Source: Polymyxa betae A26-41
Taxonomy: Eukaryota; Protista; Endomyxa: Phytomyxea
Length of the DNA: 64,000 nt
Direction of reading: 5' to 3'
Assembly: GCA_003693705.1 (NCBI GenBank)
Contig: RBZT01000435.1
Span: 1 to 64,000 of the forward strand
Of the stretch, positions 1 to 64,000 are shown one piece after another (within the stretch, counting starts at the first letter, position 1; every line of letters starts with the position of its first letter). The notes under the pieces were generated by a model that was given only the letters and a program-made list of their open reading frames with translations, did not search any database and was not told the DNA's origin. The position numbers were made by a program, and so were the translations under genes.

Positions 1-359
1 ATCCCGCCAAGAGGCTAGGCGCTAACGGTGCCGACGAAGTCAAAAGGCATCCATTTTTTGCTGATATCTCTTGGATGGAACTCGCTGAAAAGCAAGTCGA
101 GCCCCCGTTCAAACCGACAAGGAATGATATCAATGCAGTATCACTTGGAGAAATATCTTCTGAAGGTGATCGCAAATTTAAGAAGGTCGTGATGGACGAG
201 AAGGACGATAAATTCTACGAAAAATGGGACTATGTGTCAGTCAAGACAATTCAAGAAGAGATTGTTGCAGCATTTGAACACAATTTGGAGCTGGAAAAAC
301 GCCCTCCAAAAAAGCCTCCCGTGAAGGAAAACAATACGCAATGCTGTATCATACTATAA
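1..359 (+). CDS. AGC-family Ser/Thr kinase C-terminus, GPCR kinase (GRK)-like, with C-terminal CAAX (CIIL); 5' partial
   Basis: Reads PAKRLGANGADEVKRHPFF..W...VEPPFKP..INA..D.KFYEKW...V...QEEI, resembling the GRK kinase extension; ends CCIIL*. Confidence 0.75.
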   Translation, partial: PAKRLGANGADEVKRHPFFADISWMELAEKQVEPPFKPTRNDINAVSLGEISSEGDRKFKKVVMDEKDDKFYEKWDYVSVKTIQEEIVAAFEHNLELEKRPPKKPPVKENNTQCCIIL

Positions 360-509
360 TATTGAAAATGTATAGAAGCGATGTAGACACTGATGTGGAT
401 TTTGATCTAAATCAATCTTTATTATCATTTCGTTCTCAGCAAGTAATCCGTATCCAATTAGCAATAAAACAGTTGAGGAATCTTGTCAGACGACTAAATG
501 TAACTAAGT

Positions 510-1887
510 TTATATGACAATACCAGCTTCCATGAGAGCATTTCTCAGAAGAATTTGAGCGAGTGCCTCAAAGACGACTTGGACATTCTTCGGGTCAGTA
601 TTACATGTGATGTACGTCATGATCGGATTGCTGGCGTTATTTAAATGCGTATTTTCAAATTTTTCTTTGATGAACTGGGCAGCAGATTCTACATCAGCAC
701 CGCCATTGTACTCAGGGAATATCTTTGACAGATCTGAGGTCTTTAACTTCTCCTGGAACAGATCGACTTTGTTCAGGAATAGAATAATTGGGCGATGGAC
801 GAAATAGGCTGGAACCAAAGTTCATTGATTTTTGGAGTTGTTTGCAAAGTGCAACATACGCGAGTTACAAATGTCACCGAATAGGGTCAGCGATTCCACC
901 ATTCGGTTCATTTTATCATCTTCATAGAGCGTTTGATCATATTCGCTGAGAGCGACGACAAAAATGATAGCAGTCACTGAGTCGAAGCAATGAATCCATC
1001 TGAATGTCATATGAAATCGAATGAAGCCGAAAATCGTTGAGACCCACTTCCTCCTCTCGTTCCGTTGTCCGCCCACATCAATAATCCTAAACACAGCGCC
1101 GTGTTTATTTTGGAACTCTCGTTCCACGATCCCAGTCGAAGCCACTCGAATCTGAATGGCCATCAAACGTGCAACTTAACATCAATGACATTGCCCTACC
1201 ATCATGATATCTTCGTTGGTAGGAACAAAGGATTCCGAGACAATCAAGTGGACCTTGTTGAGAAAATAGGAAGCAGAATCATTAAGCTGAAACTGGTTCT
1301 TCCGTTCGTACGCCTTGCGAACAGCAGGATCTGCCCAAGCGACTTCTATCATATCGCCTATCTATTCTCCACTGGTAAGTAAGCAGAATGACCAGATCAT
1401 CGCCAAGGTACGTTCTGGTCTATTCTCGCCAGGTCAACTTCCACATTGAGCAGATAGTTTCTAACGGCTGGGTCCAGTGACGATTGAATTTGAAATTTTT
1501 CAACCGCGTTGAGAAGCACCTAAACAGGATTAAATCCGAATAAGCGAATGGCCTGTTCCAACTGGGCGAACCTTAATACTCAGCAAAGCGTTGGCGAAAA
1601 TATGGGTTTTATATTCCATTCGCTCTTTCATTGAAAACCCGGTCCCATAGATTGTCAACAGTTGTTTTACGAAAGTTGACTTTCCTGATTCACCTGAATC
1701 GCCATAGGTATGAGATCCACATCATGAAATGAGACTACGTCACACCTGTGCCCAAGAGTAGCAGCTTGATAACATTTTGGTCTCTGATTCGACCAATATG
1801 AGATTGGCGATCAATCGAGCGTGAATAGGCGTCCTCGTTCATAGGATGGACCTGCTCCTCCCTGCCAAAGCAGCCACATTGCAGCAT
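510..1887 (-). CDS. Heterotrimeric G protein alpha subunit (multi-exon)
   Basis: KLLLLGTG|ESGKST P-loop, [34 protein letters not shown]; N-terminus MLQCGCF. Confidence 0.95.
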
Positions 1888-2002
1888 TTTTAGACCATGC
1901 AGCGTAACGGAAATGCCCAGACGATGATAGCGAGTGAACCTGGGTGACAATTTTGTACGTAAATCGATCGAAGTACAAGTTGTGCCAAGCATCGCCTTTG
2001 TA

Positions 2003-4439
2003 TTAGGCAATACTAAAAGAGTATAGTCCCTCTTGTTTTAACCACTTCCTCCAATCCATTTTAAATTCCTGAGTTAATGAATGTGGATGTTCAGCGAGCG
2101 CAGCTTCCAGAAACTCGCATTCGCTGGCATTATCTGGGAGTTGATACTAACAAACTCAGCACTTTGCTATTGAGTATAATGCATGAACTTTACCAGTGCA
2201 GGTTTGGAGTCGTCGTGAGATTGTTGAGAGTTGAAAATATGGCAACGTTGCCGGATTGACTATAAACAATAGTCAGTTGTCTTTTTAGCAAGTTGAAAAC
2301 GAAATACTTTAGCCAATGAATTCTCGATCTCTAAAATATCATCAGATGAGGGCTTAGGTTCTAGCCATTTATCAAATAGATCGATTCTAATATGCAGAAA
2401 TATAGCAGAAATGATATCCACATTTTCTAACAAATTTATAAGCAGGCAGACAAAATCGAGTTGACAGGTAACAAACCAGCACGCCATTTTCCATCTGTGA
2501 AAGCTACCTGATTCTTCAGCAGTTTCAATGTATAAATAACTATATCTGATTGTGGGATATCAAGTAGCCTGATGAGGATTTCCTACGAGATTACGTCTCA
2601 GAATTCTAATATTCGAAACAGAATCTTACAGGTGCACGAAACTTTACCAAAGAACGAATCTGTCGCGGGGAGTTCTTGGTTATTTTCTGTAGAATACGGA
2701 GCATATTCAAATATGCTGAATACTTTCTCCAGCAACGCTCATTTAGAGATCCTGATTAATGTCAGGCGAAATCGGAAAATGCGAAGTCTTTAAGCGAAAC
2801 CTTTGGCTCCTTTGATGTACACTATTATCGTGGATTGATCGAGCGACAATAAATTGATTTTAAATAAACTAGAAGCCGTCAGCCAGCATGTTCCAACACG
2901 TCATGACCTTTTCTACCTCAGTGAGGGTATCTCATTTCGTTTGAAAAGTGAAGCAGATAAATTCTGATTGAGAAATTTGAGAATGAGAACCAAAGAGTTT
3001 TTGTCTTGCAGCAAACAGAGAAGTGTGCTGAACTGTAAAGGATGCCCTTTGCGAAATGTCTTCAAAAGGCTAAGAATGATGAAGGAAATATTCTTGGTCA
3101 AAATCTCGGTATGTCGCGAGCGCTCAATACTACTAGATGAGTCTGTGTTGCTTGCTGAAATCTGCAACTCTCGAAAGCCGTTGATCAGTTGCGCGCTCGG
3201 TCGAACATTCGGTGCAATCGACAGAAATACTTTCAGAATGCCGACAACGTACTAGACCATAAATTAAATGACAAAGCATCTGATCATTAAAACTTCCAAG
3301 ACCTTTTGCAAACGCGGATGCAGCAAACGATACAGCATTTCACTGTGATCGACACCTTTGATATTAGGTGGCTGGTCGACTCCCTCACTTAGAATGTCAT
3401 CGGTATCGGCGTATCCGACATGTATGGCATTCCTGGCCATGTTGATTTGTTCAACAAGAGCCGTTGGTGTTCGCGAGAACGTAACCAATTCGATTCCGTT
3501 CAAATGAGCTGAATTCGGAATGCACAGAATTGGACCGAAATGCTCGGCAATATGCTTGCTGATTTGGAATACATCTCGCCTGCGTGATTTGATTTTTTTC
3601 AAGTAATCGTCGCCGAATTTGGAAACTTTTATGCCGCAATCATAGCTCAACAAAGCATGTCGTATCATCATCAGCGCTTTCTTCAACGGAAGCAGATCAG
3701 CGTTATCGGACGAGACCATATCGAGACAAAATACGATTATATGCTTATTGTCAAATAAGTTCAAAGAAAGCATTTCTCTGACCTGTAGCAAAATACATTA
3801 TTTTCCAGGAATTTGATTGAAACTAGACCCGACCTGCGGCTCGTCTGGCAGCAAAATCATGCTGATTAGAAGAATATTAAAGCAGAGCCGAATTTCTCGG
3901 CTGGTGCTATAGAATGCTTCCAAAGATCGATGATCACTTTCAATTAGGTGCAATCTCGCAATAGAAGCCACCGAAGTGCAAAGGCAGCGGATGATATCTG
4001 ATAGTAATCCCAGTCGAATTAAGGCCTGAGATATTCTGCTGCCTTCATGAAGTTTCTCTATTTCAGATCTCTGTCCAACCGCAGCTAACCCCATCATAAA
4101 TACACAGAGCACTTCAGCTGCACAAGATCGCCGATTCTGATCGGCATCTTGCAGCTCACGAAGAAGTAGCTCGAAAACCGAGTTGGTTTTATCCAAATTC
4201 GCGTCGTCCGCTTCCCAGCCCATTCGCTGAATCATCCGACGACCGTTGGCAAGTTCGATAATTTCGATAAACGAGAAAATTTCGGCGAGTTCGTTCGCCA
4301 AAATATCGCGGTCGCGACGAACGAACAGGTCCCGGTCCGGATTACGAACGGAATCGAACGATATGGAGAGGCGCCTGGCCGGCTTCGACGTCAGCTTCAT
4401 GGACAGTGGAGTACCATTCAGGGTACCCGACGACATCAT
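2003..4439 (-). CDS. STRIP1: Striatin-interacting protein STRIP/FAR11 homologue (STRIPAK complex), multi-exon
   Basis: HTEILTKNISFIILSLLKTFRKGHPLQF...LILKFLNQN and ISAIFLHIRIDLFDKW match STRIP1 HKEIIVKAISAVLLLLLKHFK...LILKFFNQN and MSAIYQKVRHRLNDDW; N-terminal ELAEIFSFIE. Confidence 0.8.
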
Positions 4440-4514
4440 GGCAGAGAACTCTCTGGTAGAGACAACCTATCTCAATAATGTGAGACGGAAACCCGCGCCT
4501 GCTTGCTACTGACA

Positions 4515-4622
4515 CCCCATGACCCCATGATGGGCTACAGACCCATGATCTCCATGATGGGCTACAGACCCCATGACCCCATGATGGGCTACAGACCCCA
4601 TGACCCCATGATGGGCTACAGA
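4515..4622 (+). repeat. 27-bp minisatellite, 4 copies (CCCCATGACCCCATGATGGGCTACAGA)
   Basis: Directly visible tandem copies, the second slightly degenerate; ~75 bp upstream of the STRIP start codon. Confidence 0.95.
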
Positions 4623-6332
4623 CACCATAAGGTATTAATCAGACACCTTATCACCATCCTCTATGGGAAACATCATTTCGATCAACAATAATGACACCTC
4701 TACTAGTGCCCCCTTGTCATGTCTGAGCCATCAACGGTTTATCCTGATCCTGAATCTCGTTGGATACCTTTCGTACTTACTTCATTGACAACCATCTTTA
4801 AATTGACAACTATCTTGAATAGCTGCTGAACAGTTATAATTGCATTCTCTGCCCGATTCTGTTCACTCTGCATAATCATTGCTGCATTCCGTCCTGGTTT
4901 CGTTATACATACTCTACATGCTTGTATTGTTTTACGTTGGGATTGCAACAAAATCAGGTTCTCGTCTAATCTGACAGGAGCAATCTTTTACAGCGAAAAT
5001 TTTTAGTGGGCGCCAGTACGACTCGTTTCCTGATTCTGCGATAAACCGTTAAGCCCTCCATGGACACGACGGGCGGGGATCGGCTTTGCAAGGTAGATTG
5101 GGTATCTGAATATCGACGACCGAAATGTGGAGAGAATCGGCGATTTTTGTTTGTCAAAACGTTTTTGGATTGCGCCTTGAAATGAAGCAGGACGGAACGC
5201 TTTGAATCGGATTGCTGATTTGGCGTACAATAACGTTATACGACGAAAATACACTTGTAGCAAGTTTTCATTCGACGGCGACCTACTTAGCTCAATCTCG
5301 ATCATTGTTTTGGGATCCTTGTCGGTTCCTATTGCGGCAGATGGTTGTCGTCGACCTTGATTGCGTTTCCCTCTCTACTCAAGTCTAAAATCGTCTCTTC
5401 TGTGATTAGTGGTGTGTCTTATGATGAATCGGCTAAATTGAATCTATTTCTTCGAAGGTATTGTAATCTTTCGGGTTATGTTTTTTCTCATGGAAAGGCT
5501 AGAATGGTGCTAGCCGGAATTGATTGGGTTCCTACTATCACTGGCGATGGTATCGTCACTTTGGTGGCAATAGCGGCATCCATTGCACTACTCGACATGA
5601 TCTGAGGACCGCCCGGCGTCTGAATGGCATAGCGTTGTTCAGAGATGATCGGCAGGATAACCCGATGAGCTTTAACCTTCAAATGGAAGAGTCTATTGAC
5701 CGGGCGGGCGATTCAGATCCCGGTCCATAAACACGACGAAATCATACATAGCAAAACAAGACGAATTCAAGCAATGGTGTCTTAGAAAAGGTTTCCTGAA
5801 GCGACCAGATTCACTGTATCCGGCCTAAATCATCATGAGATGCAGCAACGGCAGAAGGATTGGAAAATCTACAGTCGATTGTTACATTGCTGCTTATAGT
5901 TGATCTGTGCAATCTCCTTGTCCCAGCTGGAATGTAAATCAAATTCAAGTCTGTTTTCAAGCATTACTCAACAATACACGATGAACAAGAACGAGCAAAA
6001 AGATGCTAATTACGATGAGGGCGGGATCGCATGGAGCTTACAAGCAGCTGACCACATTCAAGCTTCTTCCATCAATCAAACATGACTATACTGTCCATAG
6101 ACGACGCTTTCGGTGGACGAAGGCTTGAGCAAATTCCCAACCCGTCCGTCGAACAGGAATGATATCTCAGTCTTATTGTTGCTATAATAAGAATATGCGA
6201 TATTCATAGCCAAAGTGCTCACGAAGTGCACGATTTTCTGATGCCATCAAATATACATAGCTTTCTTACACCAACTCGAATCGAAGTAGGAAATTGTTTA
6301 TTTGTTCACTTGACAGCGATCTTACAACACGA

Positions 6333-6878
6333 TCAATGCTGTATATGAAGGATAGTGTTAGGGTTTCCGGGTATAACATCAGGAGCTGATTGCTGAAATC
6401 GGGCCCGGTGCTTGCAGAAGGTCCACGAAAAGAACAACGTAGCCATCGCCCATACCACCAGATTCGATCCATAGAGTATCACGACGAACAATCCAGGGCG
6501 AAAATAATAAATGGAAGACGCATGCAGAAAGCAGTTGGTGAAGAATGTATGACACCATGATTGCAGGTTGAGAAACGCCTTCTTGCTCGACGATCCGCTT
6601 TGGGACGTGTTCTTCCAAATCCGGCGACATAGATGGACGAATATGACAACACAGACTGCATTCGATCCTAAGAACAGCCATTCGTTCCAGCGATAACGGC
6701 ATGGAGGACGAAACCCGGCCACGAAATCGGCCGGGTCGGAATTACACGCCCACGGTTGGTCGATCATGAGCGCGCTCCAGATTGCGACAGCAGCACTGGA
6801 GATGACCCCGATCAATATCAGCAGACATGAGAAGACCTTCAACGCCATCGTATACTGCATGGTGATGGTTGGTTTCAT
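6333..6878 (-). CDS. Hypothetical ~180 aa multi-pass membrane protein (3-4 TM), intronless
   Basis: Long ORF with several hydrophobic segments (FSCLLILIGVISSAAVAIW; WLFLGSNAVCVVIFV; LFVVILYGSNLVVWAMATLFF). Confidence 0.55.
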   Translation of the reverse strand: MKPTITMQYTMALKVFSCLLILIGVISSAAVAIWSALMIDQPWACNSDPADFVAGFRPPCRYRWNEWLFLGSNAVCVVIFVHLCRRIWKNTSQSGSSSKKAFLNLQSWCHTFFTNCFLHASSIYYFRPGLFVVILYGSNLVVWAMATLFFSWTFCKHRARFQQSAPDVIPGNPNTILHIQH

Positions 6879-7461
6879 ATTCGGACAGATGCGATAATGA
6901 TGGAATCCGGGTCTATGGGAGGCTTGGGAGCAGCTACAGGCGAGATTTGCAACAAATGCGGGATCCGGCAGACTCGGAAATGGGTTTGCTCGCTGACTGG
7001 CTTTCAGCAGGACCAATGTCCGACTTCATGTCGCTCTGGATCAGGTTGGTCCCTTGAACTACGAGAATCGGTTGCAGCCTTGGCAATGTACGCATCGAGA
7101 ATCAGGCAAGGTCTGGTTCACGATCAATGATGCTTTAGTGAGCCCCCACAACTTTTTAAATGATCATCGTGTGGCACTTCCAGTTTGCGACACGCTGCTG
7201 GTTGTTGAACTGGTTGCGGCGAGCTCAGTACTTGGAGCTTAGGCTCGAGAATCTCTGTCCAGCTATGCGATCAGTAGCTGTTGTTTATGCAGATTGCTCC
7301 ATCTATGGCCACATCCCTACAATTCGGTATTGAGAGGTGGATGGCAGCGAAAGAGAGGCTCATTCAATCAAGATGGACACCAAGCTCCGTTTGCAAATCC
7401 ACAAACAATAGCTGAAAGTAAACCCATTATGATGTACCGTATTAATATTGTATGGCCATTA

Positions 7462-7628
7462 CCGTATATCCCCGGCAAATACCCCTTATTTACCCATTTT
7501 TTTCATCCATTTTTCTCTGTAACCAAAGGCTGTATCAAAATATTTTTATATCCGCATGCGAAGTCCATTTTTCGTCTATTTGAAAAAAGTGCGTAGTGGT
7601 GGTTATTTCCCCGGGATACCGAATACGG
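7462..7628. mobile_element. Non-autonomous MITE, Tc1/mariner superfamily (Tc2/pogo-like)
   Basis: Imperfect TIRs CCGTATATCCCCGGCAAATACC ... GGTTATTTCCCCGGGATACCGAATACGG, flanked by TA on both sides; AT-rich non-coding interior. Confidence 0.7.
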
Positions 7629-7964
7629 TATCAGAGGCCGATCTTTCACTAACTTTATTATGGAAATAAAGGAAGTAAAAAAAGATGAATAATGAAAATG
7701 CCCGTCTTCTTCTCGACGATGTATATGATGTTTTTTTATAGTTTCTGCATGTAGAAATTGCGCCAGGACTTCACAGCAACTAACTGACCAAAAGGTACAA
7801 CAACAGCTCCACAGCAGTTAGTCCAAGGCCTACTTAAGCAGTACTCCACAAGTTCCTACATGAATAAAATCAATAAATGAATCAAAATGCTTTCAGTATA
7901 TTTGACTAACCTATTGATCAAGAAATGAAAATCATTAATGATTAAAAGAGTTGCCAGAAGAAAT

Positions 7965-9559
7965 CTACATCTCGTCATCGACGATTAAATCACTGGCGCC
8001 TTTAATGATTCCGGACGTCACCAAAATCTCAGCCAACAGTTGCGGGGAGTATAAGTGATGGGGAAACACCACCTTGATCTTTCCATCCCATCTTTTTGGA
8101 ATTATTCCGTGAAGATGGTCGTTGCAGAATTTTCGCAACTTGTTCAGGTACCGGTATTTAATCTGCGGATAAGTAAAGCGATCATGCAGTTGCACATCTG
8201 TTTTTTCCGTATTCTTAATTGTAGCGGTTTTCTTAACCATCAACGAATGCCTGAAAAACGCTTGACTTGTCCAGTACATTGATATCGTTGCATGATCCTG
8301 GAATACCAAAAAAAGCGTGCCATATCCACAGGTCTCCCGAAGCGACGGCTTCTAAAATGACTGTAGGGTATCCATAACGGCTTCGATACTGTCCCTGGCA
8401 CGCTTTAGGGCAGTTTTTCCATGCCCAATGCATGCAATCAATGGAGCCCAGCATTCCAGGGAATCCTCGGGCAGCATTCATCTTAAATATTCGCTCCATA
8501 TCCTCTGAAGTTGGAGATCTCAAATATTGTTCCCCAAAAACTGCAATCACTCCCGAACAAAAACGCTTTAAACTCTCCAAAGCCACCGTTTCCGACAATT
8601 CATGGTTTTCCTCAAGGGAATCTGCAGGCGTGGCGTAAGCTAACAATCGAATTGCTGCAGTTACTTTGAGATAGCTAGAGATTCCCAATTTTCCCAATGC
8701 ATCGGGTTTGTGTACAAAATACTGGTCATGGAGAAGAAGCGCATCGTGGATCCGGATGAACAGGTCCTTGCACATTCGGAAACGACGTTGAAAATCTGCT
8801 TCAGGATACAATGGATTTTGGGCGAAATAATTTTTCCACAAACGTTCATGAGCTTGCTCGCGATTTCTAAGAATATTGCCATCCTTTCCTGGCAATGAAC
8901 CGCCTCGGGAACCAGCAACTGGATCCTGCAAACGGAATTCATCCTCCAATTGTTGGTATTGGAATAGAAGCACCGAGAACTGCTCTATGTCTTCGTCAGG
9001 GGACGAGTCAATGACTTTCATTGTACGATAGAGGAATAGAAGTCCAAAATGGCAGCCTCCGCGCTGGCACCCCCACGCACACAGGCTGCCATTTTTTCTG
9101 CGCGCAGCCCTTTTCGCAGAAAAAGTAGCAGCCGGGATAGCCGCATTGAAAAACCCCCTTTTCCTTGGGTTTTCTCTTGTGATAGTGGAACTGCAAAAAG
9201 AGTCATATTCCGCAAACCATCATTTCTAACACTTACAATCATATAGTTCATACATTTCTTCGGCAACGTTATCACACACAAGTCGAGGATCGACTCGTGC
9301 TGTTTTTTCTTTGTAATCGTAGTATTTCATGCGTGAAGGCGTACCTGCTATTGAAATAATGAACACAGAATTTGAACAATAAATGACGATACTTACATTG
9401 TTTTAGCAGGAGATCATACAGCTTTATCAACTTGTTGTTTGCGATATTGATCATCTCAGCATACGCCAGAAGCAATGCTTCGCTGCCAGCGCCATTCAAT
9501 CTCTTCTGGGCGTCTTCTATCTCGCGCAACAACCTTCTCAATCTTACGATGAAGATCAT
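7965..9559 (-). pseudogene. Spliced host gene of unknown function, apparently interrupted by the Harbinger fragment
   Basis: Two canonical GTAAG...CAG introns between ~9190 and 9400 join in-frame exons that run into the transposon end; an unrelated open frame resumes at ~8235-7965. Confidence 0.4.
8233..9159 (-). mobile_element. Truncated PIF/Harbinger DNA transposon ('plant transposon protein'-type transposase, ORF 8233-9021)
   Basis: YFAQNPLYPEADFQRRFRM, GFPGMLGSIDCMHWAWKNCP, ILEAVASGDLWIWHAFFG.PGS.NDINVLD.S; stops before the DGIYP/E part of the DDE core; putative left TIR near 9140-9159. Confidence 0.9.
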
Positions 9560-10836
9560 CTGTCGATAGCGACATCAAGAATGAGGAGATCTCCGATGAC
9601 GTGCACACTTAAGCCGGCTACTTCTGGAAGGTTGCTCCCGATGAAAAGGCTACTCTAAGCGTAGCTTTCTCAGAGCCACCCTGGTAGACGATCGCGGTTA
9701 CTTCTTGTCTTACATTCTCATCTGTTATTTTTGTGTGGGCTTATCTATTGTGCAGGCGACGCCGCTGCGGGGCTTATGTGAACGGGACAACGAGCGTTGA
9801 ATGTGATCAGCGACAGGCGCGCCTGCCTGGAACGAGTGGCAAGTGGTCTAAGACAAACAAGCGGCCTTAGCTTCTTTCGAACCGGTTGCTAATGCGCGAC
9901 CATTCTGCCTAAAGATTGCTTTTATGCCTCATCGTTTAATTGTGATCTCGTCGACACCGTTGAGCGATTGACACCACGTTTGCAGCGAAGCTCGGAACGT
10001 ACCATAGGTCGTTGGGTTTGACGTACGCTGCCTGCGTTTGCCGATGATATTGAGTTCACCGGCATTGAAGACTCATCACCGATGATGATGGCTGAGTTGG
10101 TGACGGGACATGCGTCACTATCATCGAGATCAGGGCGGTCATTAGGGGGCGGCCGCGCCCTAACTCGATGTACCATAGTTTGTCGATCACTTTCGCCGCT
10201 GCTTCAGATGCATGAATTAATTATTTATATACATCAACAGCTTTCAAAGACACCAACCACAATATCATTACAGATACGAGTAAGTTGATGCTGCATAATC
10301 TCATGATCAAATCTCTCCTGGTTTTCTGGAAGTAGTTTAGATGGAGACTCCAGCATGATCTGCAACATGTTTTATCGAATCTGGCATGATGACCTATATG
10401 ACAACAATGTCAATAGCAGAAGGGACCCTGCGCACCGATGCCGAAATCGTCCATGTCTGCCATTGCTCTTTGTTGATAAAGAACTAACGGGACCATTATA
10501 TCATTTTTTTGACATGAGGACCTTGTTTACCATCCAATCTATAAACTTGGCCAAGTAGACAGAGCCGGGTCCCTTGATTCGCTTTCCAGTCAACCAAACA
10601 GAGATCATCCTAAGAATCACATATTCATGCTGTTAAATGTCTGACATAGTGATAATGCCATAATCGATATAATGACCAACAACTGGTGATTCTCGTCGTT
10701 GTGAAACGATGATTTTATTGGGGGGTTAAGGATTAGGGTTAGGGTTTAGCTGAGACCCATTGCAAGCAGGTCCAGAATGTAACATTACTAATAACGAAAA
10801 CGCATTTATATATAGAGAGAGAGCTGTATAGATTGG

Positions 10837-11166
10837 TCATATCTCAGGGAGGGCGACATAGTCGTATGAATGGGTTCTGGTCAGGGCGCCTTCTTCCGGC
10901 ATGTAATCGGCACGATCCAGCAGGTAGTCGCCGCAATCGGAACCGAGCTCGCCCAGCTCCATGGGCAGCTCGGCGGCACCCGGGACCAGCTCGTTGCCAT
11001 CGGCATCGAGCAGGTCGCGTATCGATTCGTCCTGGTCGTAAATGTATTCGGAGATAGCATTGTCGAGGACGTTCTCTGCGATTCTCGACGCCATCTCGAC
11101 GAGTCGCGGGATGGGCCCCGCCCTGATCCCCTCGGTCTCGAAATCCCAATAATTATCGTTTGCCAT
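10837..11166 (-). CDS. Hypothetical acidic 109-aa protein, intronless
   Basis: ATG start, strong C/G third-position bias, very D/E-rich. Confidence 0.55.
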   Translation of the reverse strand: MANDNYWDFETEGIRAGPIPRLVEMASRIAENVLDNAISEYIYDQDESIRDLLDADGNELVPGAAELPMELGELGSDCGDYLLDRADYMPEEGALTRTHSYDYVALPEI

Positions 11167-11532
11167 GTCGGGGGCGTTGATGGATTTGAGGGACGGTCAG
11201 GTCGTCATGACCCTGGCCCCCGGGAGTCCATCAGAATCGAGCTCCGGCCATGGATTCGTGATCAATCCGATATCAATCCCATCAATGCCGGGGTAGTATG
11301 ACCAGTTCCTGCAGACTTGCCACGAAATCATCACGCTTCCTGTAAGCGATGAATGATCGCCATCATCTTGGAGGTATCGTCTATCGAAACAATTGACATA
11401 GAAAGGAATATTCCGAAATTCAACATTTCAATCTTGTAAGCGCCTGTCACATTGCGGTTTTTATTTCGTGAAAATCAGCCCTGCTGGTGCATTCAACCTG
11501 ATCGGTGGTTTTCGGGTCGGAATTCAGGCGAA

Positions 11533-11664
11533 AGAATGGATTAGTTCGGAGTCTCATAGGTGACGGACTCGTTCAGTGTCCTGATTCCAGAGATATCCTG
11601 ATGAGCTGTCGAATCTTAAACGACCTTGAGAAATTCATCAGCCTTGCCGTAGTTCTCCTGAAAT
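11533..11664 (-). pseudogene. Decayed GH18 chitinase paralogue fragment
   Basis: FQENYGKADEF..DSTA..GYLWNQDT/NESVTYETPN* aligns to the adjacent chitinase IQENFTKANGF..DPTA..GYLYNEETNEFVTYEAPN; has stops and frameshifts. Confidence 0.8.
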
Positions 11665-11932
11665 CAAGCCAGACTTTTATCGTTCGTGGTCTTGTACGCC
11701 GAGACCCAGCTGGCTAGAATTCTATCCGCATAAGTTATTTATGCTGCCTCATCTTGTGTGAGCAGGCGTGCTGATGCGCTCCAACGCCCCGAATGGCTTT
11801 CGGGAAGTATTAGAAGGTCGTTCCGTTTGATCATTCGTTAACTGAGTGTTTAATCACCAAAAGGCTTTAGTAATCTCTTAATGCAAATATCGAAATGTAT
11901 TGATGATGGTTTGGATGAAAAGATGAAGGCGA

Positions 11933-13439
11933 TCAGCAGAAGCATGATTGGCGATAGGATTTCTTCGCCAAACCTAATCCCTGAAGGAGTTTTTGAAGAA
12001 TGACAGCTTTACTATCGTACGACAATTCCCACATAAACATTCCTAGACGACACACATTTAGAGCTGCGATTCCTAAGCATAAATCGACGAAGACCGACCA
12101 CGAAGCTTCTTCTGGAGAGCGTACTGGGCCTTGATGAAGGACGAATTCGGTGCCTCATACGTGACGAATTCGTTCGTCTCCTCATTATAGAGATATCCAG
12201 CATCAGCAGTCGGGTCCCAGATACGTTCGAATCCATTCGCCTTGGTGAAGTTCTCCTGAATATCGTCGAAACTGGGCGTTGCCTCCGGTGACGAATTATA
12301 GCCCGATCCGATCAGCTTGGATTTCGCCCCCAGAAACTCTTTTGCATACAGAGGAACACCCGTAACCAACTTAGACGGATCGACGCCGCCATCCAGATAG
12401 ACTTTATGACAGTCAGCGACAGATTCAGATTCATCAATAATTCATACGTTGGACAGCATCGACGAAGCCAGGCTTGAAGGGTGCATTATGAGCGGTGACG
12501 TCCATCCATGGGCCAGCGAAATCCTGAGAAGGCATTAACAACAGGGAAACCCTAAACCCTAGCAATGTACATAGATCATGAGGTTGAACCAATCAAGAGT
12601 GCGAGCCATGGCCGGCAGGTCCAGATTCGCGGTCAGCGATTGGCTGATGGCGGTAGCGGCCGTCAACAGCAGCGGCGACTTGCGTTTGTAGAGCTTCTGG
12701 TAGCGGTCCAACTGACGGCGGAGCTCCTGCAGCAGCAGGACGAAGTTCTGCTTGTCGTCCGGCGAGACCGCATTCGTTTCAAGACCGCCTCCAACCGGGT
12801 ACTCCCAACTACAATCAATCTGATCAACGATGATGACCAGAACATGAGAGGACGTTCATACTCGATATCAACACCATCAAACTTGTGCTTGTGAATGTAT
12901 CGAATGACGCTGCGGGCGAACCTCCTGCGAGCCTTAGCTGAGCTAGCGACCGTGCTGAATTCTGTTCATGGGAGTGATTAGCGGAAGGGGATGGTCTCGG
13001 AACCCTAAAACCCTACCTCCGGAATCGGTCCAGCCACCGATAGCGATCAGCTTCTTAAGGTTGGGATTGCATCGCGAGATAGGACCACGAGGGTTGGTCA
13101 AGGCGTCGATCATACCCTGGAAGTATCGCGGCTGTCCAGGGCTCCATTTAGTGTTCTTAATGAGCAGATCAACATCGGTCGCAGGATCACCATAAGCTAC
13201 GAAAGGGGTTTAGAGACAGCGAACGAAATTCCGATCGAAACGCTCACCTATGACGCCATTGGAGGGTTTTGCGAACGCCTGAGAAACGATCAGGTTATGA
13301 GCCGAACGTGTATTTTGCTTACATAGTTGACATGCGTGAGACATCGGGATGGGATATTAAGGGGCGACTGATTCTGAAAGTTCCATGATGCCAAGTACGC
13401 CATCACGACAGTCTTGAGAAGTTGGGCGACATCGACCAT
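11933..13439 (-). CDS. Glycoside hydrolase family 18 chitinase (multi-exon)
   Basis: LTHVNY|AFA, IAIGGWT, FDGVDID|WEYP (intact DxxDxDxE across an intron), NLMIY|DFAGPW, KLVTGVPLY, GMFMWELSYD. Confidence 0.95.
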
Positions 13440-13530
13440 CTTGACTAGAACGATGCGATAGCGTAATGAAGGAGATTGTTGTCAAAGGAGAACGCCGTAT
13501 TAACCTCTCGCATGATCCGACGCAAGTATA

Positions 13531-13637
13531 CGTTGATTGCGTTACACTGGGGGACACCCTCAACGTTGATTGCGTTACACCGGGAGACTCATCCGTTAAC
13601 GTTGAATGCGTTACACTGAGAGACTCAACCGTCAACG
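13531..13637 (+). repeat. Three imperfect 33-36 bp tandem repeats (core CGTTGA[T/A]TGCGTTACAC) upstream of the chitinase
   Basis: Directly visible; ~90-200 bp upstream of the chitinase ATG. Confidence 0.85.
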
Positions 13638-13877
13638 TCCACCAAGGCGAAGTGTGTGGGAAAAAAGTGCGTGACGGCATGAGATAAATAAATGCGTGCG
13701 CTTAGTCTATTTTGTTCGCATCTCTGGATCAATTCTTATTGTGGTTCTTCGTAGATCTGTTTCGTCATCTTCCAGCGTCTTCGCTCTTTTTCCGGTTCCC
13801 TCTCTATACCTCGGCACTTGCGTAGTGTTGGGTTTATTATACTCGAATCGTGATTGTTAGAAATCAGAGAACGAGAC

Positions 13878-13934
13878 CCCTTACATAGATAATGAGGTTA
13901 AACCAGTCAAGGAGGCCAGCTATGGCCGGCAGGC
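13878..13934 (-). pseudogene. Second GH18 chitinase paralogue relic
   Basis: LPAIAGLLDWFNLIIY|GTAAG versus functional LPAMARTLDWFNLMIY|GTAC; same intron position. Confidence 0.8.
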
Positions 13935-14373
13935 GCCGCCAACGAGAGCGGTTGAATGATGATTCGCGTCGACCAAGTCCTTTATTACGGTTATCATTTG
14001 CATCCATTTCTACATGCGGTTACTTATCTCGATATCGGCCTCAGGTGTCATGATGTGGCCGAGAGAATATCTGGATGAGGTTTGAGACAAGATCGGGATT
14101 ATAGAGAATCTGCAGTGATATCGGACCTCTATTTCATTTCTTGTGTGTTTAATTATTGTCAAATGCATTTTGTAATACAGATTCAAGATTCATCTTACCA
14201 GTTAATCATTGTTCAGAAGTTGTTCGTTCTTTTTCTTTATTTAAGTTCATGTTGAGCTGGGCCAAATGTAACAGATCGTTGGGTCTGCTCGATTTCATCT
14301 GCTTGTTGCGGTGCCGAACTCGTGCATTCGTCACAGAAGAATTTCGACAATTGCCTTCACAACTATCGTCATC

Positions 14374-17350
14374 ATGGGTGACGATCTCGCCAACGACATT
14401 GTCCCGATATTCATTCCCGAGAAGAGCCTGGTCAAATATGGCATGAAACTATCCGACGACATTGGCCATTCGGTAATCCCTGCATGCATCTGTCAATATT
14501 AAACGTGAGATGGGCATCAGGTGCCAATGCATTCGTTCGATACGAAACAGATCCAGGACGAGCTCAGTGCTCTCGGGTTCATGTGCGATTTTCACGCCGT
14601 TCGAGATAAGGTGTTCGCCTGGACACAGCCCACCATTCTCGTCGTCAAAGACGATCAGGGTCGGGTCGTCCTGGCCCCCGTCGTCATGCAAATAGTGATG
14701 ACTGGGATCCAGGGCTCTATGGCGAGAATTATTTCTGGGCGGCATCAGAGGCGCTGATGCAGCGATACAATCCCAGCGAGGCTGGGGGCGTTGTGCCCGG
14801 CGAGCCGCAGGTTGGTACTGATCCGAATCCAGCGATGATGGTGACGAATGCGTTGGCAGGAAACGGAAGCGGAATTGGCAGCGAGGCTGCAGAGAGAAGA
14901 GGAAGAACGCCTCGCTGAGACCAAGCTGCTGACGTACGAGGAACCCGATTGGACGCCGCGGCCATGGTTCAGCCTCGGAAGCGAAGCGGAGATCGACCAG
15001 CAATACGTTGAGGGCAGGTTGGTCTCTCTCGGGGGCGCTGCGACAATCGTGTATCGGCTGAGACGGCGATCAGGAACTCCCGGCCGCCGACCTCGTTGCA
15101 GTTCCTGCGCGCCAGGAAACATTTCGGCCGCAAATGCCAGTTCGACAACGTCGACGTGAAAGAGTCGCAGCTGATCACCTGCAATCGTCAGATCGACAAG
15201 AACTACGACCTTCGGAAACTGACGCTGAACGGCGAGTTCCAATCGGCGCCGTCACGAACCGATGCGGCCGTTCAGGTCATCATGTTCATGAGATCTGTTT
15301 CCGAGGCGTCTGAGACCTTGTTGCAGATATCGAATTTCCGATCGGTGAATAAAGCGACGATCTACAACGCCATCAGCATGACCGAGACCGAGCAAACCAT
15401 GGCTCTGGAGAGCGCCGATCTGCAGCGCGCCGTCAAGCTGGCGTCGCCCATCATCCATAAAGCCATCGAGCAGAACCTGACCGTCAACATCTTCAAGGAC
15501 GACTTGGAGATCGCCGATTCCCAGGAGATGTCGCTCGGGACGAAATCCGACAGCGTCAAGTAAGATTCCTTCGATCGAGCTCGTCGCCACCAGATCGTCA
15601 TTGTTGAGCAGATTCTTCAATACGTTCGTCGACCTGGTCCATAGTAAGAATCGTCGCATCACGGCCATCGATTGGGACAAGTTCCGACCCGGTTCGATCG
15701 CCGTCAGCTGTGCTCGGTTTCGAACCGCCGATGAGGTCGAGCAGTTCGTTCGTCGTTGCGCGAACGTCGTATTGATCGTGGATGCAGAGAGTGGAGGTGT
15801 CCGGCAGTCCTCAACCGAGCTCGGTCCTGGTCTGGAATTTCAACGATCTCATTCATCCGGAGATGGTCCTGGAAGCGCCCGACGAGGTCGAACGCCGTCG
15901 TCGCCTCGCCTGCATCCTACTGACCGTGTTGAAGGTTTTCACATTTCGATCGAATCCGAAAGCGCCGCATCTCGTCATTGCAGGTCTCGCCAACGGTCAG
16001 CTCGTTCTTTGGAACACGAACAATCGGCGTCTGGTGGCGAAAACGAGCGACGTGCAGCGCGACCAAGATGCGGAAGGCGTCGATCATGGCTCGGTGTCTT
16101 CGATCGTCCATGTTGATCCAGTTATGATCTCTTATACAGGTATGGAATCTGCAACACGAAATCCACGAAATCACGAAGGTTTCTCTGAATCGTTGCAGAG
16201 AAGTCGCATAGTCGTCCTGTACAAGATCTGCAATGGTTGGCGACCGGATCAGAGGTCCATAAACGTGGCGATCTGCTGACGACGTCCGAGGCGTATAGCG
16301 TGCAGTTCGCATCGCTCGCCGGCGATGGTTATCTGCTGTTCTGGGATATTCGCGGTGATGTCGCTAATCAAGACCAGCATGGAGAATCGAATGAGGCATG
16401 GAAGTTGCTGGTTTGACGACGCCTGCATTGAACCTGGATGGAACAGAGCGATTTCCGATGGACGCCGGTCTTCTCTGTACAGATTAACGGGTTCAATGCG
16501 ACGCGAATGCATCTCTGGAACGATTCCAAGTGCTCGGCGATCTATGCGAATGAGAACGGGACCATCGTCCTGGGAACGTGGCTCCCGAGAAAGGAATCGA
16601 ACAACGCAGACGTATTCGTTGCTCATTATGGGTGAGATGGTTCTGATATAGATCTTAGGACCTGGCGGCTGAACAAACCAATAATAACGTGATCATCGCC
16701 AGCTCACAAGCTCATATGTTATCCATCAATGCTATTCAGGTAAGAGGATATCGCCCTTTTAAAGAGAAACATTCAGCTCTGCGATTCAGGTGTTGCCGGA
16801 TTTTCCCGATCTCGTACTAACCGTCGGCGATTGGTCGTTCACGATCTTCCGAATTGTCGACAAGAAGAAACTGCAACGAATCTTCACATCTGGTTGCGCT
16901 GACGATTACGTCACTGGTTCATGAGATCGTTTTACGGTTTGATTCAGCTGATCCGTCTGCATAGATGCTGTGTTATGTCCAACTAGACCGGGGGTTGTTG
17001 TGGCATCAAAGGCGAATGGGTCGCTGGATGTCTGGGATCTCTGCGATCAGTCTCATAAACCCATCACTCACGATATGATGGTTTCATCGACAGCGATTTC
17101 TTGCATTCAATTCCGTCCGATGAAGTACCCCAATGCTGGCTCGCAGACGATCATTCCATATCTGGCTGTGGGCGATTGCTTTGGAACGTTGAATGTCATT
17201 CAGCTTCCAGTAAATTTCACAACGCCCGTTCCGAACGAGCTGCCGATTATGCAGGCGTTCTATGAGCGCGAAGGACGCCGCTTCGAGTATTTCGAGAGTT
17301 TGAGGCAAGATAAGAAGCAACAGCAGCAGCAGCAATCCGTTGCCGATTAA
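14374..17350 (+). CDS. WDR63: Axonemal dynein intermediate chain WDR63/DNAI3 (IC140-like), multi-exon
   Basis: PRPWFSLGSEAEI, NIFKDD, VLVWNFNDLIHPEMVLEAP, AGLANGQLVLW, LTVGDW, PTRPGV, GSLDVWDL. Confidence 0.85.
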
Positions 17351-17364
17351 ACTATATTACTTGT

Positions 17365-18117
17365 TCAATCCCTCATTTGTCGAAGCCTTTCAGCTCGGTT
17401 GCTTCCGGGCAGTTGGCCAAGTAGCCATTGGAGCGATTGAGCGAGTCCATCGCCATTTAATGCGACCACACCGACAGCTCTACAGACGGCGATTTCGTCT
17501 AAATCCAACAAATTTCTTATTATGTCTGGTGGTAATGCATCTGGAAGATCTTGCTTGTTAGCTAGAATGAGAACGGGCGCGTCGGACAGATCTGGATGTC
17601 CCATAACAGCCTTCAGTTCGGCTTTGACTTCCTCAATACGATGGCGATCAGAAGCATCAACGACGTAAATAATGCCATTAGCTTCCGAATAGTATTTATC
17701 CCAGATGACCTAAGCAATGATGGATGAAAATCATTCACATCAAGGGAACTTCGATACAGACCCGAAGCCCTGATTGGCCACCGACGTCCCAAATAGTTAT
17801 ATCACCAAGATCGCAAACAAAACGAGTCACTGTGCTAAGAGATTTCACAAACGGAAGCGCCGTTCAAACAATTTAGCATTACAGTTGAAGCCGATCGTTG
17901 GAGTGATTACGGGAAGATTCTCATTCGGCTTGGAATTCGGATCGAACAGCAATCGAAATTGTTCGAGGCAGGTCGTTTTTCCAGCATTGTCCAATCCTTA
18001 AAAAGAAACGATTACCAGGTCGGTACAACACTGGCAAGACGTCTGACCGATTATCAGAAGCTGGTATTGCTCCTGGCGGAAAAGCGACGTATACACATGC
18101 TTCAGAATGGCAAACAT
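17365..18117 (-). CDS. ARFRP1: ARF-related small GTPase ARFRP1/Arl3p
   Basis: MFAILKHVYTSLF..EQYQLLII|GLDNAGKTT, ITPTIGFN, WDVGGQ, WDKYYSEA, LANKQD. Confidence 0.85.
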
Positions 18118-18349
18118 GCAAGTCTGGCTGCTGGTCCTGCAGCGTCGATTAGCCGCAGGGACCTCGAAAGCAGCAGGATGAAAGAGATATTCCACTAGAA
18201 GAGTGATGACTGAAGATTTTCCGGCGAGGCCTCATTTCTTGTAAAATGATGTTTATTATAACGTATGCAATTATTAGATTAGAATATCAAGACTGGCTTG
18301 CATGTACGCAGTTACTCAATAGAATATAATATTAAGGTTATTTTTGTCA

Positions 18350-19402
18350 TTAAATGGTCAAACTGCTGGTGATTTCAAACTCGACAGTGATATTTGCCAA
18401 TCCTGGAAATGATATTAGAATGAAGAATTCGTGTCTATACGATGTTCCTTTGATACCTCGGGCGTAAACAGGTTCGGAAGAATACGGAGGCGAACTAGTG
18501 GCGTCCATCGTTATGTTCTTGCTGTTAGCCAGATCCTGCATAATCTCGGCGACCTTTGCTATCTCTTTATCAGAGCTAGGAGCAATCATTCCAAGAATGG
18601 AAAGATCTTGATTCAAGCCTGGAACTATAGACCACGAATTGTTAGAGACCGCTTTGCCAATGTGAACCGCACTTGAATAGAGATCAAATGATAATACACC
18701 AATAGGGTCCAAAGCAAATATTGTCGGGTTGACAACATCGAAAGAAGATTCGATCTGGAAAACAGATTCATCGCCGCCAAGAATGTTGAAAGATTTCACG
18801 GTAGGCTTCATTCCACCAAAACCGGCCAAGACCATTCTCTTCTCCATTATCACAGAGCACTGAGTGAGATTCCCGAAAAGATTCGATAATGGAACGACCT
18901 CCAGATTTGAACGCAACCCAACTTCTATAAATGGATTAACCACAAGGTCCCTTGTAAAACTTGCAAATGCGTTTGCATCCCGAATGACAGAAGTGCTGTT
19001 CAGGAGCAGATTAACAGGGCCAGATATTTCCATGGCATCCATTCGAACCTCAGTGACGATAGAATTCCCATAAAGCAGCTCAACAGTTGCAGGCTTGGTA
19101 TAGACGACGTAGGAATCCGGCAAGCTTAGAGAAGCATCAATGGCGATGGAAAACCCGATTTCCGTCGGATGTGTGATGGAAATGAAATTAGCTCGAAGAT
19201 CGGCTTTTTGTAATTCGTTCTGCATGATTCGGGGAATGATCACAAACAGCCCCAATCCTACGATGATAATGACCGTCAAGCAAATCACACACAATGACGC
19301 GATCGTGATATAACAGATGCGACGGTTCTTGGTCGCTATCGAATTCGACACCGATTGTCGGAGCAGCAGCGGCTGGTCCAGGGTGGATCTCATCTGGGTC
19401 AT
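18350..19402 (-). CDS. Type II single-pass membrane protein with beta-rich DUF3712/LEA2-like lumenal domain
   Basis: 350-aa ORF; N-terminal TM followed by IPRIMQ, 'D.NAFASFTRDL', 'K.M.LAGFGG', 'V.NPT.FAL..IG.LSFDL' patterns. Confidence 0.6.
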   Translation of the reverse strand: MTQMRSTLDQPLLLRQSVSNSIATKNRRICYITIASLCVICLTVIIIVGLGLFVIIPRIMQNELQKADLRANFISITHPTEIGFSIAIDASLSLPDSYVVYTKPATVELLYGNSIVTEVRMDAMEISGPVNLLLNSTSVIRDANAFASFTRDLVVNPFIEVGLRSNLEVVPLSNLFGNLTQCSVIMEKRMVLAGFGGMKPTVKSFNILGGDESVFQIESSFDVVNPTIFALDPIGVLSFDLYSSAVHIGKAVSNNSWSIVPGLNQDLSILGMIAPSSDKEIAKVAEIMQDLANSKNITMDATSSPPYSSEPVYARGIKGTSYRHEFFILISFPGLANITVEFEITSSLTI

Positions 19403-20376
19403 CTCAGCTGTTCACGACAAATAACGCGCAACCACAATGAAGGACACCCCTTTGAAACTGATCTCTGTCAAAATTTCTCCAATACTGTAATCATGTTAAC
19501 AGGCTGGCTATAATGTTACGTTATCCTATAGAAGATACAGCCAACAAGCTGTCTATAGTCTTGTAGTCATTTCGAATAGGCTGCTCTTGAACGAAGACAT
19601 TACTATTGATGTCGTTGCGCACCCAGCCTTGCCTGCTGACCTTTCAAACGTACAGCATGCGAGGGACCCCATGTGGTGAAGCCTGGAAACATTATGTTTT
19701 GAAGTGCAACTGCAATGAATTCCTGTTTTCTTGTTGACACCTTGATTAGAATTGCTGAATCTTTATTCGATCATAACAGCGGCTGCATTTTCAGCTAAAG
19801 CGTATAAAAATGGAGTGAAGACGTTTAGTTAGTATGTTGAAAATAATAACGGACTCAGCTGTTTCCTTCAGCGCAAGGTTACTTCTGGAGTTTTGTCCAA
19901 GTTGTACTTGTAGGTAAGCAAGTAATTATAGAGCTGTGAGATATTGAAATCAATATGTGGTAACGACGATAGAGAGATCTGAGCTAATCTCGGCCAGAAA
20001 TAGTGCATCTCACGTGCCGTAATGGATGGTGAGAGACTCTTGCATCGCTATGTCTCAGAGTCTGACGAACCGATCCGATTCAACAACTTTTTGACGTGCC
20101 ACAACTTCAAACATTGAAGCGAATGTTGCTAATTAAGAACTTGTTGTTTTGCAATCTCGTTGCAGAGCACAACTTTTAATTTCAAGCTGTATGGTAAACT
20201 GTTTTTTGCCGATTATCACCGCATCCTCAGTAGCAAATTGAACGAAATACTATTGCAAAATTCATTGACTACAGTACCAATTAATGATGTCAGCCTGTGT
20301 TACGAATATGAAGTCACTATTGAGGCTGGCCGGGCAAGCTTTATCGTGAATTCGTGCTGCTAGGATGAATGAAGAA

Positions 20377-21094
20377 TCAGTCTTCTAACACCATTTTGAT
20401 TAGGGCGTTGTAGTTGTATATCCCTCTCGAGTCCGATTCGTCCTGAAGCTTTGTTCAGAGAGTGAGCTCATCCCAACACAGATCAACCATACATGCATTT
20501 TCTGTACGAGTTGCCTGGCTTTCTCTGGAGTGCAGACCTCGGTCCCATACATCATTAATGCCTAATTATGACTTCTCAGCTTGAGATAATCCTCACCGGA
20601 ATCATCAAACCGATTCAATCGTTTCCACTTTCACAAACCCGTCAGGGTTTCCTTCTTGAAATAAGCGAAACGCTTTCCTAACATCTTCAGGGTTCTGTTG
20701 GGAGTTGACCTTTCGAGACATAACTGCAACGAATTCCTGTTGACTATGTTAGTCTGGATGACATCTTCTCCAAAAGGGCCACCTCGAACTGAATTTCACC
20801 ATCGCTATTTTCGTCTATCTCTTTAATCATTTTGTCCAATTCTTCCTATAGGTATTTTGCAACAAGTTCTTCAACACAGAGTTTGTTTTTCTCACGCTGG
20901 TAACTCGCATTCCAAGCGTAGACAGGAGCTGCTCAAGTTCACCCTGACTAATGCTGCCTCCGTTGTCCACATCGACAAGCTAACAAGAATTAACAAATGA
21001 CAGAAGATATCATTTAGCCAACTCGGAAAATTTGCTTCAGCTGCTCATATTCTTCAGAGGACATCTGACTAGGCTGGCCTGCTCTTTCTGTCAT
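20377..21094 (-). CDS. Calmodulin-like EF-hand protein (multi-exon)
   Basis: LKQIFR|LVDVDNGGSISQGEL, MIKEIDENSDGEIQFE; degenerate C-lobe. Confidence 0.8.
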
Positions 21095-21607
21095 TATGAT
21101 GAGCGAATTGTAATAACTGATGTGAACCGTTTATGGTACGATCACTTTAATCATTTTATGCACAGGTACAGATATTACGTTTGATGGGCATTGACCAGTC
21201 CAAACCAATTTTCCGCAATTCAGGCGATGCAGAGGATGTCCTTACTATAAATAGAATCATGATTCTGACAACCATATCTATCTTCTGTCTCATTCTGACA
21301 GGGGCAATGTCATCCGGTCATTGATGAGAATAAACACAATCTGAGCTGATTGCAAACCTCGCAACGCGTCGTCGACATTAATCTTACCAAATCTTCATAA
21401 TTTGCATCTCCGGACCGGAAGTTCCTAACTCCGGGGGAAGCGCAATTTCGAGATTACGCAGTCCGAATCAATAGATAGGATCGTCGTTCTTTGAAGTTCA
21501 GGTCCACATTCCTAGAAATCCATTGTAACCACCACTGATTTCCAATCCCTCATACTATAAGCTATATCTAAATTTCTGTCAGTTACTAGTTCAACTAGGC
21601 GCCCAGT

Positions 21608-24600
21608 ATGCCTGGACAGCAGGGTTCGTCGACTCCAGCGTCGACCGGATCGGAATCGCTTCGCGCAAATGCTGCTGAATTCGTTCCAAAGCTGCGAGCT
21701 ACGGCTACTGCATTCGTCCCCAGCGGCAATTATAACGTATATGGTGCACCGAGGATGCAGCAGACATTTATACCGCCTATTCAGCGCCCTGCTTATTACG
21801 TGCCTCGCCAGCACCGGATGGATGTGCCCGGCCTAGTTCAGAACCCCAATATGATGAACCCTATGGTGGCCATGGGACAGGGTCCTTATCATTTCCAGCA
21901 TGGTTTTATGGCCGGTCCAGTGGCTGCTCAATTCCATCCGGGAATGGCGCAAGTCCCGATGATGCCCATGCAGCATGAATCCCAGCCGCCGTCGCGTCGA
22001 CAGACCATGTCTCCAGTTAAGGCAAAAGCTGAGCAGCGTAAGGAAGCTGTGCCTGCCGCCGAGCCTGCCTCTGAATCGACTGATGATAATCCAGCAGAGG
22101 CAATTGATAGAGAGACTGAAGACGCTGTCATTGAGGAGGCTACCGAACGGGTTCAAGAGGCCGCCCCTGCTGTTCAGTCTTCTGGTGGTGATCTGGATTA
22201 CCAATCACATGATGGAGAGCTCGGTGAACCTCAACCTGAATCAGAAAACGACGAGGCTGTTGCAGAGAAGGAGGTAGAAGCAGCACCCGAAGCGGTCTCT
22301 ATCCAGTCTGTAGAAGATGAATCTGCTTCGGTTCCCGAACAATCGGAAACGGAGGAGCCTGAAGCTAATGTCATTGAAGCCGAAGCAAGCGAATCGGAGG
22401 TTAAATCTGTTTCTGCCGCTGATGCGGCTGAAGCAGCCCCTTCTGAAGAAGTCTCGGCAGCAAACGACCTTTCTTCGGGTGGCGAGCCTGTTACTCAAGC
22501 TGATAATACCGCCATGCCGACAGAAGCTGAAGCTGCTACGGAAGAAAGCTCTGCTGAGGAAACCAGCGACAAAGACGAGCGCCGTTACACCGTTGATGAA
22601 ATCCTGGAAGTGCATGCACAGCTTCAAGCAGAACAGGAAGCCTCACGCCCTCCATTGGTTGTTATTGAACCAGCTAGATATTCGGTTCAGGATCTGATGG
22701 TATTCCAACCTAAGTTCAATGACACGCCGGCGTTCACAAATCCATCGCTGGATTGCATTGGTTCTCCCACTGCCTCAAGGCCACATGCTGGTAGTGCCGG
22801 AGGTGGTCGCGATCGACGACCGTCTGTTGACCGTCGTGGATACCATGCGGGGGCGCAACGCGAACGGGGCGCTCGCGGTTACGACAAAGCCAAATCTCGT
22901 GACGCTTCTCGCTCGAGAGAGATTTCCCGAGCTAACTTCGGCCACTTGCAAGGCACCATCAAACCGATGGATGAACGTGAATCTCGTCGCCGTCAAGAAC
23001 GTGAAAAAGATCGCTTCGACGGGCCTGTCCGGGCTCCTGAACCTCAGTTTGAGCCGCTTGCCATGACTGAAAATCGTTACGTTGTCAAGAAAGACGTTGA
23101 AGGAGAAGAACTGGTATCGTACTTGCCGCGAATCCCTCAACATCGTCCTTACTGTTATTAGGCAATTCGTCAAGTTCAATCTGTGTTAAACAAGCTAACA
23201 CCAGAGAAATTCGATCGTCTTGTCACGCAGTTAATCGAGTTAATCATGAGCCACCTTGATCATCTGGAAAGGATTATCGGCCTGGTCTTCGACAAAGCAG
23301 TTAACGAGTTTAACTTTGCCCATATGTATGAAGGAACCCATTTACCTTTGCCTAAGATTTTCTCTAATCTCTTCGAAATCAGGTATAGTGATCTTTGCCA
23401 CTGCCTGCACAAGCGTCTGGCTGGTCTTGAATCAGAAGTTGGCCGTTTCAGGGTAATTCTTCTTGAGCGCTGCCGTGTAGGTTTTCGGATGTTTTCTGTA
23501 TTTACCGCTCATTTCTGAGTTTTAGTTGGAATTCGAATCAAGGAGTCAGTTTGCCGAAAAGATTGCTGGAATTACCGACGAAGATGAACGAGATACCGTT
23601 ACCTTTTTGTCTCGGCGCCGTTCCCGTGGCCTGCTGACATTTATTGGACATCTTTTTAACAGGCAACTATTGCATTTCCAAGTTATCAACCGATGTAATC
23701 CCTTGCTTCCATTCAAATGTCCATCTTCTTACCTTGTTCAGGCTTGGCGCAATTGACTCCTCACACTTCTCTCCAATGTGGAAGAAATATCGAATGGGAT
23801 ATCGAGGATACCTGCACGCTCTGGACTGTTATGGGCAAGAAGTTTGCTACTTTACGTTACGAGGACGTCCAGAGGGTTGTTGACGTGTCTTTCCAAATTA
23901 TTGAGGTATGCTACCTTATATCTGATCGGAATCTTTCCTTTGTAGTCTTATATGGGATTGCAGAATGTAATCGAGACTTGTGAAGTCAGTAGCCGTATGA
24001 TTTTCATGCTCAAAGATCTGGTCGATCTTCGCAACAACCGTTGGGAGCCTCGTCGGGAGGTCGTGGTTGCATCTACACTTGCCGAAGTTCATAAGAAGGT
24101 TCCGTGATCTGTCTTGTTTGCTTCTATATTCTGAAAATCTGGGACAGGCGGCCCAAGAAGCTTTGGCCAAAGAGAGGGCGGCTCAGAAAGCCGACCGTGC
24201 CGATCGTCGGAAACGAGACGACCGAGATCCCCGGTTTGAAAACCGAAGATCAGCGTCGGTTGCCCTTGGCAACACATTTGGTTCTGGTGATGGAAGGTCG
24301 CGACTTAATACTGTTGATGGCTGGAGCCAGAAGATTTCCAAATCCAAGCGAGTTGCTGCACCTGACCAACCTGTAATTCTGCTGCTCTCTTTCTTGACCG
24401 GTTATTAATGACGTCGTTCAGATCAGGGCATCTGTGTCGGCGAAGGACTTAAGGTCTATTCCATCATCTTCGCGCACCGCCGAGGTTCAGGAAACTCAAC
24501 CCGTAGTCAACGCTTACAGCGTATTGGGGCAATCTGAGGATGATGAGAGCCAATCCCCGGATATCACCTCAGAAGAGATTGAAGGCGAAGAGTCTTCATT

Positions 24601-25254
24601 TGAGGCATCCGCCAGCGATCAAGATATCCCTATTGATGAAAACGTGGGTGTTTTGTTGGTTTCTTTTGAGAGTTGCTAAGTGTCTCGTAGGCTGTTCGGG
24701 ATAAGATCAAGCGAATGGTGGAAGAATTCGTCTCAATCGAAGATTACAAAGAAGTGATGCTGGCAATCGAAGATCTGCGTTGTCCGTCGCTGCATCATCT
24801 TATCGTTTCTGAAGGCTTGGCTATGGCTGCTGAGGGCAAGCCTAAGGACAGGGAGTTGATTCCCAAGATGCTTCTTCACATTTTTAACGGAGGAAGACTT
24901 TCAACCGACCAGATAGTCGCAGGCTTAAGCGAATTGCTTGAGCTTTTGGAAGACCTCGAGATTGATATTCCAAAGATCAGAGTGCACTTTGGTGAATTTA
25001 TCGCCAAGTTCATTCTTGAAAAGGCGTTGCCGATTTCGTACTTGTCAAGCGTCACTAGTTTCAAGCACATTCCTTTGAAGACTTTTCAATCGATTCAGTC
25101 ATTAGATGCCTCGGCGCTTCCAGATTTGATTCGAGAAGAGAATCTCGACTTACATGGCGTTTTATCGTCTTCCTTCGAACCGAAGGAAGGCTGTGGCCTG
25201 AGCTCATTCCTTTCAAATAACGGTCTCGAATCGCTTGTACAATGTTTACGGTAA
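21608..25254 (+). CDS. EIF4G: Translation initiation factor eIF4G (PAM2 motifs, eIF4E-binding motifs, MIF4G, MA3)
   Basis: VLNKLTPEKFDRL..FDKAVNE..FA.MY MIF4G; LTFIGHLF; FMLKDLVDLR.N.W; C-terminal MA3 (EDLEIDIPK). Confidence 0.9.
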
Positions 25255-25588
25255 TCGACTAATCGCATCCTGCTCATAGCATAATCCCCTCCAACCTATG
25301 CATCATTAAACTCCCAATTCATTTATCACAATTTTAGTTCTAAGAAAGATTGGAGCTATCACTATCTTGACCAGAAGCAGTCATGGGTCGGTGTGAAGCG
25401 GGTTGCTCCGCTGCCAGTGAGACATTTCACCGGCAACAGGCTCCCCACGGAAATCAGTTTATGTACGTACATACAAGTCGATTGATATGTAAAGTGTGCA
25501 CTAAGTCTGATACGCGTGGTTGCAACACATTCGTGGGGGACAACGACATTGTCACTTATCCGGCCTCCTCTTTCATTTTGGTATCATC

Positions 25589-27258
25589 ATGCGCTTATTG
25601 CTTCCCCTCTGCTTTCTGGGATCTTTGGCCCTTGTCAGTGCTGGGAGCTGGGGGCCTGAATCATCCCAACAATATTCTGGCTACTTTACGGTTAACACGA
25701 AACAAGATAATGGTGGGATGGTGAAGAGAAGCTTTACTCAACTTACTTGGATCTTAGGTGGTCATATATTCTACTGGATGTTCGAAAGTCGATCCAAGCC
25801 TGAAACCGATCCTGTGATCCTCTGGATGACTGGAGGGTAAACTGATAACTTTTGGAAACTTTCAAGCTACTAAAGCAATTATTAGGCCCGGTTGCAGCTC
25901 TCAACTTGCTGTCTTCTATGAAAACGGTTTGTGCTTTGGCTCCACTTAGCTCACTCAGTAAACATCTTGCCAGGACCATATGTCTTCAATTCTACTGGCG
26001 ACGTGGATATCAATCCTTATTCGTGGAATGAAGTTGCAAATGTCATTTATGTTGATCAGCCAGTAAGCTTGCCATTTTTGACCTCCGCCATTATGGTAAA
26101 AGAAGATTGATTGGTTTTAGGTCGGAACTGGATTCTCCTATGCCGACAACCACAGCGATTATGTCAAGAATGAAGATCAAGTTGGAGAAGACATGTACGA
26201 GTTTCTTCAGGCATTCTTTGATCTGTACCCTAAATTCAGAGATGCACCGTTCTTTGTTACTGGAGAATCCTACGCTGGGCATTACGTTCCAGCTGTAGCT
26301 AACCGAATTTGGAAAGGGAATCAGAATAACGAAGGGATAATGATTAACCTTGCTGGGGCGGCAATCGGCAACGGTTTCGTCAATGCCGAATTGCAGTATC
26401 CCGAGTATGTCAATTTTGCTAAGGATAACCATTTGGTTAAATCCGAATTTGCATTGGCAATTGTGGAGAAGGAGACGGAAATGTGCAAGAGCATGCTGCA
26501 TAACAAGCAGCAAGGCGCCATTCTCGAATGTGATCTAATTGTGACATCAGTACAGAAATTTGGCCACAATTTCAACGTTTATGATATTCGCAAAAAGGTT
26601 CTCTCATTTGATTCTTTTACTAACAAGCTGACCGCGTTGTTAGTGTGAAGGAGCTCTCTGCTACGACTTCTCTCCGTTGGATAAGCTGATGGGAAGAAAA
26701 GATTTCAGAGACGCTTTAAATGTTTCAGAAAAAGCTCATTGGACAGAATGCAACAAACTCGTTTATGCTGAGTTGGCTAATGACTGGATTCTGAAGTGTG
26801 ACAAATACCTTGTTTCCTTGTTAGACAATGGAGTTCCTGTTTTGGTATACTCTGGAGACCAAGACTTCATCTGCAACTACTATGGAGGTCGTGCATGGGT
26901 TAATGCTCTCAAGGTATTACAAGTTGCCTCATACGTCTAAAAATATTTATGAATGGTGCTCAGTGGTCTGGAGCCGAAGGATATAAGCAGCAAGATGAAA
27001 AGGATTTCATGCATAAGTCTCAAAAATCTGGGACCATTAGATCCTATGGCCCATTAACCTTCCTGGTTGTCAATGAGGCTGGGCATATGGTAAACTGCAA
27101 GGCCCAACTTCATTCGGCAGATAATGATGATTGTGTTTCAGGTCCCGATGGATCAGCCAGATGTATCTTTGAAGATGATTGATGCTTTCATCCATAATCA
27201 GCTTCCAACAAGTCTCATTTCATTATCTGTCGGAAAAGAATTTGTTTCTGTTGCCTAG
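25589..27258 (+). CDS. Secreted serine carboxypeptidase (peptidase S10)
   Basis: Signal peptide, [17 protein letters not shown]|[32 protein letters not shown]|VPMDQP. Confidence 0.95.
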
Positions 27259-27504
27259 TTTTTGTACTTTCCGTGTCGTTATCCCTTAGTTGCCATTTTA
27301 AACAGGATCGAAATAAAGCGTTAATCGTAAACATAGTGGCTTGCTAACCACGAATGATTGTGGACGTGATCGTCCGGAAAATAGGTCTGCAGTGTCACAG
27401 AGTAGAGAAGCTGTTGCTTAATCGGACTTTCAAAATAACGGAGTCGTTTAAGATTGTCTTGGCCCTTGCCATCGTCAATCGCTTAACTTCTCCGTAGCCA
27501 AAGC

Positions 27505-28829
27505 ATGTTGAAAGCCGTTGCTGGATATGGCATGCGGACGTATGAAAAAACGTTGTTGAAAGCGACATGGAACGATGACACACCGACCTCAGACGACCAT
27601 ATCGAATATCTGATACAGTACTCTCAAAGGCCAACTAGAGGCAATATCGCTTCTGCAATTCAGAATAGAATAACAGACCGAGTACAGTGGAAGGTGACAT
27701 TTATTAACCTCCTTTTAGTGAACAATACTAATGAAGTAAGTTAGGTCGTTTTAAAAGCGATTGGGTTGATCCATCGGTTGATTCGAGATGGTGACGAGTC
27801 TTTTACTAAAGATTTGCTCCATCTGCCTAAGCTATTCACAAACAAGGATTTTCTAGACCGATCGACTTCAGAGGCAGTAGCTGAATCCCAGTTCATAGTC
27901 CAGTATACACAGTACATGAGCCATAAGCTTCATATTTATGACGAGCTTGGGTACTGGATTGAGAGAAGGTTTCGTGAAAGCTCCTCTCCGATGGATTGGA
28001 TTAGCTCTTTACCAATTCAGGTCGGGACTAGATGCCTAACTTGTTTCAACTGACAGTGGCTCTAAACTTATATTAGGAGCTCCAGAGGATCTTCCCTCTA
28101 CTCATGGCATCATTCGATAAGTTAACAGGTTGCGAACCCAATGTCACCTTCGATTCCGTCCATCCGATTGAAGGCAAGGTGCTTCTAATGCTTCTAAAAG
28201 ACTCTTTGCGAGCGTATTCGTTTCTAACAATATCAATTTTCTACATGATTGGTATGCATAATCTCCTTCTAGTTGGTTAATTATTCATACGCTTTTAGAC
28301 AAGGTGGATCAGTTTGATACTTCTGTTTGTGAATGGATGATCACACAAATTGCTCACTTCACCAAACTCAATTCCAAGTATAAATCATGGGCCCAGAAGC
28401 TTGTTTCGCTGCATCTGGTGGAAACTCAGTATCTTCCAAATTTTGAAACAATACCGACTTCGACAATAGCAAACCTGCAAACTTTGCTGGTTGACAGGAG
28501 TCAACAAGCTGCCAAAAGCAAAGCCAGTAAGATCTGCACTGTTGGCGATCTGGGTGAAGCCTAATTTGATTACAGGAAGCCGAAGCGCCACTCCAAAAGG
28601 AAGGTCGGCAAACCGTACGCCAAAAAAAGCTGAACGACCTTCTACGAACGAGAAAGACCCGCTTTCAACTATCAATTCAGAATTCGATCTTCTTGGACTT
28701 GGCTCTTTTGAGACATCAAAAGCCGCTTCGAAAGGTCAAAGCTTTCATTCGTCTACACCGAATTCTAAAAGCCCCCGTGATAATCCGGCATTCGATGCGT
28801 TTGACTTCACAAACGCCACATATGAATGA
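27505..28829 (+). CDS. ANTH-domain clathrin assembly protein (AP180/CALM-like)
   Basis: LKAT..D, WK|VVLKAIGLIHRLIRDG, FI.QY.QY; low-complexity tail with DLL and FDAFDF motifs. Confidence 0.8.
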
Positions 28830-28861
28830 ATTACTCTTGGAATCCCAGCTTCAGTTTATTT

Positions 28862-30612
28862 CTAACCCTGCGATTCCCTCATCTCTCTGATTTCCAGAAG
28901 AATCCGACGCCGTTGGAAAGCACTTGCAATCCCCAATTCTTCCAGGTCTGCATCTTCCAATGACATTAGTAGCTTCCCTGTGCAATTGCATAAGTAAGAA
29001 TGTCGTTAGCCTTCTATTCCTAAGTAATTACCATCTATTTTTTGATCTCTTACACTTCGTAAAAAATCCTCCTTTAAGCGATCAGGCCAGTTCATTTCTT
29101 TTACCATTTCACAAACTTCATCCACAGTCATGGTTGCAGTCCTGCTTGTGCGATCTTCACCATCAGTATCTTTTCGATTTGTATGTGAATCATCGTTTTT
29201 GTCTTGAATGGAGGACAGAGTATTCGCTGAAGCTGGAACAACCCGCTTGGTTGCATCATTTAACTGAAAGTTTGTATCAAAGATTTCACGTAGACTGCCT
29301 CTTCTGCTGAACGTATCAGGCTCGTTTTCTATAGCCAGTTGAATCTTGGGAGGCTCCGGTAGCTTCGTTTGACGCATCTGGACAGGAATTTTCAGTGCAA
29401 TAGATTGCAGGAGTTCGCAAGCCCCTGAAACAAAGTCAATTAATTGCAAATTAACAGTAACTGCTACCAACTTGTCAATTTCGGATCAAGCCTTGCAGCT
29501 ATCTGCAAATCCTTCAGCCCTTGTTTAAAAGTGGATGGTTGTCGGCACCGAGCAGCACCGCGCAAGAACCACAGATGTCCTATGTCTTGCCATATATCGA
29601 TAGCTTTCGAGCAGTTCACAATGGCTGCTTCGTAATCACCAACAAGACAAGATATCGAAGCCCGAATCATGACGGCAATGGAAGAATCTGGAGACTCGAC
29701 ACTAGCTAGCTCTACAAAACAAATTTCAATGAAGAGGTGGCAACTTTCAATGGCAAGTCTCACCTAATACACGTTCCGAATCTTTGATAGCATCAGACAG
29801 ATTCCCCATATTTAAACTAGCGATTGCTCTTACTATCATGGCAGATGTCATCTTGCTATCCAAATCAATTGCAATTGTGGCTTGCCTGATCGCTTCGCTG
29901 GAGAAAATTCAACAGAAAAAATAATCAAATGATGAAATTCTTACCTGAACTGTTTCTGAGATTCCCGAACGACAGCCATTCCTGCAAAAACCTTGGCATC
30001 AGTAGAGTTAAGAACCTTGGATGCTTCAAAAATAGCCATCGCTTCATCAAATCGCTGCGCTTTGTTCAGGACTTGAGCACATTTAAATCTTAAACGTGCA
30101 TCGTTTGGATTCTTCCTCGTAGCCTGTACTAAATCATTTGCACTCGAGTTATAATCGCCAATTGTGTAGTAGGTGAAGCTTCTTCCAATGAGGCCAGCTA
30201 CTCCATCAGTATCAGCTTGAACGGCGAGATTCATATCAAATAACGACTCATTATATCTCCCGATCTCAGCCAGCGCTATACCTCGATTGACCAGAAAGGA
30301 TGCATTCGGTCTATCTGCAAAGGATTTATAATGAGTAACTATCGTTGAACAGAAGCTCACCGGATTCTTCAATAATTTCGTTGAAATCCAGGATCGCCAA
30401 GTTAACCTTTCCTAGACGCTTGTAAACCGCAGCTCTGGAAGCTAAAGCTGAATCTCGCTTCTCTTTACCCTACAACGGGACTCAGGAACGCGAAATAACG
30501 CTTCCTTATTACTTACCGGATTGCTATTCAGGAAAGTATTCAGATCAGCCAATGCTTCCGGGTAAAGGCCAGCCTGGTATTTCACTGACGCCGATTGCAA
30601 CAAAGCATCCAT
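28862..30612 (-). CDS. TPR-repeat protein with C-terminal SAM domain
   Basis: Multiple TPRs (NRGIALAEIGRYNES..D; GDYEAAI..CSKAI); SAM ..IDG|KLLMSLEDADLEELGIASAFQRRRIL. Confidence 0.75.
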
Positions 30613-30855
30613 CAGCAAAGCCAGTCAAAGTGAAGCTCTAAACAACCAAGTTGAATGTGTATGGCCCCATCTCTCTTCCCGAATCTTCTGGATTTTTGGA
30701 TGAGTAGAACTCGTTGCTTCCCATAGCTGGTCAAACACGTCGATATCGTCCGAAATCGCAGTCATCAGGCCGTCTTGACTTGGGAACTACGACGTTTGGA
30801 GACTAATAATGATAATGGAACTGTGATATAGTTGTATTCAGGGGGGTGGGATGAG

Positions 30856-30867
30856 GGGGTCATGGGG
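30856..30867 (-). promoter_or_regulatory. Candidate promoter motif CCCCANGACCCC
   Basis: In the divergent TPR-SAM/ABCC intergenic gap; recurs at 4515, 39133 and 44079. Confidence 0.5.
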
Positions 30868-31041
30868 TGAATGGGCTTGGCTCGTTACAAGTGTGGTAAC
30901 ATCATCACCGGCTGATCTGATAATGTAGTTGTGAGGGTTGTGGCGCCACGGTACTGACTGTAAGGTTCCTCCTGATCTGCGGTTCTCTGCCCTCTTCATT
31001 TGTCTAATTGCTGTTGGGGTGCAGACAGAGCTGGCGTCGTC

Positions 31042-34000
31042 ATGATGCGGCGATCACGATCAAATTCGCTGCCGTTCAGGTCAGCGCTTTGGGCAGTAGC
31101 GCTCGCTGCGATCAGCTGGCTGGCGATTTCGTTTGGGATCCTGTATGCCGCCGATATATTTCTGGCCTCTGCACCGGATTTGCTGGAAATGACTATCACT
31201 GCTTTCACCGTGTTTATTCTCTGGATGGTGCTCGTTTCTGTTTCTTTAAGGTTCCTGTGGAATCGATTTTCGGGCTGTGCTTCAGAAATTTCTAGCCCAC
31301 TGTTAGAGAGCGAAGAATCTGATTGTGATGGGGCTCAGTTACGATGGATCAGCTCTGGCTTTGCAGTGTTTGCAATTATTATCAACCTTATCTTTATAGC
31401 TTGGCAAGTCTCATTTATGTCTGAATCAGATTTTAGTTTTGCTTACCAGAAGAGCTCTGTGATGTTGAGAACTGCTTTAACCTGTGCTTTAATTGTGTTT
31501 AGCCCATTGTCAACATTCAGCCAGGGAGTTATTATGGCGGTAGTTCTCAATCAGTTCCTCTTAATCTTAGATATGTACACCCTTCGAGACATTTCGATTG
31601 CCTACGTTTTGCTAGCTTTTGCGAATTCGGCTTGCTTCATATTTACCAAGCTAGAGCAACTCATTCCTTCCAAAAAACTCAATGGTTTTGACGGTTCGAC
31701 CGTTTTTACAATGTATACTTTTTGGTGGGTTTACCCTTCACTTCTGAAATCCAAGACTCAGGGAAAATTAGATTTGAGCGATTTTCCGCAACTGTCTGCT
31801 CTGGATAATCCGAAGCTCCTGATTAACAAATTTCGCGACGTCTATCGCAGAATTCCTTCATGGATATCAAGATCTGTTAATCTTTTAGTTGCCACGAGTT
31901 ATTCTGTTCAGAAGTCGGTTTTCCTGTCATCATACTTCAATGGAATTGCCTTTTTATGTTGCATGTTTACCGATCCGATTCTGCTGTCAGCGCTTCTATC
32001 GCAACCTTCTTCTCGTACATCCTGGCTTTTGATGGTGGGCTTAACACTAAGTATGTTGGTTCGCGTTTCTTGTATGGAGGTTTCTTTCTTCTTATCTGCT
32101 AGAGTTGCGAACAATGTTCGAACGGTTATTTGCCAAGCTCTATTTTCTGCTTCCATTCGCAGCCGAAAAGTCTGCGACCCAGCGAAACTTGCCAACTTAA
32201 TGGCAACAGATGCCGATAAACTAGGCGAATGGCGGTGGGGAGTCTTTTTCCTAGCCCAATGGACATGGGCCGTTTTATCTCTGCCATTTGTTGTCTACTT
32301 TCTTCGCAAAGTCGTTGGAAATGGCGCCTTCTTAGGCATCACGTGTCTTCTCCTTACTGGTTTAGTGTCCTGGGCAATTGGCAAATATCTCACTGTACTG
32401 GGGTTTCGATTGCAGACCTGCAGGGATGAGCGAGCGCGTTGTTTACGGTCGTTTCTGGCGTCAGTGAAGATCATGAAGCTGGAGAATTTGCAATCTGTTT
32501 GGATAGACCGACTGGAAAACACACGCCAGCAAGAACTGCACCAACTAACCAAAATCAGATATGTAGGAGCTGCTTGTGACATGATCTGCTCATTTCTTTC
32601 TCTTTCTGTCCCTGTCTCGATGTTCGCCTGGAGAATCTGTATCGATAAGTTACCGCTGACGGCTGAAGCCGCATTTGTGTCTTTGGCATGGATTGCACAA
32701 ATGCAATGGTCGATCAGCACATTGCCTGCGATATACGGAGCTTGGTCTGCTCTTCAGCCGTCATTTGACCGGCTCGCAGTCGCAGTCCACGATGCTGAGG
32801 ACGCTCCGTCGTTGCCTCCTAAATCTTCCCCAACCATCGACAATCAGATGCTGAAAGGGTTGATTATCATCGTTGGACCCACCGGAAGCGGTAAATCGAC
32901 TCTTCTGGCTGATTTAGCTTCGAAGAAATGCGCAGCTTATGTTCGACAGCGTCCATTTCTGATGAACGGCACGGTTAGCGAAAATATTACATTCGGTTTG
33001 GATGTCGATCAGCACCAACTACAGAACGCTATTGAAAGAACTAATCTTGAGCTTGATATTCTGGCGTTGCCTAACGGATTGGAAACCCAGATTGGACCAA
33101 ACGGGGTGCAGTTATCTGGTGGACAGAAAGCCCGAGTTTGCCTAGCTCGGGCAATCTATGCGAATTCTGATTTGCTGCTTTTGGACGACATCTTTTCTGC
33201 CGTTGACAAAAGCACAGGATCTCATATTTGGAAGCACGTGGTCTGCCATCTAAAGCAAACCAACAAGACCGTCGTTTTAGTAACTCACGAGCTTCGGTTT
33301 CTGTCGTCACCGGTTGTTGACAATGTCATTTTGATGTGCGATGGACACATTGTTACTTCGGGTCCGTTCAGCTCTTTCAACAAAGAGATTTTGGAGGAAT
33401 ATTCAAAACATCTATCGCAACAGGACGCGAAGCAAGAAATGCAAGTTGAACGCAAACCTTTATCAACTGTTAGAAATTCAATTGAAGACACCGATGGCCC
33501 TAGCTTGAAAGAAACGTACAGGTTCTTCGAGAGACTGCTGAAGTTGCTTAAAGGGAAGGTTATCAGTGATTCTCTCATTTACGATCATATTCTGATCCAT
33601 CTGAAACCTGACTTCTCTGATTCTGAACAGTCGAGCAGAAATAAGGGGTTCATCTCTTTGAACGATCTTGCCATCTATTTTCGCGAGTTCGGATGGTTCT
33701 TCATTCCCGTGATTGTGTTAGCAGTTTGTGAAGCAGCTGCATCTGTATTGTCAAATGTTTGGCTGTCCACATGGTCAGGGCCATCGAGTATTGACAGCAA
33801 CAGGACACAAAAATACTTTCTTCTCATTTACTTTTTAATCGGAGTCTTCTATTTAGTGTTGGTATTTTTTCAAGCGCTTGTTAGAGCAAAATGCTCTTTA
33901 ATTGTGTCTCGCAAAATCCATCGTAAAATGATCACCCGCTTGGTCGAGGTAAACTTTTCTGGGTCGATTTCAACTGTCTGAAATTTCTGATAGGCCTCGC

Positions 34001-35524
34001 TATCGTTCTTCGATACGCATTCATCGGGAATGATTTTGAATCGGTTCTTGCAAGATCTCTCCGAGATAGATGGCTCGGTTCCAAGTTCATTATTCGAGCA
34101 AATATCCAGGTCGTTTGGTCTTGTTGTTCAGTTTATGTTGATAGCATCATATGCACCTATCGTGCTCACCATTCTTCCAATTATGATTCTCGTCTACGTC
34201 TCAATATTTCAGATGATCAGAACTGCAGTTCGTGATACAAGAAGGGTTGATGCAGAAGCAAAAAGCCCTGTCTATCAGCTGCTCCATGACGTTCTTGAAG
34301 GACGTGAAGTAATTCAATGTGCAAATGCAGAATCTCGATTCGAGACTATCAATCGCAATAAGGTTCATGACATGTCTACAGCAAGAATCGCAAATGAAGC
34401 TGTTACCAAATGGGCACAGGCTTTAACAACTCAGGTAATATGGAAATCATTTTGCCGTTATAAGAATTTCCTGAATCAATGTTAAGTCTAGTTGCATTCT
34501 TTACTTGCTGACTGGATGTCTCAGCTTGATGCTGGTCGACCGTGGAGAGATGAATTTGGGGCAGTTTGGTCTGGTGCTCTATTATGCAGCAGTTATTCAG
34601 CGAGGCATGATGGAATTCTTGAACGGGCTGACCAAAGTTGAGACAAACTTCGTTTCTGTGGAACGCATCGGGCAAATATTAAGAATTCCAGTTGAAGATG
34701 CACCAACCCAAGTTTGCGTTGACAAAGACCTTGACGGATGGCCAAGAAAAGGAAACCTGGAACTTAAGGATGTTGCTCTGCGATATGCCTTCAACAGATC
34801 AGAGGCATTAAAGGGTCTGACCATCCAGTTCCCCGCAGGTGTCAAAGTCGCCATAATTGGCAGGTAGCTTCGCTTCCGCTCTTTGTGCTGGTGTTTCAAC
34901 TAAATATTTCTCCATAGAACTGGATGTGGAAAAAGCTCGCTCGTATCAGCTCTAGCGTCTCTTTATCCGATTTCTCGAGGGTCCATTGAAGTGGATGACG
35001 TCAGTCTAGATCAGGTCCCACTTTCAATTGCGAGACAGGTTGTTCGTGTTATTCCGCAAGATCCTATTCTGTTTTCTGGTTCCATCCGTTCAAACATTGT
35101 CATCAACAAAGAAATTGCAGACAATATTATATGGTCCATTTTGAAAAAGACAAATCTGTCATCATTAATAAGTCGACTCGGTGGCCTTGATGCACAGTTA
35201 ATGCACGATGGTATAAATTTAAGTGCTGGCGAACGACAGCTGTTATGTATGGCGAGAGCTTTTGTCATGGGTATTCCTAAAATCCTGCTCTGTGACGAAC
35301 CTACATCCAACATTGACAGACATACCGGCACCATCATCACAGATCTGCTTCTTTCGCTGGATATAACGGTTCTAATGGTTATGCATCGTTTGGAGAGTTT
35401 GCACAAGTTTGATCGGGTGTTGCTCTTGGAAAATGGCAAGATTGCAGCTTATGGCGATACGAAGCAGTTATTAGGTGATCCAGACTCTCCTGTGAGAGTC
35501 TTCATTGATCAACAGCATGTATGA
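31042..35524 (+). CDS. ABCC/MRP-family ABC transporter
   Basis: TMD1, NBD1 (GPTGSGKST, LSGGQ, LLLDD), TMD2 (ILNRF..D), NBD2 (GR|TGCGKSS, LSAGERQLLCMARA, LCDE); only 3 apparent introns. Confidence 0.92.
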
Positions 35525-35608
35525 ATCATTGTTAAACACTGAATTGATTGACGAGACAAACATTGGACATGATAACAAGAGACTATTGGTTTCATGGATT
35601 TTGATTTA

Positions 35609-38600
35609 TTAGTTAGAAGTGTCAGGTTGTGGGGTTTTGTAAATCATGCGATTGCCACAGCGATGAACGACATGATCATTTTTGGACGACGGACCACGTT
35701 TGGCAGACAATTTGACAGGAATCAAATTTTGAGGATTGTTGACAACATAATACAAAGAAACGTCAACATGAACATTAAACTTTGGCCTAGCAGATAGCTG
35801 CTCGGTGCGCTTTTCTGACAGCACAACGTCTTGAGGAACAATGACACGTTGGGTCTCCATGGTTCTAGAGATAACGGGAGACTTCTTTGGATCCCAAAGC
35901 ACTTCGATCCGAGGGTGCATCGTCCTGCTTCCCGATTCGTGCTGCCGTATTCTCACCATAATACAGTCAAACAACCTCAAGGTAAAACACTGCCCCGTAG
36001 ACGTGATTTCAGCTTTTAGGCAAGTTCCTGAAGGGTTCAAATCTGCCTTGCAAAACAAATCTTGTGAAGGTCCATCATTTCCAAGACGCAGCCTACCATC
36101 GCTATGGATAAGGCCAAATGAGGCCTTTCGACCAAATTTAGGAATAAATATGCCAATCCGGTTGGACTTAGTAAATGATATAACAATGGCACTTGTGACA
36201 ATCTCGTTTCGACCAGATATAAAAAGAGCCCAGAACAAATCGGAGCAGTCACGTTGAGCCAATTTTGCTGAGCGATTGCGATCGTTGATGTGTTGGCAGA
36301 CAACGGCGAGACTTTCGGAAGACAGCATTTGTGTCCTCTCGTCGGCGATGGCGGATAATAGCAATCGATGTACAATAATATCAGCATAACGACGAATTGG
36401 AGATGTGAAATGTGTGTAGAATTCAGCTGCCAAACCGTAATGGCTGAATTGTGCAGGAGGTATTCCCGCCGAGCAAATGTACTGAGCCTCTGTTAGACAG
36501 CGAGCTGTAAACGATCTTACAACTTTAACTATCCATTCATTTCCAGCAGTCGACGAGAGCTTTCTCATCGAGTCTGCTAGCGACTTGTTCGAAGATGTAT
36601 CCAGTGAACCTCCTAACAATTTAACCATTTGCTGCAATTCGGCGAACTTGTGTGAATCCGGAGGTAGATGTCTACGAAGTAGGGATTGGGCAGAGTAGCA
36701 TTCCCAGATTCTGTGAGCGACCGCACTGTTTGCAGCTATCATCAGCTCGGCAACGATTGAATGGAATTCCAAATCTTCATGAAGTTCCATATCGATGTTC
36801 GACCTTCCATCTTGATCTTCAATGTTGAAATGAGCTTCGAAGCTGTCAATCTCCAGAGCGCCCTTGGAAATACGCTCAGAGCGTAACCAGCGTCCGATAC
36901 GTTGAAGGTTCTTTAAATCCGGCAGCATTTCAACGGCCGATGCATGACGGCCAGAAGGAGTCTTTCCTTGAACGATTGCTTCCGCTTCTGAGTACGAGAG
37001 TGCATATCGAGACCGAATAACAGAGCGCCCGAACCAATTCACTTTCATTTCGTTATTTTTGCTAAAAGTACATAAAACGCTGACCTAGAATTTGCAATAA
37101 GAACGATTCCCGAATTCGACGAACATTATCATACGGCCAGTCTATCAACGTTCTCATGAAGCGAGCAGAGATTCTCACTTAGAAGTTCCGGAATCATATT
37201 TAAACGTCGATCGCTGAGATAAACGGTTGTGGACCGGTTCAAGGCCTCCTTGTCCAGACGGGAGCCAGGCTTCAAGAAAGCGGTCACATCAGCTATATGA
37301 ACGCCGAATTCTAAGTCGCCATTCGGCAATTCTCGAACCGATAATGCATCGTCGATATCGACACATCCTCTACAGCAAAAGTTCAATATGAATTGACGAA
37401 ATTGAATGGTGATTGCATACGGTGGATCGATACTGCAAACACGAAGCGATTCACGAAAATCGCGACGATTTTCTAGATCTTTCTCCGAAACAGTCCAATC
37501 ATTAGCAGGAAGCTGATCGTACCAATTGGCATGAACATAGGGCTTCTGATGGATTCCATGCTCATTCAGGATCGCGTCCACTTCGACATCGATATCGCCG
37601 GATTCGCCCAAATACGACACGATATGGCCTTCCGGAAGGCGAGAAGTCTCCAACCATCTGTCTAATCTAACGACAAGCTTCTGATTAATCAGTTGATCGG
37701 CTTGTCGTGTGAACACCCGGATTCGCGGGATTCGCTTATCGATGGGAACGAAAAGCGGACGGCGATGATCGCCATCTTCGGCAGTGATCGTCCCAACGTA
37801 AGGGCGCCAGCAACGCTGCAGAATACCAACGACACGTCCGCACAATTCAGTGGCGCTTTCAAGCAAAACGTCATCATCGAGCTCTTCGTCTTCGTCGTCA
37901 TCAGACAATAAATGCGATTCGTAAAGAGGCTCCTCTGCGACGGGCTCATCAATCAGCTGGACAGCAACGACATCACCATCGATAGCTCGATTGAAATGAG
38001 CGGCGTCGATGATGACATCGACGGTTCCACAAGTGACGACAGCACTTCGGCGATGCTTCCGAACTTTGATGCGACCTTGCAGAATTTCGCATTTCCGAAG
38101 AGCGAGACGCATCTTCGATTCGGTCCAGTGCTCAGGGAAGATGGTCGCTTTTTCCGAAGCGGAAACATCCAGGACGGCTGGTTGAATGATCTCTTGCAGA
38201 GTGCGATCTGATGACTGAAATGTCTTCAGATATTCTTGAAGATCGCCAACAACTACGATGGGTTTCGTCACAAGTGGCTGCAAAGCTTCGCGAATCGCGC
38301 TGATGCTTTCAGCAGTGAAATGATCACGGGTTTGGTCAGGTAAGCGAGGCTTCCATACATCTGCATCAAAGACGTTTTCAACCGGGACGAATAGCGATTG
38401 CTGCTCTGTCGATATCGACTTCAACCAGAGATTTCGTGCCGACGACCACTGAACGCCATCGCCAAGAATGGCGAGTCCTTCGACAACGCTCCGGCAGAGC
38501 AGAACGACAGGCGGATCAGGCCATTGGTTGAGTTCTTCGAGAGCTGGCAGCAACGACAGCAGCGTCACCGAATCTGAGCTGATGTTCACGAGACTGACCG

Positions 38601-38811
38601 GGGACCGCCTCCAGCCTCCATACCACAAAGTATAATATGCGATGCATGCAGGGCATTGATTCGGAACGCCTGAGCTGTGACCAGCCCCGGCCTCAGGTAA
38701 GCTTCTCTGGCTAGACGGATAACCCGGCCGCGATGGTTTCGACGATGCCAGACGTAAAGACGAGTTTCTGGTAGACAGCTCATAATGAAATGGAATACGC
38801 AATCTTCTCAA
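35609..38811 (-). CDS. RNase II/RNB-family 3'-5' exoribonuclease, DIS3/DIS3L-like
   Basis: NRAIDGDVVAV, SIDPP|GCVDIDDALS, GVHIADV, STTVYL, ELMIAAN, HYGLA..YTHFTSPIRRYADIIVHR. Confidence 0.9.
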
Positions 38812-39132
38812 AGGCGACTTTTGCCTTTCAGCAATCTCTTAAAGGGAGACTGCTTTTACAGTGTCTCTCGATAATTCGTTCTGAGTCACATTGGCTGTAT
38901 ACGCAGGAAAGCCAGAGAAAATCCTATTCGGAAGCGAAAAAGAGTGACCGTAGCTCGATAAGGTATGCTATTTAATCAAAACGCTTCGTGTGTTCTAGAC
39001 TATAAATCGATCGCTCCGACGATATTCGGATTAGTTCATCTTAGTTAAATGTAGTGAATGGGTGTTATAGAGATCCATACAATTGCAAATGGAAAGGGTT
39101 TGAAAAACCTATAGAGGAAAGAGAGAGAGAAA

Positions 39133-39144
39133 CCCCAGGACCCC
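39133..39144 (+). promoter_or_regulatory. Candidate promoter motif CCCCANGACCCC
   Basis: In the divergent DIS3L/kinesin intergenic gap, next to a (GA)n tract. Confidence 0.5.
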
Positions 39145-39278
39145 CCAGTTGGGCGCGGACTTGCTCTTGTAATTAAATTCTTGAAGTTACCGCTGGTCGT
39201 CATCTTGTCATCTGCCCGTCCACATTGTATATCTCATATTGTGACCTATCCATTCCGCACGTCTGATTACGTGCAGAT

Positions 39279-41700
39279 ATGCTCAAGAGGCCTACGCCTC
39301 TCGACCAGATGACCGCCCGATTTTCAAGGACTGCTCCTTCGTCGTCGACTGCGGCTTCGAAGCGTCCTGCAAATAGCGAAAATGTTCCACCTACGAATCG
39401 GATAACCTCTAGGGTAACTTCAAGGACGGAGCAAGCTGTAGGACATCTGAAACTTCGCTTTCCTGCTTTAAATGTGGTTAGAAAAAGCCGCCGATTCCGA
39501 CAACTTCATCCATTTCTAAGAAGCGGTTGACTCCTCAAGAGGTAGGAACACATTTCGGTTTTGGGTCATATTGAAAGTATGATGTTCAGCTCCGAGATAA
39601 ATTATCGGAAGCACGGGCGAAAATCAAGGGCCATGTTCAAGAGACGGCGGATGCTAAAACTGAGATATCGGCTTTGAAAGCGAACATCAATGAGCTGGAA
39701 GAGAGTACAAAGACTTTTTCTGAGACCAATGCTGCTCTTATGAAAGATGTTGTTGAAAAGGGTTCGAAAATCGCCTATTTAGAGCAGCAATTGCGTGATT
39801 CGGAAGCTAAAGTTACCGACCTCAACCGAATTGTATGGAAGGATCATCTTTTGCTGAAGTGATTTGTGATTATTATTGCAGATCGAGGACAATAAGAAAG
39901 AGCGTGATGATCTGAACAACAAAGTCGCTTCCGGTTTACAGCTGATCTGCTCGTTGCAACAAGAGATCGTTCTGAAGACCACTCAGTTATCTGCAATGCA
40001 GTCGTTGTCTGAAACCCAAAATTTGAAGATTTTGAACCTGCAAACCGAAAACCAGCAATTGAACGATCTTGTTAAGGTGGGCCTTTACCGTTCTGTTTCG
40101 ATTGCTTTTCTTAAGCCACAATGCAGGAGCTGGAAGAAGCCGCTCATGCTGACGAAATCAAGAGAAAGCAATTACATAACCAGGTTCAGGAACTGAAAGG
40201 CAACATTCGCGTCTTCTGCCGTGTTCGTCCATGTTCAGATGAATCTCCACCGACTGCATTATCATTCCCTGATATGGACAGTATAGAGATTATGGGTCGC
40301 AGTGATACGTCTGTGGATGGGTCGTCTACTTCCAGGTTCGCCAGGTTTAGTTAAGGCCCATAATCGAGCTCACATTGCATATAGGCGAATGCATTCCTTC
40401 CAGTTCGATCGCGTATTCAGTCCATCGTGTACACAGGAGGATGTCTGGCAAGAAATCTCCCAGGTTTGACCTTGCCGTCGATGAAATCGCAAATGTTAAT
40501 CTGAGCGGATCTAGCTGTGCACGAGCGCCATTGATGGATACAAGGTCGCCGTATTCGCTTGTATATACTTTTTAGGATTGCTGTTGTAATATACTTAACT
40601 GGTTTCCAGATGGGCAAACTGGGTCTGGTAAGACGTTCACCATGGAAGGCCCATCGGATAGCAGTGATTCCTCACGCCAGGGCATGATCCCGAGGTCCTC
40701 TCGTAAAGTTCTATCGTCATGGGATTTACCGATAGCACAGAGCGATCAGCCAGATTTTCGAATGTTTCACTCGGTTGGCGGAAAGAAGCTGGTCGTTTGT
40801 ATGTTCGGCATCCTATGTGGAGATTTATAACGAGCAGATATTCGATCTTCTGATTATTGGTCCATCTGGTGAAGATGACCTTAAAATCAAACACGGACCT
40901 GATGGATCTACTGAAATTGTCGGTATGTATATACTCTGTTGTAAATCGCATTTAACAAGTTGACTTACTTTTAATTCAGGAGCTGTTGTCCAACAAGTGA
41001 CCTGCAAAGAAGATCTTGAGCCGGTGAATTCTGGTCGCGCTTCTCCATTATTCCATCTATTAACCCTCTTGATAGCTGCTTCTTCGAGCGAGCAAGAATC
41101 GGTCGACAGCAATCACGAAGCAAAACGAAAGGTCTTCTCGTTCACACTCGGTCTTCCAGTTAACTATTCGAGGGCACAATGAGGTTCGTATTTTTTTGGT
41201 CAAGATCCAGTTCATTTCTTAAACATCGCATTGTAGTTTTCTGGGCAAGATACTGTTGGTGTTTTGAACTTGATTGATCTAGCTGGTAGTGAAAGATTGA
41301 AAAGATCGGAATCTACTGGAGACACTCTCAAGGAAACTCAGAATATCAACAAAAGCTTAAGCTGTTTAGGAGATGTCATCTGTGCACTTTCAAACAAGTA
41401 TGTCGTTACTAGCGATTTCTTCCTATTTTGATCACGTTTTCTCAGATCCAAACATGTACCATATCGTAACAGTAAACTTACCTATTTGTTGCAAAACTGC
41501 TTTGGTGGTGACTCCAAATGTTTGATGGTAAATGACTCTCATTTGACTGCAACATACTGACTGATTGGTGTTTGAAACAGTTTGTGAATATCGCTCCTGA
41601 GGATGAGAACATATCTGAAAGCTTATGCAGTCTCAGATTCGCCAGCAAAGTGAATTCCTGCCATATCGGTACAGCGAAAAGGACAATAAAACAGCAATAA
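39279..41700 (+). CDS. Kinesin-14 family C-terminal motor (Kar3/KIFC1-like)
   Basis: Coiled coil, [23 protein letters not shown] neck, [34 protein letters not shown]. Confidence 0.95.
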
Positions 41701-44078
41701 ATGTCTTGCTTAATATCCCAGAGAAATCTGTCATTGGCCTTCATGCGAGCCTTTAAATCGTCAGCCCTGTAACTTGAACGCACCCTTTTCATGCCTGTTA
41801 GGGTATTTCCTGAATCTCCGCTTCATAGCTTATCAACGAGGTCGCAGATATCGCTTTGTAGCTGGGGGTTCCATGCCACCCAATGGCAGCTCAGAAATCA
41901 GAATGGGACACCGCAGCTTATCGCTGACAATGATTTGACCATGGATTGGATCATCAACGGAGAGCTCAACAGCGACAGATATGATGAACTACTACCTGCG
42001 GTCTGCGGTTTATGTATGAGACCTTCGTCCGGCTTCTTTGCGCCTCTAAACCTAAACACATATTGCCGGGTCCAGTTGGCCGGTGTCACTATACAATCAT
42101 TTCTGAATGTTGACAAGCATAACAGTATTTGAATTCGGCCCATTTTATTTGTTAGATAACTTCTATTCACGACCACGATCGAATCGGTTTGCCATGAGAT
42201 GATTCTGGAATCGATCAGCAATCCTCTGCCTTCACGACTTTACTGTATACTGGAACACTACCAGTTGGCCGATATTGTACTTCATAACAGAAGTTTGCCC
42301 AATCTGGAGGGGCGCTGGAATGCTGGAGTGGTCACGAACCTACAGTCGATATCTGAACTGTGTCATGTTGCGGACTTCGTAGCAATTAGTATATGGTGAG
42401 GCCCCTAATTCTTTATCGACACATACGTGCAACATTGCGCACATGAAGGTCGTTGCCGATTATTTCCCTCGCTACATTGTCGTCATTCTGTATATTGCTC
42501 GCTCACGTCTCATAGAGCCATGTGTCGGGATACTAAACCTAACCCTGAATTGTTCGGGATCACAGGAGGGCAGCGGCGAATGTTACCCGGCCTGCTCATT
42601 ATCATGTTCTTGGTCATGTCTATGATGTCGCAGCTCCCATTGGCTCTCTCTAACCATAATTCATATCTGATCCTGTCTCATAGTAACGGTATGCTATTGA
42701 ACCCCGGAACATTCGCATCTGGCCAGTTATCTGGATCACCAACCACTTCTATAGTCCAAGCGATGCCTGGTCAGTCTACTAACATGACATCTTTTATGGT
42801 TATGTTCGGCGCTCTCGCCACGCTGTTCTACGGTCTCTTTGGACGTTAACTCTTATCAACCTGACATGCCTCAATATTGCTCTGAAACCTGAAACATTGA
42901 TCATCGTGAACAATAAAAACGAACAGAATTGTCGGAACTGGTTTTGAATCAATTATTGAGAGGAGATTGTCTGTTTGATGCTGATTAATCAATCAATAAC
43001 CAGCTCTCACATTTTCATAAATTTGCTTAAGCCCTGAGAGATCCAGAGCAGACGCCTTGCATCAGATATCAATCAAGATCATCTCAATGACTAAAGGTAA
43101 TGGTATGCTGGAATCATTCCACTTATTGGCAAGATTTTTGTCATCGGCATCCATAACAGTTTGTTCCAGTCAATTATCCTATAAAGCATGCCCTGATATG
43201 ATACAGTAAACAGATAGAGGTGCAACCCGCTCGACCTCATGGCTCATGAAGTCATGATCGATCATCATCGCTGAAATCTTTTTCATCTTTCTCTAATTTT
43301 GACGCCGCCGCGTGGCCCGGGTCCCTGGATGAGCCGAGCGCTGGATTGAGACTCTGGGGATCGTCAGTGAGAACAACGATGCTGCCAGGAGTGTGTCATT
43401 CATCTCGGATACTCCGATATCAATGGAATGGATAATATTCCTGATAATTCTGGAACATAGCTGGAACGCCAGAAATAGTTTTGTGCTGCAGTAACAGCAC
43501 CGCACGTTGATTCGCTCTATCCAGTAAATCAGGCGATTCCCATTCGGATACGATTTCAGGCAATCGACTCCAATGGAATCGCCTGAGACAGCTGAACATG
43601 TATCTTATTTCATTATCTGTCGAAGAAATTGCTTTGGGCACGGCTCACCCATCTTCGGGTTAGCACGAATGCATATTCGCTCCAGTCTTAACATGCATAA
43701 AGCTGTTTCCAAATATATATAATGTATTGCCTGTTGCTTGACAAAGCAAGGACGCTTGATATTAAGACAAGGTCTTTCCGAGCTGCGGTAATTAATACCA
43801 CCTGCAACTCCCATTCCATTTTCGATGACGTCGTCGCCGACAACCGCCACCACTTGGGATCCGTTCCCTGACGGAGAGCGACTTAGAGTTCCAGCATCGG
43901 CGCCCGGACGCGGCGGATTTCGTCGGCCGTCGCCTTCGGTCGCGAGTCGTCCGGGTAAATCTACGAACGAAGGTGGAAGTTCTGGAATGAATCGAGACTG
44001 ATGTTACCAGCTGTGTGTCTTCTCATCACACTCACTCCATCTCTATCTTATCCAACACCCTACTTCTGGCCTGTATGG

Positions 44079-44090
44079 CCCCACGACCCC
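44079..44090 (+). promoter_or_regulatory. Candidate promoter motif CCCCANGACCCC
   Basis: 60 bp upstream of the RING E3 start codon. Confidence 0.5.
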
Positions 44091-44150
44091 ACCCACAAAC
44101 CCTCTTTACCTCTCTCCCACTTCGTCTCTCATTGTTTTGATTCGTCGCGC

Positions 44151-45143
44151 ATGGAGCTCAGCGACCGCGAGCGCTTGCCGCCGCCTTCCATCGTCGTCGA
44201 TATCGACAGCGACGAGGCGATCGCTCGCCAGCTACACGAGATGGAAATGGAGAGGGCTGTGCAGCTCGCTCGCCGGAACGATCCTCTAGCGCTGCCGTCG
44301 CCAAGGCTTTTCTGCATCACCAGGCGAGCAATGAACTGGGCCTATTTTGTTTATTTAATACTGGAATTTGCTGCCATGATTCCAGTCATGATATTATCGG
44401 CTAGGGAACGCTTCGTCTGCGAGCATTCCAATCTTCGGGTGTGGATTCTATTATGGGAGTCAAGGATCCTGGTTGCATTGCCATTAGTTGCTGTGAAGCT
44501 CCGCAAACGTCGACGTCAAAGTTTCGCCTTTGATTTAATCAATTCCTTACTGTCCGTTTATATCATCGTGATGTTCTTCTGGGGCAACCTTCTTCTGTTC
44601 GGGCCGGGCGCCTCACAATGCTATGGGAAATCGCCAATCAGCCTTGCTTTTGTCATAGCGGTTATCTCTATTCTCTACGCTTACCTTGCAGTGCCGGTTA
44701 TTGCTCTTACTTTGATATGCCTTTGCTTACCGGTATATTTCATTGTTTGTAAGCTGGCTGTATCTGGCAGATTGTCCTTTGCTCAACGCAATCACAGCCA
44801 CGTTTATCAAAAGCAGCTTGGATCGACGCAATTCGGATCCCATCGATATGGCGAGTTTGCAGACCCGAAAATTCACGAAAGGAGCGGAAACTGAAGGAGA
44901 AGATCCAAAGTACGACAGCAACGACGATTCCCGGATCATCTGGTGAAATGTTTTAGGTGCGCCATTTGCATGAATGACTTTGTGCCCGAAGAAAGCACAG
45001 TGACGACGTTGCCCTGCGGCCATGAATTCGATCGCGAATGCATCGAATATTGGCTGTCGATCAAGAAGCAATGTGCCATCTGCCGGCAAGATATCGGCGA
45101 GAGCATGCGTCTTCGTCCAGATCCATCTCAACCGGCATCGTAG
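44151..45143 (+). CDS. Multi-pass membrane RING-H2 E3 ubiquitin ligase
   Basis: 4-5 TM segments, LICLCLP, CAICMNDF...LPCGHEFDRECIEYWL..KKQCAICR. Confidence 0.85.
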
Positions 45144-45369
45144 CCGAACTGTGGCTGCACCTTTACCAACGACATTTCGTTGCCGGAATCCTGCAACGGT
45201 AATCAGTACGAATCGCTGAGCTAATATATCCCCATCGATGAATAAATCTATGGAGCGATGTCCATGTTTGAAAACCTGTTGGTATTGGACCTTGATCGAT
45301 AGAGGTACTCATCCCATTTTATGTCCTGATTGATCTGTTACTAGCGGCGCCTTCCCCGGATCCTAAATC

Positions 45370-48300
45370 ATGGTCAGTTATATCCCATCTTCTATTCCAA
45401 TCCAATACTGAACTGTGTTCTCTTTCTCCCAACTTCAGAGACAGATAGTAAGACGAAAATGTGACGAGAAGATCCGCTGATTTCTAATGACGAATTTCAG
45501 AGGTTGATTCCAAGCGGATGTCGTGTTCAGGCCGCCCGTGTCCTGGACTCGTCTCGAAATCAGTTCGGGTATTGCGCCACGATGGCCATCTACATTTTCA
45601 ATCTGAACAATTTTACGGTCGAGAAGCTGATCGCTGTCCAGGGCAGGTCGTTCGTACTGTTTTCTCCCGCAATGAGGCATCGGGCAGGCAATTGAGACAC
45701 TCATCTCTGCAGGTCGATTCTCAGTTTCGCCTGGTGTCCGACCGACAGCAACATCCTGGCGTCGGCATCGGGAGATGGGACGGCCATTCTCTGGAACATC
45801 CAGGACGAATGCGTTGTCAAAGAGATCACGATAGGCCATCATATCATGCTCGGTTCGTTCCAGCCCTCAAACCGCCATCACTCGTTAATCAATCAATCCT
45901 TCAGGCCAAATCGATTGGTGCCCGCAAGACACGACCAAGGTCGCCATCCAGACGACGGCCGTACTGATCCCCGTTATTTCCGAGCGCTCTGTTGGGACTA
46001 AAATCGAATCAGGGCGAGATCTATCTCTGGAGCACGACAGCGACGGAGTCCCCGAAAATCAAGTTGATTTATAAAGGCGACGCGACGACGATGCGGTTCT
46101 GTCAGAAGGGGTCGAACGCCCGCCTGGCGCTGGGTACCCAGTCGGGTATGTCGCTGCGTTCAGCTTTCGTAGCGCCATGTCACCGATATTTATAATCGAT
46201 AGGACGCGTCCTGATTCTGAACGTCGATGATGGCAACCGTATTGCAACGATGCCAACACCAGCTGATCTGCGCGAAGGAATTTCCGTCCATGATGTGCGC
46301 TGGGATCCCTGTAGCAGCGCCTATCTGCTCGTGCTGTATTCAGACGGACGCCTGGCCCTGCTCGATACAGAGACGGCGAAGGTCGCCATGGAGTTCGACC
46401 AGCAGGTTCCAACAAGTTTCGGAGGTTGAAAGTTTCAGCCGCGCTGACTGTTTCAATCTCAGAAACGGACGTCCGGCATCGCCTGGAACCCGTTCGTTCC
46501 CGGTCAGTTCTTCACGATCACCACATTACGTTCGTCGATCGATGTCTGGAACGTTTCGCAAAAGTACCCCGGGGGCAGCACGGCTCGGCTGATGCGTGTT
46601 TATTGATGATCGCCGTCGCAGGTCAATGTTGAGCCGACACAAACTGAGCGAGAATCAGGCTGGTGCGCTGACCATCGAGGTGTCGACACACAAGCCGCAG
46701 GTTTTTGTGTCGCTGACGGACGGCAGCATCGCTTTCTTCGACAGCAGATCGAAACGAACACGCTTCGTGACGCAGCCTGGCCATTGGGAGACCATCTTCG
46801 ATTGTAAATTCAAACGTGAGCCCGGCCCCCGGAGCCACCCATCCCTTCATGACATGATGCCTTCGTAGCGCACGATCCCAACGTGATCGCAACGGCGTCA
46901 TTTGACGGCAGTATCAAGATATGGGACGTGGTGACCGGCGAGTTCCGCCTGGAGATGAACGGCCGCCACGGATGCATCTACGCCATCTCATGGGATGCAG
47001 CCACACCTGGCTCATCGTTGCTCAGCTCTGCTGCTGTCGACGGCTCCATTGATATCTGGGACACAGGCAACGGCGCCTTGCTGCGCACTCTGCAGCATCA
47101 CAATCAGGTCCGTTAAAACGGGCCCCGTACCGGCCCATCCGGCGCTTCGCTGATGACTTGGTTTTGCAGCCGTGCTTCCGACTTTGCTGGAACCCGCGCA
47201 ATTCATCACAGATCGTGTCGACATCCAGCGATGGGACGGCGTACGTTAGCGTTTAGGGTTTGGGAGGGTTGGATCGCTGATACCAGGACAGGGTGGTGTT
47301 CAGCCCGATCGGCAGCATTCATACGATGCTCAGGCATCCAGAGGCCGTGTACGGCTGTGATTTCAACCCGTTCAATGAGAACCTGTTGGTAACCGGCTGC
47401 CAAGACGGAATTGTGAGGACATTCGACTCGATGGAATCCGCTCACTCTTATGATGGCAGGTTCGCGTCTTCGACCTGGCCATGTCGTCGAATTCGCCGGT
47501 CTGTGAGCTACGCGGCCATCGTCAACGAGTGTTCAACACGATCTGGTCCCCGCTCCTGCCCAACACGCTAGCAAGCGGCAGCGACGACAAAACCATCCGA
47601 GTCTGGAACACGACCGCGCAGACCTCGGTCGTGTTCGAGGGCCATCACGACCGGGTCCGGGCTCTGGTCTGGAACCCCGAGGTGGACATTGGTGAGGCCT
47701 CGAGTTTAGGTTTTCTGATACCTTTCCGATCTAGATCCCGTTCTTGCTGATCTCAGGATCGTGGGACTCCACGATCAGGGTCTGGGACACGCGCAGCGCT
47801 ACCTGCGTGTCGGTCGTGCAGGACCACCAGTCGGACATCTACGGGCTGGCGACGCATTCGCTGCGTCCGTTCCTGGTAGCGTCGTCTAGCCGCGACACAT
47901 CGCTTCGGTTCTGGAATCTGGACGAGGATGTCGTCATGCGCTTGTTCTTGGCCTCGGCCATCGATCTACGTAATGGCATCGGAAGGTACTGCGACGCCCG
48001 TGCTGAAATCGGTATCACTGGTTGAGAAGATAACGCTCAGATTGCGCGACAAACCCGAGAATGTCATGGCCAGTACGGCTGGGAATCGCGTCTTATGCGG
48101 ATCGGCGTCTCTGGCCGCCCAAAAACTGCTGTTATCGCCACAGACCACGACGTTGACGATGGCGGCGGTCGTGTCGCAGCTCTTCTCGTTCTCAGCTGGG
48201 ACTGAATACCTCTGGAGGCTCGCCGACACCGTAAGTTACCGCTGTCAGCATCTACGCACGTAATTCAAATGGTCGTTTTGTGATGTAGATCTTGTACGGG

Positions 48301-50446
48301 ACGCCGTCAACCGATTGCCCCATCCTGCATTATAGTCAAATTCGAAATTCAATACTGAACCGAGCTAAAGCCCTGGATAAGACACTCTCAGCTCCGTTGG
48401 GAAGGTGACTCTAGTTATAGTTTTCAATTTTAACAACATAGTTGGTTGAATTGCCGCGGGTTGGTTTTTCATTTAAATTCGTTCCTAAAAATGATTCAGA
48501 GCGAGGCAACGTGAGGTGCTTCTGCAGCAAGCTGAGCTGCTTTTGAAGGCGAGTCAGTTTACAGACTACTGCAAGATCATGATCGGGTTGGGTGAATGGC
48601 AGAAAGCGATCTGTATTGCGCCAGCCATCTCAATACAGTACTGGAGGTGCATGAACGGTTAAACCCTAAAATCCTCCTAAACGCCCTCATGCAGAGATCT
48701 GTGCCAACAATACGCCAATCAACTCGCTGCCGAATCCAACATTGAGGCTATCCCCTTTCTATTATCGATTGACGATCGCCAGCAGGCCATCGACTTCTAC
48801 GAGCAGCTCGGTGACCTCGAGTCCGCCGCTGCCGTGGCCGTCTGCGGTCAGAGAAGCTTGCCTTCGGCTGCCTCCGATTCCGCAAATCAGCCAACACCAT
48901 CAGGTTCGCGTCAGATTGTAATTGAATCTTCTCTATATTGATCACCATTCACAGAACCGAATTCAAAGCTAATCGAAGACGTGGTTCGGAAGCGAGCAAC
49001 GCAGCTGTTCGTAGCTGGAGAGGCGGTCCTTGCTGCATGCCAATATCTGTCCATCTCGCAAATTTCGGTATAATTCCAGACTTCGTCGTATCCGCTGTAG
49101 TTCTGAATGTCGTTTTCAATCACCAGCTTGCGATTGACAGGCTTCTGGCTGGATGTGAGTTCCTGACTGCTTTTGTCTTGGCGAGAGCCCTGGACCCGAA
49201 ATGCGTTATGCGATCATCGTATTTCGTCTTAAGAATGGCAGAACGACTTCAGATGTGGTAGGAGACCAAGTCAAAGGCCGATTTCCGTATCTCAAGATAA
49301 TTATTAGGAACGAAATCGACGCCGTTTGGGAGATCAGCTCGCTACCAGCGGCTGATCGGATCTCGCTCTGCCTTCGATATAGTGGCGATAAACCGATCGA
49401 GGCCTTTTGCAAAGAAGTCAGCTCAAAACGAAATACCGTTATGGAGGGCCTTAACTTTTAATGTGCAGAAGGGCGTCCGAATTCCGGACCTCAAAGAGGG
49501 CGTTGGTAGATCGGATCTTTGCACCCGATTACGTTGGATGATATTCAGCCGAAAATACGACGATGCTGTCGAATTGGGTATGCAGGAAATCAAACGTAAG
49601 CGATGCATAATAGCGAATATCGTTGCCATCTAATTGGCGGGTTCCTAGTTCTAACTAGGGGTGATCATTGGAGCTTCGAATCTTGTTGGAACATCATCGA
49701 GATTTTACACAATGCAGATGCTTTGCAGCTCAATGAAAGGTTGGTTCCATTGAACTGGCCCCCCTTCGCTGACAACTAAGGGTTTTTCTCAAGGAATCGA
49801 ATATCGTTGCTTTGCCACTGTTCGTATTTTGGAGGAATCATGGCGAATCGGAGAGGGTTTTCTTCGATTTCGGCTAAACTTTTCGAAAATGCTAGGTGGA
49901 GTGTTGTTCCTTTATAAACGTTTAGGTTATTAAAGGTCCATATGTTAGGTTCTTTTTGAACACCCACGATTGGCTTCAGAACGATTTTCCGGTTGAGGAT
50001 ATCGTGATCGCAATGCAGCAACTGCTTCAAATGTCGAATCATGAAAGCACTTCTGCGCTGGCGAGAACAGTTTTAAATATGTCTTCGAAATCATCAGATC
50101 TGACCGGCTTGATCCATAAGGCCGCAGAGTCTATCCTAAAAGAGTTCGAATCTAGTGGGTTTATCCGGAATTCACTTGTTTATCGTCACTGATATTAGAC
50201 GAAGATGGAAGAGCCGACAAAAGAGGCGAAGTAAACCAAAGTTTGATTCCATCGTATTCTCGTATTCCCTCCGCCCGTCACTCAAAGTTTCCATTAATAT
50301 CTCGGATCTCTGGCCGCATCATTCACGGCGTTCCATTTCCTTTACCAGATGGCAGTGGCTGTGTTGAAAGGTCGGAAGCCATGATGTGGGCGATGGTCAA
50401 TTCGTTTTCTCCATTGAGCTCTGGCAAAAGACTGAATCCTTTCTGA
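45370..50446 (+). CDS. WDR17: WD repeat-containing protein 17
   Basis: N-term M|RQI|RLIPSGC...FGYCATMAIYIF, GHWETIFDCKF, C-term AMMWAMVNSFSPLSSGKRLNPF match WDR17 termini. Confidence 0.85.
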
Positions 50447-50596
50447 AGTATATTTATAATCTGTAAAATTACACAAATTGAATTTCTAGAATTGTCGGTA
50501 AAAGTTACTGTTTCACAATTGCAGACAGCTTTTCATTGTTAGTACTGATCGATCGATCTTCTCCATACTGTATCAAGAAGCTCAACTCCTTGTCCT

Positions 50597-50824
50597 ATGC
50601 AACCGTCGTCTTACGTTCTATGTGACCCGCTAAATCGATCGACTCGGGATCCGTCAGTTCAAGCTGCAAACCAGATGGCCCTCATAACGCTATTCCAGAG
50701 ACAGATTGGCACCTTTGGAAAGAATATTCAAGGACTTCGGGACAAGATGAATAAGTGGGATGACGATATTAAGCTGAATCAATCACCGACCAAATTCAAG
50801 TTCCGGGAAAACCTCTGGAAATAG
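50597..50824 (+). CDS. Possible small hypothetical protein (75 aa)
   Basis: ATG-initiated ORF filling the gap between the WDR17 and MscS 3' ends; no recognisable motif. Confidence 0.25.
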   Translation: MQPSSYVLCDPLNRSTRDPSVQAANQMALITLFQRQIGTFGKNIQGLRDKMNKWDDDIKLNQSPTKFKFRENLWK

Positions 50825-50841
50825 GACTGATTATACTACAT

Positions 50842-53192
50842 TTATTCAATTTGGAGGTGCTGTAACTTGTCCAGGATCTTAGATCTAAGCTCAAACTCTG
50901 CATCTCGAAAGGCATCGAGGGTTCTCCAGGGTAGCGTCGATGTGACATTGATGACCAGAATCTGACGGCCCGGCGGACTTGGGGCCACGCCAGGAACCGC
51001 TGGACGACGATATCGAAACTGAACGTTCGGTCGCCAGTGGAAGGAATCCTTTGCGGCCAGTTTCCTCACAAACTTTCGTAACCTCTCGATCTTGTCTCTG
51101 GACGTCTTGATATCGATTTCGATTTCGATTGTCGCTGAAGCATTTGTTGAACGAGATAGATTTATTATCCTATCCTGAAAAAAGCACGCATTAGGTGCTG
51201 GTCATTTCCAGATACAAAAACATACCGTTCGAAGAACAGAATGATGGATCATGCATAATTTCCCTGATTGTGCTTTAAACGTCGTCTGCATCAAATTTAA
51301 AGTATGGACCCGATACACCACTCCGTTGATCTCCACTAAATCATTGACTAGAGAACGCTTCAATACGGATTCTAGTGAGGGACTATTTCAAACCTTCATA
51401 AGGTTTTGATCCAAATATGAAAGAGATAGAAGAAACGATTCTCTCGATTGAAGGACCAAGAGCGAAAGAAAAAGAAACGACCAATGCCTGGAGAAAGCAA
51501 GTCAACATATGCGAGGTTTTTCAATATGAGTGTCTACAGAGCACGAAACAGCCACCACGCTTAGAGACAAGCCAGCTAAGAGTGCAACCGTTAAAATGAA
51601 GAGAAGAAAATACGGTATATCGGCAATATTTAGCAGCAATTTGGCAGTGTTCTGCATCTAGTCAATAAAGGACAATCGTTTATGCAGCCCTCACCTCAAA
51701 TTTTCGTAATTGATCTTTCAACTGATTCCGCCTCTGAAAGAGGCGAACAAACGATTTGGCGAACTCGGTTTCATCAAAGCACTGTCTCGCCCAGCACTCG
51801 TTACTGAAAAACAACTGGAATGCACGACCAGCTTCAGCCGAATTCTATTTTACACGAATGAAATCAGGAACATTTTAAGAACAATTTGAACGATACCGAG
51901 AAGTAGCGGGACCAATGATCGAATGGCACAGTTTCGGAACCAGCTGTGACAAGGAAATTGTCAAAGACTATTAGAGCGACCACAACCATTTCTCTTTCAG
52001 TCGTAATAGTCACTTCATGAGTGCTAGAGCGACTCCAGACAGAATCTTCGTGACATTGAAGAGGAAATTTCATATTGCCATTGATAACAGAATCGACACG
52101 ATCCATGATATGTGTGCTAAAGGCAACTTAATGCTTATTACAAGAATGTTTCTGAGAGTTTACTTTCTTTGAAGTTGACCACGAATTTTTAAAGCCTGGC
52201 TGATTGATGTCGCACATAGACGATCAGAAACGTTCTCCATAAACCCCAAATCATTAATTGCATGTTTATAAGATTCAGAAGTAATTCTAAGCCTGTAAAA
52301 TATTTCAGTGTTCAGCCCAGCAATATTTGATACGACTAACTTAATCGCCAAATATATAACATCTCGAACGACCAAGAACCAGCACCATAAAGGGATGACA
52401 GAAATCACAAGCAGAATTTTATCTAGAACGTCATCGCCAGATTTAGTGATCGAGTCGGGATCAGCAAGTTTCATCGTAGGAAATATGAGACTGTTTATGA
52501 TGACACCTTAATGGAATTTAATGTATGAACTGACAACAGAAACAGACTCGTACAAAACGCTATCACTCCAAAGAAGCGTCGAAAAGAGGCAATAAACCCT
52601 CGGATGTTCCATGATTTGTCTTGCAAAGCATAGCTAATCAGACACAATAATAGAAACTCAACAGTATCGCAGATATTGTCGGTTACTATCACCTGGATCT
52701 CATGAATAGCAATGCCATGCGCCATCAGTCAATATTACCACAAATGGAAGCCCTGTCCAAATCCATAATGCTAATCCATAACAGATAAATTGTGATAAGA
52801 CGAATTTACAGAAAACTGAAATTATGAGACTGATGACAGCTGGAATGCTCCATCGATATATCCTTGACGCGATTTTTCTCCATTGGGACCAATTTACAGT
52901 CTTATCAACATATACACGCTTTTCAATTGGACGAGAAACTAAGGTTTTGACCTAAGATTCATTAAGCGAACATTCGTTGCAATCTAAGATCTTTAACCGA
53001 ATCATCCTCACTTAAATCATCGTCTTCTTCATCAATAAGGGATTGCGTCGATAACTTTTTCATCATTAGCATTGAACGGCTTTCAAGCTTATTTTTCGGT
53101 ATAGGATTGGGCTGTGCATTTTTATCTTGATCCTGACCGCGTTCTATATCAGTGTTGGAATGATAGGAGACCTCCTCACTCGAGTCTTCCAT
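50842..53192 (-). CDS. MscS-like mechanosensitive ion channel (multi-exon)
   Basis: Acidic N-terminus, several TMs, FSFALGPS..ESF..I, DLVEINGVVYRVH.LNL.QT.F, I.NLSRS beta-domain motifs. Confidence 0.75.
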
Positions 53193-53486
53193 TACGATTT
53201 TGACCACGTGTAGCGGAAATATCTTGGGCTCACGTGATTCAGCTCATCCATGTTCTATATGTTAGCCAGCCCGAGCGGCCGATGCACAAAACTGCCAAGC
53301 TGATTCCCTCCTGGTTCTCTCTACAGCGTCGATTCATATTGTAGTCTGACCCCTATATAACGACAATCTTTACAACGATTGAAGAAAACACCGTTTCGTT
53401 ATGACGTCTTAGAGTGGAGCAGCCTGATTGTATCATTACATACAGTCGCGATTGCACTGTATGGTCATCTTGGTCTTTAGATTGCT

Positions 53487-54424
53487 ATGCCTTCTTCAAC
53501 CCCGTCAGATCAGGATGTTGAACGTTATCTCAGCAAGACTGGGGTCGGCGTCTTCATACAAGATGCACTCACGCTTATGCTGGAGAACCGACCGGAGCAT
53601 CCGATCCGTTTTCTAGCCGAGTAGTCAGTTGCACGCTAGATGAAGTATTAGCTCTGATAACGACAGCTTCCAGGCGGCAGTCAAACCTGGATCTGCACTT
53701 TCCAGAGGGTACCGGTATATCAGAACGACGCCAAGAAATCGCCCAGCTTTCATGAGCAACTTGGTGTCAGCATTTGTTGTCTTAGACACCAGCAAGAGTA
53801 ATAACTGCTGATTGGCAATACGAAAGAGCTGACGATTTGTCTATTCAGCTGGAACGAAATCCTGTGGACTAACATTCAAGGAGATGCAGAAATTGCTGCG
53901 GCTTCTGGCGAACGATTTTCCAATTGATATTCTGTCTCCGATGATACATGTAAATCGAAGTTTCGTTGAGATATTCAACATTAAACCTAGCTTTAGAGCA
54001 TGAAAATATGTGACTCTGATTTGGTGGATTTCGAGCTGTTTCACTTGTCAGTTGTCGCTGTTTTGGAGTTTGAAGGTATAGTTGTACGGAAGGAGATGAC
54101 AGAAAGTTTCCAACATTAATTTAACAGAGCTGTTTGAAAAATTAGAATGGGTTTTTAAGGGCTATGATCCTGAATCTAGCGGGTATATATCAGGCTCTAT
54201 GCTTAACGAAATTATCGCAATCATGAGAAGGAACGAAAATTTTTGTCAGCAGTATGATTGATTAGCTCACTGAATATTGTCATGACCATTTTGGTAGATG
54301 TATTGACAGGAGTCCGAAGAAACTCTTAGCTGATCTGCCAAAACAAGCGCTATCGTACAAAGAATTCCTAGCTTTAACTCTACAAATATTATCATTTCTT
54401 CCAACGGAATCCACAAAAATATAA
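53487..54424 (+). CDS. TPGS1: Tubulin polyglutamylase complex subunit 1-like
   Basis: YLSKTGV..IQDAL..MLENRPEHPIRFLAEYF (RIIa/DPY-30-like), RPAFMSNLVSAF, GLTFKEM.KLLRLL. Confidence 0.75.
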
Positions 54425-54470
54425 TACAATCTTATTCCTTAATGCATTAAAAAGGCGTATAAACAATAAC

Positions 54471-57400
54471 TTAGAAATTTTCCTAGATAAAATGAGTGAT
54501 TTTTTCTGTGTCCAGGTTCTAGTAAATTACCTTGTGCAAGCGGAAGAAAGTCTTCGTGGTCGAATTGCTCCAGTGCACGCACTGCTCCTTCAGATTCGAA
54601 GCTATCACCGGATTACCACAATATGCGACCCCAATGTCATTAGCGGGATGAGTGTTGGCAACATTTTCGAACTGCTTGCTCCAATCCGGGCGCCCACGAT
54701 GAACATATATGTTCCCAAGCCGTTGCGTCTTTTTAGGTGGACATTGAAGTGCATTGAGCAATTCAATTTCTGTCCATTCTGCGTTGACTAGCACAAGATT
54801 TTCATCGGCATGTAATTTGGAACCCCAGAACTTTACGTCGTCCTCAATCTGTGGATAACGTTAGAACGTATAGTTGATAAGCATCCGAATTACATTGATG
54901 GGTCCGAAAGGCTTACAGTTGTCTGGAGCTGAAGTTACATAAATATGGAACTGGAAAGTCTTGTTGTCGACAAAGTTCTTATTAACAGCCCAAAGATTAT
55001 GCACCTATTCAATGTCAAAGAAACAGAAGGCTCTCAAGTCTCTACAAAACCTCATCATCGGCCTCTTTCAACATACGGATGACCCATCGGAATGAGTTGA
55101 TTTCCTTATGCGAGGTAACAAAGAAGAAATAGACATGATCTGGGTATGAGCGACCAATGCTAAATTTCCACCTGTTCCGAACCATTATTGTCAAGGTAGC
55201 AACATCCTGATGTGGATTGCCTGTAGTGTGCTATATTCTTCATGGTTGCACAAACGGGAGTGACACCGATTCCAGCCCCGATGACCATTGCGATTGAGTA
55301 TTCAGAAACATGTTGGGTTGGGGCTGAGTGTGGGCCGTAAATTCGAAACAACTTCGTCCCATCTGGACCCACAATCTTCACCTGATTAACAGACTTCTAT
55401 TCTAGCTCCGCGCTATTGTACCTTTCCCCTCGTTCCAGATTTATTGTTGCTGTTAGCGAACGAGATGAACGCTGTTTTAACTGGCATTAAAACCGAGCAA
55501 AAATCAGCTAATTTAGCAGTCCAGCTCATTCCATTTTCGGCATCCAGAACTCGAATATGCACAGTGACATCGTTTTCCTGAAATCAACTCAGATAGTAAA
55601 ACAGACTCTGTATGCGCTGCCACCTGCGGAGCAGATGAAATCGTGAAAGGATGCCATTCGCCTCGGGATATGGATGGAGCGTTTAGGTATAAATACTGGC
55701 CTTCTTTATAGCCACTGGGAAAAGCCGACTTACGATCGAAACCAAGAGAAATCACGTTATCTGAAGATATCTCAATGACCGCAATCGAGTTATGGATCAT
55801 CTAACCCATATTGGTAATGGAGGTCAGGGCTACAGTACGGTATGCAGAATATGTACGGTATAGTCGCTCAAGCAAATAAATCGGAATGACGATGATCAAT
55901 GACTTCCACACATTACGATTAAATCCGCCTCGGCCGTGCGGAAGCAGGAAGATAAAGAACCCAATGAAGAAGTGATGTGAATACCAGAAAATCTATGTCG
56001 CCTTGAACTCGCTAGCTAACTGAGTAAATATGACTTACTTCGAAATGAGACCATTTCACATTATGAGGCGCTGCACCATACATGAACATCATGCAGATGA
56101 AAATCGCAACTCCTGTTGTCCAGGGCCAAATTCCGTAGAATTGCCAGGTGTAATCTGGCGACAAACCATAATTGACCAAATGCATGATTGTATGCATAAC
56201 GGCCGCGAATAGCACCATCCAAGCAACAATTTTGTGAAATTCCAAAGCCTTGTCCAATGGGATGAATGCCAGAATGCTACGTAGGAATCGTTGGCCTCGT
56301 GTCTGTCCGTGCGTAAATGCAACAGCGTTCAAAGCGAAATCAAAACGAACCTGCGATTGGGTGGAGTAGTCGTACAAATATCTGATAAACGTTCGACAGA
56401 CAGGTAGGAGAATCAGGCCACAGTTAAAGTCCAGGATGGCTCCCCATGCTTTCGCCCAAGCGACGAACTGTGATGCAGCGAAATCGATAGGCATCTGGTC
56501 GATCTGGTCAAACCTAGGCGCCCGCCGTTGGAACACCGACAATGCAGACAGATATCACCGAACCAGAAGAAGAGAACGAGGAAGAACAGGGCGCCATTGA
56601 TTGCGATCCAAACAGATAATGCCGTCAACTCTCCCACTTTGCCAGGCTCATTGAAATAGAACTTGAGGTTGTCCCACCATCCCTATAAGATCAGTTAACC
56701 CGCAGTGAATTGGGTCGAGTCGGTTCAATTGACATTTGTTGTCTCGACTTTCCGAGTTGCATCCTGTTTCACTTTCCGTTCCTGGACAAACGATTCACTC
56801 TTGGCCGCCGAAACCAGGTGAGCACCGGCAGCGATAATCAGGTGAGCAGCAGCGACTAGTGTGATGATGGAAAAAAGCGCCGGAATCGCCAGTCTGAACC
56901 CAGAGGATCAATCTGCTGCCATTTCGGTTTAGCATTTATCATTACAGGGTATAGATCAAAGCGCGCCAAGGGAAATTTGTCGGCAAACGCCTTGTCCAGC
57001 GCGCTTCGTAGACTGTGATTGCCGATCCAATGATTCTTTTACACTAGTAAGAAACATGAATGACTAAATGCTTAACCTACAGCCCATAGACAGCAAGGAT
57101 GATGTCGCGAGTCGACATGAAGACGGCATCAAGATAAAGCCAATAGAAGATAACAGTGGCGCTCCCAACCATTCCAATAGAACATGCCAGGGTCATGTTA
57201 GACGCCCACATGCCATATCTGGTGGAAGAACTCAAGGGCGCGACGGCCGGGCCAACAATCTCAGGGGCTACAGGTTTTTCGGGTTCCTGAGGGTCCAATA
57301 GTGGTATCGATTGGTTATCTTTAACATTCGTCCTATCAAACGCTGTCGGAGACAATTCGGTAGGAAAATTCTTCTTTGGTCCTGGTGATAAGCGACGATC

Positions 57401-57484
57401 GCAGCTCTGTCGGCGGTCTCGTAGATGTTCTTCGAAGATTAAACTTACTTGATCCTTAACCAGTGAACGCATAGCTTGCGCCAT
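54471..57484 (-). CDS. NADPH oxidase (NOX2/gp91phox-like) with N-terminal fused p22phox-like domain
   Basis: LILLPVCR, FHK...MH and SHH...H heme His pairs, GQY..EWHPFTISSAP (FAD), GAGIGVTP, GRPDW, YCG, HK|ENF*; upstream exons resemble CYBA. Confidence 0.9.
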
Positions 57485-57666
57485 TACGAAGCCAGGTTCG
57501 TAAATGAGTCGTCTAGCGTTTTTGTGCCGGCAACAAGACCAGTGTTTCTAGAACGTCCTAGATTTTAGTGATTGATAAATTAGGAGTAAGGACATTCTCA
57601 TCTTTCTCGAAATGAGTGCATATTAACTAAGTTATAGTGGCAGGTGATGTTGAAAGAGAACATGCT

Positions 57667-58645
57667 TCAGCAATGTGACAGAGTAGGACCACACGAAATG
57701 CCCAAAATAAGGTACAGAACCGCCTATGACGCAATTGAAAAACAACAGTGTTATTGTTGAAAAAGGCACTCACCAATACGCCAAAGCCTCCTAATGCAAA
57801 CAATTTAGCGTTCTTCCACCATAAGGATCTAGTAATGAGGTTATAAATTGATCAGTACAAAGTACACTTTGATGTGCGGAAACCTCTTAAGTCTCGTCGA
57901 CCTCTTCTTAAACTGTAAAGCGCTTGCATCCAGTTGATCAGACTTGTCCACTAAAAGCTCTACAGATAATAAACATCTATTATCACTATGATTGAGGGGT
58001 AACATACCGATTTTATCACCGCGTTCCAGTACTCGATCAATGTTATCAGCCTTCGTATCATGTCATGAAAAAGATGACAAAAAATGTGTAGCTTTTACCA
58101 TCACATTCCTTGCCTGGGATAATTCGGTTTGTACGGCGCTCAATTTCGACGGGTTATACTTTGCATTGTTGTAATAATCCATTCTGGATTGTAGAATAGT
58201 GGAGAATTCAGAATTGAAAGAATAGGCTATCGCTGTATTGGCGGATGCTCCATATGCAGCTAGAACCCATGGTTGGATAGTAAATCATACCAACTATTTT
58301 TTAATTTACCTGAAAACCGCAGTTTCACATCTTCCAAGAAATCGAAGGGAATCTGATTGCCAAAATTTTCATCGGCCATGCAAAGATATATCAGATTTTT
58401 GACAACAATATAGTGAAACTGATATCTATACAAAGCAGTCAAATGAACAGCTTCGAACGAGATGACAGAGACAACCCATCAAGCATATAGGACGCACGAT
58501 CCTGCTCGGGATCGATCCTTGCCAGGAGGACTCTGGTGACCTGGGCGAAATTCCCAGCCAGTCCATGTGGGATGTATTCGGCGAGAACGTCGGTGCCTCG
58601 CGCGACCAATGCATAAAGGATGCCGCCTTGCTGAGGGATAGCCAT
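57667..58645 (-). CDS. VAMP7: Longin R-SNARE VAMP7
   Basis: ILYALVARGTDVLAEY longin domain, YLCMADE, NIDRVLERGDKI|ELLVDKS, C-terminal TM. Confidence 0.92.
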
Positions 58646-59080
58646 ATTCAAATGAGTTTATCAAAGTATTCACTTTAGTATGGCATCGGACATTTTTTCA
58701 CAGCCCTTAAATTGAAAGCTGCATCAATGGGCTCCATTGTTTATTCGGGCTGTCTGAACAAGGCGATTCAATTAGAAGCGGCTGCTGCGACCCGTTTCAG
58801 TTTAATGTCTCAGAGTGGGCAGCCGGCAACTTTTGGGCAGTTTCCTGGTTTCGTCACGGATTGGCGAGGATCTTACACTTTCTTCCATTCTTTTCAGCCG
58901 TTTTGTTCTTTTTGCAATTGCAATGCTGGATAAAAATGCCTTCGCCTTCATTTCGCCACAGTAAAATCGGTTTTGGAGTTTTCCTGACTACCTATAGTCC
59001 TATACGGAGTGCGGAGTCTCATTTTGATTTAAAGAGACATTTTCAGGGACGTCTGCCGATATCAGGCTGTTTAATCAGTA

Positions 59081-59511
59081 ATGGCTAAGCACCATCCCGA
59101 TTTGATTATGTGCCGAAAGCAACCGGGCATTGCTATTGGTCGCCTGTGCTCTAAATGCGATGGCAAATGTGTCATCTGTGATTCTTATGTCAAGCCCAAC
59201 ACACTGGTTCGAATCTGCGACGAATGCAATTATGGCAGTTTCCAAGGTCGCTGTGTGATTTGTGGTGGCCAAGGAATTTCTGATGCTTATTATTGCTCGG
59301 AATGTACATTGCAAGAGAAGGATAGAGACGGTATTTGTTTCCACTATCATCAGCGATTGTTGCTAACTGCATCATTAGGTTGTCCTAAGATCGTGAACTT
59401 GGGCTCGGCTAAAACAGATCTGTTCTATGAAAGAAAAAGTAATGTTATTTTTCAATCATCGTCTTTGAAAAGCTAATTATGTGCTCAGAGTATGGTTTCA
59501 AACCACACTAA
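59081..59511 (+). CDS. PHF5A: PHD finger-like SF3b splicing subunit PHF5A/RDS3
   Basis: [36 protein letters not shown]...[19 protein letters not shown], near-identical to PHF5A. Confidence 0.98.
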
Positions 59512-59588
59512 CCTTCGGTCGGATGCAAGGTTATGCTTGCATCCTGAACAATATCATTGCCGCTTTATCATAAACATATAATTCCACA

Positions 59589-60113
59589 TTATCTGTCATC
59601 TATTATGATGGTTCTGTAAAATCCTATCCTTCCGGCTAGTTGCAGCCGAGGCCTTGAATATTTTATGGGTTTCCTGTTCCATTGCTCTCTCCCAATGCCG
59701 GCCTTGATGGCTATTAACCGTTTCGTCATCTCAACAAGCTTTTTACTTCGCTCGTTCAGTGGGCTTGTTTTATTTTGTATTCTTTCTGGCATTCTGCGCG
59801 CCGTTGTTTCGTATCGAGGGGTTTCGCTCGAACTTCTAAACCGATGGATATTTTGGGGCTCGTCGGAGTTCTTCAGAGCGAGTTGAACTTCGGTTTGTGT
59901 CTGCTTCTGAATTGTTGTCAGCGCTTTCAATCTGCCGTTAATGTGGCATTGTTCTTGTAAATTTGTTGCCCAAGCCGATGTCCAACTGTCGTCATATTTC
60001 TTCCGACGGCGGTGAGTTCTGCCCTCACTTTTGGATTCTACAAAATCGCGATCGGGATCTCCCTGTGAAGAAATTATCAGTTTTTTTATAAACCTTCCGG
60101 ACAGAACTGACAT
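59589..60113 (-). CDS. Hypothetical basic 174-aa protein, intronless
   Basis: Long ATG-initiated ORF filling the intergenic slot; no motif recognised. Confidence 0.5.
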   Translation of the reverse strand: MSVLSGRFIKKLIISSQGDPDRDFVESKSEGRTHRRRKKYDDSWTSAWATNLQEQCHINGRLKALTTIQKQTQTEVQLALKNSDEPQNIHRFRSSSETPRYETTARRMPERIQNKTSPLNERSKKLVEMTKRLIAIKAGIGREQWNRKPIKYSRPRLQLAGRIGFYRTIIIDDR

Positions 60114-60266
60114 AAAGCAAATGTCGGTTAGCCCTCAGAAATCGTGATATTGTTGACAAAGTTGTCATATGTTATTAATAAATAGAAAAGCTCGACCTCA
60201 GATAGGCTTAAGAGGGTTTGTACGCGTTCTCGATCGAAAATGTTAATATGCAGGTGGCAACTCTTG

Positions 60267-60617
60267 TCACTGATAATCAAGAACCAGTAAAGTCGCTATT
60301 GATTGTAAATTGTTTATGTCGACAGTATCTTGCATATCGATGCTGGTATCGGATATTGAACGAATACAGGCATCTAAACCAAACACACTCAACGATATTT
60401 ATAGTATCACTTGCCTGATTACCTAATATGAACTGGTTTATTAACTCGGTAACCATAGCGATCGCTTCTTTTTTGACTGTCATCGGTATTAGCGAATAGA
60501 TATTAGTTACGAGATGGCAATACATTTGAGCGGTCTTTGCTGGTCGATTTCAGATGCAACACTAGCAATCAGTTTCTTGGAAACTTCAACCCCAACACGC
60601 GAACGCTCGAGATCCAT
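60267..60617 (-). CDS. CENPX: Histone-fold centromere protein X (MHF2)
   Basis: Spliced: TVKKEAIAMVTELINQFIL|DACIRS...TVDINNLQSIATLLVLDY ~ CENP-X KVSGDALQLMVELLKVFVVEAAVR...VDVDQLEKVLPQLLLDF. Confidence 0.75.
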
Positions 60618-60767
60618 GCTGCTAAACGCTGGGCTGGTTTTTTAATTGTAGGAAACTACGCACAAGTCCACAACACCAAATGTAACGTTACCTAATCTTC
60701 TTGTAATACTTCTATTATTAATGTATCAATATCATTGTATATTATTTGTCAAATTCTGCATTGATGG

Positions 60768-61332
60768 TTATTCTGTCATCAAAATTTTCACATGCTTGGG
60801 TGAGTTAACAAATGCTTTAGCAGGCGGTGGCTCGCCAAACACTTTTGACGGTTTTGGGTGAGCTTTCTGCATTTGTAAATCTTCGTGCTTGACCCCGAAA
60901 ACCTTCGAAGTCTTGGAAGGTGGTTCTGATGTGCTGGTGTCCTCTAGATTCTCTATCTGCTTATCTGTCAGGTGAGTTAATTTGGATTGTTCCAGAACTC
61001 TCTCGATTCGAACATCGTTTGTATGAGCTTGCATTTCAATCAGCTCATCTAGGTCAGGAATTTGACCAAAAACCTGTTGTGGTTTTCCGTTCCTGTATTC
61101 CTTTACAGATATCAATTTTTAAGCAATAGAGCGTTCTGGCGTTTACCTGGATGGTTTCGTAAACATTGACTTCCTGATTTTGCATTCCTAACATTTTCTT
61201 GACTTTCGAGTAGGATCTTTCCTGTTTGGACTCCTCGTCTTCCTCTGAGATTTGTTCGACACCCGCACCTGAGGACAACGATGATGATTCATCACTCTCG
61301 TAAAGGATATCCTGGGCCAATGATGGATGCAT
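60768..61332 (-). CDS. Hypothetical protein with repeated Kxx(K/Q)(V/M)(F/L)G motifs
   Basis: Two exons joined by a GT-AG intron; SKVKKMLG, GKPQQVFG, SKTSKVFG, PKPSKVFG. Confidence 0.6.
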
Positions 61333-61789
61333 TCTATGACAGAATGCATTCTGTTCTTGAGGGCAGCCTGACCACGAGCCGACAAAGATATCACACTGAT
61401 AAATCAAATTTCTCATTAATAATTCTAGAAACTGAATTCTATTGCAACAGTCCTAGCAATCGTCAATGCAATAATATGTTTGCTAACGTGGGTACACTTC
61501 AGCTCTGAAAACCTTACAATCCATCCGTTATAATCACTAAAGCTTATTGTTAGTCATAGAATTCAGTACATCTTCGATATTCGTCCATCAGTAGATTTGA
61601 AGTTGTAGAATTTTTATGATTAACCAAATAGATTGAAGAAAGTGATCTGCCCAGAATGTCAATCGAAATTTCAGTTTGTGTTTGAAAGTTACGGACTGCG
61701 TATCAAGCTTGCTTGGCTTATTCTTGTTGAAGGAAGAGCAACATTCTCCTGCTCCTGCTTCTTTGCAGCGTTCAAACGGAAGGAACGCG

Positions 61790-63126
61790 ATGGCAGAGAC
61801 CAACACCGCAGATGCTTTCCCCATTCTCTGCGATGGCTGTTTAGGCCCAAACAAGTTTCTGCGAATGGTCGGCCTCAGATTCGAACACGAATAGTTGGTA
61901 TCTAATTCCTGATTCCCAGTCCAAAGACATATTAGGGGCTGCCTGCAAAGTATGTGGTCGTCCATATGATGTATTCAAATGGAGAGCTGATAACGACGGG
62001 CATATCAGGCAAACTGAATGCTGTCAACTTGTACGTTGAAAACCGTTTTGCAAAACGATTTTCCTGATTTCGGATCAGTGCGCGAAAATCAAAAATATGT
62101 GCTCGACATGTTTATTGGATTTGGAATTTCGACTGCCTGCTCATATAAGGGACGCTGTCTTAGAGCCTGATGAAGTTATGCGAGTTCCGACTAATCAGGC
62201 TAACCGAGAGTAATCCGATTAGGATTTTCTAAACATACCATTGACTGATTTTTGATAGATTTCTCTATGAGCAGCATGAAAAACTAATCGCCAGCGCAGG
62301 CAAAGATGCTTCTGATCATATGCTAGCTCTGCCTTATGGGAAATCTAACCCTGCTTCTATATTGGAGCGCCTGGAATCACGGAAACCCTACAACAGAAAA
62401 CGAGACCTTCAGAATATTTGTAAAGTAATTGCTTTGCAGCTTCCTTGCCATCATGAAGTAATTTCATGTCTAGGATTATATGAAGGGTACATGCCCTCGA
62501 GGATCTAACTGCCCTTATCGGCACGAGACGCCTTTAAGTCATAAAACTTCCGACCAAGTTCTCGTCGAAAGGTTTCGCATTGAAAACACTCCAAGAACGT
62601 ATACGCCAGATGGCTTACCTCCGCCACCTCCAGTAGATCCAACAATCACAACGCTTTTCGTTGGTGGCAACGACAACTCTATCGACGACAACGATCTCGT
62701 CGACCATTTCTCTCAGTTTGGGCATGTCGCTAGTGTCCGAGCTATTCCTGCCAAGGCCTGCGCCTTTGTCGAATTCATGGATCGCTCCGGTGCTGAGAAC
62801 GCGGTTATGAAGAATTGGGAGAAATGTGTGATCAGGGGAATACCTCTAAGGATCGCTTGGGCTCGTCCTCGAGGTATTGTTTTTGTTGGTCGCTTTTGAG
62901 GAATTGATATTGGGTTTAAGTCATTCGCCCGGAAGCCTTAATGGCCCAGGAAGCGCAAGCTGCAACTGAATCTCAGAAGCCACTGCCTGATGCGACAAAG
63001 TTTATGAAGATTCCTCCCCCTCCAGCTCCTGCTGCCCATATCCTGCCTCCCCCAGGGATGTACCCTGGCAAGCGAAAATTGTATCCATCACAAGATCCCA
63101 AAGCTGGCGCAGCGAAGATGTTTTAA
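61790..63126 (+). CDS. RBM22: Pre-mRNA splicing factor RBM22/SLT11
   Basis: FPILCDGCLGPNKFLRM, CKVCGRP, KNMCSTCLLDLEF, CCCH finger, ITTLFVGG RRM, YPSQDP. Confidence 0.92.
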
Positions 63127-63203
63127 GACGCTGCCTTTTAGAACTATATTTAACTAGATGTCATTTGTTGAATTATACAGCTGCCGTTCTGGTTGATCTA
63201 CAT

Positions 63204-63961
63204 TTATTTCTTCACGCTCCACATGGAGAATGTGGCAGGTTTCTTGTTAACACTTAAGCCTTCTGGCTCGATTTGAATGGAGGCTAAATTATCATCTTGC
63301 CTTGCCAATATATCATCGGAAACAATTTCTTGTTTACGTTGAACAGATGGTGATCGGGTCGAATTGTCATCAATCAAGGATGTTCTGTCTTTTCTTTTGC
63401 GTTTCCTCTCAGGACGTTCCAAAACAAGCTGCTGATCAGAAAGCAGTTCTGAGAGAATTGCTGGCCGAGGTCCAAGTCTGGGTAAAGTATCGTGTTTGTC
63501 AATGACTTCATTTACTGGCTTTTGCGGTATGAAACGTTCCCACTGCGATTTAGCATCAGTAGTGGATTTTAATGGATCAATTTCTTCCTACAAAGTTCTT
63601 CATCAATGATCTTTGAGAATCATGTACGCCAATCCAGCATTACCCAGAAACTACTGCCATCTTCCAAAGGTTCTTCGGCAGCAACACTTTCAGCTTCAGC
63701 AATTTTATGCTCGTTCTCCTGCATTCCGGCTTTCATATTTAATTCCTGAACGACTGCACTCAAATGACATCAGAAGTCAAACGCGAACTGGGTGTTGAAA
63801 GAACCTGGACGAAGAGCACTCGCTGATGACGACCTTGAATACACTTTTCTCACTGATTGCTTCGTACAGCATAATACGCAAGCGAACTTGCTGTCTTTGC
63901 GAGCCTGCTTGATCTGGAACTGTTTACATTCGACACAGCGAGCAATAATAAATTCTGGCAT
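63204..63961 (-). CDS. MRNIP: MRN complex-interacting protein-like (C5orf45)
   Basis: RCVECKQFQIKQARKDSKFACVLCCTKQSVRKVY...VQELN zinc-ribbon N-terminus. Confidence 0.75.
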
Positions 63962-64000
63962 TGGGGCACTGCGCTTTGATGACGAATGATATACAGAGGC

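What the first reader, a model, noticed from the sequence alone, without database searches (positions are those of the whole stretch)
54471..57484. Apparent natural single-chain flavocytochrome b558: p22phox (CYBA/NoxD) domain fused to a NOX2-type NADPH oxidase
Seen: upstream of the NOX TM1, three exons (~57220-56788) splice in frame to RYGMWASNMTLACSIGMVGSA...LAVYGLIIGSAITVYEA...NFPWRALIYTLLAIPALFSIITLVAAAHLIIAAGAHLVSAAKSESF. From memory this aligns with human p22phox ([20 protein letters not shown]...FGAYSIVAGVFVCLLEY...[46 protein letters not shown]), including W9-, E53-, R90-, A124/A125- and E129-equivalent residues. A basic linker follows, and a 51-nt phase-0 GT-AG intron (56733-56683) joins it to GWWDNLKFYFNEPGK, the start of the NOX domain. 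The NOX part has no in-frame ATG before TM1. Established: in animals, fungi and amoebozoa p22phox/NoxD is a separate gene and an obligate partner of NOX1-4/NoxA. Inference: a self-contained, EF-hand-less oxidase. I do not know of a described natural fusion of this type.
Basis: partly seen in the sequence, partly recalled or inferred. Interest (0 to 1): 0.92.

Follow-up and report, generated by a model that had tools for sequence, protein, structure and literature searches.

The report
NADPH oxidase with built-in p22phox-like subunit
In this protist, probably a plasmodiophorid plant-root parasite, one gene encodes both a superoxide-making NADPH oxidase and, fused in front of it, a small four-helix membrane domain that looks like the separate partner subunit (p22phox) that animal and fungal oxidases need, a fusion I found described nowhere.

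Summary
Minus strand 57484-54471 holds a 14-exon, 798-aa ORF. All 13 short introns (45-52 nt), including the 51-nt linker intron 56733-56683, are absent from cDNA-like public contigs. Residues 237-798 are a canonical NOX: Pfam Ferric_reduct and FAD_binding_8, NOX2/NOX5/DUOX as PDB hits, four haem histidines at NOX2 spacing, no EF-hand.

Residues 89-200 form a 4-TM domain joined in frame to the NOX. The same layout occurs in a paralog (contig C824, already noted by this scan as s1-684287), in a syntenic ortholog of a GC-rich relative, and on a fourth contig. The only other ferric-reductase-family gene identified in the genome, a DOMON ferric reductase, lacks the domain.

Homology to p22phox is likely but not proven. 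Exon 3's only PDB hits among 177,635 sequences are p22phox chains (E 0.23, gapless, p22 residues 97-132). In that register R90, H94, Y121 and E129 fall on R159, Y163, H190 and E198. A protein-language-model search ranks p22phox first. Against this, Pfam PF05038, family profiles, three homologs' exon-3-equivalent segments and a low-confidence fold gave nothing.

Searches with the joined protein were left out because it has no reference. Verdict: a real fusion and a new variant of a known system. "Self-contained" is untested.

The parts
54471..57484 (-). Whole CDS: 14 exons, 798 aa plus stop. Exons: 57484-57081, 57035-56946, 56893-56734, 56682-56564, 56513-56351, 56302-56039, 55992-55806, 55760-55624, 55577-55422, 55375-55221, 55171-55051, 55004-54894, 54848-54531, 54482-54471.
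   Evidence: uninterrupted ORF. (all 13 introns skipped in cDNA-like contigs of X1 and X4).
57221..57484 (-). N-terminal cytosolic extension, aa 1-88, 11 prolines (PLLDPQEPEKPVAPEIVGPAVAP). No SH3 domain, unlike the paralog and the ortholog.
   Evidence: no Pfam SH3. (no BLASTP match to the relatives' SH3)..
56788..57220 (-). p22phox-like four-TM domain, aa 89-200, interrupted by introns 57080-57036 and 56945-56894. Conserved polar residues: N96, E145, R159, Y163, H190, E198.
   Evidence: the only PDB hits of exon 3 are p22phox chains, p22 residues 97-132. (p22 polar network). (conservation in three genes). (language-model rank 1, on the paralog).
56683..56733 (-). Linker intron: 51 nt, phase 0, GTCAAT..TATAG. 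Its removal fuses the two reading frames.
   Evidence: (joint 56733/56681, skips 51, in X1 and X4).
56629..56787 (-). Cytosolic linker, aa 201-236 (VQERKVKQDATRKVETTN | GWWDNLKFYFNEPGKVGE), spanning the linker intron.
55858..56628 (-). NOX six-TM ferric-reductase domain, aa 237-445. Haem histidines H335 and H349 (spacing 14), H406 and H419 (spacing 13).
   Evidence: PF01794, E 5.5e-8. (csNOX5, NOX2, DUOX1, NOX5).. Human positions 101/115 and 209/222 from PMC3591440.
55422..55857 (-). FAD-binding domain, aa 446-560, with HPFT at aa 499.
   Evidence: PF08022, E 7e-9..
54474..55375 (-). NADPH-binding domain, aa 561-798: GAGIGVTP at 593, CGNP at 766, C-terminal HKENF.
   Evidence: PF08030, E 3.3e-10. 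(NOX2 dehydrogenase domain is the best PDB hit)..

Best explanation
The gene encodes one 798-aa polypeptide in which a diverged homolog of p22phox (CYBA/NoxD: four TM helices, both ends cytosolic) is joined by a linker of about 36 residues to the cytosolic N-terminus of an EF-hand-less NOX.

Inferred mechanism: the N-terminal bundle packs in cis against the NOX membrane domain, as p22 M1/M4 pack on NOX2 M3-M5. It would stabilise the haem-loaded oxidase, which then no longer needs a separately encoded partner. The docking function carried by the C-terminal proline-rich tail of p22phox would have moved to the free N-terminus: an SH3 domain in the paralog and the ortholog, a proline-rich stretch in this copy.

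Shown: the spliced in-frame mRNA form, the NOX identity, and conservation of the layout. Inferred: p22 homology, cis packing, and regulation through the N-terminus.
For: - Transcript: all 13 introns, including 56733-56683, are spliced in cDNA-like contigs. The result is a 798-aa ORF with no Met before NOX TM1.
- Conservation: the same order with an in-frame linker intron is found in the paralog on C824, in the syntenic ortholog L006 at 68% identity, and in L011.
- Genome content: both NOX genes of the genome carry the domain. The DOMON ferric reductase does not. No free p22phox was found in the genome.
- PDB: exon 3's only hits are p22phox chains 7u8g_B, 8gz3_A and 8kei_A. E is 0.23, about 1e-6 per sequence. 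The alignment is gapless, 13 of 36 identical, p22 residues 97-132.
- Register: extending it gives R90=R159, H94->Y163, Y121->H190, E129=E198. With E145 at the end of M2 and N96 in M1 this mirrors the caged polar network N11/E53/R90/H94/Y121 of human p22 (PMC9711523). These positions are conserved in the relatives.
- Language model: on the paralog domain, the rank-1 named cluster is Cytochrome b-245 light chain (score 0.89, 203 of 256 features).
- NOX part.
Against: - Pfam PF05038 gives no hit at E<=10 for exons 1-3 or for the paralog's whole domain.
- No p22phox hit in the PDB for exon 1, the paralog domain, the paralog C-half, exon 3 of L006 or of L011, or the profiles A3 and A4.
- The language-model score is under 0.9, with 'flower' and TMEM72 clusters close behind. 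The window's exon-1 fragment gave no usable hit.
- The single-sequence AlphaFold model has pLDDT 55, and its Foldseek matches are meaningless.
- The M2-M3 loop is short, with no amphipathic ICL1 helix or polybasic region. There is no C-terminal PRR.
- The N of M1 sits one residue off the human WAN motif. That motif is recalled from memory.
- The contigs cannot show transcript ends or protein.
Confidence: 0.7

Rival explanations
1. The fusion is real, but the N-terminal four-TM domain is not a p22phox homolog. It would be an unrelated or convergent extra membrane module, like the additional N-terminal TM helices of many protist and plant ferric reductases or the M0 helix of DUOX. It may or may not occupy the p22 site.
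For: No PF05038 match. Family profiles and three of the four exon-3-type segments miss p22phox. The one hit has E 0.23 between Ala/Leu/Ile-rich TM segments. Extra N-terminal TM regions are common in the FRD superfamily (PMC3591440).
Against: Among 177,635 PDB sequences the only hits are the three p22phox entries. They lie at the topologically equivalent place and are gapless over the unusually short 38-residue M3-M4 hairpin. The R-x3-[H/Y]-x26-[Y/H/N] spacing equals R90/H94/Y121 in all homologs. An independent language-model method also ranks p22phox first. The domain occurs only on the NOX-type genes, not on the ferric reductase.
Confidence: 0.22
2. Two proteins are made from one locus. A free p22-like protein would come from retention of the linker intron (stop after VN), or a separate NOX from an internal promoter or start, so the fused ORF would be a minor or non-translated form.
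For: Retention of 56733-56683 gives an immediate TGA. Contigs drop rare variants and do not show transcript ends. Note s1-687685 raised this idea.
Against: Only the spliced form is present in both runs. The NOX part has no Met before TM1. The in-frame junction is kept in the paralog and the ortholog, where read-through does not stop at once: 28 or more codons follow.
Confidence: 0.05
3. Assembly or annotation artefact: a chimeric contig or a read-through between neighbouring genes.
For: The cDNA contig also spans neighbouring genes, so contig continuity alone means little.
Against: There are two loci in this genome plus two independent assemblies of other organisms with the same order. The splice is exact, GT-AG and in frame.
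Confidence: 0.01

Closest known systems
Human flavocytochrome b558 (NOX2-p22phox heterodimer; PDB 7U8G, 8GZ3)
   Same: Six-TM NOX with four haem histidines at the same spacing, FAD and NADPH motifs, and the C-terminal ...KENF. The partner is a four-TM unit with a short M3-M4 hairpin. It has polar residues at the R90/H94/Y121/E129 positions, plus an E at the end of M2 and an N in M1.
   Different: Here it is one polypeptide instead of two genes. The M2-M3 loop is short, without the ICL1 helix or polybasic region. There is no C-terminal proline-rich tail, since the tail is the linker to the NOX. H94 and Y121 are swapped to Y and H. There is an N-terminal extension of 88 aa.
Fungal NoxA-NoxD and Dictyostelium NoxA-CybA
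   Same: EF-hand-less NOX of microbial eukaryotes that works with a highly diverged p22phox-like membrane protein. That protein is hard to recognise by sequence: the Dictyostelium protein disagrees at 24 of 38 conserved p22 residues (PMC2121648).
   Different: Those partners are separate genes. No comparison with NoxD or CybA sequences could be made here, because no reference was available.
DUOX1 M0 helix
   Same: An extra N-terminal TM element in cis that occupies the p22 position on the NOX core and connects to regulatory modules (PMC9711523).
   Different: M0 is a single helix linked to a peroxidase-like ectodomain and EF-hands. It is not a four-helix bundle.
Naegleria gruberi NOX with an inserted SH3 domain (PMC3591440)
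   Same: A protist NOX that carries an SH3 domain in cis, like the paralog and the ortholog found here.
   Different: That SH3 sits inside the NADPH-binding domain, not at the N-terminus. No p22-like domain is reported there.

Membership tests
NOX family NADPH oxidase (Ferric_reduct + FAD_binding_8 + NAD_binding_6) | The three Pfam domains in order | tested here: met
   PF01794 at 5.5e-8 and PF08022 at 7e-9 on exons. PF08030 at 3.3e-10 in the six-frame search.
NOX family NADPH oxidase (Ferric_reduct + FAD_binding_8 + NAD_binding_6) | Two histidine pairs in TM3 and TM5, spaced 14 and 13 as in NOX2 H101/H115 and H209/H222 | tested here: met
   H335/H349 and H406/H419. Human positions from PMC3591440.
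NOX family NADPH oxidase (Ferric_reduct + FAD_binding_8 + NAD_binding_6) | Superoxide production from NADPH | not testable with these tools
   Needs an enzyme assay.
Subunit-dependent NOX1-4/NoxA type | No EF-hand or other calcium-binding N-terminal domain | tested here: met
   No EF-hand family in exons 1-4 at E<=10.
Subunit-dependent NOX1-4/NoxA type | Phylogenetic placement inside the NOX1-4/NoxA/B clade | not tested
   Only PDB ranking is available: NOX2 best for the dehydrogenase exon, csNOX5 best for the TM exon.
p22phox / cytochrome b558 alpha (Pfam PF05038) | Match to the curated PF05038 model | tested here: not met
   No hit at E<=10 for exons 1-3 singly, for the paralog's whole domain, or in the six-frame scan of the genome. 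The joined window domain could not be submitted because it has no reference.
p22phox / cytochrome b558 alpha (Pfam PF05038) | Detectable sequence similarity to solved p22phox | tested here: inconclusive
   Exon 3: the only PDB hits are three p22phox chains, E 0.23, 36 gapless columns, 13 identities. Other pieces and profiles gave none.
p22phox / cytochrome b558 alpha (Pfam PF05038) | Four tightly packed TM helices with both termini cytosolic | tested here: inconclusive
   Hydropathy gives hydrophobic stretches at about 98-118, 120-146 and 157-195, the last holding two helices. AlphaFold of the paralog domain gives four helices but pLDDT 55. An even TM number is needed to reach the cytosolic start of NOX TM1 (inference).
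p22phox / cytochrome b558 alpha (Pfam PF05038) | Caged polar network N11 (M1), E53 (M2), R90 and H94 (M3), Y121 (M4) | tested here: inconclusive
   R159 matches R90. Y163 sits at H94 and H190 at Y121 (N in the paralog), at identical 4 and 27 spacing. E145 ends M2 and N96 lies in M1. All are conserved in the relatives. Residue types are partly swapped, and the M1 and M2 positions are placed by topology only.
p22phox / cytochrome b558 alpha (Pfam PF05038) | C-terminal proline-rich region that docks p47phox/NOXO1 SH3 domains | tested here: not met
   The segment after M4 is a basic linker of about 36 aa running into NOX TM1. Proline-rich sequence lies at the N-terminus instead.
p22phox / cytochrome b558 alpha (Pfam PF05038) | Physical partnership with a NOX | tested here: met
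   Covalent: same ORF, spliced mRNA form. The geometry of packing is not testable here.

The most novel reading that the evidence does not exclude
p22phox is older and more widespread than current surveys state (opisthokonts, perhaps Amoebozoa). Plasmodiophorids would have merged three modules of a phagocyte-type oxidase into one chain: an organiser-type SH3, p22 and the NOX core. The copy in this window would have lost the SH3 and kept a proline-rich N-terminus that could be bound in trans by the SH3 of its paralog. That would make a two-gene, self-organising oxidase system without p47/p67-type subunits.
Probability: 0.3. Interest if true: 0.8.

Novelty: new variant of a known kind. Interest (0 to 1): 0.7.

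Why it matters
- Functional link: a natural fusion is genomic ("Rosetta stone") evidence that a p22-type four-TM partner and an EF-hand-less NOX form one functional unit. Here it comes from Rhizaria, far from animals and fungi.
- Evolution: a recent survey states that p22phox, p47phox and p67phox are restricted to opisthokonts (PMC9421330). An earlier one calls the origin of p22phox unknown (PMC3591440). A rhizarian p22-like domain would push its origin back or reveal convergence.
- Practical use: a single-chain cytochrome b558 would be easier to express, study structurally and assay, because stoichiometry is fixed and no co-expression is needed.
- Regulation: the N-terminal SH3 or proline-rich variants offer a simple system to ask how organiser contacts regulate a NOX.
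- Pathology: the organisms concerned appear to be plasmodiophorid plant-root parasites, in which ROS production during infection is little studied.

Tried and rejected
- Raw RNA runs X9 and X19: no read of this organism, so no test of transcript ends.
- HMMER search of 1.8 billion representatives with exon 1: only three short exon-level fragments of relatives (P0001, P0002, P0004) and one spurious repeat protein. No canonical p22phox and no full-length fused protein.
- Word-seeded search with the paralog domain: only a beet-assembly contaminant.
- Metagenome scan with the M1 motif: nothing.
- Alignments of the paralog domain with exon fragments (A1, A2, A5): MAFFT misplaced the fragments, so they were not used for folding or profiles.
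- Single-sequence AlphaFold and Foldseek: uninformative.
- Decayed SH3 in the window's N-terminus: rejected, because neither Pfam nor BLASTP supports it.
- p67phox/NoxR-like gene searched through PB1: two PB1 genes, neither with the TPR...PB1 layout. Not conclusive.
- Literature: no natural p22-NOX fusion in the held library.
- Left out: Pfam, PDB, fold and homology searches with the joined 798-aa protein or the joined aa 89-200. A spliced product has no reference, so it was used only inside scripts. Formal alignment with full-length canonical p22phox, NoxD or CybA was also left out, since no tool-given reference was available.
- Slip: the script held a short peptide literal copied. It was sliced to nothing and never used.
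Full report
**What is in the sequence**

On the minus strand an ATG at 57484 opens a frame that is interrupted by very short introns. Three-frame reading and joining give 14 exons, a 2,397-nt CDS and a 798-aa protein ending HKENF, with the stop at 54473-54471. If the linker intron stayed in, the upstream frame would stop after two codons (VN, TGA). The downstream frame is closed by the TAG of the acceptor. Only splicing therefore gives a NOX with an initiation codon.

**Transcript evidence**

Four small public runs of one study hold 67% of the sampled words of the stretch. I laid two of them, X1 and X4, on 54200-57900. Each gives one contig that covers the gene and skips exactly the 13 predicted introns, all CT..AC on the plus strand, including 56733-56683. 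One intron is best read as GC-AG (55220-55172). One is an in-frame 48-nt intron (56350-56303) that plain ORF scanning reads through.

These contigs are therefore cDNA-like, and the fused frame exists as a spliced RNA form. There are four limits:
- It is one study.
- Contigs hide rare isoforms.
- The same contigs continue over the neighbouring genes, so transcript ends are not defined.
- The two raw-read RNA runs I tried (X9, X19) contained no read of this organism.

**The NOX part**

- Pfam, exon by exon, finds Ferric_reduct and FAD_binding_8. The six-frame scan of the genome finds NAD_binding_6.
- PDB hits of two exons are NOX2, csNOX5, NOX5 and DUOX1.
- H335/H349 and H406/H419 have the 14- and 13-residue spacing of NOX2 H101/H115 and H209/H222 (PMC3591440).
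- HPFT, GAGIGVTP and CGNP are present.
- No EF-hand is found.
- The subfamily was not resolved.

**Conservation of the architecture**

Searching the window's own genome (27 Mb, 1,001 contigs) with exon 6 and with the M1-M2 part of exon 1 found a second locus on contig C824. It carries both pieces about 1 kb apart on one strand. There a 255-aa open frame holds the whole four-TM domain. It also contains a hidden in-frame 48-nt intron in the M2-M3 loop. A GT-AG intron of about 49-64 nt, starting GTCAAC, joins the domain in frame to NOX exons. An SH3 domain (Pfam, 2.9e-8) lies at the N-terminus. The scan had already noted this paralog (s1-684287), and I reached it independently.

A HMMER search of 1.8 billion representatives with exon 1 returned only three short fragments. 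One of them, P0002, lies on Logan contigs of a GC-rich relative (59% GC). These contigs show the same neighbourhood (longin SNARE upstream, as at 58260-58651 here). They also show the same gene: SH3, the p22-like exons with introns at the same two phase-2 positions, an in-frame linker intron, then NOX, at 68% identity over 727 columns. A fourth contig, L011 from another run, again has the p22-like exons followed by NOX exons.

The only other ferric-reductase-family gene identified in this genome is a DOMON ferric reductase without the domain. A fourth, weak NAD_binding_6 match on contig C598 (24.8 bits) was not examined. No free p22phox was found. The domain therefore travels with NOX-type genes and only with them, and the fusion predates the duplication and at least one speciation.

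**Is the domain p22phox?**

Evidence against:
- PF05038 does not match exons 1-3 or the paralog's complete domain, even at E<=10.
- phmmer or hmmsearch against PDB sequences finds no p22phox with exon 1, the paralog domain or its C-half, exon 3 of L006 or of L011, or two small family profiles.
- The single-sequence AlphaFold model of the paralog domain shows four helices but has pLDDT 55. Its Foldseek hits are generic helical bundles.

Evidence for:
- The window's exon 3 (53 aa) has exactly three PDB hits among 177,635 distinct sequences, and all three are the cytochrome b-245 light chain (7u8g_B, 8gz3_A, 8kei_A). E is 0.23 at 15.4 bits. The alignment is gapless over 36 columns, p22 residues 97-132, with 13 identities.
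- As a database-wide E-value this is not significant. As a test of one candidate named in advance, the partner of the enzyme it is fused to, it is about 1e-6 per sequence. It stays around 1e-5 after allowing for the roughly nine pieces I tried. TM composition inflates such scores somewhat.
- Five of the nine columns invariant among the three plasmodiophorid sequences (L, P, F, T, E) are identical in human p22.
- The solved structure describes a caged polar network of N11 (M1), E53 (M2), R90 and H94 (M3) and Y121 (M4), conserved and hit by CGD mutations (PMC9711523). In the register fixed (p22 residue n = residue n+69 here), R90 falls on R159, which is encoded by the previous exon. H94 falls on Y163, Y121 on H190 and E129 on E198. 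The 4- and 27-residue spacings are identical.
- The same positions are R/Y/H in L006 and L011 and R/Y/N in the paralog. A conserved E ends M2 (YEARW / FETRW) and a conserved N lies in M1 (WA[ST]NM).
- The 38 residues between the flanking basic residues (R159...K196 against R90...R127) reproduce the unusually short M3-M4 hairpin.
- A search by protein-language-model features with the paralog domain ranks "Cytochrome b-245 light chain, PF05038" first among named clusters (0.89, 203 of 256 shared features). 'Flower' and TMEM72 four-TM families lie close behind, so the tool rates this as a lead only.

I put homology at roughly three in four. The weaker statement, that this is a cis membrane partner module of the NOX, I rate higher.

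**How it probably works (inference)**

With four helices and both ends in the cytosol, the C-terminus of the domain can reach the cytosolic start of NOX TM1 through the linker of about 36 residues. In the human complex p22 M1 and M4 contact NOX2 M3-M5, and this site is also used in cis by DUOX1 M0 (PMC9711523). The fused bundle would occupy that site and stabilise the haem-bearing core.

What p22phox does with its C-terminal proline-rich tail cannot be done here, because the tail has become the linker. Instead the free N-terminus carries an SH3 domain (paralog, ortholog) or a proline-rich stretch (this copy, 11 prolines in 88 aa). That argues for regulated assembly with partners rather than a fully self-contained enzyme. 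A quick look for a p67phox/NoxR-type gene through PB1 domains found none of the right layout, but this is not conclusive.

**Differences from p22phox**

- No Pfam match.
- Short M2-M3 loop, with no ICL1 helix or polybasic region.
- H and Y swapped at the positions of H94 and Y121.
- A longer M1-M2 spacing.
- No C-terminal PRR.

Membership in PF05038 as curated is therefore not met. The claim is [quoted passage not shown].

**Known or new**

Full-text searches found no natural p22phox-NOX fusion. The 2013 survey of ferric-reductase-domain architectures lists SH3 and other additions but no p22 fusion, and calls the origin of p22phox unknown. The 2022 survey restricts p22phox to opisthokonts.

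**Organism**

An NCBI "Beta vulgaris" hypothetical protein on a 519-bp contig is 100% identical to part of the paralog. Together with the 27-Mb genome this suggests Polymyxa betae. This is an inference.

Every search or fold of the joined protein or the joined p22-like domain was left out, because a spliced product has no reference. The joined sequence was used only inside scripts. A formal alignment with complete canonical p22phox, NoxD or CybA sequences was also left out, since none could be obtained by reference. The comparison beyond p22 residues 97-132 rests on residue numbers from PMC9711523 and on topology.

Noticed in passing
G000:C824, L005 about 1530-4980 (minus): Paralogous gene with the layout SH3, p22-like four-TM domain, NOX. 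Its p22-like domain lies in one 255-aa open frame (L005:3779-4543) that hides an in-frame 48-nt GT-AG intron (L005 4239-4192).
   Followed up: yes
L006 5891-9000 (Logan contig of a GC-rich relative): Syntenic ortholog (longin SNARE upstream) that begins with an SH3 domain (Pfam 6.5e-10). The window copy has no detectable SH3, so the N-terminal module differs between orthologs.
   Followed up: partly
L011 1-1241: A fourth, GC-rich contig from another run carries the p22-like exons followed by NOX exons. It has an extra intron inside the TRFG|IWATN motif.
   Followed up: partly
window 55172-55220 and 56303-56350 (minus): A GC-AG intron of 49 nt and an in-frame, stop-free 48-nt intron. Both are spliced in the cDNA-like contigs. 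Donor sites beyond GT are weakly conserved in this genome (GTCAAT, GTTCGG, GTAGGT).
   Followed up: yes
window 54251-54298, 57722-57773 and the contigs: One cDNA-like contig runs across this gene, the upstream longin-SNARE gene and a plus-strand gene downstream. Intergenic spacers are under 200 nt, and transcripts or their assemblies overlap.
   Followed up: no
G000:C968, L008 3362-6114 (plus): The only other ferric-reductase-family gene identified: signal peptide, DOMON, Ferric_reduct, FAD_binding_8, NAD_binding_6. This is the DOMON ferric-reductase type known from Naegleria and oomycetes. It has no p22-like domain. A fourth, weak NAD_binding_6 match on C598 was not examined.
   Followed up: partly
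P0005 (NCBI KMS64814.1, 'Beta vulgaris' BVRB_042390): A 115-aa 'sugar beet' protein on a 519-bp contig is 100% identical to part of the paralog. It is most likely a contaminant of the beet assembly from this parasite, which points to Polymyxa betae.
   Followed up: partly
window 56683-56733; L005 and L006 linker introns: Retention of the linker intron gives an immediate stop only in the window copy. In the paralog and the ortholog, read-through continues for 28 or more codons. A conserved 'fused versus free p22' splicing switch is therefore not supported.
   Followed up: partly
L010 (G000:C1 168819-171968, minus): A gene with an N-terminal PB1 domain, a TM segment and TPR-like repeats downstream. 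This is an unusual layout and is not p67phox-like.
   Followed up: no
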